From assembly GCA_964596735.1 (NCBI GenBank), contig CAZQVF010000005.1, positions 13,328 to 77,327 of the forward strand: a DNA stretch of 64,000 bases, in the 5' to 3' direction. This DNA is from an uncultured Gammaproteobacteria bacterium (GTDB taxonomy: Bacteria > Patescibacteriota > Patescibacteriia > UBA2591 > UBA6264). Within the stretch, counting starts at the first letter, position 1, and every line of letters starts with the position of its first letter. A model generated the notes under the pieces. That model searched no databases, was not told the DNA's origin, and saw only the letters and a list, made by a program, of their open reading frames with translations. A program made the translations under genes and the position numbers. This document shows, piece by piece, positions 1-64,000 of this stretch.

Positions 1-66
1 AGCCAATCAACTTTGTTTTTTCCTTATTTTATGTTATACTTTTATAAGGAAAAAATAATTATTTAT

Positions 67-145
67 AAGAACCTTCTCGCTCTGCTCGCAGAACCTTGAA
101 ATTAAATTATTATTGTATAAAAATTAAGGTAATTTGATTATAAAA
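67..145 (+). promoter_or_regulatory. conserved intergenic promoter-like repeat element, copy 1, upstream of aspS
   Basis: AAGAACCT..CAGAACC TTGAAA(96-101)-14nt-TGTATAAA(114-121)...ATTATAAA. The same architecture recurs at 12460-12530, 15164-15214, 17257-17410 (x2), 42866-42919 and 59041-59118. Confidence 0.5.
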
Positions 146-148
146 CTT

Positions 149-1549
149 ATGAAACGAATTCAAAGCGAAGAAACAATTAATAAAATTAAAAAAGAAGTTA
201 AGCTTTGTGGTTGGGTAAACAGCCGTCGCAACATGGGTAAAATTGTTTTTATTGATTTAAGAGACCGTTCTGGCTTAGTCCAGATTGTTTTTATTCCCCA
301 AGAACTTGATCAAGAATCGCAAAAAGCAGTTAAAGAAACTCGACCTGAATTTGTTGTTGAGGTTAAAGGGGTTGTCCGTCTAAGACCGAAAAATCAAATT
401 AACAAAGATTTAATAAGCGGAAAAATAGAAATCTTAGCTAAAAAATTATCTATTTTAAATCAAGCTAAGACTACGCCATTTGAAATTGACAATGAAACCC
501 TTAAAGCCAACGAAGAACTTCGTCTAAAATACCGTTATTTAGACTTGCGGCATGAACGCATGAAAAATAATCTAATTCTTCGTCATCAAGTTATCAAATT
601 TATCCGTGATTATTTAGATAAAGAAAAATTTTTAGAAATTGAAACACCAATTCTAACTAAAGGCACACCAGAAGGTGCTAGAGAATTTATTATTCCTTCT
701 CGACTTTATCCTGGAAAATTCTATGTTCTCCCTCAAGCCCCTCAACAATTTAAACAACTTTTAATGGTTGCTGGTGTTGAAAAATATTTCCAAATTGCTC
801 GTTGTTTTCGTGATGAAGACACGCGGGGTGATCGTCAACCAGAATTTACTCAATTAGACATTGAAATGAGTTTTGTTGATCAGCATGAGATAATGGATTT
901 AATTGAAAAATTAACTATTGCCCTGATTAAAAAGATAGCTCCAAAAAAGAGAATTTTAACTAAACCCTTTCCCAGGATTACTTATGAACAGGCAATAAAA
1001 AAATATAAAACTGATAAGCCTGATCTAAGAAAGAATAAAAAAGATCCTAATGAACTAGCCTTTTGCTTTATCACAGACTTTCCTCTTTTTCAGTATTCAA
1101 AAACAGAAAAGAAAAATATCTCTGTACACCACCCTTTTACTGCCCCTCAAAAAAAAGATATCCCTATTTTAAGCAAAAAACCCCTAAAAGTATTAGCCCA
1201 GCAATATGATTTTGTTTGTAATGGTTTTGAGTTAGGAGGAGGTTCAATTAGAATTCACCAAAGAGAAATCCAGGAAGAAATTTTTAAAATTCTAAAAATT
1301 AATGAACAAGAAACAGAAAGGCGCTTTGGACACCTCCTTAAAGCTTTTGAATATGGAGCCCCTCCTCATGGCGGCATTGCTCTTGGCTTAGACAGAATAA
1401 TTATGATCCTTGCCAATGAGCCTAATATTCGCGAAGTTATCCCTTTTGCTAAAACAGCTGACGCCAAAGACTTAATGATGGGAGCACCAAGTGAAATTCC
1501 AGAAGAACAATTAAAACAAGCTCATATTGAAATCAAAAAGAAAAAATGA
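149..1549 (+). CDS. aspS: aspartyl-tRNA synthetase (short form, probably non-discriminating)
   Basis: ORF 134..1549. ATG at 149 gives MKRIQ..., matching the AspRS N-terminus. Class II motifs FRDEDTRGDRQPEFTQLDIEMSF, GGGSIRIH, GAPPHGGIALGLDR. Confidence 0.9.
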   Translation: MKRIQSEETINKIKKEVKLCGWVNSRRNMGKIVFIDLRDRSGLVQIVFIPQELDQESQKAVKETRPEFVVEVKGVVRLRPKNQINKDLISGKIEILAKKLSILNQAKTTPFEIDNETLKANEELRLKYRYLDLRHERMKNNLILRHQVIKFIRDYLDKEKFLEIETPILTKGTPEGAREFIIPSRLYPGKFYVLPQAPQQFKQLLMVAGVEKYFQIARCFRDEDTRGDRQPEFTQLDIEMSFVDQHEIMDLIEKLTIALIKKIAPKKRILTKPFPRITYEQAIKKYKTDKPDLRKNKKDPNELAFCFITDFPLFQYSKTEKKNISVHHPFTAPQKKDIPILSKKPLKVLAQQYDFVCNGFELGGGSIRIHQREIQEEIFKILKINEQETERRFGHLLKAFEYGAPPHGGIALGLDRIIMILANEPNIREVIPFAKTADAKDLMMGAPSEIPEEQLKQAHIEIKKKK

Positions 1550-2442
1550 GATTCTTTAGATTAGCTTTACAAAACTTTTTTAGAAATTTTTGGCTTTCTC
1601 TAACCAGTATTATTATCATACTCTTAATGCTGTTTTCCCTAAGCCTAGTTTATAGTTTTAACACCCTGGGCCAGCAAATATTAAGCTCTTTTAAAAATAA
1701 AATGGATTTGGGTGTGTATTTAAACCAAAACATTGATTTAAATCAATTAAGCCTTTTAAGGTCTGAGTTGGAGAATATGGATGAAATAAAAGAGGTATAT
1801 TATCTTACCCCTGAAGAATCTTTAGAAAATTTTAAAGAAAAACATGTAAATGATCCTTTAATTTTGAAATCATTAAAAGAACTGAATGAAAATCCCTTAG
1901 GAGGAGCTTTAACTTTAAAATTTTATGATCCTTCGGGTTATGAAAAAGTTATTTCAGTTATTAATCGTCCTGTTTATAGCGCTTTAATCCGAGATCAAAA
2001 TTTTTATGATTATCAAGAATTAATTCATGTTTTTAATCAATTTAATCAAAAAATTACAGGAGCAGGCTTAAGTATCAGTGGAATTTTTGCTTTAATTACT
2101 ATTTTGGTAATTTTCACCACTATTAAACTAGGGGCTCTTTCTCGTCGTCGAGAAATTAAAATTATGAGACTAGTTGGAGCTTCGGCCTGGTCTATTCGTA
2201 CTCCATTTTTAATTGAAGGTGGTCTATATGCATTTATTGCCTGGATCATAAACTCCGCTCTCATTATTCCTTTGGTCTATTTTTCTCAACCATATTTACA
2301 AAAATTTATTGAACTAGATTTTAATTTATTTATTTACCTGAAAACTGGCGCTTTTCATTTTTGGTTTGGCCTTTTACTCTTTGCTTTAATTGTTTCTCTA
2401 ATCGGTAGCAGTCTGGCAATTAAAAAATATTTAAAATTTTAA
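1546..2442 (+). CDS. ftsX: FtsX-like cell-division/ABC permease protein
   Basis: N-terminal TM helix, ~130 aa extracytoplasmic domain, then 3 C-terminal TM helices (FtsX topology). Overlaps the aspS stop by 4 nt. Confidence 0.65.
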   Translation: MRFFRLALQNFFRNFWLSLTSIIIILLMLFSLSLVYSFNTLGQQILSSFKNKMDLGVYLNQNIDLNQLSLLRSELENMDEIKEVYYLTPEESLENFKEKHVNDPLILKSLKELNENPLGGALTLKFYDPSGYEKVISVINRPVYSALIRDQNFYDYQELIHVFNQFNQKITGAGLSISGIFALITILVIFTTIKLGALSRRREIKIMRLVGASAWSIRTPFLIEGGLYAFIAWIINSALIIPLVYFSQPYLQKFIELDFNLFIYLKTGAFHFWFGLLLFALIVSLIGSSLAIKKYLKF

Positions 2443-2457
2443 TACTCTTTCTTTTTC

Positions 2458-3468
2458 ATGAAGTTAAAAGAGTTTAATTATTCTCTTCCTCAAGAATTGA
2501 TTGCCCAGAAACCTATTCGACCTCGAGATCATTCAAGATTAATGGTTTTAAATAGAAAGAATCATACTATTATTCATGATTCTTTTTATAATCTAGATAA
2601 ATACTTAAAACCAAATGATGTTTTGGTTGCTAATAATTCAAAGGTTATACCCGCTCGCTTGTTTGGGCAGAAAACAACTGGGGGAAAAACAGAAATTCTC
2701 CTTTTAAGACCCCTAAAGAATAATCTATGGGAAATCGTTCTCAGGGGAAAGGGCCAACAAAATAAAGAAATTAAATTCAGCAAAAAGCTCTTTGGTATTT
2801 TAAAGCAACAAATCTCAGACCAGACATGGGAAATAGAGTTTAATTTAACCAATAATGCCCTACTCAAACAAATATATAAATTAGGTCACACTCCAACTCC
2901 CCCGTATATTAAACGTGCTTCCAGCTTACAAGAATATCAGACAACATATGCTCAGACTCCTGGTTCAGCGGCAGCGCCAACGGCTGGATTTCACTTTACA
3001 AAAAAATTAATTAAAAAATTAAAAAAACAAGGAAATGAATTTGAATTTATTACCCTCCATGTTGGTTTAGGAACTTTTCAGCCAGTAAGAACAGAAAACA
3101 TTGAAGAACATCAAATACATGCCGAGTGGGGAGAAATAACAAAGCAAACCGCAGAAAAATTAAATCAAGCAAAAGAAAACAAACAAAGAATTATTGCTAT
3201 TGGGACAACAACAACAAGAATTTTAGAGGCATTTACTCTTGAAAAAAAAGTAATTTCAGGAGAAAAATGGATCAATACCTTTATTTATCCTGGCTATGAG
3301 TTTAAATTCATCAACGGCTTAATTACTAATTTTCACCTCCCTCAATCAAGTCTTTTAATGTTGGTTTGTGCTTTTGCTGAAAAAAACTTTATTTTTCAAG
3401 CTTATGAGCAAGCCATAAAAGAAAAATACAGATTTTATTCTTTTGGTGATGCAATGTTAATTATCTAA
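2458..3468 (+). CDS. queA: S-adenosylmethionine:tRNA ribosyltransferase-isomerase
   Basis: MKLKEFNYSLPQELIAQKPIRPRDHSRLMVL... typical QueA N-terminus and length. Confidence 0.9.
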   Translation: MKLKEFNYSLPQELIAQKPIRPRDHSRLMVLNRKNHTIIHDSFYNLDKYLKPNDVLVANNSKVIPARLFGQKTTGGKTEILLLRPLKNNLWEIVLRGKGQQNKEIKFSKKLFGILKQQISDQTWEIEFNLTNNALLKQIYKLGHTPTPPYIKRASSLQEYQTTYAQTPGSAAAPTAGFHFTKKLIKKLKKQGNEFEFITLHVGLGTFQPVRTENIEEHQIHAEWGEITKQTAEKLNQAKENKQRIIAIGTTTTRILEAFTLEKKVISGEKWINTFIYPGYEFKFINGLITNFHLPQSSLLMLVCAFAEKNFIFQAYEQAIKEKYRFYSFGDAMLII

Positions 3469-3510
3469 AACTTGATTTTTTTAAAAATTCTCCTATAATA
3501 AACTTAATTT

Positions 3511-3582
3511 GGCCAGGTAGCCAAGTAGTAAGGCAGGTGTCTGCAAAACACCTATACACGGGTGCAATTCCCGTCCTGGCCT
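3511..3582 (+). tRNA. tRNA-Cys (GCA)
   Basis: GGCCAGG acceptor stem pairing with CCTGGCC; anticodon stem GTGTC/GACAC with loop CTGCAAA (anticodon GCA); canonical T-arm; followed by a T-run. Confidence 0.85.
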
Positions 3583-3585
3583 TTT

Positions 3586-3613
3586 TTGTTTTTCTTTTAA
3601 TCTCTGGTATAAT
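3586..3613 (+). promoter_or_regulatory. sigma70-like promoter for the 5'-3' exonuclease gene (TTGTTT-N16-TATAAT); -10 ends 6 nt before the ATG
   Basis: TTGTTT 3586-3591, TATAAT 3608-3613, ATG at 3620. No Shine-Dalgarno sequence. Confidence 0.4.
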
Positions 3614-3619
3614 AAAAAC

Positions 3620-4549
3620 ATGAAAAAAAATCCAAAACTTATTCTTATTGATGCCCAGGCCGTACTTCATCGCGCTTGGCACGCTTTACCTCAACTAACT
3701 GATTCTCAAGGCAGGACAACCAATGCTGTTTATGGTTTTACAGCTCTTTTATTAAAACTTATTAATGAACAAAAACCTGATTATCTGGCAATTGCTTTTG
3801 ATACTAAGGCTCCTACTTTTCGTCATGAAAAATATGAGGCGTACAAGGCAGGAAGAGAAAAACAACCTCAGAATTTTTATGATCAAATCGACTTTACCAA
3901 GGACATTATTAAACCATTTGATATTCCTGTTTTTGAAAAAGACGGTTTTGAGGCCGATGACCTAATTGGAGCAATTGTGAGAGCACAGAAAAAAAATATC
4001 CCCAATCTTGAATGTTTAATTGTTACTGGTGATTTGGATTTGTGTCAATTAATTGACACAAAAACCTCAGTTTATTTTCTTAGACATGGAATTTCCCAAA
4101 TAAAGATCTATGACCAAAAAGCTGTTAAGGAACGCTTTGATTTGTCGCCTCAACAATTAATTGATTTTAAAGCCTTGAGTGGGGATCCTTCAGATAATAT
4201 TAAGGGTGTTCCTGGTATTGGCCCAAAAACAGCTTTGAACTTAATTAAAAAATTCAAAAACATAGAGAAACTTTATCAACACCTGGAAGGATGTGTCAAA
4301 ACAAAGAAAAGGTGTTTAATTAAAGAATCATTAATGCACCTTCTTTTAAAAAACAAAAAACAAGTTTTTTTGGACAAAGAATTAGTAACTATTGTACAAA
4401 AAATTCCTGGATTAAATCTAAGAAAGCTAAAATGTTTAAAAGCTTTTGATCTAGAAAAAATTGCTCATATCTTCCAGGGATTTGGATTTAAAAGTTTAAT
4501 TAAAAGATTGGAAAAAAATGGTTTAGGCCAGCAAAATAAGCTTTTTTAA
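3620..4549 (+). CDS. standalone 5'-3' exonuclease (FEN / Pol I N-terminal domain homolog)
   Basis: LILIDAQAVLHRAWHALP...GFTALLLKLINEQKPDYLAIAFD... plus H3TH region GDPSDNIKGVPGIGPKTA. No polymerase domain follows. Confidence 0.85.
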   Translation: MKKNPKLILIDAQAVLHRAWHALPQLTDSQGRTTNAVYGFTALLLKLINEQKPDYLAIAFDTKAPTFRHEKYEAYKAGREKQPQNFYDQIDFTKDIIKPFDIPVFEKDGFEADDLIGAIVRAQKKNIPNLECLIVTGDLDLCQLIDTKTSVYFLRHGISQIKIYDQKAVKERFDLSPQQLIDFKALSGDPSDNIKGVPGIGPKTALNLIKKFKNIEKLYQHLEGCVKTKKRCLIKESLMHLLLKNKKQVFLDKELVTIVQKIPGLNLRKLKCLKAFDLEKIAHIFQGFGFKSLIKRLEKNGLGQQNKLF

Positions 4550-4551
4550 TT

Positions 4552-5556
4552 ATGATTGGATTTTTCTATGGCTCAGACACTTATCGTTCAAAACAAAAGT
4601 TAATGAGCTTAAAAAAAGAATTTATTCGTCGAAAAGACCAAAAGGGCCTTAATGTTTCAACTATTGAAGGGGCTAACCTAACCTTAGACGAACTAAGAAA
4701 AGTCTTTTTAAGTACTGGTCTTTTTGCTCAAAAAAGATTACTAATTATCAAGGGCCTTTTATCTCAACGTTTTTTAAAAAAAAATTTAGAAGAAAAAGAA
4801 GAATTATTTAAAGAAATAATAAAAATCATTAAAAAAACGCGGCAAAGTCAGGATAACTCTCTTATTTTCTGGGACGAAGAGATTAAAGAAAAACAGTTAA
4901 ATCCCCTTCAAAAACGCATTTATCAACTGTTAAAAAAAGAAAAATATGCTGAAGAATTTAAATTATTAACAGGACTTGCTTTAAAAAATTGGATAAAAAA
5001 ACAAGCCGCTCAAGAAAATATTCAGATTGAAAACCAGGTTATTGATCTACTTATTAAAACTAATAGAGATAATCTCTGGCTTTTAAAAAATGAACTTGAT
5101 AAATTAATTGCCTGGCAGTTGTTGTCAAAAAAAGCTCAAAAAATTTGTTTGTCTGATGCCCAAAGTCTTGCTCCACCTGAAATTGAACAAGACATATGGC
5201 GTTTAATTGATGCCTTAGGGCACCGAGATAAATTAAAAGCTCTCAAAATTTTGTCTGATCAGTTTAAAAATGGAGTTGAAACCTCTAAAATCATTACTCT
5301 TTTAGCACATCAATATCGTACTATTCTAAGAATAAAATCCTACCTGCAAACTCACCCCGTTATTAATCAATATCAAATAGCAAAAACACTCTCTCTTCAT
5401 CCTTTTGTCTGTAAAAAGGGATTGATTCAAGAAAAAAATTATACATTAGAGGAATTAAAAAAAATCTATCAACAATTATTAAAGATAGACTTTTTAAGAA
5501 AAACTCGGAAAATCGATTCCGAGATGTTATTAGATTTGCTAATTATTAAATCCTAA
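4552..5556 (+). CDS. holA: DNA polymerase III delta subunit
   Basis: 334 aa; N-terminus MIGFFYGSDTYRSKQKLMSLKKEF is typical of HolA; directly downstream of the exonuclease gene. Confidence 0.6.
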   Translation: MIGFFYGSDTYRSKQKLMSLKKEFIRRKDQKGLNVSTIEGANLTLDELRKVFLSTGLFAQKRLLIIKGLLSQRFLKKNLEEKEELFKEIIKIIKKTRQSQDNSLIFWDEEIKEKQLNPLQKRIYQLLKKEKYAEEFKLLTGLALKNWIKKQAAQENIQIENQVIDLLIKTNRDNLWLLKNELDKLIAWQLLSKKAQKICLSDAQSLAPPEIEQDIWRLIDALGHRDKLKALKILSDQFKNGVETSKIITLLAHQYRTILRIKSYLQTHPVINQYQIAKTLSLHPFVCKKGLIQEKNYTLEELKKIYQQLLKIDFLRKTRKIDSEMLLDLLIIKS

Positions 5557-5823
5557 TTATTTTGACAAACTGTTTATTTTTTTAACTAATCGCGACTTAC
5601 TCCGAGCCGCGGTATTTTTTTTCAAAACACCCTTTTGCACTGCTCGATCAAAAGATTTTTGTAATTTTGCATAAAGATCAACCGCCTCTTTCTTTTTCTT
5701 AGCGGCAATCGATTTTAAAAACTGTCGTTTTAACCAGCTAATATTTGCTTTGGTTTTTTTGTTACGTTCTGCACGTTTTTTTGACTGGCGAAGCGCCTTA
5801 ACTGCTGACTTTTTAATTGGCAT
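5557..5823 (-). CDS. rpsT: 30S ribosomal protein S20
   Basis: MPIKKSAVKALRQSKKRAERNKKTKANI... S20 signature. Confidence 0.9.
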   Translation of the reverse strand: MPIKKSAVKALRQSKKRAERNKKTKANISWLKRQFLKSIAAKKKKEAVDLYAKLQKSFDRAVQKGVLKKNTAARSKSRLVKKINSLSK

Positions 5824-5833
5824 GTTTAATAAT

Positions 5834-6112
5834 TTATAACGATCCTTCTTCTTCCTGTTTTAATAACTCTTCCTCTTGGGCGATTAGCTTGTCCCACTTA
5901 TTCCGACCATTAATCAAAATGTTTAGTCTTGCTTTAAAATCTTCATTAAATTCTCTAAGTAATTTAGAATTTTTTTGAAAAAGATTTAAAAGATCTTCCA
6001 ATGCCTGCTCTGGTAAAGCAGGCAAAAAAACCAGTAAATCATTTTGATCATTAGGTGAGATTTTATTAGAAGAAGTAATGACTTCTCGTAATTTTTCTAA
6101 TATTTTTGACAT
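5834..6112 (-). CDS. hypothetical small acidic protein
   Basis: 92 aa ORF, no recognisable motif; tightly packed behind rpsT. Confidence 0.4.
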   Translation of the reverse strand: MSKILEKLREVITSSNKISPNDQNDLLVFLPALPEQALEDLLNLFQKNSKLLREFNEDFKARLNILINGRNKWDKLIAQEEELLKQEEEGSL

Positions 6113-6132
6113 CTCCCTTTTGACTATTTCTA

Positions 6133-6423
6133 TTAACCAATCTTTGGATGAAAAAATTTAACCCTTCTGTCTATAACTTGGGGAGTTTGCATGACTTGAT
6201 GCATTAAATCTCGGCTATTCTTAAAAATTTCATTTAAATCTGATTCCGGGTGAGACTCTAAAACCTGTAAATTCTGTTGATCTTTCTTGTTAAAAAATTC
6301 AGCTACTTCGGGAATTTCTGTTTTTTCTAAAATTTTTCTTTGAACTTCCGCAACTGCTCTTTCAATAGCCAATTCCACCTCTGATTTATCCACTCCTGGT
6401 TTAAACAATGACTCAAATGCCAT
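6133..6423 (-). CDS. hypothetical small protein
   Basis: 96 aa ORF, no recognisable motif. Confidence 0.4.
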   Translation of the reverse strand: MAFESLFKPGVDKSEVELAIERAVAEVQRKILEKTEIPEVAEFFNKKDQQNLQVLESHPESDLNEIFKNSRDLMHQVMQTPQVIDRRVKFFHPKIG

Positions 6424-6487
6424 ATATTTTTACAAATCCCCTCCGACAAATTATTTATTGATAAAATTATAACTGATTTTAATCAAC

Positions 6488-6515
6488 TTGTCAAGTGTGC
6501 ATAACCTGATAAAAT
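6488..6515 (+). promoter_or_regulatory. sigma70-like promoter for ruvA (TTGTCA-N16-TAAAAT); -10 ends 6 nt before the ATG
   Basis: TTGTCA 6488-6493, TAAAAT 6510-6515, ATG at 6522. Same geometry as the tsaD and exonuclease promoters. Confidence 0.45.
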
Positions 6516-6521
6516 AATACT

Positions 6522-7094
6522 ATGATTTACTCTATTCAGGGAAAAATAACCAATTTAAAGCCTGACTATGTTGTGGTTGAAACAAACGGGCTTTCTTATC
6601 AAATTTTTGTCACTGATTTTTTAATAGAGAAAATAAAAAAGGATCAAAAAATTAAACTACTAACCTATTTAGAGGTAAGGGAAACCGCCATGGAATTATA
6701 TGGATTTGAAGATGAGACTCACTTAGAATACTTTAAGTATCTGAGATCAATCTCTGGAATTGGACCAAAATCAGCAATGAATGTGCTTTCATTGGTTCGT
6801 TTGTCAGATTTAGAAAAAGCTATTCTTAATGAAAAGGTTGATATTTTAACCAAGGTCTCTGGAATTGGCAAAAAAACAGCCCAAAGGATTGTTCTAGAAC
6901 TTAAAGGAAAAATTGTTAAAACAAAGAAAGGATCATTAGAACAATCCGAAGATGATTCTTTATTAATTGATGCTTTAATTAGTATGGGCTATACCATTAT
7001 CCAGGCCCGAGAAACAATTAAAAAAATCCCATCAGAGATTCAAGGAACAAAAAAAAGGCTTAAACAAGCCTTAAAAATCCTTTCAGGAAGATAA
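6522..7094 (+). CDS. ruvA: Holliday junction DNA helicase RuvA
   Basis: MIYSIQGKI...VVVETNGLSYQIFV. HhH motifs GIGPKSA and GIGKKTA. Confidence 0.9.
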   Translation: MIYSIQGKITNLKPDYVVVETNGLSYQIFVTDFLIEKIKKDQKIKLLTYLEVRETAMELYGFEDETHLEYFKYLRSISGIGPKSAMNVLSLVRLSDLEKAILNEKVDILTKVSGIGKKTAQRIVLELKGKIVKTKKGSLEQSEDDSLLIDALISMGYTIIQARETIKKIPSEIQGTKKRLKQALKILSGR

Positions 7095-7097
7095 AAT

Positions 7098-7484
7098 TTA
7101 TTTCTTAACTTTTTTAACTGCTGTTGGTTTTTTAGTACTAACGGCTGATTTTTTTTCTAAACCAATTGATAAAATCTTAATTTCAGTATATGGCTGACGA
7201 TGTCCTTGTGTTCGATGATAACGAGTTTTTGGTTTATATTTAATTATTTTAACTTTTTTTGCCCTGTCTTGAGCCAAGACCTCTGCTTCAACTTGAATTT
7301 TAAGGTGTGGCTTGCCAATTTCAACTTTTCTTTTTTTGTCATCAAAACATAAAAGAACTTCTTTGAAGGAAATCTTTTTTCCAACCTTTTCTTCGAGTTT
7401 TTCAATACGAAGAATATCTCCTTTTTTTACTAGATATTGCTTGCCTCCTGTTTTAATTACGGCGAATAAACTCATAATAAACAA
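7098..7484 (-). CDS. rplU: 50S ribosomal protein L21 (with basic C-terminal extension)
   Basis: ...FAVIKTGGKQYLVKKGD... L21 core. True start may be the internal Met (MSLFAV) at 7475. Confidence 0.9.
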   Translation of the reverse strand: MFIMSLFAVIKTGGKQYLVKKGDILRIEKLEEKVGKKISFKEVLLCFDDKKRKVEIGKPHLKIQVEAEVLAQDRAKKVKIIKYKPKTRYHRTQGHRQPYTEIKILSIGLEKKSAVSTKKPTAVKKVKK

Positions 7485-7500
7485 ATTATTTGTATTAAAA

Positions 7501-7529
7501 ATATAGCAAATCCACTGCTATATGTCAAA
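7501..7529 (-). terminator. hairpin between the clpC-like gene and rplU (possible terminator/attenuator)
   Basis: ATATAGCA-aatccac-TGCTATAT forms an 8-bp perfect stem; T-rich tract follows on the minus strand. Confidence 0.35.
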
Positions 7530-7537
7530 CCCTAAAA

Positions 7538-10279
7538 TTACAAATCTTGAGCTTTTTCTACTCTTACCCCTCCGCCTTTTTCTAAAATGACTATATCTCG
7601 TCGGCCAATTTTCTTGGTTAATAAAAGTTTAGCCAAAACATCACTGACTCGATTCTGGATTGCTCTTCTTAATGGCCGAGCTCCAAAAGCTGGATCAAAA
7701 CCAGCTTCTGCCAACTCTGTAACTGCTTCATCTGTTGCTTTTAAAGTAATTCCTTTTTCTTCAAGCTGTTTGGTTAATTTTCTCAAAAGCAATCTTGTAA
7801 TTTGTTTTATTTCTTCCATACCTAATGGCTTGAAAACAACTGTGCCGTCAAAACGATTTAAAAATTCCGGTCGAAAATACGGTCTTAATTTTTCTTGAAT
7901 TAAGGTTTCTGTAATCATTTCTACAGAAGTCCCTTTTGTGATTTCTTCTTGAATAAAATCTGTTCCTGCATTAGATGTACAAATTATTATCAGATTGGTA
8001 AAATCAATTGTTCTCCCAAGAGCATCTGTTAGACGACCATCATCCATTACCTGGAGAAACACATTTAAAATATCTGGGTGGGCCTTTTCAATTTCATCAA
8101 GAAGCAATAAAGAAGAGGGGTTTAACCGTACTGATTCGGTTAACAATCCTCCTTTTTCTCCTCCCGGGACTCCAATTAAACGGTTAATGCTTCCTTTTTC
8201 CTGATACTCACTCATATCTAACCTAATCATTCTATTTTCTTGTCCAAAATATACTTCAGTAACTGTTTTAGCCAATTCTGTTTTTCCCACCCCAGTTGGC
8301 CCTAGAAAAAGTAAATTAACAATTGGTTTTTTCTGGCTACGTAATTCTGTTCTTGCTCTTCTTAAAGCTGCAGCAACCATATTAACTGCTTCATTTTGAT
8401 CAATTAATCTCTTGTGTATTTGTTCTTCTAAATTTAAGAGTTTAGTCGATTCTTTTTCTGTAAGTTTGGTTACAGGAATTTTTGTCTTTTCAGCAACTAA
8501 AGCGGCTACGTCTTCTGCTTGAACAATGCTCTTTTTGCCTTTTCTATTTTTCACGGCAATAGCTACTTCTTTTAAAAGGTTAATTGCTTTATCTGGTAAA
8601 AATTGTTCGTGCAAATAGCGGGATGATAAATCAACCGCTTGATTTAAGGCGCCATAGGAAAAATAAACATGTTCACGAGCTTCAATTGGAGCTGCCTGAG
8701 CCTCTAAAATCTGAATGGTCGCATTTTCATCCGGCTCTTCAATCTTTACCTTTTGAAAAACCTCTCCCAAGGCTTTGGTTTCAATTAAACGACGGTATTC
8801 ATTGGGAATAGATGTTGCTAAAACTAAAAATAATCTTCTTTTCAAAATGCTAGATAAAATTTCTGAAACATCTAATTCTCCTTCAGTTGTACGAACTCCT
8901 ACCATGTTGTGAATATCTTTAATAACTAAAATGATATTTCCCGAACGAGCCACTTCACTAAGAATAATTTGTATTCTTTGTTCAATCTCACCTGATTGTG
9001 AAGCTCCGGCAATCAAACTCGCCAAACTTAAACTGACTAATCTTTTATCTTGAAAGATTTTAGGCACATCCTCTGTAACCATACGCCGAGCCAAACCATT
9101 AATAATAGTTGTCTTTCCTACTCCTGGTTGACCAACTAAAACTACTCCTGGCCGTCCTCCTTCAAGAACTCTAAAAATCTCTTTGACTTCTTTCTCTCTG
9201 TCCATACAGACACCTAAATATCCGCTACGAGCCATTTGAGTCAAATCCTCTCCATGAGCATCAAGATTGGGCGTGGCAATAGCCGTATAAGCCCTATTAA
9301 TTGGGCCCTTAGGTTTAAACCTAGCTTGCCCGGCAAAACTATGTGCCTGCTTGCTTAATTCTTGATAGACCTTAATCCAAAGGCAAACATTGGTTATCTC
9401 ATTTAGACCAACCTCTAAATCGTAAAAAATCTCTTTAACTGGTCCTTCAAAACTCATTAAGGCCTGTAGAATTTCTAAGGGGGAAAGCGAGGTGCTATTA
9501 CCCTCTCCAGCCAAGACATAAGCCCTTAAAAGGACCTTTTGTGTTTCTAGACTATAAGAAACATTTTTAAATGGGCCAGATTTATTAATCTTACCCAGAC
9601 CTCGAGCCACCTTGTCTTGTAGACTTTTCCAATTTAAGCCCAGTCGATTAATAACTAATTTGACATCTGAACCTTCTAAACAACTAGCAAGAATATGAAT
9701 TGGTTGAATCTGCTGATGTTTTAATTTACGAGCTAAAGCCCATGATTTTTGCATGACTTTAACTGAATCTTTAGAAAAAGCTTCTGCAACATCAATTTTA
9801 AACTTCTTGGAAAGGTGGTCTGTTTCTTCCCAATTTTCTGGAATCTGGACACTTTCTCTGATCGATTTTGGCCAATTCTTTTGTCTTTCGTCTTGCTCTT
9901 TTTCTAAGGTATAAAAAAGATAACAATCAGTTAATATTGAAAACCAAATGTATAAAAGCAACCTTTCTTGAGATATATTTAAATATGATATCTGATTTAA
10001 GATATTAATAATGAATTCGGGAACAACAACCTCGGGCAAATTTAAAACTATTTTAAATAAACAAATCAAACCCCAAACTCCAAACAAAATTAATAAAATC
10101 TTAATAATAACTTTTAAAAATCTCCCTAATCCATTGCTAATAATTTCGGCTCTGTTAAAAATTTTGTCTAAAAATAAGATATAACCACCAAACCAGGCAT
10201 AAATTTCCCGACCATTACAGGTAGGACACTTTTTTAAAGGGGTCTTTCCTTGGCAATTTGGACAAATAATAAAATTCAT
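7538..10279 (-). CDS. ClpC/ClpB-type double-AAA+ unfoldase with N-terminal zinc ribbon and TM anchor
   Basis: CPNC..CPTC zinc ribbon, hydrophobic helix ILLILFGVWGLICLFKIVL, Clp-N-like repeats. AAA1 is GQPGVGKTT; AAA2 is GPTGVGKTELAK with sensor region. Confidence 0.85.
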   Translation of the reverse strand: MNFIICPNCQGKTPLKKCPTCNGREIYAWFGGYILFLDKIFNRAEIISNGLGRFLKVIIKILLILFGVWGLICLFKIVLNLPEVVVPEFIINILNQISYLNISQERLLLYIWFSILTDCYLFYTLEKEQDERQKNWPKSIRESVQIPENWEETDHLSKKFKIDVAEAFSKDSVKVMQKSWALARKLKHQQIQPIHILASCLEGSDVKLVINRLGLNWKSLQDKVARGLGKINKSGPFKNVSYSLETQKVLLRAYVLAGEGNSTSLSPLEILQALMSFEGPVKEIFYDLEVGLNEITNVCLWIKVYQELSKQAHSFAGQARFKPKGPINRAYTAIATPNLDAHGEDLTQMARSGYLGVCMDREKEVKEIFRVLEGGRPGVVLVGQPGVGKTTIINGLARRMVTEDVPKIFQDKRLVSLSLASLIAGASQSGEIEQRIQIILSEVARSGNIILVIKDIHNMVGVRTTEGELDVSEILSSILKRRLFLVLATSIPNEYRRLIETKALGEVFQKVKIEEPDENATIQILEAQAAPIEAREHVYFSYGALNQAVDLSSRYLHEQFLPDKAINLLKEVAIAVKNRKGKKSIVQAEDVAALVAEKTKIPVTKLTEKESTKLLNLEEQIHKRLIDQNEAVNMVAAALRRARTELRSQKKPIVNLLFLGPTGVGKTELAKTVTEVYFGQENRMIRLDMSEYQEKGSINRLIGVPGGEKGGLLTESVRLNPSSLLLLDEIEKAHPDILNVFLQVMDDGRLTDALGRTIDFTNLIIICTSNAGTDFIQEEITKGTSVEMITETLIQEKLRPYFRPEFLNRFDGTVVFKPLGMEEIKQITRLLLRKLTKQLEEKGITLKATDEAVTELAEAGFDPAFGARPLRRAIQNRVSDVLAKLLLTKKIGRRDIVILEKGGGVRVEKAQDL

Positions 10280-10285
10280 TTTTAA

Positions 10286-10645
10286 TTAAAATAATAATTT
10301 AATAATTTGCCAGAGACTAATAATTGGCAAAATCAGCCACAGGACAAATAGAACCAAAAATCCAATCGTCCCTAGTAAAAATAAAAAAGAACGCCAAATT
10401 AAAATAATCAAGCGCATGAAAAAACTAATAATTCTTCCCGACATTGATCGTTCACCAAACATGGGCTTAAAAAGATGGGTGAACATCAATTTTAAAGCTA
10501 AATTACGAAATAAATTACTAACACCATTAATCAATCCTAAAAATCTTTTTTTTGCACCGATAGTGTACCACCAAAAAGGAAAGGTAATAATATTTACTAA
10601 ACCGTATAAAAGCGTGGATTTAATAACGGCTGTCAAAATAGACAT
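10286..10645 (-). CDS. hypothetical small membrane protein
   Basis: 119 aa with 3-4 hydrophobic helices. Confidence 0.4.
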   Translation of the reverse strand: MSILTAVIKSTLLYGLVNIITFPFWWYTIGAKKRFLGLINGVSNLFRNLALKLMFTHLFKPMFGERSMSGRIISFFMRLIILIWRSFLFLLGTIGFLVLFVLWLILPIISLWQIIKLLF

Positions 10646-10664
10646 ATTTAGGTCTTCTTTAAAA

Positions 10665-10925
10665 TTATCTTATTGAACTAGAGGCTAGTCCTCTTATTTT
10701 TTTAAAAGTATCTCTGACGACCACCTTCTCTTTAGAAACAGATAAAACCTGTTTTGCTCCGATTATTAAGTGCCCTTGAAATAAATTTTTTAAAAAATTA
10801 TGGCTTTTAATAAAATAATTTTTAACTTGTCCTGTTTCTGGATCAATCTCCAGGTCTACTACTTGACCAAGATAATTACCACTCTCAGTATAAACTGGTA
10901 AATCAATTATCTCTTTTGGGTCCAT
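10665..10925 (-). CDS. PRC-barrel domain protein (YlmC/YmxH-like)
   Basis: 86 aa; GNYLGQVVDLEIDPETGQV...VVRD pattern typical of PRC-barrel proteins. Confidence 0.55.
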   Translation of the reverse strand: MDPKEIIDLPVYTESGNYLGQVVDLEIDPETGQVKNYFIKSHNFLKNLFQGHLIIGAKQVLSVSKEKVVVRDTFKKIRGLASSSIR

Positions 10926-10936
10926 AATTCTAATAT

Positions 10937-11668
10937 CTAAGGCTTAGTTATTTGCTTTGAGGAAGCAAAAACAAGCTTTTGCTCTAAAATAGTAAATAAA
11001 AGACTAGCCAACCAATAAAGCATTAACCCGCTAGGCAGGGTCATTCCAATAAAAACCGTTAAAGCGGGCATCATAAATTTCATCTGCTTATTCATTGTTG
11101 CCATCATGTTCTCGTCTTTTGCTCCGCTTTGTTTAAGTACTTTCTTGTCCGGTTGCTCTGTTGTAAAGGCCTTCATTTGAACATATTGCAAAATGCCAGT
11201 GACCAAGGCAAGAATTGGACTAGCTTTTGCCAAATCTAGCAGGCCAAAGGCCATAATATTTAAAGTCCCTGGATTGTGAATAAAAGAATAAATAGGTAAA
11301 GAATTATCGCTTAAACCAACTCTAAAAACCTGAAAAACAGCAATTAAAATAGGAAGTTGAATTAATAATGGCAAACATGAAGAAAAAGGGTTAACCTTGT
11401 TTTCTTTGTAAAGACTCATCATTGCTTGAGCTTGCTTGTCCTTTTGATTAGCATACTTTTTTTTAAGCTCTTCTAATTTTGGCTGAAGTTCTTTAAGTGC
11501 TTTTTGTGATTTAATTGATTGGCGAGAAAGCGGGAATAACAACAACTTAAGTACCAAGGTTAAAATAATTATTGCTAGCCCTAAATCATGTCCGGGAATT
11601 AAATTGTAAAAAAACACCAGAAGATTAAGCAACGGTTCATAAAGAATTATCTTAAAAAATTCAATCAT
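10937..11668 (-). CDS. yidC: membrane protein insertase YidC (short Gram-positive-type)
   Basis: ...LLFPLSRQSIKSQKALKELQPKLEELKKKY...LPLLIQLPILIAVF conserved YidC/Oxa1 core. Confidence 0.85.
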   Translation of the reverse strand: MIEFFKIILYEPLLNLLVFFYNLIPGHDLGLAIIILTLVLKLLLFPLSRQSIKSQKALKELQPKLEELKKKYANQKDKQAQAMMSLYKENKVNPFSSCLPLLIQLPILIAVFQVFRVGLSDNSLPIYSFIHNPGTLNIMAFGLLDLAKASPILALVTGILQYVQMKAFTTEQPDKKVLKQSGAKDENMMATMNKQMKFMMPALTVFIGMTLPSGLMLYWLASLLFTILEQKLVFASSKQITKP

Positions 11669-11681
11669 ACTAAACTATATT

Positions 11682-11936
11682 TTATGCAGGATCCCATCCC
11701 CCCTTAGACCAAGGGTGGCAACGAAAAATTCTTTTTAAGGCTTTAATTCCTCCCTTTAAAAGACCGTATTTATTAATGGCGTCATAAGCATATTCTGAAC
11801 AAGTCGGACGGAACTTACAGGTTCCTTTCCAGGGGTGAATTAATGAAAAAACACCATGATCAGGAGAAAAGGTTTTTTGATAAAAACGGATCAATTGCAA
11901 AACTAATAATCGTGGCCAAATAAAAATTTGTTTCAT
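11682..11936 (-). CDS. yidD: membrane protein insertion efficiency factor YidD
   Basis: FRPTCSEYAYDAINKYGLLKGGIKALKRIFRCHPWSKGGWDP signature. Confidence 0.85.
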   Translation of the reverse strand: MKQIFIWPRLLVLQLIRFYQKTFSPDHGVFSLIHPWKGTCKFRPTCSEYAYDAINKYGLLKGGIKALKRIFRCHPWSKGGWDPA

Positions 11937-11939
11937 TCT

Positions 11940-12284
11940 TTAGGATTTAATTAAATTCTGTTTTTGAAAAAGTTTTAAAAGTTTGCTTTTAATTTGTGAA
12001 TAATCTAAATCTTCTGTTCCTGATTTAGTTAAAATCATAAAATCGTAACCCTGAACAATATTAGATAGATTTTCTTTTAAAATCGCTCTAATTCTTCTTT
12101 TTATTTTATTACGTATGACTGCCTTTTTGCTGACTTTAAGGGAAACAATAATTCCAAAACGAGAATAATTGAGATTGTTCTTAATATATTTTAAGCCTAA
12201 AGCATAACTAAAAATAATTTTTCCTTGTTGGGCAACCCGAGCAAAATCCTTGTTCTTAGTTAAACGATATTGTTTGGGCAACAT
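11940..12284 (-). CDS. rnpA: ribonuclease P protein component
   Basis: MLPKQYRLTKNKDF...IRNKIKRRIRA RnpA motifs; lies in the conserved rpmH-rnpA-yidD-yidC cluster. Confidence 0.85.
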   Translation of the reverse strand: MLPKQYRLTKNKDFARVAQQGKIIFSYALGLKYIKNNLNYSRFGIIVSLKVSKKAVIRNKIKRRIRAILKENLSNIVQGYDFMILTKSGTEDLDYSQIKSKLLKLFQKQNLIKS

Positions 12285-12292
12285 AAAGCCTT

Positions 12293-12430
12293 TTAAACAG
12301 TTAACTTCTTTCTCTTTTTAGCCCGCCTTCTTTTTAATATTTGCTGGCCAGCTTTTGTTTGCATTCTCTTTTTAAAGCCATGTGTTCTGGCCCTCTTTCT
12401 TTTTTTGGGCTGATAAGTTCTTTTAGGCAT
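12293..12430 (-). CDS. rpmH: 50S ribosomal protein L34 (absent from the ORF track because it is under 60 aa)
   Basis: Reverse-strand translation gives [45 protein letters not shown], a textbook L34. Confidence 0.85.
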
Positions 12431-12459
12431 ATTAAAAAAATCTTATTAAATACTTAATA

Positions 12460-12530
12460 CCCTATAATTAAATTACATTAATTTATATATAATAATTTAA
12501 TTTCAAGGTTCTGGTAAAGTCAGGTTCTTA
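12460..12530 (-). promoter_or_regulatory. conserved promoter-like repeat element (minus orientation) upstream of rpmH-rnpA-yidD-yidC
   Basis: Reverse complement reads AAGAACCTGactttacCAGAACCTTGAAATTAAATTATTATATATAAATTAATGTAATTTAATTATA. Confidence 0.5.
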
Positions 12531-12565
12531 TTTTAACACAAAAAGCACTAAACTACAAATACTAT

Positions 12566-14083
12566 TTATCTGGCGTATTCAATAATCCTGTTCTCTCTGA
12601 TTACTGTTACTTTAATTTCACCTGGATATTTTAATTCTTCTTCTATTCTATCAGCTATTTCTCTAGCTAATTTATGGGCATCTGTGTCATCGACTTCCTG
12701 AGGAGTAACAAAAACTCTTAAATCTCGACCAGCCTGAATGGCATAAACTTTTTCAACACCAGAAAAAGTCTTGGCTAAAGATTCTAGTTCTTCTAAACGT
12801 TTTAAATATTCTTCGTAAGTATCTTTTCGTGCCCCTGGTCGAGCTCCGGAAATCGCATCAGCAACTTTAACAATTACTGCTTCCAATGTTGGAGGTTTAT
12901 CTTCATGATGAGTAGCAATAGGAATAATTACCTCTTTACTTAGGCCGTATTTTTCTCCTAAATTCTTACCAAGTTCTGGATGAGTTCCTTGAACCTCAAA
13001 ATCAACTGCTTTCCCAATGTCATGAAGCAATCCAGCTTTTTTGGCTATGGAAACATCGGCTCCTAACTCGTGAGCGAGCATGGCTGAAAGTTCAGCTACT
13101 TCGATAGAATGAAGAAGTACGTTTTGCCCATAACTAGTCCGGTATTTCAATCTGCCCAGAATTTGAACTAACTTTGGATCAATAGTAGGAATTCCAGTTT
13201 GATAAAGCGCTTCTTCTCCTGCTTTTCTAATATCTCGGGCCAATTCTTTTTTCGTTTCTTCAACAATTCTCTCAATACGAGCTGGTTGAATTCGACCATC
13301 AGCAATTAATTTTTCTAAAACTAATTTTGCCAGTTGACGACGAATTGGATTAAAAGCAGAAACAAACACAACCTCAGGTGTATCATCAACAACAATTTCA
13401 GTACCTGTTAATTGTTCTACTACTTTAATATTCCTTCCTTCTCGACCAATAACCCTACCTTTCACTTCGTCTGACGGTAAAGCTACAGAAGCGATTGTCG
13501 TTTCTGCAGTATGGGCTGAAGCATATCTCTCAATAACATTGGTAATTAATTTCTTAGTTTGTTTTTCAATCTCTTCTGCGCCATATTCCTCCATTTTCTT
13601 AATTCTGAGCAAAAGATCCTCTTTCATTTTCTTTTCTAGGTTATTTAAAAGAAACTCTTTTGCTTCTTGTTCAGTCATTCCAGAAATTCTTTCTAGCTCT
13701 TGTCTTGCCTCTTCATAAAGTTGTTTAATTTTAACTTTTGCCTGTTCTAGTCTATCAGCCTTTCCAGCTAGATCCCTTTGCCTTTCTTCTATCTCAAAAA
13801 TCTTTTTTTCAAAAAGAGACTGTCTTTTTTCTAAACGCTCTTCTGAAACTTTTAGTTCTTTTCTTCTGTCTAGTTCTTCTTTTTTTGCTCTATCGATGAT
13901 CTTAAGGCTTTCTTCACGAGCTTTGAAAAAAACTTCTTGTTGTTTGACCTTAGCTTTAGTTAAAATATCTTTTGCTTTTGATTCTGCTGATTCAGTCATG
14001 TATCGACCCATTTGTCGACGAATCAACCAACCAACAAACATTCCAGCTAAGATGCCAATTAAAACGAAAATGTAATCCATCAT
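12566..14083 (-). CDS. rny: ribonuclease Y
   Basis: N-terminal TM helix, coiled coil, KH domain (GREGRNIK), HD domain (LLHDIGKA...HH). Confidence 0.9.
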   Translation of the reverse strand: MMDYIFVLIGILAGMFVGWLIRRQMGRYMTESAESKAKDILTKAKVKQQEVFFKAREESLKIIDRAKKEELDRRKELKVSEERLEKRQSLFEKKIFEIEERQRDLAGKADRLEQAKVKIKQLYEEARQELERISGMTEQEAKEFLLNNLEKKMKEDLLLRIKKMEEYGAEEIEKQTKKLITNVIERYASAHTAETTIASVALPSDEVKGRVIGREGRNIKVVEQLTGTEIVVDDTPEVVFVSAFNPIRRQLAKLVLEKLIADGRIQPARIERIVEETKKELARDIRKAGEEALYQTGIPTIDPKLVQILGRLKYRTSYGQNVLLHSIEVAELSAMLAHELGADVSIAKKAGLLHDIGKAVDFEVQGTHPELGKNLGEKYGLSKEVIIPIATHHEDKPPTLEAVIVKVADAISGARPGARKDTYEEYLKRLEELESLAKTFSGVEKVYAIQAGRDLRVFVTPQEVDDTDAHKLAREIADRIEEELKYPGEIKVTVIRENRIIEYAR

Positions 14084-14094
14084 ATATTTTATTT

Positions 14095-14128
14095 GTTAAA
14101 TAAATAAAAGCCAATTCTTTTTGGCTTT
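14095..14128 (-). terminator. rho-independent terminator after clpP
   Basis: AAAGCCAA-ttcttt-TTGGCTTT hairpin followed by a U-rich tract on the minus strand. Confidence 0.5.
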
Positions 14129-14154
14129 TAAAAGATTTATTTTTAAAAATGTTT

Positions 14155-14733
14155 CTATTTGGTGATAACCTTATCAACCAGACCGTATTTTTTTGCTTCC
14201 TCAACTGTCATATAAAAATCGCGGTCTGTGTCATTTTCTATCTTCTTTAACGATTGTTTAGTGTGCTTAGCTAATATCTTATTAATTCTATCTCTAACCC
14301 TTAAAATATGTTCGGCTCTAATCTTAATATCTGCGGCTGGACCCTCTGCTCCGCCCATTACTTGATGTAACATTATTTCTGCATTTGGTAGGGCCAGGCG
14401 TTTGCCTTTTGCTCCAGCTGATAAAAGGACCGCTCCCATTGAAGCAGCTGTCCCGATACAAATTGTCATTACATTTGGCCTAACATACTGCATTGTATCA
14501 TAAATAGCTAAGCCAGCTGTAACTGAACCTCCAAGAGTGTTGATATAGAGCTTGATATCCTTGTTTTTATCTTCACTAGCTAAAAACAAGAGTTGAGCAA
14601 TAACGATATTAGCAATATCATCAGTAATAGTATCACCAAGAAAAATAATTCTTTCCTTTAAAAGCCTTGAATATATATCATAAGCTCGTTCTCCATGTGT
14701 AGATTTTTCAATAACTGTTGGAACGAGATGCAT
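14155..14733 (-). CDS. clpP: ATP-dependent Clp protease proteolytic subunit
   Basis: [19 protein letters not shown]...[11 protein letters not shown]... ClpP catalytic Ser/His region. Confidence 0.95.
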
Positions 14734-14776
14734 ATATTAAAAATTGTTCACTATTAATTAATTCCCTCCTTCTAGG

Positions 14777-14804
14777 AGTATATCAGCCCAAAAAATTCTG
14801 TCAA
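14777..14804 (-). promoter_or_regulatory. sigma70-like promoter for clpP (TTGACA-N16-TATACT)
   Basis: TTGACA on the minus strand at 14799-14804 and TATACT at 14777-14782. A GGAGG sits ~33 nt upstream of the ATG, too far for a classical SD. Confidence 0.45.
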
Positions 14805-14823
14805 TTTATTGAGGTGGATAACC

Positions 14824-15162
14824 CTAATTTTTAGCTTCATCTAAGGCTTTCTCAACCTGGCTGACTTCTTCCTCTGTCTCATCAAGTAAAAATTTAATCT
14901 TAGGAATAAATTTAAGAAATAAGCTTTTATTTAATAATCTTTGTAAATAACCGATTCTCTTTGAAAGCTCTTTAAAAACTATTTTGGCCTGATTAATAGG
15001 AAAAACACTAATCCAAATTTTTGCCTGCAATAAATCGGTTGAAGTTTCTACATGAGTAATAGTAATTAACGAGCCTTCTGGCGGATCAATTTCCCTAAGA
15101 AAAATTTTGCTCATCTCTCTTTTAATCAATTCATTGATTTGTTCAATTCTTTGAGAACACAT
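14824..15162 (-). CDS. rbfA: ribosome-binding factor A
   Basis: ORF track starts at 15192. Start at MCSQRIEQINELIKREMSKIFLREIDPP (15162) aligns with the RbfA N-terminal helix; SVFPINQAKIVFKELSK core. Confidence 0.8.
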   Translation of the reverse strand: MCSQRIEQINELIKREMSKIFLREIDPPEGSLITITHVETSTDLLQAKIWISVFPINQAKIVFKELSKRIGYLQRLLNKSLFLKFIPKIKFLLDETEEEVSQVEKALDEAKN

Positions 15163-15163
15163 T

Positions 15164-15214
15164 TTTATAATTAAAATATTTTTTAATTTCAAGGTTCTGC
15201 GAAACAGGTTCTTA
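15164..15214 (-). promoter_or_regulatory. short copy of the conserved promoter-like element abutting the rbfA start
   Basis: Reverse complement reads AAGAACCTGtttcgCAGAACCTTGAAATTAAAAAATATTTTAATTATAAAaATG. Confidence 0.45.
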
Positions 15215-15775
15215 AAAACGAAAAAATTTAAAAGGCCTTTCTGTTAAATCAACTATAATTGATGGTTGACCAGTTAATCCCTCTCCTTTTAAGGCCAGAT
15301 TTACCTGTTGACTAAATTCTTTAGTTATCTTTTTTATACTCAAACTAGGTTGAAAGCCTGACATATTAGCGCTAGTTGTGGTTATTGGAAAATTCTTGCT
15401 TAATTGTTGACAAACCTCTGAATCAGGAATACGGACACCAATCGTTTTTTTACCCCCGGTCAAGATTTTAGACACTTTAGCTTTCTTTTTTAAAATAAAA
15501 GTAAAAGGCCCTGGCAAAAGGGCTGACATTAACTTTTCTTGTTCTTTATTAACCCGGGCCAAATCTTTAATTTCCTTTAAACTTGAAACTATTACAGACA
15601 AGGGTGCTTTAAACTCTCTACCTTTTATTCTAAAAACTTTTTGAATTGCCCCCTGATTAAAAATATCTGCTCCCAGACCGTATAGCGTGTCTGTGGGGTA
15701 AATAATTACTTCGCCTTGTTGCAAGGCCTTTCTTGCTTTTCTTATATTTATCTTAGTTGGTGAATAAACTAACAT
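15212..15775 (-). CDS. tsaC: L-threonylcarbamoyladenylate synthase (YrdC/TsaC)
   Basis: YPTDTLYGLGADIFNQGAIQKVFRIKGREFKAPLSV YrdC fold signature. Confidence 0.85.
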   Translation of the reverse strand: MLVYSPTKINIRKARKALQQGEVIIYPTDTLYGLGADIFNQGAIQKVFRIKGREFKAPLSVIVSSLKEIKDLARVNKEQEKLMSALLPGPFTFILKKKAKVSKILTGGKKTIGVRIPDSEVCQQLSKNFPITTTSANMSGFQPSLSIKKITKEFSQQVNLALKGEGLTGQPSIIVDLTERPFKFFRF

Positions 15776-15777
15776 AT

Positions 15778-16329
15778 TTAAAGACCTAATTCCTTAGGAA
15801 TACTTTGCATTGCCCTTAAACTAATTTTTACAAACTCTTCAAGTGACAAATCTAGTTCTTCACAAGCGGCAATAGTTTCTCGATTAGCTCCTCGGGCAAA
15901 TCCCTTTTCTTTATACCTGTTTAAAACGTTTTCTGCACTTAAATTAATAATTTTCTTGTTTGGCATAACCAAGGTCGCCGCAACAATTAAACCAGTAATC
16001 GGGTCTGCACAAAAAAGGGCCTTGGTCATTTTATCTTCACGAGGCAAACCATGAATTTCATTATGAGCCTTAACAGCCGTAATGACTTCTGAATCAATTC
16101 CATGTTGCTGGAGCATTTCCGCCCCTAGCAAACTATGTTTTTCTGGAGTATCTTTGGTTTCTTCATAATCAATATCATGTAAAAGTCCGGTTAAAGCCCA
16201 CTTTTCAATGTTTTCATTGAAATATTTTGCTAATTCCTTCATTACTGCTTCTACGGCCAAGCAGTGCTTAACCAGATTTCTATTTTGAATCTTTTCCTCA
16301 ACTAATTTTAGAGCCTCTTCTCTAGTCAT
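15778..16329 (-). CDS. HD-domain phosphohydrolase (YqeK-like)
   Basis: VKHCLAVEAVMKELAKYF...GLLHDIDYEE HD motif; ~185 aa. Confidence 0.55.
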   Translation of the reverse strand: MTREEALKLVEEKIQNRNLVKHCLAVEAVMKELAKYFNENIEKWALTGLLHDIDYEETKDTPEKHSLLGAEMLQQHGIDSEVITAVKAHNEIHGLPREDKMTKALFCADPITGLIVAATLVMPNKKIINLSAENVLNRYKEKGFARGANRETIAACEELDLSLEEFVKISLRAMQSIPKELGL

Positions 16330-16991
16330 TAAAGCAATTTAAAGTTATTAATCACTAAATGGAATTTATACCCCAGATAATTAGCGGCTTGACGGCAATA
16401 AGTCATCCTTTCTGTAAAAATTTCAAAAAATTCTATAACTGGAACAAACTTTTGGTCAATCTTTAAGGTAAGAATAATCTGTTTTTTAGATCTATTAATA
16501 CTTAGATCTGATTTGGTTACTGCATAATTCACTCGATCATGAATATCGAGCTTAATTTTTTCTAAAGATTTAACTGTTACTCGGGAACGATGAACATCTG
16601 ACTTGTCAGCCAATACAACAATGGCAGATATAGGCTCTGTTAATTTCATTGTATTTTTATCATGATTAGAGATTGCCTGCATTATCCAAACAAGTTCTTT
16701 GGAGGTAAAATCATTTTTAAAAATCTGATGGAATAAAAGGGAACCCCAATAATGATGTTGTGAACGACCTAGAAAATTACCCATATCATGACAAAAGCCA
16801 GCAATAGCTGCCAAGTCTTGACCCCTTTCACTTAGATTAATTTGTTTGGCTAAATTTTTAGCCTCACGCGCAACTAATTTAGCATGGCGCAAGCCATGTT
16901 CAGTATAATCTAATGCCTTAATAGTAATTTCAGACTGATTAATAAACTCCAAAATTTTTGGATGTTTTTTTATGTCTTGAAATGTTAACAT
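16329..16991 (-). CDS. HD-domain phosphohydrolase
   Basis: HGLRHAKLVAREAKNLA...GFCHDMG HD motif. Confidence 0.55.
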   Translation of the reverse strand: MLTFQDIKKHPKILEFINQSEITIKALDYTEHGLRHAKLVAREAKNLAKQINLSERGQDLAAIAGFCHDMGNFLGRSQHHYWGSLLFHQIFKNDFTSKELVWIMQAISNHDKNTMKLTEPISAIVVLADKSDVHRSRVTVKSLEKIKLDIHDRVNYAVTKSDLSINRSKKQIILTLKIDQKFVPVIEFFEIFTERMTYCRQAANYLGYKFHLVINNFKLL

Positions 16992-16997
16992 ACAATT

Positions 16998-17231
16998 TTA
17001 TTTAATATTTAATTTTTCCTTAAACTTTGGGACATCAAATCCCATAATCATTTCCCCGTCGATTTCTGTTACGGGTACGGCCATCTGCCCTGTTTTTTTA
17101 ATAAAATCATCAACCAGATCCTGATGTTGACTAAGATCAACCTCTTCAAACTCGATTTTATTCTCATTTAAAAAATCTTTGACATGGTGGCAATAAAGAC
17201 ATGATGGTGATGTATAAACAATTATTTTCAT
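16998..17231 (-). CDS. glutaredoxin-like protein (NrdH/Grx family)
   Basis: 77 aa; CLYC active site in a thioredoxin fold (IIVYTSPSCLYCHHVKDFL). Confidence 0.75.
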   Translation of the reverse strand: MKIIVYTSPSCLYCHHVKDFLNENKIEFEEVDLSQHQDLVDDFIKKTGQMAVPVTEIDGEMIMGFDVPKFKEKLNIK

Positions 17232-17256
17232 ATATTCTTAGTTAATTGGTTATTTA

Positions 17257-17334
17257 CTGTTAGTATAAGAACCTGCTTCGCAGAACCTTGAAATTAAATT
17301 CTATTATATATAAATTAAGGTAATTTAATTATAA
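17257..17334 (+). repeat. conserved promoter-like element, copy 2 (tandem with copy 3), facing the 3' end of the DGR RT gene
   Basis: AAGAACCTGcttcgCAGAACCTTGAAATTAAATTCTATTATATATAAATTAAGGTAATTTAATTATAA, near-identical to the aspS copy. Confidence 0.5.
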
Positions 17335-17410
17335 GAACCTGCTTCGCAGAACCTACCTGCCGGCAGGCAGGCCTTGAAATTAAATTCTATTGTATAAATA
17401 ATAATGTATT
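17333..17410 (+). repeat. conserved promoter-like element, copy 3, carrying a 20-nt GC-rich palindromic insertion
   Basis: ...CAGAACC[tacCTGCCGGCAGGcaggcc]TTGAAATTAAATTCTATTGTATAAA...ATTATAAA. The perfect 12-bp palindrome is at 17346-17357. Confidence 0.5.
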
Positions 17411-17464
17411 TTAATTATAAAGATTAGAAAAAGCTCGTCAAGTTATCTTATTTTGTAATAATAT

Positions 17465-18442
17465 TTATTCTACTAAACCTACTTTCTTTCTAAATTTATA
17501 CGTATTTCCGTGAATCAATAGTCCTTGATAAGAAATAACTGTCTGTCGTTTTGGATAATTCTTTAATCTTCTAATTATCTTTCGCTTTGTGGTTGTTCGA
17601 ATCTGTCGATAGCATGGAAAATGTATCCAGCCCAAAAAATCTAAACCCGAAGCATAAGTTCTAATACAAACCTTGTGTTGATGAAGTGTCAATTTAAGTT
17701 CTTTTTGTAAAAATTCAGTGATTCTTAACAATAAACCATTGAGATACTCTTTATTGTCCGATAAAATAACGAAATCGTCGCCATATCTAATATAATATTT
17801 CACTCGCAATTCCTGTTTTATATACATATCAAATTCGTGCATATAAACATTAACGAAAAGTTGGGAAGTGAGGTTGCCAAGGGGCAGACCTATCCCCAAA
17901 CGGCTGGAATAAAAACTAAAAACTACCCTTTCAATCAACCGAATAATTTGAGAATCGTTAATGTGTCTCTTTAATATTTTAATAAGGATTTGCTGATCAA
18001 TGTTAGCAAAAAATTTCTGAATATCGCATTTTAGAATATAACAAGTTTGAGAATTATTTTTTGATACCTTCTGGGCAAAATATCTGAATCTGTTCAAAGC
18101 GCGATGCACTCCCTTGTTTTCTCTACACGAATATACATCATAAATAAACTTTCTATCAAAATAAGGACACAGCTCCTTATAAATGAGATGATGTAATAAC
18201 CGATCACGCACCGTAGCTTTGTGAATATTTCTCGGCTTGGGGTCAGAAATATTAAAAGCCGAATATGGTCCGTGAATATAAGTAAAATTAACCAGAGACT
18301 TATAAAGATCTATTAAATTATCGGCCAGCTTTATTTGAAAAATCATCACATCTTTTTTATGTCTTTTACCACACAAAAAACGCTCCCAAGTCGCTAAGAG
18401 ATTTTCTATCTTAATAATATCAATATATTTAACTTTAAACAT
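17465..18442 (-). CDS. DGR reverse transcriptase
   Basis: RT motifs: IENLLATWERFLCGKRHKKDV N-terminus, LPLGNLTSQLFVNVYM (DGR-specific SQ motif), YIRYGDDFVIL (YxDD). ORF track starts at 18511; start at MFKVKY (18442) abuts the divergent avd ATG (CATATG). Confidence 0.9.
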   Translation of the reverse strand: MFKVKYIDIIKIENLLATWERFLCGKRHKKDVMIFQIKLADNLIDLYKSLVNFTYIHGPYSAFNISDPKPRNIHKATVRDRLLHHLIYKELCPYFDRKFIYDVYSCRENKGVHRALNRFRYFAQKVSKNNSQTCYILKCDIQKFFANIDQQILIKILKRHINDSQIIRLIERVVFSFYSSRLGIGLPLGNLTSQLFVNVYMHEFDMYIKQELRVKYYIRYGDDFVILSDNKEYLNGLLLRITEFLQKELKLTLHQHKVCIRTYASGLDFLGWIHFPCYRQIRTTTKRKIIRRLKNYPKRQTVISYQGLLIHGNTYKFRKKVGLVE

Positions 18443-18820
18443 ATGACTACAATATCTGCGCGAGTACCATTGGTGCTTGTTAGAACAAAAAGGGCTTATC
18501 AAATTTGGCACAAAAATTTAGTCAATCTTAATCGACTTGATCGCTATACTATTGGTGCTAAAATCGATGAATATTTTCTATCTTTATTGGAATTAATTTT
18601 TAAGGCCTGTTTTGCTTACGATAAATTTGAAAAACTCTCAATGGTATCACAAGCGATTGGTAAAAACGATTTATTAAAATTCTTTTTACAGATTGGTTGG
18701 GAACAAAAAACCATTAACCATAAAAATTATGGTCTTCTAATACTTTTACTTGATGAAGTTGGTCGAATGCTGGGTGGCTGGAAAAAAAATATACAAGAAA
18801 AAACTCCCGCTAGTAAGTAG
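18443..18820 (+). CDS. avd: Avd-like accessory variability determinant (four-helix-bundle / IVS family), divergent from RT
   Basis: 125 aa, basic. C-terminus LLDEVGRMLGGWKKN resembles the Bordetella phage Avd C-terminus (AEVGRILGSWI), with the helical pattern of the 23S-IVS family. Confidence 0.6.
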   Translation: MTTISARVPLVLVRTKRAYQIWHKNLVNLNRLDRYTIGAKIDEYFLSLLELIFKACFAYDKFEKLSMVSQAIGKNDLLKFFLQIGWEQKTINHKNYGLLILLLDEVGRMLGGWKKNIQEKTPASK

Positions 18821-18840
18821 CAGGAGAAAAAATTAAATAA

Positions 18841-18960
18841 GTCACAGAAGCAGAGCAGGCAGTCGTTATCATCCCAAGCGTTCTCAAAGTTGCCGAGGTT
18901 GAAATTAAAGTCATCATCCGAGTTGCGGTTGACATTCGGCACGCGGTAGTTGCCGTCAGA
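18841..18960 (-). repeat. DGR template repeat (TR)
   Basis: Minus-strand sense translates ...SDGNYRVPNVNRNSDDDFNFNLGNFENAWDDNDCLLCFCD, rich in AAC/AAT codons. Not part of a real gene. The GC-rich end CGACTGCCTGCTCTGCTTCTG is shared with the VR (IMH-like), with one non-A mismatch. Confidence 0.85.
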
Positions 18961-19194
18961 CAATGTACAGCCCGCCACCTTTTTCACTAAGGGTAACGCC
19001 AGTCGCCCTCTGTATTTTATTCTGAGCCAAAATGCTCAATAGCACGCTGCACCGACTGATTTAATTTTTTCATAAAAGGTTGCACTCATTTACTAAGCAT
19101 GCCCAGTAAATTCCTGGCAAACTCCCTTTACGAGAATTCGATGATATAAAGCCATGGCCACATATCCAATCTATTATCCAAAAATATTATACAG

Positions 19195-19238
19195 AAAAAA
19201 TACATAAAAGAAAAGGGTCCTTACATTGGTAAGAACCC
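19195..19238 (-). terminator. hairpin + U-tract downstream of the DGR target gene (terminator; possible DGR homing hairpin)
   Basis: Minus sense GGGUUCUUAC-CAAU-GUAAGGACCC forms a 10-bp stem with one G-U, followed by UUUUCUUUUAUGUAUUUUUU. Confidence 0.55.
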
Positions 19239-19289
19239 AAAGGGTCAAAAAATCCAAAGAACAGGACTAAGAAACCAAGTGCCTAAGCA

Positions 19290-19997
19290 CTAATCGCAGT
19301 CGCAGAAGCAGAGCAGGCAGTCGCTATCATCCCAAGCGTCCTCAAAGGGGCCGAGGAAGAAAATAAAGTCACCAACCGAGTAGCGGTCGACAGACGGCAC
19401 GCGGTAGCTGCCGTCAGAATCGATCCAGAGAGCCTCTTTCTCATCAAACGAGACAGACCAACGGCTCTTTGGCAACTTGTTTTTGGCAAGTTCATAGACC
19501 AGTGAAGCGCCTTGAGCGCCGGCTAAAACAGCTTTCTGAGAATACAGGAAATTTAAACAGTCTTCCGAAGTCACAGTTTCTGTGATATTAAAAACCTTTA
19601 CCTTGAACTTTCTGCCAGGCACGAGCTTTGTTGTCGCTTTGTTAAAGTGCTTATCAGTGATGTCGGAATTGTAGTAATTAAATTCCGAGCCATGCGCTGC
19701 TGCAAAGTCAGTCAAGCGCGTAGCATGGTCGTAACCCTTAGGCACAACAATGTTAAACGCATTGGCCAATTTGAAGCGCGGGTCAGGCATAAACGGTGAA
19801 AGAGCTTGCTGACGTTGTTTCTGTGTCAGATTTAAAAAACATTCATATTCTGGCAAACTCATTTGCCCTTTCTTGATCTTCTGATTGCAATCCATATGCA
19901 GACCAGCCAATTTGGCCGCTTCTGCGCCGATAGATGTCTTATCCATCATTTTCTCCTTTGATACCAAGAGTTTAATAATTGACCCCATGCCAATCAT
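19290..19997 (-). CDS. DGR target protein with C-terminal variable region
   Basis: C-terminal 40 aa (GSYRVPSVDRYSVGDFIFFLGPFEDAWDDSDCLLCFCD) are encoded by the VR. N-terminal portion has no recognised domain; start codon uncertain (several in-frame Met). Confidence 0.75.
   Translation of the reverse strand: MIGMGSIIKLLVSKEKMMDKTSIGAEAAKLAGLHMDCNQKIKKGQMSLPEYECFLNLTQKQRQQALSPFMPDPRFKLANAFNIVVPKGYDHATRLTDFAAAHGSEFNYYNSDITDKHFNKATTKLVPGRKFKVKVFNITETVTSEDCLNFLYSQKAVLAGAQGASLVYELAKNKLPKSRWSVSFDEKEALWIDSDGSYRVPSVDRYSVGDFIFFLGPFEDAWDDSDCLLCFCDCD
19299..19418 (-). repeat. DGR variable repeat (VR) at the 3' end of the target gene
   Basis: Differences from the TR occur only where the TR has A on the sense strand (AAC to AGC, GAC, TAC, TTC, CCC; GAT to GTT, GGT). 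Confidence 0.85.
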
Positions 19998-20095
19998 TTT
20001 CTCAGTATTGATAATATTATGTCATATTTTAGCCTTTTTGTCAACACTCCTATTCCAAAAGACTTAAAATTTATATTAATCTAAAATAAAAACAC

Positions 20096-20125
20096 CGCCG
20101 AGGAGAATCGAACTCCTGAGACGGA
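20096..20125 (-). pseudogene. tRNA 3'-half fragment (canonical T-arm + acceptor 3' strand, no 5' half)
   Basis: Minus sense AGGAG-TTCGATT-CTCCT then CGGCGGTG; no matching 5' acceptor strand within 80 nt. The 14-nt core CCGAGGAGAAT(C/T)GA is directly repeated at 20181-20194. Confidence 0.4.
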
Positions 20126-20201
20126 TTTGCCTTTAGCGGAAAACCTGGCGTCCTACAATGCTTAATAAATTAAAATGGCCCCGAGGAGAATTGAGTGAAA
20201 A

Positions 20202-20890
20202 TTATTTTAATCCACTTTGTAATTTTAACGCGTCAATCCATCCTTTAATTCGAAAAGCTATCTTACGACCATGTACACGTAAATCAAGTGTGCCATATGG
20301 CAAAGAATTGATTGGACGTTTTCTGTTGCTCGCTTTGCTTATTTGTTTAAAAATGCGAAAACGACTTTTAGGAATATTAGTTACTCTAGCCCAAAAATTA
20401 ATGGCAGATTGCTCGCTAATATTAGCATGTATTCTAACACATACTTTTAATTTCTCTTCAGGGACTTTAATAATTTCTCGTAAAAAGCGAAGAAACAACG
20501 CAATCATATAAGGATCAGCATTAACAAAATCAACTACATACCCTTTGTTTTTTTGAGCCTCAATTTTATATCCCTCTGCCCAATAAAGAGCATTTGCAAC
20601 TAATAATAACTCATATTTTGACAACGAATGAATTTCATTAAAAGTCTCCTTCTTTATTCTCTGATTTTCAATCCAAATAGCACGTGTCCGTTGCCGATTG
20701 TTTTCAAATAACCCATGTTCTCGAGCAATTCTCGTTTTTTTTTCTAAAAGCTTTTTTGCTGACTTTGTTAGTTTTAAGTCTCTAAACCAAACGCTAAGCG
20801 AGCCCTTGGAAACACTTAAAGTACGAGCTATTTCATTGTAACTTTTACCCTTTAACCGCAACCTGAGCGCTTTTTGATATTGTGGATGCA
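20202..20890 (-). CDS. hypothetical HTH-domain protein with LAGLIDADG-like motif (possible homing-endonuclease-like protein)
   Basis: HTH segment KGKSYNEIARTLSVSKGSLSVWF; motif LLLVANALYWAEGYKIEAQK...VDFVNADPYMIALFLRFL resembles degenerate LAGLIDADG. ORF track start (20954) overlaps tRNA-Glu, so ATG at 20890 (MHPQYQ) is used. Confidence 0.35.
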
Positions 20891-20908
20891 TAATAATTAA
20901 ATATATAA

Positions 20909-20980
20909 GTAGCGCCAAGGGGAATCGAACCCCTGTTACATGGTTGAAAACCATGTGTCCTGACCACTAGACGATGGCGC
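20909..20980 (-). tRNA. tRNA-Glu (UUC)
   Basis: GGCGCCA acceptor stem (G1-U72), anticodon stem CATGG/CCATG with loop TTTTCAA (anticodon TTC), T-arm GGGGTTCGATTCCCC. Confidence 0.85.
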
Positions 20981-21019
20981 CATTATTATTTAGCGCAATC
21001 TTAGCAAAATTAAACGAAT

Positions 21020-21047
21020 TTGTCAAAGAATTAATTTATGTTAAAAT
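21020..21047 (+). promoter_or_regulatory. sigma70-like promoter for tsaD (TTGTCA-N16-TAAAAT); -10 ends 6 nt before the ATG
   Basis: TTGTCA 21020-21025, TAAAAT 21042-21047, ATG at 21054. Identical geometry to the ruvA promoter. Confidence 0.45.
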
Positions 21048-21053
21048 AATCTT

Positions 21054-22112
21054 ATGCTTATCTTAGGTATTGAAACATCTTGTGATGAAACAGCGGCGGC
21101 TGTTTTAGAATATAAGCCCTTAAAAAAAGAAGGTCAGTTTAAAGTTATTTCCAATGTTATTTTTTCACAAATCTCAATTCATCGTCAATACGGAGGTATT
21201 ATTCCTGAGGTAGCCGCCAGGGCTCATATTGAAAATATTTTACCAGTGATTAAAAAATCTCTTAAAAATATAGATTATAGAAAAATCGATTTAATTGCTG
21301 TTACTCAAGGGCCGGGGCTAATCACATCGTTATTAGTTGGTTTAGAAACTGCTAAATCTTTATCCTATTCTTGGAAAAAACCATTAATGGGAATTAATCA
21401 TTTACAAGGTCATTTGGCGGCTAATTTTATTGAACATGAAACAAAGAATGTTTTTCCGGCAATTAGCTTAATTGTCTCTGGTGGACATACTGAACTTGGC
21501 TTAATGAGAAAGTCTGGTCATTATAAAAAAATTGGACAAACTAGGGATGATGCCGCTGGAGAATGTTTTGATAAAATCGCTAAATTATTAAAAATCGGCT
21601 ATCCTGGAGGTCCAGTTATCTCTAAAATGGCTGAAAAAATAAACAACAAATCAAATAATATCTGCTTTCCTCGCCCCATGATCAAAACAAATGATTTTGA
21701 TTTTAGTTTCTCGGGACTAAAAACAGCTGTACTTTATTTTGTTAAAAAGAATAGAAATAAACTAGAAAAGAAAAAATTTATTCAGAACATTTGTGCTGAA
21801 TCTCAACAAGCAATTATTGACGTTTTAATTCATAAAACAATTAAAGCAAGTAAAAAATATAAAGCCAAAGCTATTTTTCTAAGTGGTGGAGTGGCCGCCA
21901 ACCAAGAACTAAGAGAACAATTGAAGCTCCATGTTTGTAGATTGCCAAATAGTGTAAAATTCTTTGTTCCATCAAGAAATCTTTGCACTGATAATGCGGT
22001 AATGATTGCTGCAGCCGCCGCCCTCAAATTCAAAAACTTAATACCAATTCAAAGGAAGAAATTAAAAAATAATTGGCAAAAAATAAAAGTAGATCCTAAC
22101 TTAGAAACATGA
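21054..22112 (+). CDS. tsaD: tRNA N6-adenosine threonylcarbamoyltransferase
   Basis: MLILGIETSCDETAAAV...GPGLITSL...GINHLQGH Kae1/TsaD signature. Confidence 0.9.
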   Translation: MLILGIETSCDETAAAVLEYKPLKKEGQFKVISNVIFSQISIHRQYGGIIPEVAARAHIENILPVIKKSLKNIDYRKIDLIAVTQGPGLITSLLVGLETAKSLSYSWKKPLMGINHLQGHLAANFIEHETKNVFPAISLIVSGGHTELGLMRKSGHYKKIGQTRDDAAGECFDKIAKLLKIGYPGGPVISKMAEKINNKSNNICFPRPMIKTNDFDFSFSGLKTAVLYFVKKNRNKLEKKKFIQNICAESQQAIIDVLIHKTIKASKKYKAKAIFLSGGVAANQELREQLKLHVCRLPNSVKFFVPSRNLCTDNAVMIAAAAALKFKNLIPIQRKKLKNNWQKIKVDPNLET

Positions 22113-22534
22113 AAACAACTACCAAATCAGAAAAACAAACCCTTAATTTAGGTAAAAACTTTGTTTTAGAGCTTAAAGGAGGTGAAGTAATTGGTTTTAT
22201 TGGTGAATTAGGGGCCGGAAAGACTGTTTTTATCAAAGGACTGGCCCAGGGACTAAACATTAAAAACATAATTACCAGTCCTACTTTTGTTTTAATGAAA
22301 ATATATAAAGCAAAGGGGCCAATAAAAGATCTCTGTCATGTTGATGCCTATCGTTTAAAATCTGCTCAAGATCTAATTGACATTGGCATTAAAGACTATT
22401 TAAACAAAAAAGCCGCTGTTACGGTAATTGAATGGGCTGATCAAGTAAAAAATATTTTGCCAAAAAATAAAATTCTTGTTAAAATAAAAATTGGTAAAAA
22501 TCCGAACCAAAGAATTTTTGAAATTATTAAATAA
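22109..22534 (+). CDS. tsaE: tRNA t6A biosynthesis ATPase TsaE (YjeE)
   Basis: GELGAGKTVFIKGLAQGL P-loop; ~140 aa; overlaps the tsaD stop. Confidence 0.8.
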   Translation: MKTTTKSEKQTLNLGKNFVLELKGGEVIGFIGELGAGKTVFIKGLAQGLNIKNIITSPTFVLMKIYKAKGPIKDLCHVDAYRLKSAQDLIDIGIKDYLNKKAAVTVIEWADQVKNILPKNKILVKIKIGKNPNQRIFEIIK

Positions 22535-22535
22535 T

Positions 22536-24893
22536 ATGGGAAAAGCATACGAACCCAAAGAATATGAATCAAAAATATATCAACTCTGGGAAAAGAGCGA
22601 ATTTTTTAATCCTGATAAGCTGCCCGGTAAACCAAAAAAAACATACTCTATCTCTATCCCTCCACCAAATGTTACTGGATCTCTTCACCTTGGCCATGCT
22701 TTAAATAATACGATTCAGGATATTTTGACCAGATTTTATCGCATGAAGGGAAGAAAAACACTTTGGTTGCCTGGAACAGATCACGCTGGCATTGCGACAC
22801 AAAATGTTGTGGAAAAAGAATTAGCCAAACAAGGGTTAACTCGTCACCAATTAGGCAGAGAAAAATTTACTGAAAAGGCTTGGCAATGGAAAGCAAAATA
22901 TGGTGATTTAATTCTAGAACAATTAAAAAAACTTGGCTGCTCTTGTGATTGGTCTAGAACTCGCTTTACCTTAGACAAAGACTATGCAGAAGCGGTTTTA
23001 ACTGCTTTTATTAATTATCATAAAAAGGGATATATTTATCGCGGACCAAGAATTGTTAATTGGTGTCCGCGTTGCACCACAGCCATTTCTGATATTGAAA
23101 TAAAATATCAAGAAAAAAAAGGCAAACTCTGGTATTTAAAATATCCTTTTAAGGATAATCCTAATAAATTTATAGTTGTAGCAACTACTCGCCCAGAAAC
23201 TATGCTAGGAGACACAGCTGTGGCCGTAAGTCCTAAACGTGAAAAATATAAAAAGTTGATTGGAGAAAAACTAATCCTCCCCATTATGAACCGAGAAATT
23301 CCTTTGGTGTCTCACCATTTAGTTGATGCTGAGTTTGGTACAGGGGCGGTGAAAATTACTCCGGCTCATGATAAAACTGACTGGCAAATTGGTAAAGAAA
23401 ATAATTTGGAGGTGATAAACGTTATTGGGGCAGAGGGGAAAATGACCAAGGAAGCGGGAAAATATTCCGGTCTACCTGTTTTAGAAGCAAGAAAAAAGAT
23501 TATTGAAGAATTGGAAAAATTAAATCTCTTGGAAAAAATTGAAGACTATCAACATCAAATCTCTCTTTGTGATCGCTGTAGCACACCAGTTGAGCCTCAG
23601 ATTTCTACTCAGTGGTTTGTGGCTATGAAAAAATTAGCCAAACCAGCTATTAAAGTTGTAAAAAAATCAAAAATAAAAATTTCTCCTAAACGTTATAAAA
23701 AAGTGTATTTAGATTGGTTGGATAATATTGAAGATTGGTGTATCTCTCGTCAACTTTGGTGGGGCCATCGATTACCAGTTTGGTTTTGCCAAAAACAAAA
23801 AGATAAATATCTTGTCTCTATAAATCAACCTAAAAAATGTCCTTATTGTAATAAGTGTAAAATGGACCAATCTGAAGATGTGCTTGATACCTGGTTTTCT
23901 TCAGCCCTATGGCCGTTTGCTACTCTTGGCTGGCCTAAAAAAACAAAGGATTTAAAAGAATTTTACCCTACTTCTCTGCTTTCCACGGCTAGAGACATTC
24001 TTTATCTCTGGGTGGCTCGTATGGTTTTTTCTAGCTTAGAATTTTTAAAAAAAATACCGTTTGAACAAGTCTATATCCATTCCACCATTTTAACACTGGA
24101 GGGCCGACGCATGAGCAAATCATTAGGAACTGGTATTGACCCATTGGAGTTAATAAATAAATATGGAGCTGACGCAACCCGATTTGGTATAATTTACCAA
24201 ACAAATCGCGACCAACAAGCGATTCGTTTTGACGAAAGAGCTATCGTTGCCGCTCGTAATTTTATTAATAAACTTTGGAATATTAGTCGTTTTATTGCCA
24301 TACAAATTGAAACAGAGCCAGAAATAAAAATTAAAAATATTAAAACGCAAACTTTAGCTGATCAATGGATTGTTTCAGGGGTTAATAACTTAATTACTTC
24401 AGCGACAGAAAAAATTGAAAATTACGAATTTGGTGAAGCTAGTAAAGAAATTTATGATTTTATCTGGCATGATTTTGCTGATTGGTATTTAGAAATCTCA
24501 AAATTCCAAATAGCTGATTCTAGACTAAAAAAAGAGACTATTCGTAATTTAAAACTTGTTCTTTGTCTTTGTCTAAGACTGCTTCATCCTTTTACTCCTT
24601 TTGTTACGGAACAAATTTACCAACAACTTAATGCTTGTCCTGACTCCTCAGATTTATTAATGATTGCCTCTTGGCCAAGGGTAAAAAAGAATTTTATCAA
24701 CCCAAAAAGAGAAAAAGAATTTGCTAGCGTAAAAGAAATAGTTATGGAAATTAGGAATTGGAAAGTGGATAAAAAAATATCCCCAAAAGAAATAGTGGAT
24801 TATAAAATTAAGCCAGAAAACAAAAAAATCCCAGTTCAAAACGAACTTAAGGATTTAATTGAAAAATTAGGTAAAATAAAACTAGTTTTCTGA
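22536..24893 (+). CDS. valS: valyl-tRNA synthetase
   Basis: PPPNVTGSLHLGHA (HIGH region) and KMSKSLGTG (KMSKS); CP1 editing domain. ATG at 22536 (MGKAYEPKEY) is preferred over the track start at 22491, which overlaps tsaE. Confidence 0.9.
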   Translation: MGKAYEPKEYESKIYQLWEKSEFFNPDKLPGKPKKTYSISIPPPNVTGSLHLGHALNNTIQDILTRFYRMKGRKTLWLPGTDHAGIATQNVVEKELAKQGLTRHQLGREKFTEKAWQWKAKYGDLILEQLKKLGCSCDWSRTRFTLDKDYAEAVLTAFINYHKKGYIYRGPRIVNWCPRCTTAISDIEIKYQEKKGKLWYLKYPFKDNPNKFIVVATTRPETMLGDTAVAVSPKREKYKKLIGEKLILPIMNREIPLVSHHLVDAEFGTGAVKITPAHDKTDWQIGKENNLEVINVIGAEGKMTKEAGKYSGLPVLEARKKIIEELEKLNLLEKIEDYQHQISLCDRCSTPVEPQISTQWFVAMKKLAKPAIKVVKKSKIKISPKRYKKVYLDWLDNIEDWCISRQLWWGHRLPVWFCQKQKDKYLVSINQPKKCPYCNKCKMDQSEDVLDTWFSSALWPFATLGWPKKTKDLKEFYPTSLLSTARDILYLWVARMVFSSLEFLKKIPFEQVYIHSTILTLEGRRMSKSLGTGIDPLELINKYGADATRFGIIYQTNRDQQAIRFDERAIVAARNFINKLWNISRFIAIQIETEPEIKIKNIKTQTLADQWIVSGVNNLITSATEKIENYEFGEASKEIYDFIWHDFADWYLEISKFQIADSRLKKETIRNLKLVLCLCLRLLHPFTPFVTEQIYQQLNACPDSSDLLMIASWPRVKKNFINPKREKEFASVKEIVMEIRNWKVDKKISPKEIVDYKIKPENKKIPVQNELKDLIEKLGKIKLVF

Positions 24894-25328
24894 TTCTTTT
24901 GCTCTGTCTAAAATCCATTCTTCAAATTGGGATTCACTAGCAAAGCCATGATGCCAAGAAGTGTCTAAACCATAATTTATAAAAAGACGTGAAAGAATGT
25001 TCAAATCGTCAACGATAACATTCTTTTTACTTATCTTTGCTTGCATCCAGGTTTCTAATTCTTTTAGTCCATTTCTTCTTTCCTCTTGATTTTGAGAACT
25101 AGCCTCTTGAATTTTATTCCAGGCTCGGTAATAAGATCGCTCTATTTTAATATATTCTTGACAATACCGCTCTAATTCATTAACAAATTCCATAACTTGT
25201 TCCTTGTCTTCTGCCCTCGGAATGGTCTCAATGTTCTTTCTCAAGGAATTAAAACTAAACCGAGCTGCTTCAGTTTTTTGTTCTTCCGGTCTTAAAACCT
25301 CGCGTTTGTGTAAAAATTGATGTTCCAT
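24882..25328 (-). CDS. hypothetical protein
   Basis: 148 aa, charged, no motif recognised; last gene of the dnaA / ATP-cone nuclease / pilB string. Confidence 0.4.
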   Translation of the reverse strand: MEHQFLHKREVLRPEEQKTEAARFSFNSLRKNIETIPRAEDKEQVMEFVNELERYCQEYIKIERSYYRAWNKIQEASSQNQEERRNGLKELETWMQAKISKKNVIVDDLNILSRLFINYGLDTSWHHGFASESQFEEWILDRAKESEN

Positions 25329-25358
25329 ATAAATTTATTTTATTTTTATTAATATCTC

Positions 25359-27071
25359 TTATTCAGCCACACGGAAAACTTCTTCTACAGTAGTAAGTCC
25401 ATCTAAAACTTTTAAGATTCCGTCTTGAACCATACCAACCATGCCCTGGCCTTTAACTAATTCTTTCATTTTATACTCGGAAAGGTCACCTTCTAGAACT
25501 GCTTTTTCAATCTCTGGATCAATTATTAAAACCTCATAAATTCCAACTCGTCCTTTATAGCCCAGGCCCTGGCATTTTTCACAACCTTCTCCTTTATAAA
25601 ATTTAAGTTTATTCAAGTCAATTTTAATGCCTGATTTCTCTGGAATTTCAGATAAAATCTTTTTTACTCGAACTAACTTTTCAGGCTCCAAGGTTGTTTC
25701 TTTTTTACATTCTTTGCAAATTCTTCTTCCTAAACGCTGGCCAATAACTGCATTAAGTGCTGGTGCCAAAAGATAAGGCTTTGCTCCCATAGAAAGAAAT
25801 CTAGGCAAAGCCCCTACTGCATCATTTGTATGAAGAGTAGAAACTACTAAATGACCAGTCAGGGCAGCTTGAATAGCGATATCAGCTGTTTCCAAATCTC
25901 TAATTTCTCCAACCATAACCACGTCTGGATCCTGACGAAGAATTGAACGAAGACCTTTGGCAAAGGTATATTCTTTTGATTTATCAACCTGACTCTGATT
26001 AACTCCTTTTAAATGATACTCTATTGGATCTTCTAGGGTAATAATTTTTGTTTCTGGATCATTAAGCTTATTTAAGATAGCATATAAGGTGGTTGTTTTT
26101 CCTGAACCTGTTGGACCTGTGGTGATAATCATCCCATTAGGTCTTTCTATTTGTGCTTTTAGTTTTTCTTCAACATCTTTACGAAAGCCAAGATCTTCAA
26201 AGCTTAACCCAGCTACTGATGCACGAAGTAGTCTCATAACCACACTTTCACCATAAGCGGTCGGTAATGTAGAAACCCGAACATCTGTTTTTTCTTTATT
26301 TAAATAAATAGTAAATCGTCCGTCTTGTGGCCGATCTGTTACATTCATTTTAAGACTAGATAATAATTTAAGCCTTGAAATGACTTTAGGCCAAAACTTC
26401 TTGTCTATCTCAGCCACTTCAATTAAAACTCCATCTATTCTAAATCTGACTTTAATGGCTGTTTCTTCTGCTTCAATATGAATATCAGAAGCTCCTGATT
26501 GGACAGAACTGGCCATAATTAAGGTGACCATATCAGAAATTTTAACATTCTGAACCTCCTGATTTAAATCTTTAAATGTTTTTACTTTATTTTTAAAATG
26601 TTCAAAGTCCTCGGGAGATATCTCAACTCCTTTGACAATTTTGCTAACCTTAGGCAAGGCAGCATAACGCTGATGAGCAAGTTTAAAACTATGTTCGGAA
26701 ATTAAATGAAGCTCTGTTTTTACATTCCAGGCTCCTTCAATTTGCTCTCTAAGATCTGCTAAACCAGGATTTTCAACCTGGGTTGAGGCAAGTTTAACTT
26801 TTTCTTCGGTTCGATAAAAACAAACTACCTGGTGTTTTAAGGCATCTTCTTCAGAAATCAACGTTAAAGCTTCAGAAGAAATAGGAAAATCAGCTAAATT
26901 AATATAAGGAATACCTATCTGACGAGCTTGCTCAGTCGCTTTTTCTTCTAAGTCTTTAATATTAATATTTATTAACTTCTGATTCAACTTTTTTTGTTCT
27001 TCTTCTGAAGCAATGTTGGGTTTTTTAGAAGATTGACCACCTTGTCCTAATAAATCCTTTAAATCTAACAT
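25359..27071 (-). CDS. type II secretion / type IV pilus assembly ATPase (GspE/PilB family)
   Basis: Walker A GPTGSGKTTTLYA, Asp box, His box and C-terminal CxxC...CxxC zinc motif (CKECK...CEKCQGLGY). Confidence 0.85.
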   Translation of the reverse strand: MLDLKDLLGQGGQSSKKPNIASEEEQKKLNQKLININIKDLEEKATEQARQIGIPYINLADFPISSEALTLISEEDALKHQVVCFYRTEEKVKLASTQVENPGLADLREQIEGAWNVKTELHLISEHSFKLAHQRYAALPKVSKIVKGVEISPEDFEHFKNKVKTFKDLNQEVQNVKISDMVTLIMASSVQSGASDIHIEAEETAIKVRFRIDGVLIEVAEIDKKFWPKVISRLKLLSSLKMNVTDRPQDGRFTIYLNKEKTDVRVSTLPTAYGESVVMRLLRASVAGLSFEDLGFRKDVEEKLKAQIERPNGMIITTGPTGSGKTTTLYAILNKLNDPETKIITLEDPIEYHLKGVNQSQVDKSKEYTFAKGLRSILRQDPDVVMVGEIRDLETADIAIQAALTGHLVVSTLHTNDAVGALPRFLSMGAKPYLLAPALNAVIGQRLGRRICKECKKETTLEPEKLVRVKKILSEIPEKSGIKIDLNKLKFYKGEGCEKCQGLGYKGRVGIYEVLIIDPEIEKAVLEGDLSEYKMKELVKGQGMVGMVQDGILKVLDGLTTVEEVFRVAE

Positions 27072-27080
27072 AAAAACTCA

Positions 27081-27947
27081 TTAAGATATAATTGAACTAG
27101 CTTCGTTGATTAAACTAGTTAACTTTTTTCCTTTAAGCATTGTTTTTTGTTTTAAAACCTCTTTTTTTGTAGAAATGAGCTCCTGACATAAAATCATCTT
27201 CTTAGAAAAAAGAATTTCTCTTGAAGCTCGATCCAAAGATCTTAAAATGGTAATTGGATAAAGCTTTTTATTCTCGATTAAATATTCTAAACCATTTCCT
27301 TTGGGATGTTGCCATCCTAACAATCTCAAATCCTTACATTGAGCATATTTGATAGCTGAATTAGAAAACTTGGTGTTAGAAATTAACCAAGGACGATGAA
27401 ACTCTCGACCTGTACCCTGACGCCAAGCATCTTGAAGGTCTAAAAATCTCGCCCACACATAAAGAGCTTCTTTTAGTCCTGACCGTAGCCCTGGAGCATT
27501 ATGATATTTACATTCTATCATATAAGTTCTGCTGTGACTAGATTCTTTTTCATTTATAGGATCAGGTTTTTTGTATGGAGATTTAGCAATAATATCTACT
27601 TCATGTTTAACACAAACCCCTTGAATAAGTGGCGGGCACCAAGCTTGATAGCCATAGGCCTTTAATAGGCTAACTATAAATTCTTCAAAAATAAAACCAG
27701 CCGGACCCAGGCTTAACATTGCTTTTTTTAAGCTATAACGAGTAGCAACGGCAGGGTCTTTTTGTTTTAAAAGCTTTAAAATCAACCTCAATAACTCACG
27801 CGTTTCCATGCCGTTATAAACATGTTTTATTACTTCTTTAACAATACGATCTGCTAGGTCTGGGCTAGCCCCTGCCCTAAGGCAGGTACGACGTACTTTA
27901 GCGGGATTAAACTTTGCTCTTTTCCCAGAGACCTTAATAACATACAT
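27081..27947 (-). CDS. ATP-cone domain fused to PD-(D/E)xK (Mrr-like) nuclease domain
   Basis: N-terminal MYVIKVSGKRAKFNPAKVRRTCLRAGASPDLADRIVKEV is an NrdR-like ATP-cone; central ...HEVDIIAKS...YMIECKYH has D...E-x-K nuclease catalytic spacing. Confidence 0.5.
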   Translation of the reverse strand: MYVIKVSGKRAKFNPAKVRRTCLRAGASPDLADRIVKEVIKHVYNGMETRELLRLILKLLKQKDPAVATRYSLKKAMLSLGPAGFIFEEFIVSLLKAYGYQAWCPPLIQGVCVKHEVDIIAKSPYKKPDPINEKESSHSRTYMIECKYHNAPGLRSGLKEALYVWARFLDLQDAWRQGTGREFHRPWLISNTKFSNSAIKYAQCKDLRLLGWQHPKGNGLEYLIENKKLYPITILRSLDRASREILFSKKMILCQELISTKKEVLKQKTMLKGKKLTSLINEASSIIS

Positions 27948-27949
27948 AT

Positions 27950-29317
27950 TTATTGATTATATAACCTTTGTTTAATTAAATCTATTTCCTGTTTTGTGCG
28001 GCTATTTTGCTCAATCCCATCTTTTATCTTTTCATAAGCATGCATAGCTGTTGTGTGATCACGATTCCCTAATTCTTTACCAATTAAAGGAAAGGAGGCT
28101 CCGACTTCTTCCCTCATCAAATACATGGCTACCTGTCTAGGAACAACAAGTTCTCTTTTTCGAGAGAGACCAATCATTTCACTAACGTGAATACCATAAA
28201 AATTAGCTACTGTTTCAATTAATTCTTTTGCTTGAATTAATCCTTTTTTTCTTCGCGTGTCTAAACTAGCTAGAACATTTTTTACTACAGATAAATCAAG
28301 TTCTGTTCTATGAAACTCATAATAAGCAATTAATTTGTTAAGGGCTCCTTCCAGCTCTCTAACGTTGCTTTGGATATGAGTAGCCAAATATTGAATAATC
28401 TCCTCATTTAAATTACATTTTCTTTCTTGACACTTTGCCTTTAAAATAGCTAACCTTGTTTCTAAATCAGGCGGAGTAATATCAGCAATTAATCCCCATT
28501 CTAATCGTGAGATTAAACGATCTTCAAGGGCAGGAATATCTTTGGGGGTGCGATCAGAGGTGAGGACTATTTGTTGCCCATCTTGATGAAGGCTGTTAAA
28601 GGTATGAAAAAATTCTTCCTGAGTCCGTTCTTTACCGGCCATAAATTGAATATCATCAACCAAAAGGACATCTACCCCCCTATAGATTTCTTTAAATTTA
28701 TCAATCGTTCCATTTCCAATCGCCCGAATAAACTCATTAGTAAACCTTTCTGCATTAGTACAAAGAACTTTTATCTTAGAGTTCTTCTCTAAAATAGCAT
28801 GGCCAATTGCTTGTAATAAATGGGTTTTTCCTAGTCCAACTCCTCCATAAATAAAAAGCGGGTTGTATTTTTTACCCGGCTGTTTAACTATAGCCTGACA
28901 AGCGGCGTAAGCCAATTCTGAACCCTTGCCGACAACAAAATTTTTAAAAGTATAACGAACATTTAATCCATGGCCATTAGTTTCTGGAACCTTCTCTGGG
29001 ACCAGCTTATCTATATCAATAGTTTCAGGTCCAGGCTCCTTAGCTGATTTTACGGCCTCAACCTTATAAATTACTTTTTTAACCTTGTTGTCTGTAGCTC
29101 CCTGTAGGGCCTCAAGAATAGATCGATGATATTTCTTTTCTAACCAATTTTTAGAAAAATTATTTGGCACACCAACAATAACAGTTTCCCCATTATCCTG
29201 GAGTTGAGAAATATAAGTATTTTGAAACCAAGTCTTAAAATTAGCTTTAGAAAGCGATAACTCTAGCTCTGACAAAACAATATTCCAAATTTCTTGTTTA
29301 TCCACTTCTTCAACCAT
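27950..29317 (-). CDS. dnaA: chromosomal replication initiator protein DnaA
   Basis: AAA+ Walker A GGVGLGKTHLL, box VII, C-terminal DNA-binding helix-turn-helix (HTAMHAYEKI). Confidence 0.95.
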   Translation of the reverse strand: MVEEVDKQEIWNIVLSELELSLSKANFKTWFQNTYISQLQDNGETVIVGVPNNFSKNWLEKKYHRSILEALQGATDNKVKKVIYKVEAVKSAKEPGPETIDIDKLVPEKVPETNGHGLNVRYTFKNFVVGKGSELAYAACQAIVKQPGKKYNPLFIYGGVGLGKTHLLQAIGHAILEKNSKIKVLCTNAERFTNEFIRAIGNGTIDKFKEIYRGVDVLLVDDIQFMAGKERTQEEFFHTFNSLHQDGQQIVLTSDRTPKDIPALEDRLISRLEWGLIADITPPDLETRLAILKAKCQERKCNLNEEIIQYLATHIQSNVRELEGALNKLIAYYEFHRTELDLSVVKNVLASLDTRRKKGLIQAKELIETVANFYGIHVSEMIGLSRKRELVVPRQVAMYLMREEVGASFPLIGKELGNRDHTTAMHAYEKIKDGIEQNSRTKQEIDLIKQRLYNQ

Positions 29318-29503
29318 AACAAACTGTTTAAATAAATTACTTAATAATTTAGTAGATATATAATAACATTTATTAACAAAAAGACAAATTAATCAAAGTT
29401 AACAACATGGGGACAATCTGTGGACAACCTAAATCCTTGCCTTCTTGGACAAAAACTGTTATTTTAATAACAATAACTAATTATAATAAGATTTAAGATT
29501 AAT
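29318..29503. other. candidate replication origin (oriC) between dnaA and rpmF
   Basis: AT-rich 186-bp spacer with DnaA-box-like 9-mers TGTGGACAA (29419-29427), GGGGACAAT (29409-29417) and TTGGACAAA (29445-29453), immediately upstream of the dnaA start. Confidence 0.45.
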
Positions 29504-29740
29504 ATGGCCTTACCAACGCAAAAAAGATCAAAATCTCGCAAAAGGGTTAAACAGTATAAAAATCGCTTAAAAAAGAAAATTTTATCAACTTGTCCAAAAT
29601 GCAAAAAACCAGTTCTCCCTCATCACGCTTGTCATTTCTGCGGTATTTATATAAATAAAGAAATTATTAACCCGAAAAAAGATAAGAAAGAAAGGAAAAA
29701 AGAAAAAGAAAAAAAAGAAAAAGAATCAACAAAAAAATAA
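29504..29740 (+). CDS. rpmF: 50S ribosomal protein L32 with lysine-rich C-terminal tail
   Basis: MALPTQKRSKSRKR...CPKCKKPVLPHHACHFCGIY L32 zinc-ribbon core. Confidence 0.8.
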   Translation: MALPTQKRSKSRKRVKQYKNRLKKKILSTCPKCKKPVLPHHACHFCGIYINKEIINPKKDKKERKKEKEKKEKESTKK

Positions 29741-29754
29741 AATAATTTAATTTT

Positions 29755-30204
29755 ATGTCTCAAAGGCATTTAGCGAGAACAATTGCTGTCCAAACATTAG
29801 CCGAATGGGATTTTAATCGATCTATTCTTAAAAAAGAATCTGAAATTAAAAAAATTCTTGAACGCCACTTAAAAGAATCTACGTTACCAGAATTTGAAGG
29901 AAAAGAATTTACTGAAAAACTAGTTAAAGGAGTTTCTGATGGATTTCTAAAAATTAATGCATATATTAAAAAATATGCTCCCCAATGGCCCATTGAACAA
30001 ATAACTCTAATTGATAGAAATATTCTTCGACTGGGAATTTTTGAACTTATCTTTTTTACAGAAACTCCTCCGAAAGTAGCAATAAATGAAGCAATTGAAA
30101 TAGCCAAGGCTTTTGGTGGCGGAACCTCTGGTAAATTTATTAACGGTGTTCTGGGAGCAATCTATGAAGATATAAAGAAACAGAAACCTAAAAACAAAAA
30201 ATGA
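29755..30204 (+). CDS. nusB: transcription antitermination factor NusB
   Basis: [17 protein letters not shown]...[11 protein letters not shown] NusB fold signature. Confidence 0.85.
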
Positions 30205-30890
30205 AAAACTTATCTACCTTTGAAAAAGAACTTAACTTAAAATTTAAAAATAAGGATCTTTTTCATCAAGCATTAATTCATCGATCTTATCTAAATGAAC
30301 ATCCGACCTTTAAGCTTGGTCATAATGAAAGGTTGGAATTTTTAGGCGACGCTGTTCTAGAACTCATTATTACTAAATTCCTTTTTCAAAATTTCAAACA
30401 GGGAGAAGGGCAATTAACCCGTTTTCGTTCTAGCTTGGTTAACACAAAAACATTAGCTCAGGTCGCCAAAAAACTAAAACTTAATGACTATCTTTTTTTA
30501 AGTAAAGGAGAAAACAACTCAAAAGGTAAATCTCGAGAAGCTATTCTTGCTAACACTTTTGAAGCTTTACTTGGGGCTATTTACCTAGACCAAGGCTTTA
30601 ATCAAGCAGAAAAATTTATTCACCATCATCTTGTTCCTATCTTAGATGATATTTTAAAGAATAGGTTATACCGAGATCCTAAAAGTAAGTTCCAGGAACT
30701 TATTCAAAATAAACTAAAGATTACTCCTGTTTACAAACTCATTCAGGAATCTGGATTGGATCATGCAAAAAAATTTACTATTGGTGTATTTTTAAATCAA
30801 AAGCTGATCGCTAAAGGAATGGGAAAAAATAAACACGAAGCAGAAACAGAAGCAGCCAAAAAAGCCTTAAAGAAAAAATTAAACATTTAA
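30201..30890 (+). CDS. rnc: ribonuclease III
   Basis: [16 protein letters not shown] catalytic signature plus C-terminal dsRBD. Confidence 0.9.
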
Positions 30891-30904
30891 ACAATATGGT
30901 TTTG

Positions 30905-30925
30905 AGGCCTCAGGGCCTATTTTCT
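30905..30925 (+). terminator. short hairpin + T-tract after rnc
   Basis: AGGCC-tcag-GGCCT followed by ATTTTCT. Confidence 0.4.
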
Positions 30926-30943
30926 ATTAACAAAATTTAATTC

Positions 30944-33166
30944 ATGTATCTTAAACGTTTAGAAATAATTGGTTTTAAATCTTTTGCCCGTCGTTCTATT
31001 TTAGAATTCCCTCAACCTAAAAAGGGAAATTTAAGTATTGCGGCAATTGTTGGACCAAACGGAGTTGGAAAATCAAATTTAGTGGAATCTATTCGCTGGG
31101 CTTTGGGTGAACAAAGCCTAAAGAGTTTACGAGGGAAAAAATTACAAGACATTATTTTCTCTGGTTCTATTAGAAAAACTCGTTTAAATTTAGCCGAAGT
31201 TACCCTATTTTTTAATAATGAAGACGGAGCAGCTCCTATAGATTATAAAGAATTTACAGTCACCCGCCGAATTTATCGTAATGGAGAAAGTGAATATTTA
31301 ATTAATAAAAATAAAGTCCGACTTCAAGATATTTTAATTTTATTAGCTAAAAGTAATTTTGGACAAAAAAGCTATAGTGTTGTTAGTCAGGGAATGGTTG
31401 ATCAAATTCTTCAATCCTCTCCTTTGGAAAGAAAAAGGTTTTTTGATGAAGCTACCGGCATTAAACAATATCAAATAAAAAAAGATGAAGCATTTAGAAA
31501 AATCGAAAGAAGCCAAATAAACCTACAGCAAGCCAATATTGCTCTCTCTGAGATTTCTCCCCACTTGCGTTCTTTAACTCGTCAAATAAATAAATTAGAA
31601 AGACGCAAAGAAATAGAGGCAAAGCTCATTAAACTACAAAATAAATACTATGGTGCTTTATGGCAAGATTCTAATGAGGAAATTTTTATTCTGAATAAAA
31701 AGATTGATCAAGAAGTTCAAAAACAAAAACAAGTTGAGGAAATGTTGGAAAATGTTCAAAAACAATCTGAGGCTCTGGTTTATGAAAAAATTGATGATCA
31801 ATATGAAAAAATACAAAAAGATTATCAACGTACTTTGGAAGAAAAAAATAAATATTTAGGAGAACAATCTATGTTACAGGCTCAATTAAATTTTCAAAAA
31901 CAATTAAATCAGGGAAAAGAAGAAAACCTTAAAATAGAACTAGACGAAGAAAAGTTATTACTTGATTTAAAAAAATTAGAATCTGATCAAAAAGAATTTC
32001 TAAATAAATTAGAAAAAATTTCTCAGATTAAAGAGTTAGAAAAAATAAAAAATTTGAGCAAAATAATCTATGAAAAAATTATTTTATGTTTAAAACAATT
32101 TGAACCGGAAAAAAACACGAAGACCACCTCAACTAATTCAAAACAAGAACAACAAATTAAAACATTAGAAGTAAAAAAAACGCAAATTGATAGAAATATT
32201 AAAGAAGTAGATAAAAAATTAAAGCAAATTAATCAAGAATTAAATGAATTTAACGAAAAAGAAAGAGGAAAGCGAAAAAAATTATTGGATTGGCAAAAGA
32301 AGGTTCAGGAAAAACAATCCAAATTAAATCAACTTACTTATAAAATCAATGAATTAAAAATTGACCTGGCTCGTTTAGAAACTAAAGAGGACATTTTAGA
32401 AGAAGAAATTAATGAAGAAATGGGGGCTCAGGGTAAAGAAATTATGAAAATTAGAAAAACTAATGTCCGGCCAGAACAAGAAGATCTAGACAAAATTCAT
32501 AAATTAAAACATCAACTGGAATTAATTGGAAGTATTGATCCAGAAATTGCCAAAGAATATCCTGAAGTTCGTCAGCGTTATGAATTCTTAAATTCACAGA
32601 GCAATGATTTGACAAAAAGTCTCAAGGCTTTAAATAAAATCATTCAAGAATTAGATGAAAAAATTAAAGAACAGTTCAAAGGAAATTTTTCTCAGATTAA
32701 TCAAATGTTTGACCGCTATTTTAAAATTATCTTTGGTGGCGGCAATGCAAAAATAATTTTACAAAAACAAGAACAAGAGCCTCAAAAAAATGAAGACGAG
32801 CAAGAATCATTGATAATAAATAAAATAATCGATGGAATTGATATTTTTGCTACCCCTCCAGGAAAAAAAATAAAAAGCATTGAAATGCTTTCCGGTGGAG
32901 AAAAAGCCCTCGCCTCTCTTGCTCTTATCTGCGCTATTATTTCTATTAACAAACCTCCTTTTGTTGTTCTTGATGAAGTTGACGCTGCCTTAGACCAAGA
33001 AAATTCTTTTAGATTTGGGAAAATTTTACAAGAATTAAGGCATAATTCTCAGTTTATTATTGTCACCCACAATCAGCAAACAATTGAAGCAGCTGATATT
33101 CTTTACGGGATCACCATGGACAGTGATAGTATTTCTAGGTTAATTTCTCTGAAATTAGAAGAATAA
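30944..33166 (+). CDS. smc: SMC-family chromosome segregation ATPase (short, no recognisable hinge)
   Basis: Head Walker A GPNGVGKSN; long coiled coil; C-terminal signature LSGGEKALASLAL and Walker B VLDEVDAALD. Conserved rnc-smc synteny. Only 740 aa. Confidence 0.7.
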   Translation: MYLKRLEIIGFKSFARRSILEFPQPKKGNLSIAAIVGPNGVGKSNLVESIRWALGEQSLKSLRGKKLQDIIFSGSIRKTRLNLAEVTLFFNNEDGAAPIDYKEFTVTRRIYRNGESEYLINKNKVRLQDILILLAKSNFGQKSYSVVSQGMVDQILQSSPLERKRFFDEATGIKQYQIKKDEAFRKIERSQINLQQANIALSEISPHLRSLTRQINKLERRKEIEAKLIKLQNKYYGALWQDSNEEIFILNKKIDQEVQKQKQVEEMLENVQKQSEALVYEKIDDQYEKIQKDYQRTLEEKNKYLGEQSMLQAQLNFQKQLNQGKEENLKIELDEEKLLLDLKKLESDQKEFLNKLEKISQIKELEKIKNLSKIIYEKIILCLKQFEPEKNTKTTSTNSKQEQQIKTLEVKKTQIDRNIKEVDKKLKQINQELNEFNEKERGKRKKLLDWQKKVQEKQSKLNQLTYKINELKIDLARLETKEDILEEEINEEMGAQGKEIMKIRKTNVRPEQEDLDKIHKLKHQLELIGSIDPEIAKEYPEVRQRYEFLNSQSNDLTKSLKALNKIIQELDEKIKEQFKGNFSQINQMFDRYFKIIFGGGNAKIILQKQEQEPQKNEDEQESLIINKIIDGIDIFATPPGKKIKSIEMLSGGEKALASLALICAIISINKPPFVVLDEVDAALDQENSFRFGKILQELRHNSQFIIVTHNQQTIEAADILYGITMDSDSISRLISLKLEE

Positions 33167-33183
33167 AAAAAGAAAAGAAAAAA

Positions 33184-33206
33184 GGGATTTTTAAATCTCT
33201 TTTTTG
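33184..33206. terminator. hairpin + T-run between convergent smc and mreB (possible bidirectional terminator)
   Basis: GGGATTT-tt-AAATCTC (one G-U) followed by TTTTTTG. Confidence 0.3.
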
Positions 33207-33216
33207 TTTTAAAAAT

Positions 33217-34254
33217 TTAATCTCTAGCCGAAGGAACAAAAACTTGTCTCAAGTTTTCAAAATCCTCTAGCACTAATCCAGTGCCCCTAATAATAGCTGT
33301 GGCTGGATCATCTGTTACTAATACAGGAATATTGATTCTTTTCTGAATCATTTTATCTAAACCACGTAACATTGCTCCCCCTCCCGAGAGAACAATTCCT
33401 CTTTCATAAATATCAGAAACTAACTCTGGTGGGGTCGCTTCAATGGTTTCATGAACTCCCTCAACAATTGTCTTTAGTAGTGGCATAATCGCCTCTCTTA
33501 TTTGGCTTTCGTTAATAAGTACCTCTTTGGGTAAACCTTTGATTAAATCTCTTCCCTTTGCCCTCATTTCTTGATTTTTATTACCAAAGGCTGAACCAAT
33601 CTTGACTTTTATTTCTTCAGCAGTCTGGTTTCCTAAAAGAACCCCAAATTTTTCCCTAATATAACTAATAATATTTTTATTAAGTGATTCTCCACCAATC
33701 TTTAATGACTTACTAGAAACAATTCCGTTTAAAGAAATCACCGCCACTTCGGAAAGCCCTCCCCCAAGTTCAACAATTAAATTACCAATTGATTCTTGAA
33801 TGGGAAGCCGTACCCCAATCGCAGCAGCCACTGGTCTCTCAACTAAAAAAACTTCACGTGCTCCTGCCTGTATAATAACGTCTTCTAAAGACTTTTTTTC
33901 TACCTCAGTTACATCAAGGGGAATAGCGGCAACTACTTTTGGTCTAGGAACAAGAGTAAAGGTATCTCTATGTACTTTTTCAAAAATTGATTTAAGCATT
34001 TTTTCTGTCACTTCAAAATCTGAAATAACCCCATGACTTAATGGTTCAATAATTGAAATATGACTAGGGGCTTTGCCCATCATTTTTAAAGCATTGGTTC
34101 CAATGGCAATAATTTGCTCGTTTCTTAAATTAATGGCAACGACAGAGGATTCACTGATTACCATCCCTCTCCCGCGAACATAAACCCTGACATTAGTAGT
34201 ACCTAAATCAATTCCAATATCTTTTGAGAATAAGCCAAAAAATTTTTTTAACAT
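33217..34254 (-). CDS. mreB: rod-shape-determining actin homolog MreB
   Basis: IGIDLGTTNVRVY...LGGG...VLSGGGA actin-fold phosphate/adenosine motifs. Confidence 0.9.
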   Translation of the reverse strand: MLKKFFGLFSKDIGIDLGTTNVRVYVRGRGMVISESSVVAINLRNEQIIAIGTNALKMMGKAPSHISIIEPLSHGVISDFEVTEKMLKSIFEKVHRDTFTLVPRPKVVAAIPLDVTEVEKKSLEDVIIQAGAREVFLVERPVAAAIGVRLPIQESIGNLIVELGGGLSEVAVISLNGIVSSKSLKIGGESLNKNIISYIREKFGVLLGNQTAEEIKVKIGSAFGNKNQEMRAKGRDLIKGLPKEVLINESQIREAIMPLLKTIVEGVHETIEATPPELVSDIYERGIVLSGGGAMLRGLDKMIQKRINIPVLVTDDPATAIIRGTGLVLEDFENLRQVFVPSARD

Positions 34255-34316
34255 AAAATATATTTATTTAATACTATATTAGAGTTTAGCTGATAATAAC
34301 TTAATTGTAAACATCT

Positions 34317-35780
34317 TTAATAACCCTGAGCGAATAACCACCTACGTTTAGCCGACTTTCCACAATGTATACACTTTCCCTTTAGATTTTCTTTAACTTT
34401 ATTCATTTCTAAGACCCGCGTACTAAATTTAGTTTCTTGCTTAATTTTTTCTTCACACCTTTTATCTTCACACCAAAAAGCCCTAATAAAGACTTTTCGA
34501 GCCTGGCTAATCTTTTTAAATTCTTGATAAGTATCAACCTCAACTGTTAAATCTCTTTTAATTTTCTCTGATTTGGCAAAAAGATCTTTTTGTATTTGAT
34601 CCAAAAGATTTTTAGTCTTTATAATTAAATCTTTAACAGAAACCAAACTCTGTGAAAAAGTATCTCTTCTTACAAATTTTATTTTTTTGCCCTTAAGCTC
34701 TTTTTGCCCAATTTCTATTCTAAGGGGAACTCCTTTTATCTCCCATTCGTTGATACGATAACCCAAGGAGTATTTAAGATCTGTATCAAGCTTGACTCTT
34801 AGTCCGTTTTTCTTCAATTTTCCACAAACCTCTTGAGCGTATTTTTTTGTCTTTTCTGACTGAACTTTTTCTTTATCAGCTATTGCTAATATAACCACCT
34901 GGGGCTCTGCTACCTTTGGAGGAAGAATCAAACCAGAATCATCTCCATGGACCAAAACTAATCCTCCGATTGACCGTGTAGATAATCCCCAAGAAGTCTG
35001 AAAGGGATGACGTTTTTTCTCCTTATTATCCAAAAAACTAATATCAAACACTTTAGAAAAATTATCACCTAAATTATGCGAAGTAGCTGCTTGTAATGCC
35101 TTTCCATTAGGGATAACCAACTCAACAGAATAAGTAGTTTTAGCTCCTGCAAATTTTTCCTGCTCACTTTTAATGCCCACATAAGGAGATATGGCGAAAT
35201 AGTCTTTATAAAAATCTTCATACCACCCTAAAGCCTCTAAGGCCATCTTAATGGCTTCTTGTTCTGTTTGGTGGACTGTATGACCCTCTTGCCATAAAAA
35301 TTCTGTCGTTCTAAGAAAAGGATAAGTTCTTTTTTCCCATCTAATTACATTACACCATTGATTTATTTTTAAGGGTAAGTCTCGATAACTGTGAATCCAA
35401 TCAGCAAAAGTTTTATACATAATCGTTTCAGAAGTTGGTCTAAGAACATAGGGCTCAGATAGTTTTTCTCCTCCAGCATAAGTAACCACAGCTAACTCAG
35501 GAGAAAACCCTTCTAAATGTTTCTTTTCTTTTTTTAAAAGATGATTAGGAATTAACAATGGAAAATAACAGTTTTTAACATCGCTTTGCTTAAATTTTTG
35601 GTCAAGGACTGTTTGCACTTTTTCCCAAAGAGCATAACCATTTGGTTTAATAATCATGCTTCCTTTTACTTCAGAATAATCAGCCAAATCAGCGCGTAAA
35701 ACAACATCGCTATACCATTTGGCAATATTTTCTGATTTTTTTGTTAAACCCTTTTTTTCAAAGCTTTTTTTCTGTCTCAT
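34317..35780 (-). CDS. proS: prolyl-tRNA synthetase (archaeal/eukaryotic-like type)
   Basis: Class II motifs, no bacterial INS domain; C-terminal zinc-binding extension CIHCGKSAKRRWLFAQGY ending in Tyr, typical of the archaeal-type enzyme. Confidence 0.9.
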   Translation of the reverse strand: MRQKKSFEKKGLTKKSENIAKWYSDVVLRADLADYSEVKGSMIIKPNGYALWEKVQTVLDQKFKQSDVKNCYFPLLIPNHLLKKEKKHLEGFSPELAVVTYAGGEKLSEPYVLRPTSETIMYKTFADWIHSYRDLPLKINQWCNVIRWEKRTYPFLRTTEFLWQEGHTVHQTEQEAIKMALEALGWYEDFYKDYFAISPYVGIKSEQEKFAGAKTTYSVELVIPNGKALQAATSHNLGDNFSKVFDISFLDNKEKKRHPFQTSWGLSTRSIGGLVLVHGDDSGLILPPKVAEPQVVILAIADKEKVQSEKTKKYAQEVCGKLKKNGLRVKLDTDLKYSLGYRINEWEIKGVPLRIEIGQKELKGKKIKFVRRDTFSQSLVSVKDLIIKTKNLLDQIQKDLFAKSEKIKRDLTVEVDTYQEFKKISQARKVFIRAFWCEDKRCEEKIKQETKFSTRVLEMNKVKENLKGKCIHCGKSAKRRWLFAQGY

Positions 35781-35791
35781 ATAAAATTTAT

Positions 35792-36943
35792 TTAGATTAG
35801 ATTGAAAATTTCTCTAACAGTAATAAAAAGTAAAAGTAAAAGTAAGATATAAAATCCTATATTAATTAAAATTAACTCTGTCTTACTGTTGATTGGCTTT
35901 CTTCTTGCCCCCTCTATAATAGAAAAAACTATACGCGAACCATCTAATGCGGGAAAAGGAATAATTTGAAAAACACCAATAGCAACGGAAAGCAAACCAA
36001 TAAATTGTAAAAGATAAATAAAACCAACGCGAGCCATATCGCTAGCCATAGTTGTTATTCCTACTGGTCCAAGTAATTGGCCTATCATTTGTTGATGGAC
36101 CACTAAATTCTTTAAAATCAGCCATAAACCGTGAAAAAGTCTTCCGGTCAAGGAGACGGTTGTTTTAACGCCAAGAATAATAGACTGGTGCCAAGGATAT
36201 GCAACAATCACTGTTTGAGACAAAGCAATTCCAATAACCCCTCGTGGATCTTTCATGTCATCAAAAATTTGCTCACTCGGAACCACGTTAACGACCCGGC
36301 TAATTATCTCTTTTTGCCTCTCAACTTTTATTTCTAAAGACTGATTAAGCTTTGTTTCAATATAATCTTGAATTTCTTTTACCTGTTTAAATTCTTGGCT
36401 GTCCAAACTAAGAATAACATCTCCAATTTTTAGGCCAGCTTGATCAGCTGGTGAATTTGGCATAACCATGCCAATTTGAATTCCCACTGAACGAAGAATT
36501 TTTCCTCCACTGATTTGTTCAACGTCTTGAGGTAGGCCGACAAAATAGGCAAGAGCGAAGATAAAAAAAGCGAGAAAAATATTCATTAATATGCCACCGG
36601 CAGCCACTAAGGCTTTTTTCCACCAGACTTGAACAAAAAAACTATCTGGATCATCATTTGATTTTCCCCCTAATTCCCCTTTAAGTTTATTAAATCCGCC
36701 AAAAGGTATCCAATTTAAAGAATAAATTGTCTTGGTTTTTGTCTCTAATGGTTCGTCTTTACTCCAGAAAAATTTAAATCTAAATTTTTTCTCTGAAGAT
36801 CTAACAAGACCACAAACTCTCGGCGGATACCCAAATCCAAATTCTTCCACTCTAATTTTAAAAATCTTAGCCAAAATAAAATGACCTAATTCGTGGAAAA
36901 AAACTACAATACTTAAACCAACAATAGCTAAAAAAATAAACAT
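35792..36943 (-). CDS. rseP: site-2 protease RseP (M50 with PDZ domain)
   Basis: HELGHFILAK HExxH in the first TM helix, central PDZ (GLKIGDVILSLD), C-terminal LDGSR motif. Confidence 0.8.
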   Translation of the reverse strand: MFIFLAIVGLSIVVFFHELGHFILAKIFKIRVEEFGFGYPPRVCGLVRSSEKKFRFKFFWSKDEPLETKTKTIYSLNWIPFGGFNKLKGELGGKSNDDPDSFFVQVWWKKALVAAGGILMNIFLAFFIFALAYFVGLPQDVEQISGGKILRSVGIQIGMVMPNSPADQAGLKIGDVILSLDSQEFKQVKEIQDYIETKLNQSLEIKVERQKEIISRVVNVVPSEQIFDDMKDPRGVIGIALSQTVIVAYPWHQSIILGVKTTVSLTGRLFHGLWLILKNLVVHQQMIGQLLGPVGITTMASDMARVGFIYLLQFIGLLSVAIGVFQIIPFPALDGSRIVFSIIEGARRKPINSKTELILINIGFYILLLLLLFITVREIFNLI

Positions 36944-37005
36944 AACTTCTCTTCTGTCTTTAATGTTCGAGGTTCTCAGGTTTGCCTCGGCAATTACTTG
37001 ATAAT

Positions 37006-37557
37006 CTAAATGGTATTAATTTCTTTTTCTTTACGCTCACCAATTGATTTAATCTCTTCCTGATATTCGTTGGTCAATTTATCTAAATCTTCGAAAAATC
37101 GATATTTTTCATCTTCAGTAATCTCTTTTGCCCGTTCAGCTTTAATGATTTCTTCACGAACAGAATCACGAATATTTCGTAAAGATTTTCTTACATTCTC
37201 TAATCTACTATGTAAAATCTTTATCAGGTCTTTTCTTCTCTCCTCATTTAAAGGGGGTAAAGATAGACGAATCATCCCTTCAACCGAATTCACGGAAAAG
37301 CCTAAATCAGTTTTTAATAAAGCCTGCTCGATTTCCTTAATAATATTTTTATCCCAAGGTTGAACAACAATTGTTCTTGGTTCAGGAATGTTTAAAGTGG
37401 CTAACTGCTCTAAGGGTGTTTTTGTTCCGTAAACCTCTATTAAAAGATGGGTAACCAATTCTGGGTTAGCTCTATTTGTTCTTAAACTTTGAACGTCTTT
37501 TTTTAAGAAATCAATTGCCTTATTAAATTCTGGTTTATGAGATTCAATAATATCCAT
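37006..37557 (-). CDS. frr: ribosome recycling factor
   Basis: 183 aa; ...LRTNRANPELVTHLLIEVYGTKTPL...IRLSLPPLNEERRKDL RRF signature. Confidence 0.9.
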   Translation of the reverse strand: MDIIESHKPEFNKAIDFLKKDVQSLRTNRANPELVTHLLIEVYGTKTPLEQLATLNIPEPRTIVVQPWDKNIIKEIEQALLKTDLGFSVNSVEGMIRLSLPPLNEERRKDLIKILHSRLENVRKSLRNIRDSVREEIIKAERAKEITEDEKYRFFEDLDKLTNEYQEEIKSIGERKEKEINTI

Positions 37558-37575
37558 AATAAATATTAAACTTAT

Positions 37576-38625
37576 TTACTTAGAATTAATCATTCCTAAA
37601 TAAAGGATGTCTGAGTTAACTGGATTAACCAATATCTTGTTTGGAATCTTTTTACTGGGAATTGGCTTGGTTATCCAATTTTCTCCATTGTCAATTGATT
37701 TATACAAAGTCTTATTAGTTGCATAATAAATAATGTCTGCATTTTGAGAATCAACCGCCAAGGAATAAATTTCTACTTTATCTCCTGAGGTTACCAGTTT
37801 ATATTCTGTCCAATTTTGACCACCATCTTCAGTATGAAGCAAGCCAGCTTTACTAATACTAATTAAAGCATCGGGAAAATTAGGATTAAAGATTAATTGA
37901 CGAATCTTTTCTGCCCCTGAAAAAGAACGATAACGCTCTTCTAAGGATTTCCAATCAATTCCATGATTTTCTGAACGAAAAACCTCTTGATTTAATAAAG
38001 TAACATAAATTATCTGAGGGTTATACGGATTTATTAGAACTTGGCCAATTCTTTTCTCAAAATTCCTTAAAGGGGTCCAGCTCAGGCCTCCATCTTCGCT
38101 ACGAATAAGTCGACCATCTGAAAGTCCGGCCGTAACAATATTCGGAAACAAATGATTAACAGCTAAAGCACTTATTTCTACATCAGAAAAAGTATCTAAA
38201 TAAACACTTCCCCAGGTTCTATTAGCGTCCTTTGTTTTAAAAATTCTATTTTCTATGCCCACATAAACGATATGTTTAGCTTTTGGATCAACCGCCAATG
38301 AACTAATCTTTCCCTTGGGCAATCTTTTAACCTCTTGCCATGATTCAGCTCCGTCAAAACTAACAAAAAGGCCATTCTTTTTTGTTCCCAAATAAATAGT
38401 TTGAGAATCTTGAGGATCAAAAACAAAAACGTTTGTTTCAATATTGTTTAGATATTTTTGTTCCTGAGGCAAACTCAATAAAAATATTTTTTGCTGCCAA
38501 TTATTACCTCCATCCACTGATTTATAAACACCACCCCCTGTTGGTGTATTTTCCACCCTAATACAACCACTAGCTAATAAAAAAACCAGTAATAAGGATG
38601 ATAAAATTGTTGTCTTTTTTAACAT
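37576..38625 (-). CDS. lipoprotein with BNR/Asp-box repeats (beta-propeller, Ycf48-like)
   Basis: Lipobox LLASGC; repeated S-x-D-G-G-x-(N/S)-W motifs (SVDGGNNW, SFDGAESW, SEDGGLSW, TEDGGQNW, SIDNGENW). Confidence 0.5.
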   Translation of the reverse strand: MLKKTTILSSLLLVFLLASGCIRVENTPTGGGVYKSVDGGNNWQQKIFLLSLPQEQKYLNNIETNVFVFDPQDSQTIYLGTKKNGLFVSFDGAESWQEVKRLPKGKISSLAVDPKAKHIVYVGIENRIFKTKDANRTWGSVYLDTFSDVEISALAVNHLFPNIVTAGLSDGRLIRSEDGGLSWTPLRNFEKRIGQVLINPYNPQIIYVTLLNQEVFRSENHGIDWKSLEERYRSFSGAEKIRQLIFNPNFPDALISISKAGLLHTEDGGQNWTEYKLVTSGDKVEIYSLAVDSQNADIIYYATNKTLYKSIDNGENWITKPIPSKKIPNKILVNPVNSDILYLGMINSK

Positions 38626-38629
38626 AAGC

Positions 38630-39619
38630 CTATTGATTAATTATTAAATTTTCAATAGCCAATTTTTGGTTAACATTGGCTGCTAGCAAAAGCTGAGTTT
38701 TAAAAATTCGATTAATCAAATTTTGCAAATCTTTTTGGGTATATTTTTGAGCCAAATCTCTTAACTGAATGGAAATCGACCGATCAGCAGGACAAAGATT
38801 TAGTTTAACTAAAATCAAATCTCTAAGTAATCTTGCTAAATTATCTAAGGCTTGCTGTGGACTTCTTTTTGTATTAAGAATTAAATCAACTAATCGAAAT
38901 TTACTTTCTGAATCATTTTTACTTAAAAGAGATATAAAATCATTGATTAGGCTCCTTTCCTGTTCTATTTCTTTAAAATTTCGAGCAAACTGAATTGCTA
39001 AGCCTGGCCGACCAAGGGCTAAACTTAATATTTCTTTGGCTTTTTCTTCTTTTAAAGAAAATTCTTGCTTTAAAAAATTTGTTGTTTCTTCTTTTAAAGG
39101 AAAGGAAAATCTTAAAATCTGACATCTTGAACGAAGTGTTACTGGTAAATAAGTGAAGCTCCGTGAAATCAAAATAATAATTGACTTCTGTGGTGGCTCT
39201 TCTAATAGTTTTAAAAGGGCATTAGCAGCCGGAAGGGTAAGATTGTCTGTTTCTTCTATTATAACAACTTTATACGGGGCAGAAAAGGGGCTAGAATAAA
39301 GGAATTCTTTAATTTGTCGAGCTTGTTCAACACCAACTTTCCCCTGTGGGGTTAATTCGATAGAAGAAAATGAACTACCTAAATAAATAAAATCCGGATG
39401 AATCTTTTTTATAAGCTGTTGACAAGGAAGGCACGTCCCGCAAGGAAGAAAAGAGTTTTTCTTTTTATTTAAACAAAATAAATTAGAAATAAAAATTTCT
39501 GCTACTTTATTTTTACCAATATGTTTAGGCCCATAAAATAAATAAGAATGGGCTAACTGATTATTAATAGCACTTCTTTGTAAGAATTTAAGAATTTTTT
39601 GATGACCGACAACTTCCAT
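38630..39619 (-). CDS. holB: DNA polymerase III delta' subunit
   Basis: HSYLFYGPKHIGKNKVAEIF P-loop-like region and zinc module CGTCLPCQQ. Track start 39676 overlaps the upstream GT4 gene; internal Met (MEVVGHQKIL) at 39619 is preferred. Confidence 0.7.
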   Translation of the reverse strand: MEVVGHQKILKFLQRSAINNQLAHSYLFYGPKHIGKNKVAEIFISNLFCLNKKKNSFLPCGTCLPCQQLIKKIHPDFIYLGSSFSSIELTPQGKVGVEQARQIKEFLYSSPFSAPYKVVIIEETDNLTLPAANALLKLLEEPPQKSIIILISRSFTYLPVTLRSRCQILRFSFPLKEETTNFLKQEFSLKEEKAKEILSLALGRPGLAIQFARNFKEIEQERSLINDFISLLSKNDSESKFRLVDLILNTKRSPQQALDNLARLLRDLILVKLNLCPADRSISIQLRDLAQKYTQKDLQNLINRIFKTQLLLAANVNQKLAIENLIINQ

Positions 39620-39627
39620 TTTTTTAA

Positions 39628-40746
39628 TTAAACAGTTAATAAAACTTTTATTGTTTCTTGAGCACATTTTTCCCAAGAATATTTTTTAATATTTTCTAAT
39701 CCTTTTTTTCTTAATTGATATTTTAAACTTTGATCAGTTAAAAATTCTTTTAAAGTACTGGTGATTTCTTCAATTTTATTCGGATTAAAATATAAAGCTG
39801 CCTCATCACCTACTTCAGGAATTGATCCTGCATTGCTAATAATCACTGGAGTTCCACAGGCCATTGCTTCTAAAATAGGCAAACCAAAGCCTTCATAAAG
39901 TGAGGGGAAAATAAACGCCTCTGCTCCATGATAGAAATGAACTAATTCATCAGCCTGAATATAACCAATCTGATAAATTAATGGTTTAACTTTCTCAATT
40001 TCTGAGGCAATCTCTTGATAATCAAATCCTGGGTCACCTATTAAAACTAATCTTGGAAATGATGTCTTAACTTCTGAATTAAAGAGTCTAGAATATGCTT
40101 TTATTAGATTTGTAACATTTTTTTTCTTTTCTAACCGTCCGACAAAAAGAAAATAAGGCTTTTTTATTTTATATTTTTTTAAAAGTTGGTTTATTTTCTC
40201 CTGATTTTCATTTAAATTAAACATTTCCTTGTCATAACCCTCATAAATAACATTTATTTTTTCTTCCTTAGTATAATATAACTGTATTAACTCTTCTTTG
40301 GTAAAATCTGAAGGCACTATGATTTTATCTGCTTTTTTACTTGCCCACCAATGGACAAAATAAGCATAAATTCTTTGAAGAAATGAATAAACATTTTTAA
40401 ACCTCCTGAACCCTAAATCATGGATAGTTATCACTTTTTTAGGACGACAAAAAATTGGCAAGGCATGAGCAGGAACAAATAAAACATCTGGTGGATTAAA
40501 AAATATTTCCCAACACAATCTTATATGTGTCCAAATATATTTAAAGGGCCATGACAAAACTTTACTTTGCCAATTATTAGGCAAATGAGCCAAGTCGCCT
40601 TTTAACATATCTCTTGAATATAAGACAAATTTATCCCCTGGTTTAAGGGGAATTTTTTTTAACATCTGGATTAAATGATATGAATACCACTCTACTCCTG
40701 TTTTGTTTTTTTTATTTGCCCGCGAGGCATCAATGCCGATTAGCAT
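39628..40746 (-). CDS. glycosyltransferase family 4
   Basis: EGFGLPILEAMACGTPVIISN GT4 C-terminal motif. Confidence 0.75.
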   Translation of the reverse strand: MLIGIDASRANKKNKTGVEWYSYHLIQMLKKIPLKPGDKFVLYSRDMLKGDLAHLPNNWQSKVLSWPFKYIWTHIRLCWEIFFNPPDVLFVPAHALPIFCRPKKVITIHDLGFRRFKNVYSFLQRIYAYFVHWWASKKADKIIVPSDFTKEELIQLYYTKEEKINVIYEGYDKEMFNLNENQEKINQLLKKYKIKKPYFLFVGRLEKKKNVTNLIKAYSRLFNSEVKTSFPRLVLIGDPGFDYQEIASEIEKVKPLIYQIGYIQADELVHFYHGAEAFIFPSLYEGFGLPILEAMACGTPVIISNAGSIPEVGDEAALYFNPNKIEEITSTLKEFLTDQSLKYQLRKKGLENIKKYSWEKCAQETIKVLLTV

Positions 40747-41753
40747 TATCTCATTGCTAAAATACTTCTTTTATACGATTCTAAATTATCCAAAGCTGTC
40801 CCTGTGCCACGCGCTACAGAAAGTAAGGGCTCATCAGCCAAATAAGTAGGGACCCCAATAGCTTGAGTTAAAAGTTTATCCATATTTCTCAAAAGCGCAC
40901 TTCCTCCAGATAAAACCATGCCTTTTTCCATAACATCAGCCGAGAGCTCTGGAGGGGTTTCATAAAGAACAGATTTAACTGCTAAAATAATAGATTGGAG
41001 TTCATTTTGAATTGCCTCTGTAATATCATCTGAATTAATCGTAAGAACTCGAGGCAGTCCAAGGATCATATCTCGCCCCTTAATATCCAGTTTTAATTTT
41101 TTCTCCAATGGCAGGGCTGAACCAATCTTTATTTTAATTTCTTCTGCCGTCCTTTCCCCTACGGCCAAATTATATTTTTTTCGAATAAAAGTAGTAAGAG
41201 AAGAATCAAACTTATTTCCAGCCACCCGAACAGAAGTACAGGCAACAATTCCCCCTAAAGAAATAACTGCTGCTTCAGTAGTTCCCCCACCAATATCAAT
41301 AATCATATGACCCGAAGCTGATCCAATCGGGATATTTGCTCCAATCGCCGCCGCTATGGGTTCTTTGATGATATAGGCTGCTTTAGCTCCTGAACGCATG
41401 GTGGCATCAACCACGGCCCTTCTTTCTGAAGAAGTAATCCCTCCTGGAACGGCAACCATCACCTCTGGTCTAAAAATATTAAAACGACCGATTACTTTAC
41501 CAATAAAATATTTTAACATCGCCTCTGTGGTCTTATAATCAGCGATAACCCCATCTTTCAGGGGTTTTTTTGCAATAATAGTATCTGGAGTCCGCCCAAT
41601 CATTTCCTTGGCCTCGTCACCCACGGCTAAAACGCTTTTATCAATGGTAGAAATAGCGACCACTGAAGGCTCGTTGGTGACAATGCCTTTATCTGGTAAA
41701 TAAACCAAAATGTTGGTCGTTCCTAAGTCAATGCCGACTTTCTTAATAAACAT
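40746..41753 (-). CDS. MreB paralog (second actin-like rod-shape protein)
   Basis: VGIDLGTTNILVY...IIDIGGGTTE...VLSGGSALL. Distinct from the copy at 33217-34254. Confidence 0.85.
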   Translation of the reverse strand: MFIKKVGIDLGTTNILVYLPDKGIVTNEPSVVAISTIDKSVLAVGDEAKEMIGRTPDTIIAKKPLKDGVIADYKTTEAMLKYFIGKVIGRFNIFRPEVMVAVPGGITSSERRAVVDATMRSGAKAAYIIKEPIAAAIGANIPIGSASGHMIIDIGGGTTEAAVISLGGIVACTSVRVAGNKFDSSLTTFIRKKYNLAVGERTAEEIKIKIGSALPLEKKLKLDIKGRDMILGLPRVLTINSDDITEAIQNELQSIILAVKSVLYETPPELSADVMEKGMVLSGGSALLRNMDKLLTQAIGVPTYLADEPLLSVARGTGTALDNLESYKRSILAMR

Positions 41754-41820
41754 ATCATTACTTTATCTAAATATCAAAAAAAGTCAACCTTTCTTATTTT
41801 TGTGATAAAGCTATAAAAAA

Positions 41821-42864
41821 CTAACTTTCTATTACTTTTTTCTTATATTTCAAATAATATCTAACCAAAATAGCAACGATCGTCGCCGCTGGAACAGCTA
41901 AAACCATACCAATGGGTCCAGCTAATTTCCCCCCTACTAATAAGGCCAAGATAATAACCAGGGGGTCAAGGCCAACAGCCTTATGCATTACATAAGGAGA
42001 AATCAAAGTGTTTTCAATCTGCTGAATAACCATAAAAAGAATCAAAACAAATAAAGCCAGGGTTGGTGACTGGGTAAGAGCAATCAAAACTGCCGGAACG
42101 GCACCAATAAAAGGCCCAAGATAAGGAATTACTTCTGCTAAACCAGCAATCACTGCTAAGGTTAAAGAAAATTTAACGCCCAAAATCAGTAGACCCAAAT
42201 AAACCAAGACTCCAACAAATAAACAAATTAGTAACAGTCCTCTGGCCCATGCGCCAACGTCTTTTTGTACTGATTCACTAAAATCTGTTAAAAACTTCCT
42301 ATAATTGGCTGGTACCAAAGAATCTATAAAAGACCTCACGCCCCTTTTTCTGACCGAAATATAAAAGGATAAAACAAATACCATAAAAACAGACATAACC
42401 TGACCAGCTACCGTTCCTAAAACAGAAAAAATTGACTTAGCACTTAAAGACGATTTATTAAGCCAATTATTAAGCATGTCCAAAAACTGTTCTTGTGAAC
42501 CTGCCTGAATACCTGCTTGAACTTTATCTAAAATCGAGGTTAAAAATTCAGGAATTTCATCAATAAAAAGCCTGGTTTGTGATACAACAGCAGGAACAAT
42601 GGCCAGGCCCACTAAAATCAAAACTAATAATACACTCAAATAAACAAAAAGAGCCCCTGCCCAGCGAGGGATTTTCTTCTTTTCAAAATAATTAACCATT
42701 GGATTAATAATCGTCGCTAAAAGTACGGCAACCAAAATGATAAAAATCACATCGCGCAGCACGTATAAAAGCCAAAGGATGACAAAAATTAAAAGAATTT
42801 TGCCAATTGACCAAATATCAAACTTAATTAAAGTCACATTTTCTTTGTTATTTTTGTTTTCCAT
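41821..42864 (-). CDS. AI-2E family transporter (PerM/UPF0118)
   Basis: 8 predicted TM helices with the characteristic central loop; ~340 aa. Confidence 0.75.
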   Translation of the reverse strand: MENKNNKENVTLIKFDIWSIGKILLIFVILWLLYVLRDVIFIILVAVLLATIINPMVNYFEKKKIPRWAGALFVYLSVLLVLILVGLAIVPAVVSQTRLFIDEIPEFLTSILDKVQAGIQAGSQEQFLDMLNNWLNKSSLSAKSIFSVLGTVAGQVMSVFMVFVLSFYISVRKRGVRSFIDSLVPANYRKFLTDFSESVQKDVGAWARGLLLICLFVGVLVYLGLLILGVKFSLTLAVIAGLAEVIPYLGPFIGAVPAVLIALTQSPTLALFVLILFMVIQQIENTLISPYVMHKAVGLDPLVIILALLVGGKLAGPIGMVLAVPAATIVAILVRYYLKYKKKVIES

Positions 42865-42865
42865 A

Positions 42866-42919
42866 GTTTATAATTAAAATGTTTTTTAATTTCAAGGTTC
42901 TGGCGAAGCCAGGTTCTTA
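42866..42919 (-). promoter_or_regulatory. short copy of the conserved promoter-like element abutting the AI-2E transporter start
   Basis: Reverse complement reads AAGAACCTGGcttcgCCAGAACCTTGAAATTAAAAAACATTTTAATTATAAActATG. Confidence 0.45.
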
Positions 42920-42944
42920 TTTTTTAAATTTATAATTATCTATA

Positions 42945-44219
42945 TTATATCCTTTTCTCTAAAATCCGCAACAAAGATTGTTTATTCTTAAATGGCCCTA
43001 TTAAGGCTAATTTTAGACCTTGTTTACAAAAAATATCTTGAGCTACATTTTGAATCTGTTTTTGGGTAACCTTTTTTAATTTTTTCAGTCGCTGACTTGG
43101 AGAAACAATCTTACCAACAAAAAGAGATTGATAACCATGCCAAGTTGCTAAATTAGCTGAATCTTCTAAGGAAATTTTCATTATTCCTCCAATATAATCT
43201 TTAGCTCGCGCTAACTCTTCTTTTGTTACAATATCTTTCTTAACTTTATTTAATTCATCTAAAATAACTTTTACTGTTTCTAAAACCTTTTCTTTATCAA
43301 CCCCTGCTTGAATAACATAGTTACCAATATCTTGATATTTACCCAAACCCATTTTAATTGAATAAGCCAGCCCTCTTTTATCTCTAACCTGAGTAAAAAG
43401 GCGTGAACTCATATTTCCACCAAGAATTGTTGACAAAAGTGTGGCTGCTTCTAATTTGGGGTGATTATAAGAATAGGCAAAACCGCCCAAAGCAAGTTGT
43501 GTTTGTTTTAATTTTTTGAATCGAATTTTAATATCTGGCTTGGTTTTTTTTCTTACCAAAGGTGTATACTTAATTTTTTTTGCTCTTCCTTGATAAGAAG
43601 CAAAATATTTTTTAACCAGCTTAATAGTTTGGGTTTTTTCTATTCCTCCGGCCACTATCATCAACATCTGATTAGGTTGATAAAATAGTTCTTTATATTT
43701 AACTAAAGATCGTCTACTTAATTTTTGAACATCACTAAGGTGACCACTAATTAACTGTCCTAGGGCGTGTTTATTAAAAAGAGTACTTTCAAAAAATTCA
43801 TTAATATAAAATAAAGGATTTTCTTCATACATTTTAATTTCTTCTAAAATGACTGTCTTTTCATGATCAAATTCTTTCTGATCAAAAACAGAATTAAAAA
43901 GCATATCAGACAAAACGTCTAAACTTATACTTATCTTTTCTTTAGCTGATTTTACCCAATAACCAGTATGGTCTTTTCCTGTAAATGCATTGTAATATGC
44001 TCCTATTCCATCTAATTCCTTAGAAATTGCCAAACTATTTAATCTTTTTTTTGTTCCTTTAAACATCATATGTTCAATAAAATGCGAGCCACCATTTAAG
44101 TGAGCTGGTTCATATCTGGATCCAACTGGTAATAAAACTAAAACCGTCACTGTTTTTGCATCTTTAACAGGGACGGTAATTAATTTAAGACCGTTAGGAA
44201 AAATAGTTTGGGAGTACAT
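42945..44219 (-). CDS. M16 family zinc peptidase (insulinase/pitrilysin-like)
   Basis: HFIEHMMFKGT inverted zincin HxxEH motif near the N-terminus; ~420 aa. Confidence 0.8.
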   Translation of the reverse strand: MYSQTIFPNGLKLITVPVKDAKTVTVLVLLPVGSRYEPAHLNGGSHFIEHMMFKGTKKRLNSLAISKELDGIGAYYNAFTGKDHTGYWVKSAKEKISISLDVLSDMLFNSVFDQKEFDHEKTVILEEIKMYEENPLFYINEFFESTLFNKHALGQLISGHLSDVQKLSRRSLVKYKELFYQPNQMLMIVAGGIEKTQTIKLVKKYFASYQGRAKKIKYTPLVRKKTKPDIKIRFKKLKQTQLALGGFAYSYNHPKLEAATLLSTILGGNMSSRLFTQVRDKRGLAYSIKMGLGKYQDIGNYVIQAGVDKEKVLETVKVILDELNKVKKDIVTKEELARAKDYIGGIMKISLEDSANLATWHGYQSLFVGKIVSPSQRLKKLKKVTQKQIQNVAQDIFCKQGLKLALIGPFKNKQSLLRILEKRI

Positions 44220-44220
44220 T

Positions 44221-45591
44221 TTAAAATAATTTATCCTTTAAATAGTCTATTAATTCTTCAATACTTATTCTCTCTTGCTTCATTGTGTCTCTATCTCTAA
44301 TGGTCACCTTTTTGTCGTCTAAACTGTCAAAGTCAACGGTTACACAGTATAGGGTGCCAATTTCATCCTGACGACGATAACGTCGACCAATAGAACCGAC
44401 TTCGTCATATTGGACCATCCAATATTTTTTCAAGTCTTTATAAATACTCTGAGCCACTTTTTTTAAAGGTTCTTTTTTGCTTAAAGGTAAAATTGCTACC
44501 TTGATTGGAGCTAAATCTTTATGTAAGCGGAGAACAACTTCTTGTTCTTTGTTTGATCTAGTTGTTGTTGTTCGTCCTCCTTTAATTTCTTCATAAGCAT
44601 CAGTCAAAAAGGCTAATAATGGCCTGTCAACGCCAGCTGACGGTTCAATAACATAAGGAATATACTTTTTCCTATCTTGATCTTGATAAGACATATCTTG
44701 GCCAGAAAATTTTTGATGTTGTTTTAAGTCAAAATCACCCCTATTGGCCACTCCTTCTAATTCTGACCAACCAAAAGGAAATTTATACTCAACATCAGAA
44801 CAAGACTGAGCATAATGAGCTAATTCATCCTTTCCGTGTTCACGCAAACGCAAGTTTTTCTTTTTAATCCCTAAATCCAAATACCAATCAAATCTTTGTT
44901 TTAACCAATATTTATACCATTTTTTAGCTTGATTAGCCCTTACAAAAAATTCTACTTCCATTTGTTCAAACTCCCGGGTTCTGAAAATAAAATTACCTGG
45001 GGTTATTTCGTTGCGGAAAGATTTACCAATCTGGGCAATGCCAAAAGGTGTTTTCATCCGACTGGATTGCAAAATATTATTAAAATTAACAAATATTCCT
45101 TGAGCAGTTTCTGGACGAAGATAGATTATATTGGCCTCAGTTTCGGTGGGCCCCATAAAAGTTTTAAACATTAAATTAAATAGCTGTTCATTTGTAAACT
45201 CCCTTGAACCACATTCAGGACAAATTTTTTGGGGCTGTTTTGTCCATTTTACTCCCTTTTTATGTCGCTCTACAGAAACTCCCAAATCTTCTAACCTAAA
45301 TCTTTTATGGCAATTTTTGCATTCAACTAAAGGATCATGAAATCCCTTTAAGTGTCCAGAGGCCTCCCAAACCTTAGAATTCATTAAAATAGAAGAATCT
45401 AGGCCAACCACGTCGTCTCTTTCTTGAACAACCTTTTTCCACCAGGCTTTTTTAATATTATTCTTTAATTCCACACCTAAAGGCCCATAATCATAGCAAG
45501 AAGCTAATCCTCCATAAATTTCTGATGAAGGAAAAATAAACCCCCGGCGCTTAGCTAAAGATACTATTTTCTCCATTAATTCTTGACTCAT
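44221..45591 (-). CDS. glyQS: glycyl-tRNA synthetase (alpha2 dimeric type)
   Basis: MSQELMEKIVSLAKRRGFIFPSSEIYGG... N-terminus and class II motifs of the eukaryote/archaeal-like GlyRS. Confidence 0.9.
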   Translation of the reverse strand: MSQELMEKIVSLAKRRGFIFPSSEIYGGLASCYDYGPLGVELKNNIKKAWWKKVVQERDDVVGLDSSILMNSKVWEASGHLKGFHDPLVECKNCHKRFRLEDLGVSVERHKKGVKWTKQPQKICPECGSREFTNEQLFNLMFKTFMGPTETEANIIYLRPETAQGIFVNFNNILQSSRMKTPFGIAQIGKSFRNEITPGNFIFRTREFEQMEVEFFVRANQAKKWYKYWLKQRFDWYLDLGIKKKNLRLREHGKDELAHYAQSCSDVEYKFPFGWSELEGVANRGDFDLKQHQKFSGQDMSYQDQDRKKYIPYVIEPSAGVDRPLLAFLTDAYEEIKGGRTTTTRSNKEQEVVLRLHKDLAPIKVAILPLSKKEPLKKVAQSIYKDLKKYWMVQYDEVGSIGRRYRRQDEIGTLYCVTVDFDSLDDKKVTIRDRDTMKQERISIEELIDYLKDKLF

Positions 45592-45628
45592 ATAAATATG
45601 ATAACAGATTTGTTAGAAAAATAAAGAT

Positions 45629-46720
<1,092 letters not shown>

Positions 46721-46737
46721 TTATTTATAAGCAAAGC

Positions 46738-46765
46738 TTGAAATTAAAAAACATTTTAACTATAA
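46738..46765 (+). repeat. degenerate partial copy of the conserved intergenic element at the tgt/recO junction
   Basis: TTGAAATTAAAAAACATTTTAActATAAA matches the short version of the element but lacks the AAGAACCTG..CAGAACC half. Confidence 0.3.
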
Positions 46766-47479
46766 ATGCCAGCTGAAAAACAGCTTAATCACTTTCTCGG
46801 CTATTTGTAAATCCTTTTGGACAAATTTTTGTTGAATTAAAGAAGCAAAATCTTGGTAAAGCAATTTTCGTAAAACCATTAAAGCTTTTATATTAATTCT
46901 GACTTGTTGATTGTTAGCGTTGTCATCTAAATTATGTTTTAAGCAAACAATTCCCCCTTTTTCTAAATTAAAAACAATCTCTTCTTCTTGGGGTGTTTGA
47001 TAACAAATTAGACAGGTTTTTATCTCTGGACAATATCCTGAGAAAGCGAGGAATTTGATTAAAAAAGCATGATTAATAATCCTAATTTTATTTAAAGGAA
47101 TTTGATTAATTATTTTTAAAAATTTTAATATCAGAAGGAAAATTTTTTTATCAGACTGGGGTTTAATTAATTGATTAATTCGTTTTAGTAAAGTATTGGT
47201 TTGAATAATCTTTTGTTCTTCTGTAATAATATTCTTAAAACGTTCCTTAACCTCACCGCCAATTAAATGAGTATGACTTTTCCCTGGAGCAACAACTAAA
47301 TCTAATAAAGCAAAAGGCTCCGAAATAAGTGGAGCCAGCTTAGAATTGATTTTACGAGCCCCGCGAACAAAGACTTCTAATTTGCCAGATTCTTGACTAT
47401 AAAAAGATATAACTTGATCATTCTCCCGCCAATTCTCTCTGGCCAAAATTATTCCCAGTAAATGTTGGGTTCTAGACAT
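46760..47479 (-). CDS. recO: DNA repair protein RecO
   Basis: N-terminal OB fold (GIILARENWRENDQVISFYSQESGKLEVFVRGARK) and C-terminal Cys4 zinc motif (CLIC...CLKH). Confidence 0.75.
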   Translation of the reverse strand: MSRTQHLLGIILARENWRENDQVISFYSQESGKLEVFVRGARKINSKLAPLISEPFALLDLVVAPGKSHTHLIGGEVKERFKNIITEEQKIIQTNTLLKRINQLIKPQSDKKIFLLILKFLKIINQIPLNKIRIINHAFLIKFLAFSGYCPEIKTCLICYQTPQEEEIVFNLEKGGIVCLKHNLDDNANNQQVRINIKALMVLRKLLYQDFASLIQQKFVQKDLQIAEKVIKLFFSWHL

Positions 47480-47481
47480 AA

Positions 47482-50388
47482 TTATTTTTTCAACACTAGC
47501 CTAACCTTTTGTCCGTTTATCTCTATTTCTTTCTGAATTAAACTTTTATCTGAAATAGTTTGAAAGAGAATGTTTTTACTAACCGTATTTTTTTTAAATA
47601 ATTCTTTATATTTTTCCAAAATCTGTTTAATCTCCCTAGACTCTGTTTGACAAAATATATTAACTAAATCCTTTTGAGTCAAACCAGCTTTTTTTCGCAA
47701 AGCATTAATTTGACGAACAATTTCCCGAACCAATCCTTGTTCTTTTAATTCTAAACTAATCTCTGTATTTAAACATAATTCAATGCCACCCTCTTTTGTC
47801 GTCTTCCAATTATCTCCCTGAGGTAAATTTTTCTCAATTTCAATCTCTTTTATATTTAATTCATCCTTGATTAAATCAACTAAGCTATCTGAAACCCCAA
47901 CTCCTGAAACTATTAGTTTGGCCAAAGGTTGGCGAACTTTAATCCCTGCTTGAACCCGTAAATTATGCCCTAATTCACAAATTTTTCTTACCATCTGCAT
48001 TTCAGATAATAATTTTTCATTAATTAAATCTTCATCAAATTCAGGCCAATCTTGCAAATGAACAGACTCTTGTTTCCCATCTATATCTTGATATATGTAT
48101 TCAGCTAAGAAGGGGAGAAAAGGAGCCATGATTCTACTCAAATGAAACAAAATTCTTCTTAATGTTTTTAAGGCTTTTATCCTGGCCTCTTTGTCTTCTC
48201 CTCTAAACCTGCCTCTTGATCTTCTAATATACCAAGTAGATAAATCATTGACAAAATTAGGTATCTCCCGTACAGCGTTTAAGTCATACTTATCCATTCT
48301 TTTAGTAATATCTCTAGTTAACAAACTAAGTCGACTAGTAATCCATTGGTCAAGGACATGAGTAATGTCTTTATTTTTATCTAGATTCTCAACCTTAATA
48401 TCTCTTTTAAACATCTGGTAAAAAGTCAAAACGTTCATTAAAGTGGTAAAAAATCGACACTGTTCTTTTAAGTCTTTTTCAGAAAAACTTAAATCCTCTG
48501 CTTTCATTACTGAAGAATTTGTTAAATAATATCGTATTGCATCTGCACCATACTTTTCCATTACTTCTATCGGGTCTGGATAATTTCTTAAGTGTTTTGA
48601 CATTTTTTTACCGTCTTCGGCCAAAACCATACCATTAACAACTACGTTTTTAAAACAATTGGTGTTTTTAAGAGCCGTGGCTAAAATATGCAAATAATAA
48701 AACCAAGCCCGTGTATGATCAATTCCTTCGGCAATAAATTGAGCGGGAAAATTTTTTTCAAACCTCTCTTTGTTCTCAAAAGGATAATGTAACTGAGCAT
48801 ATGGCATTGCCCCTGATTCAAACCAACAATCTAAAACATCTGGGACTCTTCTCATTATTCCCTGGCATTTTTCACATTTAAAAGTGTATTTATCAACAAA
48901 ATGTTTATGAAGATCTTTAATTTTTTCTCCAGAAATTTCTTCTAATTCTTTGACTGAACCAAAAACTTTTTTTTCTCCGCATTTATCACATATCCAAACT
49001 GGAATAACTGAACCCCAAAATCTTTGTCTTGAAATTGACCAGTCTCTAGCCCCCTCTAACCATTTACCAAATCTTCCTTCTTTAATATGACTGGGGACCC
49101 AGTTAATCTCCCTGGCTGTTTTTAAAGCTTTTTCCCTAATTTTTGTCACATTAACAAATAAAGAAGAGGTCGCATAATTTAACAAAGGAGCATCACAACG
49201 CCAACAATGCGGATAAGAATGAACAAATGGAATCCTACTAAAAACCAACCCCTTTTTTTCTAAATAATCCAAGACTTTTTTGTCCGTACCCGCAGGATCG
49301 CTTTTGGGTTTTACTTCCTCACCTTTAAAATCAATAACATCATCTGTAAAATGTCCGTCCATTTTAACGTGTTGAATAAAAGGTAGCTCTTTTTCTTTCC
49401 CTAAATTCATATCATCCTCACCAAAAGCTGGAGCAATATGAACCACGCCGGTTCCGTCTTCTATAGTAACAAAGTCTGCCAACTGAACAGTATATAAATT
49501 TTGTTTATTTTCTAGATTTTTATCTAAATAATAATCGAATAATGGTCTATATTTTTTATTCTCTAATTCTTTGGCTTTAATATCTTTTAAAATTTTATAC
49601 TTTCTTCCTTCAAATATATTTTCTATGTTCTGCTTAACACAAATATATCTTTCTTTTCCTGATTCGACTAAAACATATTTTAAATTCTCTCCCATGGCCA
49701 AAGCGACATTTCCGGGTAGTGTCCAGGGTGTAGTCGTCCAAGCTAAAATATAAACGTCTGGCTGATCTATTAGTTCAAACTTAGCAATAACAGATATATC
49801 TTCAATGTCCTTATATCCTTCACTTACTTCATGTTGAGATAAGGTAGTTTCACACCGAGGACAAATATGCATTGATTTATAACTTTCATAAATCAATCCT
49901 TTATCCCACAACTCTTTGAATGCCCACCAAATGCTTTCCATGTAATCTTTATCCATTGTTTTATAGTCATTGTCCATATCTACCCAGCGCCCGAAACGGT
50001 AAATAATTTTTCTCCATTCTTCAGCATAAATTAAAACCTTGCTTCGACAGGTTTCATTAAATTTAGCGACCCCTAGTTCCTCAATTTGTTTTTTGCTTTT
50101 AATTTTCATTTCCCCTTCAACAATATTTTCAATTGGCAAGCCGTGGCAATCCCATCCCCATTTTCTTTCAACATGATATCCTTTCATTGTCCAATAACGA
50201 GGGACCACATCTTTCATTAAACTAGCAACCAAATGACCATAATGGGGGGTGCCTGTAGCAAAAGGGGGGCCGTCATAAAATACAAAATCACCTTGATTAG
50301 AAGATTTCCTTTTCAAGGACTTTTCAAAGGTTTTATCTTTATCCCAAAACCTTAGAATTTCTTTTTCAATTTGAGAAAAATTAAACAT
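47482..50388 (-). CDS. ileS: isoleucyl-tRNA synthetase (type 2)
   Basis: PPFATGTPHYGHL (HIGH), KMSKHLRNY (KMSKS), CP1 editing domain, C-terminal zinc-less extension. Confidence 0.95.
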   Translation of the reverse strand: MFNFSQIEKEILRFWDKDKTFEKSLKRKSSNQGDFVFYDGPPFATGTPHYGHLVASLMKDVVPRYWTMKGYHVERKWGWDCHGLPIENIVEGEMKIKSKKQIEELGVAKFNETCRSKVLIYAEEWRKIIYRFGRWVDMDNDYKTMDKDYMESIWWAFKELWDKGLIYESYKSMHICPRCETTLSQHEVSEGYKDIEDISVIAKFELIDQPDVYILAWTTTPWTLPGNVALAMGENLKYVLVESGKERYICVKQNIENIFEGRKYKILKDIKAKELENKKYRPLFDYYLDKNLENKQNLYTVQLADFVTIEDGTGVVHIAPAFGEDDMNLGKEKELPFIQHVKMDGHFTDDVIDFKGEEVKPKSDPAGTDKKVLDYLEKKGLVFSRIPFVHSYPHCWRCDAPLLNYATSSLFVNVTKIREKALKTAREINWVPSHIKEGRFGKWLEGARDWSISRQRFWGSVIPVWICDKCGEKKVFGSVKELEEISGEKIKDLHKHFVDKYTFKCEKCQGIMRRVPDVLDCWFESGAMPYAQLHYPFENKERFEKNFPAQFIAEGIDHTRAWFYYLHILATALKNTNCFKNVVVNGMVLAEDGKKMSKHLRNYPDPIEVMEKYGADAIRYYLTNSSVMKAEDLSFSEKDLKEQCRFFTTLMNVLTFYQMFKRDIKVENLDKNKDITHVLDQWITSRLSLLTRDITKRMDKYDLNAVREIPNFVNDLSTWYIRRSRGRFRGEDKEARIKALKTLRRILFHLSRIMAPFLPFLAEYIYQDIDGKQESVHLQDWPEFDEDLINEKLLSEMQMVRKICELGHNLRVQAGIKVRQPLAKLIVSGVGVSDSLVDLIKDELNIKEIEIEKNLPQGDNWKTTKEGGIELCLNTEISLELKEQGLVREIVRQINALRKKAGLTQKDLVNIFCQTESREIKQILEKYKELFKKNTVSKNILFQTISDKSLIQKEIEINGQKVRLVLKK

Positions 50389-50401
50389 ATTATATTAAAA
50401 A

Positions 50402-52300
50402 TTATTCTTTAGATTCTATTACGATTCCTTGATTTTGACCCCAAGGATCATCTTTTAAGTTGGTATCTAAAGCACTTGCTTGGTCAAAAATCAAATCACC
50501 TGTTAATTGGTCTTCTGCGGTTAACAATATATCTTCAGTTAAAAAAAGTAGCTGATTTAACTGGAATTTTTTAGGAACCATTTTTACTTCAAACTGCGCC
50601 TCAACTAATGAATAGGGGCCTCCTTGATAAATTGATAATTCCGGAATTTGCCAAGAAACTTCTTGGCCATCTTCTTGATAAAGAATCAGGCCGTGAGTTG
50701 TCTTTGTCTGGCCGGTCCAAATCACACTGTCTGGTAATTTTGTTTTAACAAAAATATTTTTAATCGGATTCGTGGTATTTTTAATCCGCCAGAAAATTGA
50801 AAAACGAGTTTCTTCTCCCACCTGCGGAGGTAAGGGCCCTTGCCCCAGGGGAATGTGTTCATCATCGTAATAACGAGCATCAGACTCTAGGTTCAGACTA
50901 GTTTTAATGGGTAGCTCAATCTTGTTTCCTTGCATCTCCCAAATAAAGTCCTCTTGGTTTAATCTTCCTTGTCCTAAAATTTCAAGGCTGATCTGTGCTT
51001 GCAGTTCACTCGCTTTTATTGCTTGTAAAGATGTTTTCAGGGGGAGATCAAAAACAACAATTCCCTCAGCCCCTGGCAAAATCTGCTCAAAAGCGGGTAT
51101 TAAACCTGAAGACCATCCCTTGATTTTATTGTCTGAAAAAATTTCTAAAGATTCACTTATAACCTCGGAGGAAAGTTTTTTTGAAATAAAGGCTGAAGAC
51201 GATTGAGAACTAGAACCCTGATAATAGTGCCAGCGAGACTGATAAAGTCTATCAAAATCCACATACTGACCGCCAGTTAATTTTAGCTTTAAAACAAAAT
51301 CCTTAATAGTTTGTTGACTTTGATTGTAATATGTAAGGCCAATCGGCAAAATTTGCCCCCAATCACAGCTCTGTACTTTTTCAATTAGACCATTTACTTC
51401 TAAGGCTATATTAAAATCAAACTTTTCAAGTAATATTTTTTTTTGTTTTTCAATTTGAGAAAAAAACTCTTTATTTTCAAAAACACCAGCCTGTAGATCA
51501 AACGTTAATTCATTAATAAGTGGATTTTTAAAAACACCTTCAAATTCAAGTCCCTTTTTATCTTTTGGATTTAAATCATTAATTTTCCACTTAAGTTGAC
51601 GCTCTGATTCTTTAATTTCAATTTCCTCTTCTTTATTATTTTCTAAAACAGATTTTGCCCTTGCTAATGTAAAATCACGAGACCAATTAATAATTACCTG
51701 AGCAGTAGGAATTATTTCCTCACTGATGTTTTCTAAAGATAGGTTTGACTCTATTTTCTGGCCAAAACTAGACTGTTCAGGAATTTGCCAAGCTAAAAAA
51801 ATTGATGGTGTTAACTTAATCGAAGAAGACAATGTTTTTTGAAACTCAGAAGAAAATCCGGCTAAACGAAAATTTAAAACGCCATCAAAATTTTGAGCTT
51901 GATCAGCTCGCCCAAAGAGCTGACCCTGAAGCTCAATCTCTTTTAATTCACCTTTTTTAATCTGGGCAAAAGACCAAAAACATCTTTGGGCCAACACCTG
52001 ACCGCAAGCTGGAGAACTTGATTTAAGGACAAATCCTTGAGGAAAATCTAAAACTACCTCAACCTGCTCTAAATTATGGCGTCCCTGATTTTTGATAAAA
52101 ACAAAAAATGTATTTTCTTGGCCAACTATTTGTTCTGCATGCCGATAAAACCAAAACCTAATGTCTTGATTCTTATTGTCTGATGGATCTTGGTTAAAAT
52201 AAAAAAGGCCTATCAGACTGATCCCCAGGACTAATATCAATAAAACAAAAACAAGGCCTAAAAAACTTGATCCTCTATTTTTTGGCTGATTTGTTTGCAT
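50402..52300 (-). CDS. hypothetical membrane-anchored surface protein with repeated beta-sandwich-like segments
   Basis: N-terminal TM helix (FLGLVFVLLILVLGISLIGLFYF) followed by ~600 aa of repetitive beta-rich sequence; no catalytic motif. Confidence 0.4.
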   Translation of the reverse strand: MQTNQPKNRGSSFLGLVFVLLILVLGISLIGLFYFNQDPSDNKNQDIRFWFYRHAEQIVGQENTFFVFIKNQGRHNLEQVEVVLDFPQGFVLKSSSPACGQVLAQRCFWSFAQIKKGELKEIELQGQLFGRADQAQNFDGVLNFRLAGFSSEFQKTLSSSIKLTPSIFLAWQIPEQSSFGQKIESNLSLENISEEIIPTAQVIINWSRDFTLARAKSVLENNKEEEIEIKESERQLKWKINDLNPKDKKGLEFEGVFKNPLINELTFDLQAGVFENKEFFSQIEKQKKILLEKFDFNIALEVNGLIEKVQSCDWGQILPIGLTYYNQSQQTIKDFVLKLKLTGGQYVDFDRLYQSRWHYYQGSSSQSSSAFISKKLSSEVISESLEIFSDNKIKGWSSGLIPAFEQILPGAEGIVVFDLPLKTSLQAIKASELQAQISLEILGQGRLNQEDFIWEMQGNKIELPIKTSLNLESDARYYDDEHIPLGQGPLPPQVGEETRFSIFWRIKNTTNPIKNIFVKTKLPDSVIWTGQTKTTHGLILYQEDGQEVSWQIPELSIYQGGPYSLVEAQFEVKMVPKKFQLNQLLFLTEDILLTAEDQLTGDLIFDQASALDTNLKDDPWGQNQGIVIESKE

Positions 52301-52357
52301 ACCAATATTTAGGCTAAAATATTCTTATCCCTAAATAAAGGATTATTCTTCGTCTGG

Positions 52358-52807
52358 TTATTCTTTTAACTGTTTAATTGTTGCAATTATTTGAGAGTCT
52401 TGGGCTAATTTCTGAACATATACGACATGTTGGCGGCTAATTTGCATTTCATTTTCTGGAGCATGAAGATCTGTCTCAACGCTTACCACCGTAATTTGAG
52501 GCTGAGGAGGCTCAACTCCCTCTTCAGTCGGCGGTAGTTGTTGAACTTGTAAATAATAAACATCTTGTAAAACAATTGTTTGCGAATTTTGCTTAACAAT
52601 ATGACCAAAATAAGTACGGCCATTAGTTAAAAAGAATCCATACCAAGCACCTCCCTTAACTGGTGAAACAAAAATTGTCATCACCAAAAAAGCAACAATC
52701 GCAACGAGAACAATAATGCCTACAATTAATAATACTAATCCTTTTTTTCCATTAGCTGCTTTACCTTTTGATACTAATGGTTCGGATTTTTTCATTGCTT
52801 CTGACAT
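52358..52807 (-). CDS. hypothetical single-pass membrane protein
   Basis: 149 aa; TM helix LVLLIVGIIVLVAIVAFLVMTIFV then a Pro/Gln-rich tail. Confidence 0.4.
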   Translation of the reverse strand: MSEAMKKSEPLVSKGKAANGKKGLVLLIVGIIVLVAIVAFLVMTIFVSPVKGGAWYGFFLTNGRTYFGHIVKQNSQTIVLQDVYYLQVQQLPPTEEGVEPPQPQITVVSVETDLHAPENEMQISRQHVVYVQKLAQDSQIIATIKQLKE

Positions 52808-52843
52808 TGTAATAAATTATTAACTCGATTAATTAAATATACC

Positions 52844-54043
52844 TTAACCTTTATTTATCTCCCTATAAACACTGAGGGTTTTTCTAGCACATTTCTCCCA
52901 AGTAAAATTTTTAACTCGGGTGTGGCCCTTAGTAATTAATTTCTTTTGTAAATTTTTATCCTCTAACAAAGTATACATTACTTGGGCTATTTGAGCAACA
53001 TTATAAGGATCAACCAAAATCGCTGCGCTTTTGACTACCTCAGGAATAGAAGAAATATTACTACTAAGTATAGGGACTCCCTTGGCCATAGCTTCAAGAA
53101 TTGGCAAACCAAAACCTTCATAGAGCGATGGAAAGACAAATAAACTGGCTCCACTGAAAAGTGCCCCCAAATCATCGGCTTGAACATAACCTGGCAAGAT
53201 AATGTCATTTTTATACTCTGAATCAGCTATCTTCTTTTTGATTTTTTTAAAGTCATATCCTTTAGCCCCAGCTAAAACAAGTTGGTATTTAGAAAAAATC
53301 CTTTGACTAATTTTTCTTTTACTCCTCGTATTAGACAATGGCTGGATTAACCGACCCCTAAAACGTTCATAAGCCTCAATAATCCGCATAATATTCTTTC
53401 TTGATTCAAGGGTTCCTAAAAAGAACAAATAATCTTTTTGAATATTATACTTCTTTTTCACTTTTCTAATTTCTGATAAAGTTCTTTTTTTAAAAAACCG
53501 TTGATCAATACCATGATATATGATTTCTGTCTTTTCCGCGTCTAAATTAAAAATTTCCTGTAAATCCTTAGCAGTTGATTTAGAAACAGCGATTATCTTT
53601 CTGGCTTCTTTAAGAACATTCGGAACAGTGGTTTTCAATAAGTGAAATTTTTCTGGAAAGGTTAATTCAGGAAATTTATAAAAAGCTAAATCATGGACAG
53701 TGATTATGCTGGGCCCTTGATAAGAACGAGGAAGGGACAAATTTGGTGAATGAAAAATATCTAATTTTTCCCTGTCTAATGTCGCATTGGCTAAAAGATG
53801 AGAAAGGCCGTCGGGCATTAATTTTTTATACTGAAGAAAGGGGAAAAATCTAATTAAAACATTTCTTTGTTTAAACTTATCTAATCTTCTCTTTTGAACT
53901 GAACGGTCAAAAAATAAAAAATAGGTGTTTTTTTTATCAATTTTTAATAAATGCCTGACTAATTGATATGTATAATGGCCCAGGCCAGCTCCTTCGCCTT
54001 TTTCTGGATGTAAAATTGTTCGACAATCAATCCCAATACGCAT
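52844..54043 (-). CDS. glycosyltransferase family 4
   Basis: EGFGLPILEAMAKGVPILSSN GT4 motif. Confidence 0.75.
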   Translation of the reverse strand: MRIGIDCRTILHPEKGEGAGLGHYTYQLVRHLLKIDKKNTYFLFFDRSVQKRRLDKFKQRNVLIRFFPFLQYKKLMPDGLSHLLANATLDREKLDIFHSPNLSLPRSYQGPSIITVHDLAFYKFPELTFPEKFHLLKTTVPNVLKEARKIIAVSKSTAKDLQEIFNLDAEKTEIIYHGIDQRFFKKRTLSEIRKVKKKYNIQKDYLFFLGTLESRKNIMRIIEAYERFRGRLIQPLSNTRSKRKISQRIFSKYQLVLAGAKGYDFKKIKKKIADSEYKNDIILPGYVQADDLGALFSGASLFVFPSLYEGFGLPILEAMAKGVPILSSNISSIPEVVKSAAILVDPYNVAQIAQVMYTLLEDKNLQKKLITKGHTRVKNFTWEKCARKTLSVYREINKG

Positions 54044-54065
54044 AATATTATAATATTATACCTTT

Positions 54066-54091
54066 TTGCTTTATTCGTAAAGTGCTATAAT
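54066..54091 (+). promoter_or_regulatory. extended -10 promoter for smpB (TTGCTT-N14-TGcTATAAT)
   Basis: TATAAT at 54086-54091 with TG two nt upstream; ATG at 54101. Confidence 0.4.
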
Positions 54092-54100
54092 GGGGATATT

Positions 54101-54556
54101 ATGAGTTCAATTACTGCTAATAAAAAAGCCTATCACGACTATGAAATTCTGCAATCTCTTGAAGCAGGGATTGTCCTTTCTGGACCTGAGGTTAAATCTA
54201 TTAAAGGGGGGCGGATTAACCTTTCTGGCGGTTATGTTAACATTGATTCAAAGGGAGCTGTTTGGTTAATAAATGTTCACGTTGACCCTTATGCCCCTGC
54301 CGCTCAAGTACAAAAAGACTATAACCCAACCCAAAGCAGAAAATTACTTTTAAATAAAAAAGAAATTGCCTCTTTAATGGGCAAAATCAAAACCAAGGGG
54401 TTAACGATCATTCCTCTTAAAGTTTATACTAAACACCGTATTATTAAAATTGAAATCGGCTTAGTTAGAGGGAAGAAGAAATGGGACAAAAGAGAAGATA
54501 TTAAAAAACGAGAAACAAAAAGAAAAATAGAACAAAGCCTCAAAAATTATTCTTAA
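54101..54556 (+). CDS. smpB: SsrA-binding protein
   Basis: NKKAYHDYEILQSLEAGIVLSGPEVKSIK...GLTIIPLKVY SmpB signature. Its partner tmRNA is at 62909-63257. Confidence 0.9.
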   Translation: MSSITANKKAYHDYEILQSLEAGIVLSGPEVKSIKGGRINLSGGYVNIDSKGAVWLINVHVDPYAPAAQVQKDYNPTQSRKLLLNKKEIASLMGKIKTKGLTIIPLKVYTKHRIIKIEIGLVRGKKKWDKREDIKKRETKRKIEQSLKNYS

Positions 54557-55064
54557 CTTTCTTTAAACTACTTAAAAATATATAAGCAATAACACCTCCG
54601 GCTAAGGCGGTCGCTAGTTGTGGCCAACTCATTATGCTCACTACTTTAGTGGCGATTTCTTTTTTTAAAAGCAAATTAATAACAACCGAGCTAGTAGTAA
54701 AAAGAAAAATAAATTTTAAGACACTAGCCACAATTATTCCTAGCCAATAATTTTTATTTCTTAGATGGGCAAAAGTAATAATTAAAATAGCATTGGATAA
54801 CATAATAAAAGGTATCATTGGGGCTAAAATGGCGGGCAATAAGCCAGTTGATAGGGCAATTACGCTAGGAATTAAGCCAATTAAAAGGGCGTATTCTATT
54901 CCTAATAAACAAACAGCAATGAAAAGGATTGCATTAACAATTGGTCCTGTAACGGGCTGAAAATGAAACAAAGGAGCAATGGTTACTACACTAGTCAAAA
55001 AAAGAAATGCTGTTAAATTAATAACCACTTTTTTATTTAAAATCAAGGTTTTAATTTTTTCCAT
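54540..55064 (-). CDS. small polytopic membrane protein (possibly an ECF-transporter S-component-like substrate binder)
   Basis: 174 aa with 5-6 TM helices; last gene of the hydrogenase string. Confidence 0.35.
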   Translation of the reverse strand: MEKIKTLILNKKVVINLTAFLFLTSVVTIAPLFHFQPVTGPIVNAILFIAVCLLGIEYALLIGLIPSVIALSTGLLPAILAPMIPFIMLSNAILIITFAHLRNKNYWLGIIVASVLKFIFLFTTSSVVINLLLKKEIATKVVSIMSWPQLATALAGGVIAYIFLSSLKKVKNNF

Positions 55065-55083
55065 AAATATAATTTTAAATTAA

Positions 55084-56823
55084 TTAATGTTGTCCAGGGG
55101 GTAAAATTTTAACCCCCTGCTTTTTATTTTGTGAATATTTAGTGTGGCAAACTAAATGAATCTTTTCCTTTTCGTTTAAAAATTCTTTATAAACTTTTTG
55201 AACAACCGGATTTTGGTGTGCTGATCTAATATTTTTTCTTTGATCAACCTTGTACAAACCCTTAGCCCGACTCGCTCTGATTTCTGAATCAACCGGGACC
55301 GGCTGACCTCCTCCACCAACACAGCCTCCAGGACAGGCCATTACCTCAATATAATCATAAGCAGGAGAATCACTTTTTAGCTCTTTTAAAATCCTTTTGG
55401 CTTGACCAATACCATTAATTACAGCTATTTTAAGGATATGATTCTTAATCTTAATCTTGGCTCTTTTAACTCCATCCATTCCTCGAACCTGTTCAAATTC
55501 TAATCTTTTTAAAGGCTTATTTGTTATTTTTTCTACTACTGTTCTCAGGGCAGATTCCATTACCCCACCTGTTGCCCCGTAGATAACACCAGCTCCTGAA
55601 GGAAAGCCCAAGGGTGTATCCAGCTTTTGAGGAACAAGTTTTTTTAAATCAATCTTTCTCTTTTTTAAGAGACTGGCTAATTCCCTGGTTGTTAAAACAT
55701 AATCTACCGGCAACAAACCATTAATTTTCAGCTCTTTTCTAGCAATTTCGTGTTTTTTGGCTACACAAGGCATAATAGAGACAACAATAATTTTCTTTGG
55801 GTCGATGCCTTGTTTTTTAGCCCAAAAAGTTTTTATTAAACCTCCCAAAATTATATGTGGCGAGCGAACAGTGGTCAGATTTGGAATAAATTCAGGGAAA
55901 TAAAATTCAACAAATTTTACCCAAGCAGGGCAACAAGATGTAAACATGGGCAACCTTCCTTTTCCTTTTAACCTTTTAGTAAATTCCTCTGCTTCTTCGA
56001 CTGTAGTAAAATCCGCTCCTACGCTTACATCAAAAACTTTTTCTACACCAAGTTTTTTTATCCCAGCCGCCAACTTTTCAGTAATAAGCGTGCCTAAAGA
56101 AATATCAAACTCCTCGCCAATACTTGTTCTAATTGAAGGAGCAAATTGAACAACAACTAATTTATCTTTTTGTTGAAAAGGTTTTTCAATTTCTTCAAAT
56201 TCTCCAACCCCTTCAAAAGCTCCAGCCGGACAATGAACAATACACTGTCCACAATAAATACAATCCTTATTTTTATCTTTAGTAGGTAATATTTTTGTAT
56301 GTACTCCCCTGTTTTTCATTTCTAAAAAACCGACTCCTTGTTTTTCACACATTTCAACACAATTATAACAATCGATGCACTTGGAAGAATCAAAAATAAG
56401 AGAATTCCCAAATCGATAAACTAGAAAATCTTTTTTCCTGTCAATAAATCGATTAGTCTTGAGTCGCTGTTTCTTTGCTAGTTTTAAAAGCTGACAACGG
56501 GCCTCCCAAACACAGTCATTACATTCTTCAAAATGTTGAGCAAAAATTAATTCTAAATTGATTCTTCTTGCTCTCCTAATTCTTGGTGTGTCAGTCATAA
56601 TTTCCATGCCTGGCTTAACTTTAGTGGAACAAGATGTTTGTAAGTCTTTAATGCCTTTTATTTTAACAATACAAATACAACAATTAGACTTTATCTCTAA
56701 ATCTGAATGATAACAAAATGCTGGAATTTCAATCCCATGTTTTTTAGCCACTTGAAAAACTGTCTGCCCCTCAAAAGCCTGGACTTTCTTTCCGTTAATG
56801 GTTATTTGAAATCTTTTATTCAT
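55084..56823 (-). CDS. hydA: [FeFe]-hydrogenase catalytic subunit HydA
   Basis: N-terminal 2Fe-2S and 4Fe-4S ferredoxin modules; H-cluster motifs TSCCPAW, MPCVAKKHE and EVMACPGGCVGGGGQP. Confidence 0.9.
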   Translation of the reverse strand: MNKRFQITINGKKVQAFEGQTVFQVAKKHGIEIPAFCYHSDLEIKSNCCICIVKIKGIKDLQTSCSTKVKPGMEIMTDTPRIRRARRINLELIFAQHFEECNDCVWEARCQLLKLAKKQRLKTNRFIDRKKDFLVYRFGNSLIFDSSKCIDCYNCVEMCEKQGVGFLEMKNRGVHTKILPTKDKNKDCIYCGQCIVHCPAGAFEGVGEFEEIEKPFQQKDKLVVVQFAPSIRTSIGEEFDISLGTLITEKLAAGIKKLGVEKVFDVSVGADFTTVEEAEEFTKRLKGKGRLPMFTSCCPAWVKFVEFYFPEFIPNLTTVRSPHIILGGLIKTFWAKKQGIDPKKIIVVSIMPCVAKKHEIARKELKINGLLPVDYVLTTRELASLLKKRKIDLKKLVPQKLDTPLGFPSGAGVIYGATGGVMESALRTVVEKITNKPLKRLEFEQVRGMDGVKRAKIKIKNHILKIAVINGIGQAKRILKELKSDSPAYDYIEVMACPGGCVGGGGQPVPVDSEIRASRAKGLYKVDQRKNIRSAHQNPVVQKVYKEFLNEKEKIHLVCHTKYSQNKKQGVKILPPGQH

Positions 56824-57809
56824 TTAGGTTGAATAACCTTTTTAATTAAAGTTGTAAAGGGCAAAGCCACATTTTTCCCAAAAGGACAAAAGCTGGTTTG
56901 ATCTAAGACAAATAATAAATCCCTAAGTGTTCTCTTGTCAATTTGTCTTTGATTTAAAATTTGCCTAACACGGTAAACCCCTTCTCTGCAAGGAACACAT
57001 TTTCCACAATTCTCTTTAAAAAAGAAATCAATCCATTTTTTCATTAAAAAATTTGGATTAGTTTTTCTAAGATTATAAACAAAAATTGTCCCGACTCCGC
57101 CTACTTTTTGGTTTAACTCCTTTAAGAGTAAAATGCGACCACTAGCTCCTCCTCCTGCCTGAACAAAAAAATCAAAGTTAGGCCAATTGTCTGTTTTTTT
57201 TAAAATCTGTTTCACGCTCAATCTTTCTGATAACTCATAAACATCTGGATTCTTTACCTTATTTAAAGAATAAAAGCGCGTTTTCTTGTACTTATTTTGG
57301 ATAATTTGCGCTATATAATAAAAAGTTTCTACATTGTTGACTAAAGTAGGATAACCCCAAAGTCCTTTTTCAGGCGGATATGGCGGGCGAGCCTGAGGGA
57401 TAGGATCTTTTCCTTCTAATGTTTGAATTAAAGTAGTTTCTTCTCCGCAAAGATACCCGGCTTGTTTTTTAAAAATCTTTATGGATAAATTATTAACTTT
57501 AATAATTTTTTCTAATGATGCTTTAAATTTTTGATAATAATCTTTACGAAGATAAATATAAGCTGAACTATGATCAATGGTTTTTAAAGCAATTTCGATT
57601 CCTTTGATTAATTCCTCTGGATAATTATGAAGAATAAAACCATCTTTAAATGTCCCTGGTTCTCCTTCAGATCCGTTACAAATAATATATTTCTTCTTCG
57701 CTGAAACCCTTTTAACCATTCCCCACTTTAAGCCAGTAGGAAATTCTGCTCCACCTCGTCCGGTTAAGCCAGAATCTTTTATTTTTTCAATTACATTTTG
57801 AGGACTCAT
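56820..57809 (-). CDS. NuoF-like flavoprotein subunit (hydrogenase beta subunit, truncated form)
   Basis: GRGGAEFPTGLKW NADH/FMN-binding signature and C-terminal 4Fe-4S CGKCVPCREG; only 329 aa. Confidence 0.75.
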   Translation of the reverse strand: MSPQNVIEKIKDSGLTGRGGAEFPTGLKWGMVKRVSAKKKYIICNGSEGEPGTFKDGFILHNYPEELIKGIEIALKTIDHSSAYIYLRKDYYQKFKASLEKIIKVNNLSIKIFKKQAGYLCGEETTLIQTLEGKDPIPQARPPYPPEKGLWGYPTLVNNVETFYYIAQIIQNKYKKTRFYSLNKVKNPDVYELSERLSVKQILKKTDNWPNFDFFVQAGGGASGRILLLKELNQKVGGVGTIFVYNLRKTNPNFLMKKWIDFFFKENCGKCVPCREGVYRVRQILNQRQIDKRTLRDLLFVLDQTSFCPFGKNVALPFTTLIKKVIQPK

Positions 57810-57840
57810 AGATTAGTTGAAAGTTAAGTGGTCGTCATCG

Positions 57841-57866
57841 GGGTGCCCGGAATCGAACCCGGGTCA
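57841..57866 (-). other. GC-rich tRNA T-arm-like hairpin between the zinc-ribbon gene and the NuoF-like gene
   Basis: Minus sense CCCGG-GTTCGATT-CCGGG then CACCCCG in an otherwise AT-rich spacer; no 5' tRNA half. Confidence 0.3.
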
Positions 57867-58727
57867 AATATTTTCGATTTCTAATTCTAAAATTTCTGAA
57901 AGACGATTCACAGGAAATAAATCCTTAGGATATATTTCTATTAATTTAAGATTGCATTTTTTACAAATATTTTGTTTTTCCCTAACTAATTCGTCATATC
58001 TTTTTATTGCTCCAATTAGTCCAAAAAATTCTATAATAGTATCTTTAACGACAAAATCGGCTGTTAAAGACTTGTTTTGAGGATAAGGAACATTTCTTTT
58101 GTGCTTAATATTCTTACTAAGAAGCCAATCATCTATTATTTTTTCAGAAAAAGAATCGCATTTATGACCATCTTTGGCAATAAATTTTTTAGCAAACAAA
58201 ACTGGGTTAGGTTCAAACCCAGCGGATTTAACAGCCTTATTCCATGTCCCGAATCTTAGTCTCGCTGCATCATAATGATGATATTCTCTTTTAACAGGAA
58301 TTCTTTTTTCGCGCTTATAAAATGCTTTTATTTCATTGGTAATCTGCTTACTACTTACTACTATTTTAGAATTTATTAAATTGTAACAAGATTTTGAACA
58401 ACATTTTCGTTCACCAAAAAACTCTTTACCACAATTAATACATGTCTTACTTTTTCTCCTTTTTTGATTACTTACAATAGCAGCACAAGATTGGGAACAA
58501 AAAACCATGCCCGTTCTCGATTTTCTAATTTCAGAAGGCGGACGAATTACTATTCTGTTGCATACAGGATTTGCACAAATTCTTCTGACACTCCTGATTC
58601 GATCTTTCTTTAAACACTTTTGAGAGCAATACTGTTTCCAACCAAATTTTTTAGCTTCATTTACTCGCCCCACTGTTCTAAAAAATTTTTGACCACAAAA
58701 GGCACAATTAATTTTAACTAAATTCAT
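57864..58727 (-). CDS. multi-zinc-ribbon protein with C-terminal Vsr/DUF559-like endonuclease-fold segment
   Basis: At least five CxxC pairs in the N-terminal 120 aa; FGTWNKAVKSAGFEP motif; C-terminal ...TADFVVKDTIIEFFG resembles the DUF559 aDF..p...IE.DG core. Confidence 0.4.
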   Translation of the reverse strand: MNLVKINCAFCGQKFFRTVGRVNEAKKFGWKQYCSQKCLKKDRIRSVRRICANPVCNRIVIRPPSEIRKSRTGMVFCSQSCAAIVSNQKRRKSKTCINCGKEFFGERKCCSKSCYNLINSKIVVSSKQITNEIKAFYKREKRIPVKREYHHYDAARLRFGTWNKAVKSAGFEPNPVLFAKKFIAKDGHKCDSFSEKIIDDWLLSKNIKHKRNVPYPQNKSLTADFVVKDTIIEFFGLIGAIKRYDELVREKQNICKKCNLKLIEIYPKDLFPVNRLSEILELEIENI

Positions 58728-58739
58728 AAAAATATTTAA

Positions 58740-58817
58740 TATCGGGCTGGCCGGCTCCGCCCCGGCGACCTCATCTCCCCCAGAGATGCGCGCTAACTAA
58801 CTGCGCCACAGCCCGAC
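58740..58817 (-). ncRNA. GC-rich tRNA-like cloverleaf (degenerate tRNA-Pro-GGG-like; function unknown)
   Basis: Minus sense GTCGGGC/GCCCGAT acceptor, GCGC-9nt-GCGC D-arm, CATCT-CTGGGGG-AGATG anticodon arm, GCCGG-GGCGGAG-CCGGC T-arm. T-loop and D-loop lack canonical GG/TTC residues and there are 2 extra nt before the acceptor 3' strand. Confidence 0.4.
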
Positions 58818-58826
58818 ATTCAAAAT

Positions 58827-59006
58827 CTAAACTCCAAAATTCTTTTTCAAAGATTTTAAACACTTGGTACAAATCTTTATCCTCTTGCCAGATATCTTTT
58901 TTGTCTGTAAATTTAAATATTGTCGCCTTTTTGTGGCGATATTTGAATGGGACCTGGTAAAGCTTGTTTGTGGACCACGTCCACAAATTGAACAACGTCT
59001 TGCCAT
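58827..59006 (-). CDS. rpmB: 50S ribosomal protein L28
   Basis: MARRCSICGRGPQTSFTRSHSNIATKRRQYLNLQTKK L28 signature. Start at internal Met; track ORF begins at 59054. Confidence 0.8.
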   Translation of the reverse strand: MARRCSICGRGPQTSFTRSHSNIATKRRQYLNLQTKKISGKRIKICTKCLKSLKKNFGV

Positions 59007-59040
59007 AATCGTATCTTTTAAATATTTTAATTTAGTATAT

Positions 59041-59118
59041 AAGAACCTGCTCACTTCGTTCGCAGAACCTTGAAATTAAATATTTATTGTATAAAATATT
59101 AATGTACTTCAATTATAA
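59041..59118 (+). promoter_or_regulatory. conserved promoter-like repeat element upstream of the M50 protease gene
   Basis: AAGAACCTGctcacttcgttcgCAGAACCTTGAAATTAAATATTTATTGTATAAAatattaatgtacttcaATTATAAT. Confidence 0.5.
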
Positions 59119-59149
59119 TATATTAACATTTTAAACTTATTTAGCAAGT

Positions 59150-59758
59150 ATGACTAAACTTTTTATTTATATCATCATTATTCTCTCTGCTGTTTTTCAT
59201 GAATATGCTCATGGTTGGGCAGCTTATCAGCTGGGGGATTCAACGGCCAAAGATGAAGGCCGTTTAACTTTAAATCCTCTTGTCCATTTAGACCCTATTG
59301 GAACAGTAATCCTTCCTCTTTTTTTATTATTTACCTCTGGAATGTTTCTTGGTTGGGCCAAGCCTGTTCCTTATAATCCTTATAATCTTCGAGACCTAAA
59401 ATACGGAACACTAAAGGTGGCGGCGGCTGGGCCAGGGGCTAATCTTTTAATTGCCTTAGTTGTTGGCCTTATATTAAGGCTCTTTCTGCCCGTCATCTCC
59501 AGCTATAGCATGTTTCTTCCGTTTTACCTTGGTTTTATTGTTTATGTTAATATATTTTTAGCTTTGTTTAATTTATTGCCCTTCCCTCCCCTTGATGGTT
59601 CAAAAATATTCGCTGACCTCTTCCCTGATCAATGGAAATATTTTATGCAATTAGGAATGATGGGGATTTTTATTGCTCTCTTTGTGGCCTTTTTTATACT
59701 TTCTCCTATTGCTAATTTTATTTTTAAAATAATTGTTGGGCAAGGATTTATATTTTAG
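59150..59758 (+). CDS. M50 family membrane metalloprotease (SpoIVFB-like site-2 protease)
   Basis: HEYAH HExxH in the first TM helix; polytopic; ~200 aa. Confidence 0.8.
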   Translation: MTKLFIYIIIILSAVFHEYAHGWAAYQLGDSTAKDEGRLTLNPLVHLDPIGTVILPLFLLFTSGMFLGWAKPVPYNPYNLRDLKYGTLKVAAAGPGANLLIALVVGLILRLFLPVISSYSMFLPFYLGFIVYVNIFLALFNLLPFPPLDGSKIFADLFPDQWKYFMQLGMMGIFIALFVAFFILSPIANFIFKIIVGQGFIF

Positions 59759-59761
59759 GCC

Positions 59762-59790
59762 TTGACTTTTAGAATAATTACTTTAAAATA
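59762..59790 (+). promoter_or_regulatory. sigma70-like promoter for the rpsL-rpsG-fusA operon (TTGACT-N16/17-TAAAAT)
   Basis: TTGACT 59762-59767, TAAAAT 59784-59789; 30-nt leader without SD. Confidence 0.4.
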
Positions 59791-59820
59791 TTATTTACAA
59801 AGATTAAACTCTATTAATTT

Positions 59821-60282
59821 ATGCCAACGGTTAATCAATTAGTCCGTAAAGGAAGAAAAAAATCTAAGAAAAAATCAAAAACACCTGCTCTGCAGACTAC
59901 TTTTAACATTTTAAAGAGGAGAAGAAATGAAATAGCAAAGGGTCAACCATTTTTGCGTGGTGTTTGTTTAAAAGTTACTACACAAACTCCTAAAAAACCC
60001 AATTCTGCTTTACGGAAAATTGCCCGAGTAAGACTTTCTAATGGAATGGAGGTAACCGCCTATATTCCTGGAATTGGCCATAATTTACAAGAACATTCTG
60101 TGGTTTTACTTCGTGGCGGTCGAGTAAAAGATCTTCCCGGTGTCCGCTATCATGTCGTCCGTGGAGTTTATGATTCCGGGGGTGTTGAGAATAGAAAACA
60201 AAGTCGTAGCCTTTATGGAACAAAAAGGGATAAAGGAAAACAAAAAACAGAGAAAGAACAAGAAGAAAAAACTGAAACCTAA
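59821..60282 (+). CDS. rpsL: 30S ribosomal protein S12 (with K/E-rich C-terminal extension)
   Basis: [12 protein letters not shown]...[10 protein letters not shown]...[26 protein letters not shown]12 core. Confidence 0.95.
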
Positions 60283-60291
60283 TTTTATATT

Positions 60292-60762
60292 ATGCGTGGA
60301 AAACAGGCTCCAAAAAGAAAAATCAAATCCGACCCTAAATATCAGCTCCCTCAATTAGCTAAATTTATTAATTATATCATGAAAGGCGGTAAAAAAAATA
60401 CTGCAACAAAAATAGTTTATCAAGCATTAGACATTATTAAAGAAAAAAGTAAAGGAGACCCTTTAGAAATTTTCAAAAGAGCTATTGAAAACATTTCTCC
60501 TGTGGTAGAAGTGCGGTCGCGTCGAATTGGTGGAGCTAATTACCAAATTCCATATCCAACAAATGAATCTCGTCAATTTGTTTTAGCTTCACGATGGATT
60601 ATTGCCGCTGCTAAAGCCAAAAAGGGTAAAACCATGGCTGAAAAATTAGCAGAAGAACTTTTAGACGCGGCTGAAAAGCAAGGCTCTGCTATTAAGAAAA
60701 AAGAGGACGTTCATCGCATGGCTGAAGCCAACAAGGCCTTTGCTCACTTTGCAAGATACTAG
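60292..60762 (+). CDS. rpsG: 30S ribosomal protein S7
   Basis: [21 protein letters not shown]...[16 protein letters not shown]7 signature. Confidence 0.95.
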
Positions 60763-60767
60763 TAGTT

Positions 60768-62861
60768 ATGACTTCTGAATTTTCCTTAGAAAAAACTCGA
60801 AACATCGGCATTATTGCCCATATTGACGCCGGTAAGACTACTGTTACCGAGCGTATTTTATATTACACAGGAAAAAAACATAAAGTTGGTGAGGTGCATG
60901 AAGGACAAGCAGAAATGGATTGGATGGAACAGGAAAAAGAAAGAGGGGTAACAATAACATCAGCAGCAACAACTGTTTTTTGGACCCCTAATAAAGGCGA
61001 AGAAACTCGTATTAATATTATTGATACTCCTGGACATATTGATTTTACAGCTGAAGTACAAAGATCTTTAAGAATCCTTGACGGAGGCGTAGTTGTTTTC
61101 GATGGCGTTGCTGGAGTTGAACCACAATCAGAAACTGTTTATCATCAAGCTGAAAAATTTAAAATTCCTTTAATTGCTTTTATAAATAAAATGGATCGAA
61201 TGGGGGCTGATTTTTATGCTGACCTAGATTCAATTCATGAAAGATTAACGTCTAATGCCTATCCTGTTCAATTGCCAATTGGAGTTGAGGCAAATTTTAA
61301 AGGTGTTATTGATTTATTCACTCGTAAAGCAAGGTTCTACTTAGATGAAATGGGAGAAAACATTGAAGAAAGGGAGGTGCCAGCTGAATTAAAAGATAAA
61401 GTTGAAGAATATCGTCATAAATTAATTGAAACTATTGTTGAACATGATGAAAAATTAATGCATGGTTATTTGGATGGCAAAGAACCAGAAATAAATGAAT
61501 TAAAAAGAGTTTTACGTCAAGCAGTAATTCAAGGAAAATTAATCCCTGTTCTATGTGGTTCAGCCCTTAAAAATAAAGGGGTTCAATCATTACTAGACGC
61601 TATTTGTGAATACTTACCCTCTCCTTTAGATGTTCCCCCGGTAAAAGGAACTGTTCCTCGAACTGAAGAAAAAGAAATCAGAAAGGCAGACAAAAATGGA
61701 CCCTTTGCCGCTCTGTCTTTTAAAATAGCTACTGATCCTTATGTTGGTCGTCTTTGTTATGTTCGAGTTTATTCTGGGTCTTTAAATGCTGGATCATATA
61801 TTCTAAATACTACTACTGGCAACAAAGAAAGAGTGGGCCGAATTGTTCAAATGCATGCTAACCAGAGAAAAGAACTTAAACAGGTCTATGCTGGAGAAAT
61901 TGCCGCCATTGTCGGGATTAAAAATACCAGCACGGGAGATACTCTTTGTGACCCAGATCATCCTATCATTTTAGAATCTATTACCTTTCCTGATCCAGTT
62001 ATTTCTGTGGCTATTGAGCCAAAAACAAAATCAGATCAAGAAAAAATGGGTCAAGCTATTACTAAATTAGTAGAAGAAGATCCTACTTTTAAAGTAAAAA
62101 GTGATGAAGAAACCGGACAGACAATTATCTCAGGGATGGGTGAATTACACTTAGAAATTATTGTTGATCGCTTAAGTCGTGAGTTTAATGTTCATGCTAA
62201 CGTTGGTCAACCAAGAGTGGCTTATAAAGAAGCTATTACTGCCGACATTCAGGTTGAGGGAAAATATATTCATCAATCAGGCGGACGAGGTCAATATGGC
62301 CATTGTTGGCTTAAACTTGAACCAATGGAAAGGGGAAAAGGCTTTGAATTTGTTGATAAAATTAAGGGAGGAGCTATCCCCAGAGAATATGTTCCGGCTA
62401 TTAAAAAAGGTGTTATTGAATCAATGGAAGCCGGTGTTTTAGCGGGTTATCCAGTTGTTGATATGAAGGTAACTGTTTATGATGGTTCTTTTCATGAAGT
62501 CGACTCTTCAGAAGCCGCCTTTAAAATTGCTGCTAATCGAGCGATTCGTGATGGCGTACAACAAGCCAAGCCCATTCTCTTAGAACCTGTTATGAAAGTC
62601 GAGGTAGTTGTCCCTGAAAAATTCATGGGAGAAGTAATTGGCGATCTTAACTCTCGTAGAGCTCAAGTCCAAGGGACAAAAACCCGAGGACAGGTAAAAT
62701 TAGTTGATGCTTTAGTTCCCTTAGGAGAAATGTTTGGTTACACCACATCTTTACGATCATTGACTGAGGGTCGTGGAAGCTCAACTATGGAATTTTTTCA
62801 TTATGCTCCGGTACCTAAAAATGTTCAGGAAAATATTGTTGGAGAAAAAGTTGAAAAATAG
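60768..62861 (+). CDS. fusA: elongation factor G
   Basis: G-domain [18 protein letters not shown]; domains II-V through ...GRGSSTMEF. Confidence 0.95.
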
Positions 62862-62908
62862 GAAAAATAAGCGATTTGACTTTTATTTTAAAAAGGGTAT
62901 ATTTAAGT

Positions 62909-63257
62909 GGGGGTGAAAGGAATCGACAGGAAGCCAGTGTTAAAGACAGCTTTTTGTCCTGAGAAAGACACAAAAATTCTCAAAAAACATAATTGCCAAC
63001 GAAAAGTTAGCATTTGCTGTAGCTTAAACAAGCTAAAGCCGTTAAGACTAAAGACTCCTCCTATTTAGTCATTGACGTCAATCTAGAAGGATCGACATTT
63101 TGGTTGCCTGGATCAAAATGTTTAAAAAATCAGGATAGAGTTTAAGAATTTTGTCTTGTTTCAATTCTAAAACTCAAATAGAACAAACAAGACTATAAAA
63201 GTAGACATTTTTAACAGCACTTTCTAGACGGGAGTTCGATTCTCCCCACCTCCACCA
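62909..63257 (+). ncRNA. ssrA: tmRNA (ssrA), one-piece; tag peptide ANEKLAFAVA
   Basis: 5' GGGGGTGAAAGGAATCGAC pairs with 3' GGGAGTTCGATTCTCCCCACCTCCACCA (G3-U70 Ala identity, encoded CCA). Tag ORF gcc aac gaa aag tta gca ttt gct gta gct taa at 62995-63027. Confidence 0.85.
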
Positions 63258-63289
63258 TCTAGTTAAGAATAAAAATTTTAAATTTAAAT

Positions 63290-63796
63290 TTGAAGTATTA
63301 TCGCCTTAACAATAAAATTACTGCTCCTCAGGTTTGTTTAATTAATGAAAAGGGAGAACATCTTGGCAATATTGATATTAATAAAGCCATGGAAATGGCT
63401 CGAGAAAAAGGATTAGACTTGGTAGAAATCGGGCCTAAGGCAAATCCACCAGTAGTAAAAATATTAGACTTTGGGCAATTCAAATATGACTCAAAAAAGA
63501 AAGATCGCGAACAGAAAAAACAAGGTAAAACAGGTCTAATCAAGGGTATTCGTTTAACGCCTCGTATTGGTAAACATGATTTAGAATTTCGGAGAAATAA
63601 AGCTAAGAGTTTTCTTGCCGAAGGTTATAAGGTAAAAATTGAAATGGTACTTAGGGGAAGAGAAAAGGCTCATTTTGACCTAGCTGAAGAAAAATTAAAA
63701 GAATTTATTGATTTTTTGAGCGAAGAAGCTAAGATTGAACAACAGCCCAAACGACAAGGAGCTCGCCTGACTGCCTTGATTTCCCCAATTAAATAA
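63290..63796 (+). CDS. infC: translation initiation factor IF-3
   Basis: ...VCLINEKGEHLGNIDINKAMEMAREKGLDLVEIGPKANPPVVKILDFG... IF3 N- and C-domains; non-ATG (TTG) start as is common for infC. Confidence 0.85.
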   Translation: MKYYRLNNKITAPQVCLINEKGEHLGNIDINKAMEMAREKGLDLVEIGPKANPPVVKILDFGQFKYDSKKKDREQKKQGKTGLIKGIRLTPRIGKHDLEFRRNKAKSFLAEGYKVKIEMVLRGREKAHFDLAEEKLKEFIDFLSEEAKIEQQPKRQGARLTALISPIK

Positions 63797-63802
63797 ATTT
63801 AA

Positions 63803-63997
63803 TTGCAAATTATGCAAAAAACACGCAAATCAATTGCTAAAAAATTAAAAATTACTAAAAATAAAAAATTCTTGCATCGCACCTGTGGGCAAAATCATTT
63901 TAATGTTCGTGATACAGGAAAAAAAACAAAAAATAAAAGAAAAAATAAACCATTGAGTAAGGGTTATAGAAAAACCCTTAAACAACATTTAAAATAA
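63803..63997 (+). CDS. rpmI: 50S ribosomal protein L35
   Basis: MQKTRKSIAKKLKITKNKKFLHR... basic L35 signature; infC-rpmI synteny. Confidence 0.85.
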   Translation: MQIMQKTRKSIAKKLKITKNKKFLHRTCGQNHFNVRDTGKKTKNKRKNKPLSKGYRKTLKQHLK

Positions 63998-64000
63998 CTA

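Follow-up and report, generated by a model that had tools for sequence, protein, structure and literature searches.

A DGR of Architecture B3 with a conserved, covarying RNA structure 5' of its template repeat

We show that the window (i.e., the whole 64,000-nucleotide stretch of DNA analyzed here) contains a DGR with a DGR/group II-type reverse transcriptase (RT), a template repeat and variable repeat (TR/VR) pair, a VR at the 3' end of the target gene, a fixed information-transfer boundary, and Avd. Overall, our analysis makes it probable that this is a complete DGR in the B3 layout with a conserved RNA structure 5' of TR, in which TR is carried on a separate structured RNA with its primer/stop strand located 5' of the template. 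The layout flagged by the original prediction changes nothing by itself; it has been published as the norm among CPR DGRs. [quoted passage not shown] The covarying 5' domain, together with a duplex that brackets TR, would offer a concrete model for cDNA priming and stop in B3 DGRs.

Gene order and strands are as originally predicted, with TR and RT on the minus strand and the avd-like ORF on the plus strand between them (Table 1), convergent with TR and divergent from RT. The CATATG at 18440-18445, in which the avd and RT starts stand back-to-back, is seen directly in the sequence. The ATG at 18442 is a plausible RT start, since the ORF opening there encodes 325 aa, and nearly all homologues have this length (one identical 325-aa cluster and >7,900 of the same length class). 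The RT translation contains the motifs LGNLTSQ and YGDD, and its best NCBIfam model is a group II RT/maturase (E=1.8e-37). The target gene had no match in Pfam or NCBIfam. The true start of avd may be the ATG at 18443 or a TTG/GTG downstream at 18470/18473, the latter being possible because the annotation of some homologues begins at the V of VLV; start-codon enumeration was unreliable, and the only measure used was how far the conserved Avd core lies from the RT ATG.

Table 1. Features of the DGR locus in window coordinates (P, paired helices; L, leader hairpins).
Feature	Position	Strand	Details
DGR reverse transcriptase	17465..18442	-	325 aa; RVT_1, 76.9 bits
avd (accessory variability determinant)	18443..18820	+	Pfam bAvd PF22296, 47.5 bits (cut-off 40)
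-10-like GATATT	18451..18456	-	Weak candidate; ends 8 nt before RT ATG
Hairpin H (9 bp) and U-run	18795..18826	-	Stem 18826-18818 x 18812-18804; U-run 18803-18795; terminator scan
Long-range duplex, 3' arm	18827..18844	-	Inner 5 nt form the 3' end of TR
Template repeat (TR)	18840..18960	-	121-nt repeat shared with VR
5' domain P1-P3	18965..19052	-	Closing helix P1 around hairpins P2 and P3
Helix P1	19052-19041 x 18976-18965	-	95% paired; 11/12 pairs covary
Hairpin P3	19012-19006 x 18993-18985	-	93% paired
Hairpin P2	19038-19034 x 19027-19023	-	93% paired
Long-range duplex, 5' arm	19053..19067	-	Pairs with 18827-18844, spanning TR 3' end and flank
Leader stem-loop L2	19079..19124	-	Loop motif GG-YYAYG-GCUU as in L1; RNAalifold
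Leader hairpin L1	19145..19164	-	Loop motif GG-YYAYG-GCUU; RNAalifold, 47 loci
Candidate -10 box TATAAT of TR RNA promoter	19186..19191	-	Proposed from position conservation
Terminator-like hairpin (10 bp) and T-run downstream of target gene	19205..19238	-	Consensus scan
DGR target gene	19290..19997	-	ORF, 235 aa; VR at C-terminal end, covering last ~43 codons
Variable repeat (VR)	19298..19418	-	88% identical to TR

Read along the minus strand, the 121-nt TR and VR differ at 15 positions, 14 of which are TR adenines, with half of the 28 adenines in TR altered in VR. The same adenine-specific pattern occurs in 54 related loci. With 14 adenine-specific changes in VR, information has therefore flowed from TR to VR. 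The boundary of this transfer is sharp and falls at the invariant G18845: 5' of this G, non-adenine TR/VR mismatches number 0-1 per 50 loci while adenine sites differ about half the time, position +1 past it is a fixed difference (TR A vs VR C in 18/21 loci), and TR/VR homology is lost from about +4. The TR/VR pair has a fixed 3' boundary of the IMH / IMH* kind. Adenines are scarce within 14 nt 5' of G18845, and for this reason the cDNA start is not placeable to the nucleotide.

The comparison with catalogues of DGR architecture, proposed along with the original prediction, places the locus in Architecture B3, i.e., TR-(avd)-RT in which avd alone is on the opposite strand, a class that makes up 90% of the CPR DGR set and 126 of the 372 DGRs surveyed in 2018 (Wu et al. 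2018, Nucleic Acids Res 46:11, PMC5758913). The locus matches B3 in the order and strand of TR, avd, and RT without any difference, and this layout is already catalogued as normal for Patescibacteria. All 75 related loci with upstream DNA share this order, with avd directly upstream of RT and oppositely oriented; these relatives are Patescibacteria/CPR of many lineages, all of them metagenome-assembled genomes. Across 55 loci, the order is VR, a gap (median 339 nt), TR, an interval of -21 to 40 nt (median 15), and then the avd stop codon. The layout can be called non-canonical relative to the Bordetella prototype but not for its own lineage. The text of Wu et al. 2018 (PMC5758913) contains 0 mentions of promoters, stem-loops, or RNA structure around TR, and a search of the literature on DGRs with upstream structure or phase variation found nothing relevant; Paul et al. 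2017 (PMC5436926), the principal paper on CPR DGRs, lay outside its scope.

The departure from the Bordetella gene order might alternatively reflect a local rearrangement or a decayed element, i.e., a non-functional DGR whose avd is inverted, or a spurious plus-strand ORF. The avd product does score under the curated cut-off of the NCBIfam model DivGenRetAVD (NF033474; E=4.5e-14, 52.6 bits, cut-off 80), although it exceeds that of Pfam bAvd. We consider these readings scarcely credible, given that the order and strand are shared by every relative with upstream DNA and that the VR changes are adenine-specific. Furthermore, avd has 366 homologues with 68-87% identity among those aligned, and the plus-strand ORF shows purifying selection (dN about 0.2, dS saturated). 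We found neither a minus-strand avd nor a close relative with a co-oriented layout.

The sequence between the target gene and TR, estimated earlier at about 330 nt, measures 329 nt between the stop codon of the target and TR, and 337 nt between VR and TR. Its description as GC-rich did not hold up, as GC content is 39.1% overall vs 33.4% in the window, reaching 45% only in the TR-side third and 33.6% in the far third. The covariance search suggested for this spacer was productive, and aligned sequences show that the gap is not filler but carries about 220 nt of conserved, covarying RNA helices fused directly to TR. Over the 48 structure pairs, 86.9% are paired vs 38-52% in slid controls, with 574 double-change cells (87-168 in the controls) and a covariation score of 0.588 (0.10-0.17 in the controls), and none of 500 shuffles reached the observed structure values; the structure and these pair counts come from one alignment, a dependence that the slid controls and held-out loci mitigate. 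Structures were predicted by RNAalifold with ribosum scoring and then verified by pair counts; without ribosum scoring, the long-range duplex and hairpin H were lost.

Specifically, helices P1-P3, which were recovered again by RNAalifold on alignment A6, form a domain whose closing helix ends 4 nt before TR. Further upstream, every variable pair of leader hairpin L1 covaries across 47 loci (RNAalifold) with one G-U pair invariant, and pair 104/146 of L2 is realized as AU (15), UA (14), GC (7), CG (5), and UG (5). The covariance model of the domain, R1, has a single match in the window (18959-19069, minus strand, 81.1 bits) and matches 17 held-out loci, in each case upstream of TR and on the strand of RT.

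Since the structure lies between the target stop codon and TR, and a terminator-like hairpin follows the target gene, one could assign it to the target gene as part of its 3' UTR or terminator region, or else to a small RNA unrelated to TR. We regard this as very improbable. Two loci (L047 and L060) have their VR and target elsewhere and on the other strand, yet keep the R1 domain directly 5' of TR; P1 almost abuts TR, and the long-range duplex involves the 3' end of TR. Rfam returned no family match for the spacer, the TR flanks, or the junction at either gathering or permissive thresholds.

The long-range duplex joins a box ~95 nt upstream of TR to the TR 3' end and its flank. It is 17/18 complementary in the window and covaries over 55 loci, where 80-83% is paired. 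This short duplex is rich in AU and imperfect at its inner pairs (4/5 paired in most loci), and in a restricted duplex search its per-locus energies were modestly better than those of shuffles (median z -1.5, with 20/55 loci below -2). Unrestricted RNAduplex runs of 200 nt upstream of TR against 48 nt around the TR 3' end yielded only long, weak, non-significant duplexes, and this approach was replaced by alignment-based covariation and the restricted search.

A minus-strand promoter, TTGAGC-N14-TAAAAT, had been proposed just upstream of TR. TTGAGC is located at 19039-19034 and TAAAAT at 19019-19014, a spacing of 14 vs the 16-18 range, and the site is absent from the output of the consensus scan. 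We rejected it as a promoter: TTGAGC is the 5' arm of the covarying helix P2 and TAAAAT falls in a conserved single-stranded junction, and the site would thus appear to sit within transcribed, base-paired RNA. A better -10 candidate seems to be TATAAT at 19191-19186, at a conserved distance: in most of the 55 loci, a -10-like hexamer, often preceded by TG, ends 112-130 nt 5' of the long-range-duplex box.

At the other end, hairpin H (18826-18804) is followed by TTTTTTCTT and has the form of an intrinsic terminator (GC-containing hairpin plus U-run). All 9 of its pairs covary, and a T-rich tail follows it in 53/55 loci (alignment columns). Hairpin H overlaps the avd stop codon and last codons, and the synonymous sites of avd codons K121 and T122 are frozen; conservation of the U-run is partly at the protein level, because it also encodes avd Lys/Thr codons. 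We infer that hairpin H is a terminator-like element, and it is possibly also an analogue of the Avd-binding stem-loop.

These observations bear on the earlier suggestion that TR and RT form one minus-strand transcript with ~400 nt of antisense avd as its spacer, the equivalent of the Bordetella Sp. TR and RT are co-oriented with only avd between them, the prototype spacer lies 3' of TR (bioRxiv 10.1101/2023.10.23.563531), and intrinsic terminators leak, making some read-through into RT plausible. A functional antisense-avd spacer is nevertheless unsupported, and we consider the co-transcript unlikely in view of the terminator-like hairpin and U-run after TR in nearly all loci. In the ~360 nt of antisense avd 3' of hairpin H, RNAalifold found zero consensus pairs, and the synonymous sites of avd follow the neutral expectation with no constraint, except in the last two or three codons. 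Additionally, a -10-like hexamer stands just upstream of the RT ATG in relatives, and a TR-RT co-transcript would be fully complementary to the avd mRNA. Co-transcription of TR and RT is not obligatory according to Wu et al. 2018 (PMC5758913).

At the avd/RT junction, relatives carry TA[AG]AAT at the position of GATATT, just after a poly-G tract. A poly-G or dinucleotide repeat is present at the junction in most relatives but absent from this window. We noticed -10-like clusters within the first RT codons as well, which are perhaps just conserved AT-rich codons, and we claim no avd promoter. Among contigs with identical RT, no variation in poly-G length was seen at the G7 locus P0185, and the RT P0170 occurred in a single place only. 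At P0172, contigs break inside the repeat tract, a suggestive pattern that might also be an artefact of sequencing or assembly.

We propose that TR is transcribed by itself, as a structured RNA of ~380 nt on the minus strand, running from about 19179 to 18797, whose start would be set by the position-conserved -10 box and whose end would be set by hairpin H and its U-run, while avd and RT would be expressed separately from their compact head-to-head junction. The continuous strand 19067-19041, 5' of TR, would form one pairing with the TR 3' end, followed by another with the segment immediately upstream of TR. Given this primer-then-stop topology, cDNA synthesis would begin at the invariant G18845, with its primer in the nearly invariant UUGGUG junction (about 19055-19050), and would stop at P1. 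The segment from about 19179 to 18797 is the predicted minimal RNA for in vitro reconstitution of a CPR DGR. A broader reading, which we put forward tentatively and hold to be somewhat doubtful, is that B3 DGRs in general use a circularly permuted, retron-like template RNA that is separately transcribed and ends at the hairpin overlapping avd, with the primer/stop strand and the remaining conserved helices, a candidate scaffold for protein binding, 5' of TR, and with the junction repeat acting as a slipped-strand on/off switch in most members, though not in the window. The repeat tract, if hypervariable, would represent a regulatory layer on a hypermutation system.

The locus shares with the Bordetella BPP-1 DGR an RT, Avd, and a TR/VR pair with adenine mutagenesis. 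The Bordetella RNA consists of the avd 3' end, TR, and Sp, a ~140-nt spacer 3' of TR that contains the primer, the stop strand, and an RT-binding stem-loop, and its Sp53-70 contributes one strand to the primer duplex, followed by one strand to the cPRT Stop duplex (Handa et al., bioRxiv 10.1101/2023.10.23.563531). [quoted passage not shown] In contrast to Bordetella, avd is on the other strand and occupies the place of Sp, and the conserved ~140-nt RNA 3' of TR is absent, as judged by the lack of consensus pairs and synonymous constraint 3' of hairpin H; the strand forming both duplexes, as well as the other conserved helices, lies 5' of TR. We suggest, by analogy, that the strand 19067-19041 has the same topology and polarity as Sp53-70, but 5' of TR. 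Such a displacement of the RNA scaffold to the 5' side of TR would explain how avd is able to occupy the place of the Bordetella spacer. The analysis of Handa et al. covered only 40 nt upstream of TR (bioRxiv 10.1101/2023.10.23.563531), a range that would miss a box ~95 nt upstream.

With respect to RNA organization, the proposed RNA has a parallel in retrons, although the locus is not itself one: its RT scores 59.5 bits against the retron St85 RT model (cut-off 235), its best families are group II/DGR-type, and it has a TR/VR pair and Avd. The retron msr-msd RNA is a short, separately made non-coding transcript with a structured 5' part followed by the template, and terminal inverted repeats bring the 3' end of the template next to a priming nucleotide located in the 5' part. 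The likeness is limited to this RNA organization, i.e., a structured 5' part and then the template, which the proposed TR RNA would share.

The window contains a complete diversity-generating retroelement (DGR), and its anatomy is as the original prediction described: the template and variable repeats (TR and VR), the reverse transcriptase (RT) and the plus-strand accessory variability determinant (Avd) were all confirmed, as were the back-to-back avd and RT start codons in CATATG (18440-18445). The two repeats differ at 15 positions over their length, 14 of them at TR adenines; the 15th is a T-to-C difference located 5 nt from the TR 3' end. Homologue length places the RT start at ATG 18442: one identical protein has 325 aa, and thousands of homologues range from 323 to 330 aa. 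The Avd ORF also matched NCBIfam DivGenRetAVD (E = 4.5e-14), yet under that model's own cut-off. It has 366 homologues (68-87% identity among the aligned ones), with dN of ~0.2 against close relatives and saturated dS; these values mark avd as a genuine gene kept under purifying selection.

Coordinates of the DGR parts, predicted RNA elements and tandem units in the window
Feature	Position	Strand	Remark
Target ORF	19997-19290	minus	235 aa; VR at its end
VR	19418-19298	minus	121 nt
TR	18960-18840	minus	121 nt; template copy of VR
RT ORF	18442-17465	minus	RVT_1 76.9 bits; motifs LGNLTSQ and YGDD
Avd ORF	18443-18820	plus	Pfam bAvd 47.5 bits (cut-off 40)
Leader hairpin L1	19164-19145	minus	covaries
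Leader hairpin L2	19124-19079	minus	covaries
Long-range duplex	19067-19053 x 18844-18827	minus	RNAalifold
Helix P1	19052-19041 x 18976-18965	minus	RNAalifold; 12 bp
Hairpin P2	19038-19034 x 19027-19023	minus	RNAalifold
Hairpin P3	19012-19006 x 18993-18985	minus	RNAalifold
Hairpin H (post-TR)	18826-18818 x 18812-18804	minus	RNAalifold
Tandem unit copies	17255-17288 / 17321-17354 and 17286-17334 / 17372-17420

Scanning GTDB (one genome per species) with an RT alignment gave 80 related loci, nearly all from Patescibacteria metagenome-assembled genomes. The layout that had been flagged as non-canonical is real, already catalogued and the norm for its lineage rather than an oddity: an Avd ORF lies directly upstream of RT on the opposite strand in 75/75 loci having DNA upstream of RT, and the TR-(avd)-RT order is Architecture B3 of Wu et al. 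2018 (PMC5758913), according to whom DGR components on different strands need separate transcription units. Across the 55 loci with a TR/VR pair upstream (window included), VR comes first and a gap of 234-694 nt (median 339) separates it from TR; the avd stop codon follows, -21 to 40 nt from the TR end (median 15). Among individual loci, L040 pairs one TR with two VR copies and hence two targets, L007 has two RT genes, and in L018 another avd-like ORF occurs ~1.6 kb upstream. In contigs L081-L084, a population with RT protein P0185, gene callers annotated a 379-aa RT over the antisense avd and left avd uncalled; one of these near-identical contigs (L084) carries a 4-nt deletion within avd.

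The avd/RT junction, 5-70 nt upstream of the RT start, was surveyed in 70 related loci (e.g., L086:672-682, L061, L021). In 53/70, the RT strand carries a poly-G tract of 7-13 residues (mode 10); another 9/70 have (GA)n, (GT)n or (CT)n repeats, including L034, in which the repeat was identified by eye. No tract was seen in 7/70, the window (18446-18470) among them, and the site of L052 is N-masked, as is that of L020. Immediately after the tract come a -10-like TA[AG]AAT and then the RT ATG. The tract may represent a slipped-strand phase switch. Contigs from independent samples with RT protein P0172 (L087-L093) end inside the tract in 7/9 places, at G4 to G10 and 22-28 nt before the RT start; either the tract varies in length or sequencing/assembly failed there. 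No length variation was found at a G7 locus (P0185). No paper connecting DGRs to repeats of this kind emerged from our literature search, which did not include Paul et al. 2017. Read on the avd strand, the tract is poly-C and accounts for the 'PPP' in longer Avd annotations. On the RT strand, the poly-G tract is closely preceded by an inverted repeat (18457-18480 in the window, and the same place in relatives) whose sequence changes between loci (e.g., L001, GCACAAGC-GGT-GCTTGTGC; L021, GAGAATTAC-CTGTG-GTAATTCTC); it overlaps the Avd 'PLVLV' codons and was spotted by eye, having been missed by RNAalifold on the long alignment.

Near the DGR (20084-20194 and 20202-20981), the start of an ORF of 250 aa with only weak HTH, sigma-70 region 4 and IS630-like N-terminal matches overlaps a minus-strand tRNA-Glu (20909-20981). 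Two direct repeats just downstream (20084-20111 and 20167-20194) resemble tRNA 3' ends and could represent an integration scar or a tRNA fragment; neither ARAGORN nor Rfam called a second tRNA. A 34-49-nt unit containing the palindrome CTGCTTCGCAG is present in two tandem copies in the stretch (17255-17420) that separates the RT stop codon from a small neighbouring gene.

The gap between target and TR had been described as GC-rich; it is only mildly enriched (39.1% overall vs 33.4% for the window), with 45% beside the TR and 33.6% in its far third. The suggested covariance search of this spacer revealed strongly conserved RNA structure. RNAalifold predicted five elements in an alignment of the 55 loci from TR-135 to TR+65: the long-range duplex, P1, P2, P3 and H. 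Pair counting over these loci showed 86.9% paired cells, 574 double-change cells and a covariation score of 0.588, vs 38-52%, 87-168 and 0.10-0.17, respectively, with partners slid 1-3 columns; 0/500 shuffles reached the observed values. P1 is 95% paired, with covariation in 11/12 pairs. In L083, from the P0185 population, P2 carries paired changes from G-C to A-U. L1 and L2 share the loop GG-YYAYG-GCUU with an invariant G-U pair, and look like a putative duplicated protein-binding site; their loops are near-identical in the window (CGG-CUACG-GCUU). A covariance model of the P1-P3 domain (R1) has a single match in the 64-kb window (18959-19069, minus strand, 81.1 bits), by construction because the window sequence is in its training set. 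It also matches 17/31 held-out loci, always on the RT strand and upstream of TR, and most of those lacking a match lack the upstream DNA. At L047 and L060, the target gene lies elsewhere and the domain still precedes the TR; therefore, it goes with the TR rather than with the target 3' end. No Rfam family matches the gap structure. We interpret the gap as a leader of the TR RNA that is structured and conserved.

The original prediction also envisaged a TR-RT co-transcript with antisense avd as its spacer. Hairpin H is followed by TTTTTTCTT and was reported as terminator-like by a consensus scan, with a T-rich tail 3' of it in 53/55 loci; hairpin and tail reach across the stop codon of avd and into its final codons. 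Only at these final codons are avd synonymous sites frozen (K121 AAA in 100% and T122 ACT in ~87% of loci), those elsewhere following neutral expectation, and RNAalifold found no consensus pairs in the ~360 nt that separate H from the RT start. Together, these observations argue against a functional antisense spacer and leave the co-transcript unsupported; RT could still be fed by read-through. A -10-like hexamer closely precedes the RT ATG in relatives, and GATATT (18456-18451) occupies the same place in the window.

The proposed promoter is likewise unsupported: TTGAGC (19039-19034) forms the 5' arm of P2, TAAAAT (19019-19014) falls within the conserved junction between P2 and P3, and the consensus scan did not report the site, whose spacing is 14. 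Transcription from that point would leave out strands that covary with downstream partners. In most loci, 112-130 nt separate the long-range box from the end of a -10-like hexamer lying upstream, often after TG; the distance is proportionally smaller where gaps are shorter. From position conservation only, TATAAT (19191-19186) would be the better candidate.

In the Bordetella phage BPP-1 DGR RNA (Handa et al., bioRxiv 10.1101/2023.10.23.563531), one Sp strand, 3' of TR, pairs with TR118-121 as a 4-bp primer duplex, priming occurs from A56 with G117 as the first template base, and the same Sp strand then makes the cPRT Stop duplex with a segment just upstream of TR; an Avd-binding stem-loop, commonly of 9 bp, follows the TR. 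In the window, the last TR bases and their flank pair with strand 19067-19041, which then forms P1 with the segment that immediately precedes the TR; the junction UUGGUG is nearly invariant. The long-range duplex is AU-rich, with modest per-locus energies. The template base beside the inner duplex is G in 53/55 aligned loci; 5' of it, 0-1 non-A mismatches and ~50% change at A sites were found (50 loci). Position +1 is a fixed difference, TR A vs VR C in 18/21 loci, and the window's sole non-A mismatch (T18844 vs VR C) falls exactly there. Adenines are few close to this boundary and rarely altered at +2 and +3, and TR/VR homology ends at ~+4. This pattern fits a model in which cDNA synthesis would start at that G (G18845 in the window) and stop at P1.

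The structured leader and the permuted-RNA model it suggests are the parts worth following up. Handa et al. searched 40 nt upstream of TR (bioRxiv 10.1101/2023.10.23.563531), a range that would miss a box ~95 nt upstream. By analogy, the template RNA is probably the Bordetella RNA circularly permuted, its pairing strand lying 5' rather than 3' of TR and the polarity unchanged. The proposed RNA would have a retron-like order, i.e., a structured 5' part followed by the template, with the ends paired.

Follow-up and report, generated by a model that had tools for sequence, protein, structure and literature searches.

AF1548 from Archaeoglobus fulgidus (PDB 1Y88; Pfam Mrr_cat and AF1548-like_C) is itself a structural-genomics entry labelled 'protein of unknown function', in which D38, E51 and K53 were predicted to be catalytic (PMC1821046). 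ATP-cones are found in NrdR and as activity-site cones in RNR (NrdA, NrdD, NrdB), where they share one fold and an N-terminal phosphate-binding motif; they work via nucleotide-dependent oligomerisation (NrdR preprint 10.1101/2025.03.28.645925; RNR review PMC4390871). In NrdR, a tyrosine discriminates ATP from dATP (10.1101/2025.03.28.645925). Card1, Can2 and Cdn1 of type III CRISPR systems are activated by cyclic oligoadenylates through a CARF sensor, and Mrr, MspJI and AspBHI carry an SRA or winged-helix modification reader. No functional study of an ATP-cone fused to a nuclease was found in the searched literature on AF1548 and ATP-cone/nuclease architectures, and biochemical data were found for no member of the family described here.

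The window (the whole 64-kb stretch of DNA that was analysed) contains a 288-aa ORF with three domains: an ATP-cone, an AF1548/Mrr-like PD-(D/E)xK nuclease and a helix-hairpin-helix (HhH)-like C-terminal domain (Table 1). A sequence-only reading had placed this ORF immediately after dnaA and co-oriented with a PilB/GspE ATPase, and this arrangement was confirmed, with all genes on the minus strand. The dnaA stop codon lies at 27950-27952, leaving a 2-nt gap to the ORF start, and 9 nt separate the ORF stop from the PilB/GspE-type ATPase gene directly downstream. The last ORF of the string, of 148 aa, had no Pfam or PADLOC match; its cluster (c35) was found after pilB in loci L009, L010 and L013. 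No terminator-like site was found in the dnaA/ORF/pilB string within 24700-29800. The nuclease gene is probably co-transcribed with dnaA and, in this Patescibacteria lineage, probably with the PilB-type ATPase as well. A replication origin beside dnaA was considered and rejected, as no DnaA-box cluster was present there and the GC skew turned approximately 30 kb away. The ORF region showed no GC anomaly, no notable flanking or inverted repeats and no mobile-element genes, and a search with Rfam returned no element except a distant tRNA. The earlier statement that no RNR gene is nearby held for the 64-kb window: tblastn searches for NrdJ, NrdD, NrdR, thioredoxin reductase, an AMP-phosphorylase-like protein and PRPP-synthetase detected none of these genes. 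The 288-aa protein matched no NCBIfam model, and 15 metagenome contigs encoded a protein identical to it.

Table 1. Features of the dnaA/nuclease/pilB string and of the 288-aa protein, with positions in the window.
Feature	Position	Strand	Support or remark
ORF, 288 aa, ATG to stop	27081..27947	-	ORF list, Pfam, PDB 1Y88 match E=8.4e-36
dnaA	27950..29317	-	directly upstream of the ORF; DnaA_N, Bac_DnaA, Bac_DnaA_C (Pfam)
PilB/GspE-type secretion/pilus ATPase (MshEN + T2SSE)	25359..27071	-	T2SSE E=9e-125, MshEN E=4e-8
148-aa ORF, last of the co-oriented string	24882..25328	-	cluster c35, after pilB in some relatives
ATP-cone, aa 1-80, beta-hairpin lid and four helices	27708..27947	-	
Cone N-terminal motif K5-x-S7-G8-x4-F13-x3-K17	27897..27935	-	invariant in 36 homologues
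Linker L80-G81-P82-A83-G84-F85, cone to first nuclease helix	27693..27710	-	near-invariant
PD-(D/E)xK (Mrr/AF1548-type) nuclease core, aa 86-225	27273..27692	-	
Predicted catalytic D118 (= AF1548 D38)	27594..27596	-	152/152 representatives; codon atc, reverse complement GAT
Predicted catalytic E145-C146-K147 (= AF1548 E51-x-K53)	27507..27515	-	E145 151/152, K147 152/152
AF1548-like_C domain, aa 230-287, HhH-type	27087..27260	-	PF22357

The N-terminal domain matched the ATP-cone family PF03477 over aa 1-73 (E=2.4e-8; 34.8 bits against a gathering score of 25.8; profile positions 1-81 of 88). The ATP-cone proposed by the sequence-only reading was therefore correct in identity, although the domain spans about 80 aa rather than the 90 or so suggested. 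Its fold, four helices forming a cone that is capped by a short beta-hairpin lid, is that of ATP-cones and superposed on NrdR cones at 1.7-2.0 A. The N-terminal motif aligned with the phosphate-binding motif VxK[KR][DS]G..F..K[IL] of NrdR, NrdD and NrdA cones. Among the 149 representatives that covered it, K5 was retained in 145, G8 in 144, F or Y at position 13 in 147 and K17 in 146 (97-99% each), and the exact K/G/F/K combination occurred in 120. The residue after the motif lysine is [KR] in the aligned NrdR, NrdD and NrdA cones, whereas most family members have A, V or S, and no residue of the family was matched to the NrdR tyrosine that separates ATP from dATP. The linker carries a near-invariant GPxG, with G81 conserved in 150, P82 in 149 and G84 in all of 152 representatives, and may act as an allosteric hinge between cone and nuclease.

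The call of a PD-(D/E)xK core also stood: the quoted motifs VDIIAKS (aa 117-123) and YMIECKYH (aa 142-149) were present, and both halves of the protein were supported by fold and sequence comparisons. The core had the expected alpha-beta-beta-beta-alpha-beta fold, with a variable, low-confidence insertion at approximately aa 124-140; the part behind the cone thus has a nuclease fold and not some other one. PF04471 (Mrr_cat) matched aa 87-209 with E=7.8e-4 and 20.0 bits, just below its gathering score of 21, and a precomputed PF04471 match was found on many close homologues. A phmmer search against PDB returned 1Y88 (AF1548) with E=8.4e-36 over aa 86-287, and D38, E51 and K53 of AF1548 aligned with D118, E145 and K147 of the 288-aa protein. 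The codons of E145-C-K147, read directly, were tttacattc (reverse complement GAATGTAAA). A complete D118/E145/K147 triad was seen in 151 of the 152 representatives (31-60% identity), and E88 (acidic, in the first nuclease helix), D118, K147 and D170 were each present in all 152. Judged from these alignments, the cone motif and the predicted catalytic site are both under strict purifying selection. A C2H2-like metal site formed by C112, H115, C146 and H149 was considered and dropped, because about 20% of the representatives have A, V, T or M instead of C146, and three aligned homologues have N.

The two-part description given earlier, correct for cone and nuclease, had missed a third domain. 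PF22357 (AF1548-like_C) matched aa 230-287 with E=1.4e-9 and 38.4 bits, against a gathering score of 23.9, and a profile of this domain matched 1Y88 at E=4.8e-13. Its fold resembles the N-terminal domains of RAD51 paralogues (RAD51-N) and NusA AR2. The protein is thus homologous to AF1548 across the nuclease core and the C-terminal helical domain, and differs from the crystallised AF1548 chain, which starts at the nuclease domain after an expression tag, in having an ATP-cone. It resembles NrdR and RNR in carrying the cone ahead of an effector that works or is regulated through oligomerisation, presumably so in this family too, and NrdR or RNR genes lie next to the genes of some homologues. 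However, the effector is a PD-(D/E)xK nuclease (predicted to be catalytic) with an HhH domain, in place of the Zn-ribbon of NrdR or the reductase barrel of RNR. The four-cysteine Zn-ribbon that precedes the cone in NrdR is absent here: the cone begins at residue 1, and PF22811 gave no match; the NrdR proteins adjoining homologues do carry it. With Card1 and Can2, only the nuclease cores superposed; the protein has no CARF or SAVED domain, and its sensor is the ATP-cone. The likeness to Card1, Can2 and Cdn1 is an analogy of logic rather than membership, and no CRISPR or defence context was found among the neighbours of homologues. Compared with Mrr, MspJI and AspBHI, an ATP-cone and an HhH domain stand in place of the modification reader, and the family differs from restriction enzymes in conservation, inheritance pattern and neighbourhoods.

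The three-domain family was found in at least 572 species genomes and at least 406 strong 50%-identity clusters. Carriers include Patescibacteria, DPANN and other archaea, Bacteroidota, Actinomycetota MAGs and one Chlamydiota plasmid. The architecture is fixed: the best 150 of 1101 cluster representatives were almost all 263-295 aa long and matched end to end, and the ATP-cone was present in at least 98% of family representatives. The gene is one member of an already catalogued family and not a unique defence invention. The family tree largely tracks taxonomy. It occurs in at least 572 of 185,579 species (a lower bound); in occupying such a small fraction it is unlike a core housekeeping gene.

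Gene neighbourhoods were compared in 76 homologue loci, and all counts given for them are raw, ignore kinship and stand without a measured background. The gene was not consistently adjacent to RNR: an RNR or NrdR gene lay within 7 genes on either side in 7 of the 76 loci, with NrdR and a class II RNR immediately downstream in three (archaeal), a class II RNR 6 genes upstream in one, and NrdD within 1-3 genes in three. A thioredoxin-reductase-like gene was found within 1-5 genes in 11 loci, and an AMP/thymidine-phosphorylase-like gene within 1-4 genes in eight. Overall, nucleotide-metabolism neighbours were observed in 24 of 76 loci from at least eight separate clades of the family tree (raw, kinship ignored), and about two thirds of the loci had none. 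A tight four-gene module recurred in Bacteroidia loci and on Pontibacter and Criblamydia plasmids (NCBI annotation), consisting of the family member, a beta-CASP MBL hydrolase, a thymidine-phosphorylase-family protein and a ribose-phosphate pyrophosphokinase. In Bradyrhizobium, low-oxygen conditions induce the last three members of this module (PMC6515984). The RNR/NrdR minority, together with the thioredoxin-reductase and AMP-phosphorylase/PRPP-synthetase neighbours, forms a nucleotide-metabolism theme that explains the cone better than defence does. For this locus the metabolic link is carried over from distant relatives, since genes for RNR or salvage are absent from the 64-kb window.

The order dnaA, family member, pilB was restricted to one Patescibacteria clade (nine loci, with dnaA in view in eight), and genes for L32, NusB, RNase III, ValRS and TsaE were also conserved around these nine loci. 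The adjacency is thus a feature of synteny and not a property of the family, and the idea that family members in general work together with dnaA or pilB was rejected because the arrangement is limited to nine closely syntenic Patescibacteria loci. The Pfam families found among immediate neighbours were housekeeping, metabolic or transport families. When the 149 immediate neighbours of the 76 homologues were searched with PADLOC, no defence family recurred, the matches being singletons or generic helicase/HTH hits. Four Csa3-like matches probably correspond to the ArsR-type HTH_5 regulators, of which these neighbours likewise include four. PADLOC gave no match for the conserved neighbours c39, c4, c12 and c35.

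The reading that we favour, at a probability of roughly 0.5, is an adenine-nucleotide-gated DNA endonuclease tied to the nucleotide-pool economy, chromosomal and mostly vertically inherited, and not an anti-phage effector. Gating of the nuclease by adenine nucleotides, as proposed in the sequence-only reading, is plausible and fits the near-invariant cone motif and triad in 152 diverse representatives. We infer nucleotide binding, gating, DNA as the substrate and the physiological role as follows. The HhH domain and the nuclease core would bind DNA, and a site formed by E88, D118, E145 and K147 would cut phosphodiester bonds in a metal-dependent manner. The cone would bind adenine nucleotides (ATP and/or dATP), and this binding may shift the oligomeric or conformational state and so turn the nuclease on or off, as in RNR and NrdR. 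Such an enzyme would make DNA cleavage or turnover respond to how the nucleotide pool stands, whether in dNTP supply, nucleotide salvage or catabolism. A bolder proposal is tentative and rather doubtful: the family may be the first known ATP-cone-controlled nuclease, a DNA endonuclease switched by ATP/dATP or by energy charge that feeds DNA into salvage or catabolism. It could act upstream of the beta-CASP exonuclease and the AMP-phosphorylase-like and PRPP-synthetase-like neighbours in Bacteroidota and Chlamydiota, whereas in DPANN archaea it could work side by side with RNR, NrdR and thioredoxin reductase. In genome-reduced Patescibacteria, co-transcription with dnaA and PilB could link the breakdown of DNA, whether acquired or the cell's own, to the initiation of replication.

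The same fold could serve a structure-specific DNA repair or recombination nuclease with a role like that of Hjc or NucS, in which the cone would limit cleavage to periods in which repair synthesis or the restart of replication can draw on dNTPs or ATP, and the position after dnaA would reflect a replication-linked role. However, no repair or recombination gene recurred beside the homologues, and the dnaA adjacency is confined to the single syntenic clade. The structural likeness to such enzymes is that of the PD-(D/E)xK fold in general, to which modification-dependent restriction enzymes are just as similar, and the JGI name is an automatic label; we consider a repair role unlikely. Under a defence role, as put forward in the sequence-only reading, the protein would be an Mrr-like (type IV-like) nuclease acting alone, or one of abortive infection, that is freed when infection disturbs ATP or dATP levels. 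Among characterised structures, the nuclease core came closest to the modification-dependent restriction enzymes AspBHI and MspJI and to the ligand-activated CRISPR ancillary nucleases Can2, Card1 and Cdn1. The species distribution is patchy, with apparent inter-domain transfers, and some MAGs carry two copies (L029/L033 and L074/L084), as might be expected of a defence gene. By contrast, the 288-aa protein matched no PADLOC family at E<=1, no defence family recurred among the 149 immediate neighbours of homologues, and tblastn detected the family in 0 of 50,697 phage records and 2 of 72,556 plasmids. The gene lies in a conserved housekeeping synteny block without the GC anomaly, flanking repeats or mobile-element genes of an island, and no modification-reading domain (SRA, Mrr_N winged helix or similar) was detected. 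Mean column identity was 53% across bacterial and archaeal homologues, which was judged high for a defence nuclease, and the agreement of the family tree with taxonomy also argues against this role. The defence proposal thus found no backing at this locus or around its relatives, and an anti-phage effector is improbable.

A further alternative takes the protein as a nucleotide-sensing DNA-binding regulator, an NrdR analogue whose nuclease fold and HhH domain would be used for binding only, with nucleotide-metabolism genes repressed or activated by the dATP/ATP ratio. An ATP-cone joined to a DNA-binding module follows the logic of NrdR, and RNR, NrdR or thioredoxin-reductase neighbours were present in 17 of 76 loci. 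NrdR has been described as restricted to bacteria (10.1101/2025.03.28.645925), and much of the cone-nuclease family is archaeal. However, the triad and the accessory acidic residues were intact in 151 of 152 representatives, which is not expected of a binding-only domain. In three archaeal loci the gene adjoins a bona fide NrdR, showing that it does not replace NrdR there. The 288-aa protein has neither a Zn-ribbon nor a wHTH, and the 64-kb window has no RNR gene. A purely regulatory role is improbable.

The nucleotide-pool reading joins a sensor that has been studied experimentally in RNR and NrdR, where the dATP/ATP ratio sets the oligomeric state, to an intact nuclease. If the cone gates cleavage, the family would represent a new output class for ATP-cone signalling and would connect DNA integrity or turnover directly, at the molecular level, with nucleotide-pool status. 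Hundreds of lineages of bacteria and archaea carry the fusion, and many of these are CPR bacteria and DPANN archaea with reduced genomes. Flavobacterium sp. XS2P12 and Pontibacter actiniarum are cultivable carriers, so that experiments are feasible. The recurrent neighbours give testable pathway hypotheses, in which the link would be to the salvage or dormancy metabolism of organisms that are difficult to work with.

The product of the ORF that follows dnaA (X) had been read from sequence alone as a fusion of an ATP-cone and a PD-(D/E)xK nuclease, and both domains proved real by Pfam, PDB sequence search and fold comparison of the two parts. Pfam placed ATP-cone at aa 1-73 (34.8 bits; gathering score 25.8), Mrr_cat at aa 87-209 (20.0 bits; gathering score 21) and AF1548-like_C at aa 230-287 (38.4 bits; gathering score 23.9). 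The C-terminal domain, missed by that reading, is of helix-hairpin-helix type and probably contacts DNA; its profile also picked up NusA AR2 (E about 0.01) and RAD51B (E about 0.4). The one strong PDB sequence match was 1Y88, 'hypothetical protein AF1548', over aa 86-287 (E=8.4e-36). An AlphaFold2 model with 36 homologues as input was confident (pLDDT 91.4, pTM 0.83), its weaker part being only a variable insertion at about aa 124-140, and Foldseek with this model returned 1Y88 at E=5e-16. Fold comparison gave AspBHI 12.1, NucS 11.9, MspJI 9.9, FokI 9.9, Can2 9.1, Card1 7.9 and Hjc 6.8 for the nuclease core, and NrdR 10.6 and 10.2, the NrdB cone 10.4 and NrdD 9.5 for the cone. By sequence and structure, X is an AF1548-like family member, and by profile and fold its cone is a bona fide ATP-cone.

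AF1548 residues D38/E51/K53, predicted to be catalytic by Yooseph et al. (PMC1821046), correspond to D118 and E145-C-K147 of X, whose codons were checked in the DNA. Among 36 homologues (47-75% identity; mean column identity 53%), the invariant residues were K5, S7, G8, F13 and K17 in the cone, G81, P82 and G84 in the linker, and E88, H115, E116, D118, E145, K147, H149, D170, N191, K193 and W212 in the nuclease. The invariant Gly-Pro-x-Gly linker leads straight into the helix bearing the predicted catalytic E88. Among 152 representatives of 50%-identity clusters (31-60% identity to X), the D/E/K triad was whole in 151, and E88, D118, K147, D170 and W212 were each present in all 152; in the 149 that covered the N-terminus, K5 was kept in 145, G8 in 144, F/Y13 in 147 and K17 in 146. 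The cone motif lined up with VxK[KR][DS]G..F..K[IL] of NrdR, NrdD and Aquifex NrdA, whereas the residue after the first lysine was mostly A, V or S in the family and [KR] in those proteins. This near-invariance in both sets shows that sensor and active site are under strict purifying selection, and it speaks against decay of the cone as well as against retention of a nuclease fold for DNA binding alone.

The tight string of dnaA, X and a PilB/GspE-type ATPase gene described earlier was confirmed, with all three on one strand, 2 nt between the dnaA stop codon and the ATG of X and 9 nt between the stop of X and the ATPase gene. Because 24700-29800 contained no terminator-like site, and promoter-like matches there only equalled the shuffled expectation, the simplest reading of these genes and the following 148-aa ORF is a single transcription unit. 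Opposite X there was no ORF of 60 aa or more, and neither flanking repeats nor nearby Rfam matches were found. GC content was uniform across the window (0.30-0.39; 0.344 at 26-28 kb), and the identical protein occurred on 15 metagenome contigs with unchanged neighbours.

Features of the X locus and of the retroelement in the window
Feature	Position	Strand	Remarks
X	27081-27947	-	single ATG-initiated ORF, 288 aa
dnaA, upstream of X	27950-29317	-	Pfam DnaA_N, Bac_DnaA, Bac_DnaA_C
PilB/GspE-type ATPase, downstream of X	25359-27071	-	570 aa, MshEN+T2SSE
148-aa ORF, after the ATPase gene	24882-25328	-	no family match
Reverse transcriptase ORF (retroelement)	17465-18511	-	Pfam label from identical contig
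bAvd ORF (retroelement)	18443-18820	+	Pfam label from identical contig
Template repeat, 121 nt	18840-18960		matches variable repeat at 88% identity
Variable repeat	19298-19418		at 3' end of ORF 19290-19997 (-)

The gene expected after dnaA is dnaN; here the two following genes were X and pilB. No DnaA-box cluster was found beside dnaA. Cumulative GC skew over window 1-64000 fell steadily to about 60 kb and then rose, and genes changed from minus-strand to plus-strand orientation near 58.7-59.2 kb, so the skew minimum lies about 30 kb from dnaA. Positions 17465-19997 contained an apparently active diversity-generating retroelement; the mismatches between its repeats all fell at adenines of the template copy. 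A 46-nt direct repeat (76% identity) lay at 20073-20118 and 20890-20935, one copy overlapping the 3' part of a tRNA-Glu (20909-20981, minus strand) and the other about 0.8 kb away, where no tRNA was called; this repeat could be the scar of an old integration next to the retroelement region. One metagenome copy of the region (L004, 4611-7041) had its ValRS gene called as two pieces, of 290 aa (tRNA-synthetase domains) and 509 aa (no family match), which may reflect a frameshift or an assembly error.

A word-indexed search returned 1797 homologues, and an exhaustive search 1101 cluster representatives at E≤1e-3 and 406 at E≤1e-30; the best 150 of the 1101 were nearly all 263-295 aa long and matched end to end. 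Relatives were present in at least 572 species genomes. Archaeal carriers were Aenigmarchaeota, Nanoarchaeota, Woesearchaeota, Pacearchaeota, Micrarchaeota, Undinarchaeota, Altiarchaeota, Hadarchaeota, Bathyarchaeia, Nitrosopumilaceae, Thermofilaceae and Hydrothermarchaeota; bacterial carriers were Patescibacteria including Saccharibacteria, Actinomycetota MAGs, Bacteroidia (Flavobacterium, Chitinophagaceae, Ferruginibacter) and Kapaibacterium. When 70 members were placed in a neighbour-joining tree, the branching mostly tracked taxonomy, with Bacteroidia, Actinomycetota, Saccharibacteria/Patescibacteria, Hadarchaeota and Aenigmarchaeota clades recovered; the positions of a few members suggest that CPR bacteria and DPANN archaea have exchanged the gene. 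Two MAGs carried double copies, Hadarchaeota CAYSRF01 (L029/L033) and Bacteroidia JAURXZ01 (L074/L084); the latter had most of the surrounding operon at both loci, with the P-type ATPase at L084 swapped for a different, shorter gene.

For gene neighbourhoods, ORFs were called in 80 loci, the 1065 proteins were clustered, and recurrent clusters and all immediate neighbours were annotated. The dnaA-X-pilB order is lineage synteny and not a family trait, since it was confined to nine close Patescibacteria loci (47-74% identity to X) in which L32, NusB, RNase III, ValRS and TsaE were syntenic too. Elsewhere, NrdR and class II RNR lay directly downstream (L014, L046, L065), class II RNR six genes upstream (L057), NrdD 1-3 genes away (L025, L022, L069), a thioredoxin-reductase-type flavoprotein 1-5 genes away (11 loci), and an AMP/thymidine-phosphorylase-like protein of about 500 aa 1-4 genes away (8 loci; Altiarchaeota, Bathyarchaeia, Nitrosopumilaceae, Bacteroidia). 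RNR, NrdR, thioredoxin-reductase or AMP-phosphorylase-like genes fell within ±7 genes in 24 of 76 loci from at least 8 separate clades, a raw count that ignores kinship and has no measured background, suggestive of nucleotide metabolism through guilt by association. The three loci with NrdR were from DPANN-type archaeal MAGs, where it was bona fide (Zn-ribbon plus ATP-cone) and followed by class II RNR; NrdR has been described as exclusive to bacteria (preprint 10.1101/2025.03.28.645925).

A tight cross-phylum module joined the ATP-cone nuclease to a beta-CASP MBL hydrolase, a thymidine/AMP-phosphorylase-family protein and a ribose-phosphate pyrophosphokinase, often with an ArsR regulator and P-type ATPase alongside. 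It occurred in Bacteroidia (L072-L075, L084), as an operon of overlapping genes (ArsR regulator, family member, usually P-type ATPase, hydrolase, phosphorylase, PRPP synthetase), and, by NCBI annotation, on plasmids of Pontibacter actiniarum (L087, NZ_CP021236) and Criblamydia sequanensis (L088, NZ_LK031773). On the Criblamydia plasmid the module is set among genes for phosphoketolase, glycogen phosphorylase and acetate kinase. In Bradyrhizobium diazoefficiens, low oxygen induces the MBL, PRPP-synthetase and phosphorylase trio (PMC6515984).

The suggestion that X is a defence effector did not hold up well and is improbable. PADLOC models did not match the protein, the survey for defence-island enrichment revealed no recurring defence family among 149 immediate neighbours (matches were singletons or generic helicase/HTH), and by tblastn none of 50,697 phage records and only two of 72,556 plasmids gave a match. 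In conservation and inheritance the family resembles a metabolic or housekeeping accessory gene more than a fast-evolving immune nuclease; counted against a purely housekeeping view were carriage by well under 1% of scanned species genomes (a lower bound) and the two MAGs with two copies. X is not a CARF nuclease, and the features that define type IV restriction enzymes are missing from it. By analogy it would work like the ligand-sensor-plus-nuclease effectors Card1 and Can2 and like the cone-regulated RNR and NrdR. A non-catalytic NrdR-like regulator, which would share the cone fold, is very unlikely: X has no Zn-ribbon and is therefore not NrdR, and its active site is conserved with its sensor. 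A repair or recombination nuclease is unlikely.

The architecture is already catalogued in databases, with members called 'ATP cone domain-containing protein' or 'restriction endonuclease' by NCBI. The literature searched yielded no paper on the fusion, and no study of its function or of the idea that a cone could gate a nuclease; an earlier mention in subscription literature is possible. Aravind, Wolf and Koonin reportedly stressed the mobility of the domain in their original ATP-cone description (2000).

X joins a largely intact cone motif, through the Gly-Pro-x-Gly linker, to an intact PD-(D/E)xK site and a C-terminal domain of the DNA-binding helix-hairpin-helix type. The cone of RNRs and NrdR turns ATP versus dATP occupancy into different active or inactive oligomers (PMC4390871; preprint 10.1101/2025.03.28.645925). 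By analogy with these proteins, adenine nucleotide bound by the cone of X would fix an oligomeric or conformational state, and this state would control DNA cleavage. We give a probability of about 0.5 to X being an adenine-nucleotide-gated DNA cleavage enzyme; within this reading, the gene neighbourhoods best support a role in salvage or catabolism, and the physiological task of the enzyme would be to couple the cleavage or turnover of DNA with the nucleotide pool.

What the first reader, a model, noticed from the sequence alone, without database searches (positions are those of the whole stretch)
57841..58817. GC-rich tRNA-like structures punctuating the rpmB / Zn-ribbon / hydrogenase transcription unit
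Two GC-rich islands stand out in the AT-rich minus-strand string. One is a 77-nt element (58740-58817) that folds into a full cloverleaf of tRNA dimensions: 7-bp acceptor, D-arm, anticodon arm with loop CUGGGGG (anticodon GGG), 5-nt variable loop, T-arm. It lacks the universal D-loop GG and T-loop TPsiC residues and has extra nucleotides at two junctions. The other is an isolated T-arm-like hairpin plus acceptor-like strand (57841-57866). Both sit exactly in intergenic gaps between co-oriented genes. tRNA-like elements can act as RNase P/Z processing sites that cut polycistronic transcripts, or as pseudo-tRNAs.
Basis: partly seen in the sequence, partly recalled or inferred. Interest (0 to 1): 0.5.

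Follow-up and report, generated by a model that had tools for sequence, protein, structure and literature searches.

The report
Homing-nuclease cassette in a tRNA-Pro gene
The two "tRNA-like" islands are a real but unusual proline tRNA gene and the leftover 3' end of the tRNA gene it replaced, and they flank a homing-endonuclease-like gene that sits next to this same tRNA in almost every related locus examined.

The parts
58742..58815 (-). tRNA-Pro(GGG) gene, 74 nt, CCA not encoded. Layout: CGGGCUG UG GCGC AGUUAGUUA GCGC G CAUCU CUGGGGG AGAUG AGGUC GCCGG GGCGGAG CCGGC CAGCCCG A. Variant elbow: A18 G19 in the D-loop, G54 G55 C56 in the T-loop.
   Evidence: ARAGORN. Rfam 45.6 bits. Cloverleaf MFE. 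In the 9-sequence class alignment the cloverleaf is 100% paired and 12/21 pairs have compensatory changes, reached by 0/500 shuffles. Identical in L141.
58728..58741 (-). 14-nt AT-rich spacer between the tRNA 3' end and the ORF start codon. This is the short-spacer class, which implies co-transcription with the tRNA.
   Evidence: Sequence. The spacer is 2-26 nt in most rpmB-context loci.
57864..58727 (-). 287-aa ORF of free-standing homing-endonuclease type. Three CxxC...CxxxC zinc fingers of MYM/FCS type (aa 1-118; 58374-58727). PF18780 HNH_repeat (aa 125-172; 58212-58355). Vsr-like PD-(D/E)xK nuclease domain (aa ~181-284; 57876-58187). Invariant residues include E195, D224, E233 and D245.
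57838..57866 (-). Remnant of the displaced resident tRNA-Pro(GGG): variable loop (UGAC), T-arm with canonical UUCGAUU loop, acceptor 3' strand CACCCCG and A73. Its UGA supplies the ORF stop codon.
   Evidence: 27/29 identical to the tRNA 3' end of L011, at the same distance from the nuoF-like start. Homology with L011 and L015 resumes at 57866, and with L010 at 57859. nhmmer E 0.0027. The copy in L141 has decayed differently, CCCAG against CCGGG.
57867..58833 (-). Tract with no counterpart in the closest ORF-less relative. It holds the last ~7 nt of rpmB, a spacer, the new tRNA, the ORF and the junction. It is 967 nt here, against 62 nt in L010 (rpmB end plus the 5' 49 nt of its tRNA).
   Evidence: blastn of the window against L010, L011 and L015. 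Alignments A3 and A4.
58827..59006 (-). rpmB (ribosomal protein L28), the conserved left flank. The left break in homology lies in its last codons.
   Evidence: Pfam PF00830. L28 lies upstream of the tRNA in most short-spacer loci. Alignment A3.
56820..57809 (-). NuoF-like flavoprotein gene, the first gene of the hydrogenase pair and the right flank. It starts 28 nt after the remnant, as it does after the intact tRNA in relatives.
   Evidence: Pfam PF01512 and PF10589. Synteny in L010, L011 and L015.

Best explanation
The locus is a tRNA-Pro(GGG) gene that has been overwritten by a small mobile cassette.

The cassette consists of a complete tRNA-Pro(GGG) gene (58742-58815) followed by a free-standing gene of homing-endonuclease type (57864-58727). 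That gene has an N-terminal zinc-finger/HNH_repeat DNA-binding region and a C-terminal Vsr-like nuclease domain.

Proposed mechanism (inferred):
1. The nuclease cuts tRNA-Pro(GGG) genes that lack the cassette.
2. The break is repaired from a cassette-bearing copy. The left crossover falls in the conserved rpmB/tRNA 5' side. The right crossover falls in the tRNA 3' part.
3. The recipient ends up with the donor's tRNA plus the nuclease gene. The 3' part of its own tRNA survives downstream as a remnant (57838-57866).
4. In later rounds the remnant can serve as a portable right-hand homology arm.

Because an intact tRNA travels with the nuclease gene, no intron or intein splicing is needed to keep the host gene working.

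The tRNA itself is functional. It has a variant elbow: A18/G55 in place of G18/U55, with G19-C56 kept.

Shown: the anatomy, the empty sites in relatives, the strict linkage to tRNA-Pro(GGG), the remnants, the nuclease fold, and purifying selection on the tRNA and the ORF.

Inferred: DNA cleavage, its target site, the immunity of the linked tRNA, and the repair pathway.
For: 1. Empty sites. Three related Patescibacteria MAGs have rpmB, tRNA-Pro(GGG) and nuoF with no ORF: L010 (S12 98.6% aa identity), L011 and L015. The window and L141 carry the 967-nt tract instead.

2. The remnant. It is 27/29 identical to the L011 tRNA 3' end and sits in the orthologous position. The upstream tRNA differs from the relatives' tRNAs in acceptor stem, D-arm, anticodon stem and T-arm.

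3. Linkage.
- Of 81 loci with a homolog (47-62% identity), 77 can be evaluated. In 74 of them a full-length tRNA-Pro(GGG) lies on the same strand 2-90 nt upstream.
- No other tRNA species occurs near any of them.
- Downstream genes fall into 37 clusters among 56 loci.

4. Remnants elsewhere.
- A tRNA-Pro HMM hits the 160 nt after the stop codon in 15 loci, against 0 of 124 control regions.
- CCCGA occurs after the stop in 27/66 unique regions, against 44/390 controls (Fisher p 4e-8).
- Three loci carry two remnants in tandem: L062, L068 and L088.
- The remnant's acceptor strand and T-loop type often differ from those of the upstream tRNA.

5. The protein.
- PF18780 homing-endonuclease-associated repeat.
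- About 700 full-length homologs exist, with invariant acidic residues.
- dN/dS is 0.11.

6. A viral contig. A 31%-identical homolog in a viral tRNA array (L142) lies between a decayed tRNA-Pro-like sequence and an intact tRNA-Pro(GGG).

7. Precedent. T4 SegB is a free-standing homing endonuclease in a tRNA gene cluster. Its 27-bp recognition site contains the conserved T-stem-loop motif, and it spreads its own gene together with the neighbouring tRNA genes (PMC2330249).
Against: - No enzymatic evidence exists.
- There is no sequence-level match to any characterised homing endonuclease, in PDB sequence searches, NCBIfam or annotated phages.
- The EDxHD histidine has no obvious counterpart in the family alignment.
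- The remnant's 5' boundary varies between loci, at model positions 30 to 53, and at the tRNA 5' end in L142. No fixed insertion site can be defined.
- About half of the ORF-linked tRNAs are fully canonical, so what makes the linked copy immune is unknown.
- The family is unusually well conserved for a selfish nuclease (about 50-60% identity, all intact). That would also fit a host function.
- In a simple NJ tree of the ORFs, tRNA classes and ORF clades do not track each other cleanly.
- Only three empty-site relatives were available.
Confidence: 0.6

Rival explanations
1. The tRNA and the protein form a functional pair. The Vsr/RAP-like domain binds or processes RNA, for example by maturing or protecting this tRNA-Pro(GGG). 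The pair is inherited or transferred as a unit because the two work together. The remnants are by-products of occasional replacement.
Against: Close relatives run a tRNA-Pro(GGG) at the same site without the ORF. Linked tRNAs include fully canonical ones. PF18780 and tandem zinc fingers are typical of DNA-targeting homing nucleases. The best fold match is a homing endonuclease and then Vsr, both DNA enzymes.
Confidence: 0.13
2. This is a defence or addiction module. The nuclease is a defence effector or toxin, possibly aimed at tRNA-Pro(GGG) RNA or at foreign DNA. The linked variant tRNA is a resistant back-up.
For: The C-terminal domain matches the PADLOC phage-defence candidate PDC-S69 at E 1.2e-12. 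A homolog sits in a viral tRNA array. The linked tRNA in the window has an altered T-loop.
Against: PDC-S69 is an untested candidate. No other defence genes lie nearby. The DNA-level remnants and the replaced tract point to gene conversion at the tRNA locus. Many linked tRNAs are canonical.
Confidence: 0.07
3. One reading: both elements exist mainly as RNase P/Z-type processing signals that cut the rpmB / Zn-ribbon / hydrogenase transcript into separate messages.
For: All genes are co-oriented with short gaps, and no terminator or promoter signal above chance lies between them. Excision of embedded tRNAs from polycistronic transcripts is established biology.
Against: Element 1 is a conserved, covarying tRNA with proline identity features. 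Element 2 lacks a 5' acceptor strand and so cannot form an RNase P substrate. It decays differently in the window and in L141. It is absent or of variable extent in other loci.
Confidence: 0.1
4. This is a conventional integrase-mediated island inserted into the 3' end of a tRNA gene, with the tRNA 3' end duplicated as attL/attR.
For: The layout is an intact tRNA, then cargo, then a repeat of the tRNA 3' part.
Against: There is no integrase. The cargo is one 864-nt gene. The two 3' ends are only about 18/27 identical and are not an exact att repeat. The whole tRNA and the end of rpmB are replaced, not only the 3' part.
Confidence: 0.02

Closest known systems
Phage T4 SegB, a free-standing GIY-YIG homing endonuclease in the T4 tRNA gene cluster (PMC2330249)
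   Same: It is a free-standing nuclease gene next to tRNA genes. It is absent from close relatives. It spreads together with flanking tRNA genes by break repair and replaces the recipient's tRNA region. Its target lies in tRNA gene DNA, with the T-stem-loop motif inside the recognition site.
   Different: The nuclease family differs (GIY-YIG against a Vsr-like fold). SegB is a phage gene, whereas this one is in cellular Patescibacteria genomes. Here the linkage is to a single tRNA species, Pro(GGG), and a partial duplicate of the target is left downstream. Activity is not shown here.
I-Bth0305I and the EDxHD (Vsr-like) homing endonuclease family (PMC3239194; PDB 3R3P)
   Different: No similarity is detectable at sequence level. 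The N-terminus has zinc fingers and an HNH_repeat instead of NUMOD/HTH motifs. The gene is not inside an intron or intein. The histidine of the EDxHD motif was not identified.
Homing endonucleases encoded in group I introns of tRNA genes, such as the PD-(D/E)xK enzymes in cyanobacterial tRNA-fMet introns and the HNH enzymes in Patescibacteria tRNA-Asn introns (PMC13011429)
   Same: A nuclease gene colonises a tRNA gene. It occurs in the same phylum. The longest remnant, in L113, starts at the anticodon, the region where tRNA introns insert.
   Different: There is no ribozyme: no group I intron hit in 57700-59100 even at E<=10. The tRNA upstream is complete on its own. Gene function is kept by carrying a whole tRNA copy, not by splicing. 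tRNA-Pro is not among the intron hosts that paper reports.
Integrative elements that target tRNA gene 3' ends (tyrosine-integrase islands and prophages; from general knowledge)
   Same: An intact tRNA is followed by cargo and then by a copy of the tRNA 3' part.
   Different: There is no integrase, the repeat is not exact, the cargo is a single gene, and the tRNA 5' half is replaced as well.
PADLOC phage-defence candidate PDC-S69
   Same: The C-terminal nuclease domain is homologous (E 1.2e-12).
   Different: PDC-S69 is an untested candidate. Only the C-terminal 115 residues match. The context here is a tRNA locus, not a defence island.

Membership tests
tRNA (Rfam RF00005), proline isoacceptor GGG | Cloverleaf with 7/4/5/5-bp stems and a score above the curated threshold | tested here: met
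   45.6 bits against gathering score 29. ARAGORN call. Cloverleaf as MFE.
tRNA (Rfam RF00005), proline isoacceptor GGG | Stems maintained by compensatory substitutions in relatives | tested here: met
   Nine sequences of the same loop class are 100% paired. 12/21 pairs change on both sides, reached by 0/500 shuffles. Slid controls pair at only 36-47%.
tRNA (Rfam RF00005), proline isoacceptor GGG | Universal elbow residues G18 G19 and U54 U55 C56 | tested here: not met
   The D-loop is AGUUAGUUA and the T-loop is GGCGGAG. Only G19 and C56 are kept. Across 56 linked tRNAs, all 27 with U55 have GG in the D-loop. The 27 with G55 have AG at the corresponding D-loop position; three of them contain a GG dinucleotide elsewhere in the loop (L099, L124, L139). 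This is a consistent variant, not decay.
tRNA (Rfam RF00005), proline isoacceptor GGG | Bacterial proline identity features: C1-G72, A73, G35 G36, G37 | tested here: met
   All are read directly from the sequence in the corrected register. Their role as identity elements comes from general knowledge. Charging was not tested.
EDxHD / Vsr-like homing endonucleases | Vsr-like PD-(D/E)xK catalytic fold | tested here: met
EDxHD / Vsr-like homing endonucleases | Composite E, D, x, H, D active-site motif and sequence homology to the family | tested here: inconclusive
   Invariant E195, D224 and D245 have spacing similar to E170, D196 and D222 of I-Bth0305I. No histidine is conserved at the expected place (PMC3239194). 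No sequence-level hit was found.
EDxHD / Vsr-like homing endonucleases | Site-specific double-strand cleavage of the allele that lacks the gene | not testable with these tools
   Needs purified protein and DNA of empty-site tRNA-Pro(GGG) loci.
Free-standing homing endonuclease genes (SegB-like behaviour) | Present or absent among close relatives at the same locus, with flanking markers replaced | tested here: met
   The window and L141 have it. L010, L011 and L015 lack it. Homology breaks inside the rpmB 3' end and resumes in the tRNA 3' part.
Free-standing homing endonuclease genes (SegB-like behaviour) | Constant association with one target gene across different genomic backgrounds | tested here: met
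   74/77 loci have tRNA-Pro(GGG) directly upstream. Downstream genes fall into 37 clusters among 56 loci. The association also holds in a viral tRNA array.
Group I intron in a tRNA gene | Ribozyme core, and a tRNA that is complete only after splicing | tested here: not met
   No intron family hit at E<=10 in 57700-59100. The upstream tRNA is complete. The remnant's acceptor strand mismatches the upstream 5' strand at one pair.
HNH endonucleases | HNH catalytic motif (PF01844 or related) | tested here: not met
   Only the accessory repeat PF18780 is found, with no HNH catalytic domain. The PHROG 'HNH endonuclease' hit covers aa 64-161, the finger and repeat region.
Integrase-type tRNA-targeting island | Integrase gene and an exact att duplication of the tRNA 3' end | tested here: not met
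   There is a single cargo ORF and no recombinase domain. The two 3' ends are about 18/27 identical.

The most novel reading that the evidence does not exclude
This is an undescribed, widespread family of free-standing Vsr-like homing endonucleases in Patescibacteria, with relatives on viral contigs. It is dedicated to one target, the tRNA-Pro(GGG) gene. It avoids any need for an intron or intein by travelling with a full replacement tRNA gene and keeping a fragment of the old gene as a homology arm. A further step: repeated attack on the tRNA gene may drive the unusual T-loop/D-loop variants (G55 with A18) as cleavage-resistant alleles. The precedent is SegB, whose recognition site contains the T-stem-loop motif.
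Probability: 0.4. Interest if true: 0.75.

Novelty: new variant of a known kind. Interest (0 to 1): 0.6.

Why it matters
If the nuclease is active, this is a compact and apparently common mobile element of ultrasmall bacteria that spreads by overwriting a tRNA gene with its own copy. It would be a third way, besides introns and inteins, for a homing nuclease to sit in an essential-type gene without harming the host.

It would also supply a new DNA-recognition scaffold: three zinc fingers, a helical repeat and a Vsr-like nuclease, with a natural target in a tRNA gene.

Separately, the linked tRNAs give a clean natural data set in which the near-universal G18-U55 elbow contact is replaced by A18/G55 while the cloverleaf stays under selection. 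This bears on tRNA folding, on T-loop modification enzymes and on tRNA gene finders. Standard Rfam filters missed this gene in the full-window scan.

Tried and rejected
- **Group I intron reading** (5' exon = upstream tRNA part, 3' exon = remnant). Rejected: there is no intron hit at E<=10, the upstream tRNA is complete, and its 5' acceptor strand mismatches the remnant.
- **tmRNA-like reading of element 2.** The match is only 9.8 bits, E 0.2, and reflects the generic tRNA-like 3' end.
- **Terminator role.** The only terminator-like hit at the remnant is on the antisense strand. Counts equal those in shuffles.
- **Integrase island.** No recombinase is present.
- **Sequence-level identification of the ORF.** PDB phmmer and profile searches gave only weak zinc-finger hits. 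NCBIfam gave none. tblastn against annotated phages gave none.
- **Other copies in the window.** There is no second copy of the ORF, and no further tRNA-Pro fragment apart from the remnant itself.
- **Automatic T-loop/D-loop typing of all tRNA species in the fetched loci.** Unreliable because of register errors. Only the hand-checked tRNA-Pro set and the window's tRNA-Cys are used.
- **ORF tree against tRNA class.** The NJ tree gave no clean co-inheritance signal and has no support values, so it is not used as evidence.
- **Literature searches.** Searches for tRNA-Pro with homing endonucleases in CPR bacteria, for PF18780 and for A18/G55 found no prior description. The library is incomplete.
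Full report
**The observation**

The region lies on the minus strand of an AT-rich genome, with about 25-35% GC in 60-nt windows. Two islands stand out, at 70% GC (58750-58809) and 48% GC (57820-57879).

ARAGORN calls a tRNA-Pro(GGG) at 58741-58816. The Rfam tRNA model gives 45.6 bits (threshold 29) at 58742-58815 when the region is scanned on its own. The whole-window scan with default filters missed it.

The missing D-loop GG and T-loop UUC are real.

The second island reads, on the minus strand, UGA CCCGG G UUCGAUU CCGGG CACCCCG A (57866 to 57838). This is a T-arm with a canonical loop, a 7-nt acceptor 3' strand and a discriminator A, with no 5' half. The first three bases are the stop codon of the upstream ORF.

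**The surroundings**

The gene order on the minus strand is:
- rpmB (58827-59006)
- the tRNA
- a 14-nt spacer
- a 287-aa ORF (57864-58727)
- the tRNA fragment
- 28 nt
- a NuoF-like gene (56820-57809)
- an [FeFe]-hydrogenase gene (55084-56823)

The window also holds a tmRNA and an S12-S7-EF-G operon. The best matching genomes are Patescibacteria MAGs.

**The ORF**

- Pfam finds PF18780, 'homing endonuclease associated repeat', at aa 125-172, and a weak MYM/FCS zinc-finger match.
- The family alignment shows three CxxC...CxxxC fingers and a strongly conserved C-terminal domain. Invariant residues include E195, D224, E233 and Y244; D245 is nearly invariant.
- AlphaFold models are confident: pLDDT 82 for the full length and 87 for the C-terminal domain.
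- I-Bth0305I is the prototype of the EDxHD family, which has a modular N-terminal DNA-binding region and a C-terminal Vsr-like nuclease (PMC3239194).
- No sequence-level match exists to any solved structure, NCBIfam model or annotated phage.
- PADLOC's untested defence candidate PDC-S69 matches the C-terminal domain.

**Empty sites in relatives**

The NuoF-like protein retrieved syntenic loci from other Patescibacteria MAGs. Three of them have rpmB, then a tRNA-Pro(GGG), then the NuoF-like gene 17-27 nt later, and no ORF:
- L010 (S12 98.6%, M50 peptidase 96.5% and NuoF-like 84% aa identity)
- L011
- L015

DNA homology between the window and L010 runs through rpmB to window position 58834, 7 nt before the stop codon, and resumes at 57859. 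With L011 and L015 it resumes at 57866.

So 967 nt in the window stand in for 62 nt in L010. Those 62 nt are the end of rpmB plus the first 49 nt of its tRNA.

The fragment at 57838-57866 is 27/29 identical to the 3' end of the L011 tRNA and lies in the orthologous position.

The complete tRNA in the window differs from the relatives' tRNAs in every arm. Its acceptor is CGGGCUG against CGGGGUG, its D-stem GCGC against GUAU, and the anticodon stem and T-arm also differ.

The fragment is therefore what remains of the resident gene. The tRNA now in use arrived with the ORF.

**A second occupied locus**

A second occupied locus, L141 (ORF 93% identical), has the same layout:
- The tRNA is 74/74 identical, although the ORF has dS 0.29.
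- ORF dN/dS is 0.11.
- The remnant has decayed differently, with T-stem 3' strand CCCAG against CCGGG.

The tRNA and the ORF are under purifying selection. The remnant is not.

**How general is this?**

The ORF has about 700 full-length homologs in metagenomes. I fetched 80 loci at 47-62% identity.

- ARAGORN finds a tRNA-Pro(GGG) on the same strand just upstream in 57 of them, and no other tRNA species anywhere in the flanks.
- A profile HMM built from those tRNAs finds a full-length copy 2-90 nt upstream in 74 of 77 loci that can be evaluated.
- The exceptions are L071, where the tRNA is convergent just downstream, and L080 and L104.
- Downstream genes are diverse: 37 clusters among 56 loci. 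The ORF is tied to the tRNA, not to an operon.

After the stop codon many loci carry tRNA 3' fragments:
- The HMM hits 15 loci on the ORF strand, against 0 of 124 control regions.
- CCCGA occurs in 27 of 66 unique downstream regions, against 44 of 390 controls (p 4e-8).
- By eye about a third of loci have a clear T-arm/acceptor remnant.
- Three loci have two remnants in tandem: L062, L068 and L088.

The remnant start varies from the anticodon (L113, model position 30) to the T-loop. The remnant's acceptor strand and loop type often differ from those of the upstream tRNA, so whole tRNAs are being exchanged.

A 31%-identical homolog on a 74-kb viral contig (L142) sits inside a 16-tRNA array. It lies between a decayed tRNA-Pro-like sequence and an intact tRNA-Pro(GGG), which it overlaps.

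**The tRNA itself**

Nine loci share the window's loop type, T-loop GGCGGAR and D-loop AGNNAGNNA. In their gap-free alignment every one of 189 stem cells is a standard pair. Twelve of 21 pairs show changes on both sides. No shuffle reaches these values, and slid controls pair at 36-47%.

Across 56 distinct ORF-linked tRNAs the T-loop starts as follows:

| T-loop 54-56 | Number of tRNAs |
|---|---|
| UUC | 27 |
| UGC | 13 |
| GGC | 11 |
| AGC | 3 |
| UCC | 2 |

All 27 with U55 have GG in the D-loop. The 27 with G55 have AG at the corresponding D-loop position, although three of them (L099, L124, L139) contain a GG dinucleotide elsewhere in the loop. This reads as a covariation of the tertiary 18-55 contact, with G19-C56 kept. 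The window's tRNA-Cys (3511-3582) has the same variant.

The odd loops are thus a selected alternative elbow, not a sign of a pseudogene.

**Mechanism**

The data fit a free-standing homing-endonuclease cassette. The nuclease would cut tRNA-Pro(GGG) genes that lack it. Repair from a cassette-bearing copy would transfer the nuclease gene together with its linked tRNA. One crossover would fall on the conserved rpmB/tRNA 5' side and the other in the tRNA 3' part. The displaced 3' part would remain downstream, where it can later act as a homology arm independent of local synteny. Recombination between the tRNA and the remnant would give a route to precise loss.

The closest experimentally studied analogue is T4 SegB. 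It is a free-standing homing endonuclease in a tRNA cluster. Its 27-bp site contains the T-stem-loop motif, and it spreads its own gene with the neighbouring tRNA genes (PMC2330249).

The steps that involve cleavage, target site and immunity are inferred. About half of the linked tRNAs are canonical, so altered loops cannot be the general immunity mechanism.

**Rivals**

- *A co-functional tRNA-protein pair.* RAP-like RNA-binding relatives share the fold. This is weakened by relatives that use the tRNA without the ORF.
- *A defence or addiction module.* Its only support is the hit to an untested PADLOC candidate.
- *Transcript punctuation as the purpose.* This fails for the remnant, which cannot form an RNase P substrate and decays. 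Excision of the real tRNA from a polycistronic transcript is nevertheless expected.
- *An integrase island.* This is excluded by the gene content.
- *A group I intron.* This is excluded by the absence of any ribozyme hit and by the completeness of the upstream tRNA. The published survey of tRNA introns in Patescibacteria does not list tRNA-Pro (PMC13011429).

**Verdict**

The underlying feature is a new variant of a known kind. It is a Vsr-like free-standing homing-endonuclease-type gene strictly linked to tRNA-Pro(GGG). It carries a replacement tRNA and leaves target-gene remnants. It is widespread in Patescibacteria.

I found no prior description in the searchable literature, which is incomplete.

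Noticed in passing
window 3511-3582 (+): tRNA-Cys(GCA) has T-loop UGCAAUU and D-loop AAGUAGUAA, with no GG. This is the same G55/A18-type elbow seen in half of the tRNA-Pro(GGG) genes, so the variant is not restricted to the nuclease-linked tRNA.
   Followed up: partly
window 58742-58815 (-): The whole-window Rfam gathering scan did not report this tRNA, although it scores 45.6 bits in a short-region scan. The default filters lose it, probably because of the non-canonical T-loop. ARAGORN likewise misses many tRNA-Pro(GGG) genes of the GGC and AGC loop classes in related loci (L100, L106-L110, L113-L117, L124, L126, L127, L138, L139).
   Followed up: yes
L091, L103, L106, L109, L111, L117, L121, L125, L130, L135, L138: the 30-45 nt before the ORF start codon: In loci with a long tRNA-ORF spacer (44-90 nt) a conserved motif precedes the ORF: TTGAC(w), then TTCGGGTT(t)TATTCGGTA, then a TAAAAT-like hexamer. 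It looks like a promoter with a conserved TTCGG repeat in its spacer. A hairpin terminator sometimes precedes it, after the tRNA. It may be an autoregulatory site.
   Followed up: no
L080 ~90-155, L104 ~2440-2495 (upstream of the ORF); L118 ~2190-2250 (downstream): An unidentified shared element, AAAA(T/A)AGGTTCG(A/C)GCT(T/A)CGTT(C/T)AGTAATTGCGA, stands where the tRNA or remnant would be expected. It has no Rfam match at gathering score.
   Followed up: partly
L142 (IMGVR_UViG_3300037047_000216) 1015-5706: This viral contig carries a 16-tRNA array. A 315-aa distant homolog of the ORF (2465-3412) runs into tRNA-Pro(GGG) (3403-3482), and its stop codon is the UAG at tRNA positions 8-10. A decayed tRNA-Pro-like sequence lies upstream (2376-2430).
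   Followed up: partly
L071 1728-1799: In this exceptional locus the tRNA-Pro(GGG) is on the opposite strand, 64 nt downstream of the ORF, with a hairpin terminator between them. This may be an inversion.
   Followed up: no
L010 4908-4978; L062, L074, L083, L091, L101 and others: Several tRNA-Pro(GGG) genes have anticodon loop UCGGGGA, with C at position 33 where U is nearly universal.
   Followed up: no
window 55084-57809 against L010 5001-6985: Identity to the closest relative drops across the insertion. S12 is 98.6% and M50 96.5% aa identical on the left. The NuoF-like protein is 84% and the hydrogenase 82% on the right. L010's NuoF-like match is about 20 residues longer. This could reflect faster evolution or a recombination boundary at the tRNA locus.
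   Followed up: no
L004 3363-4907, L006 3096-4505: In two otherwise identical metagenome contigs the hydrogenase gene is called as two pieces (64 aa plus more than 398 aa). This may be a frameshift or a strain variant.
   Followed up: no
window 57845-57864 (+): The only terminator-like hit near the finding is the remnant's T-arm hairpin read on the antisense strand and followed by a T-rich run. Counts do not exceed those in shuffles.
   Followed up: yes
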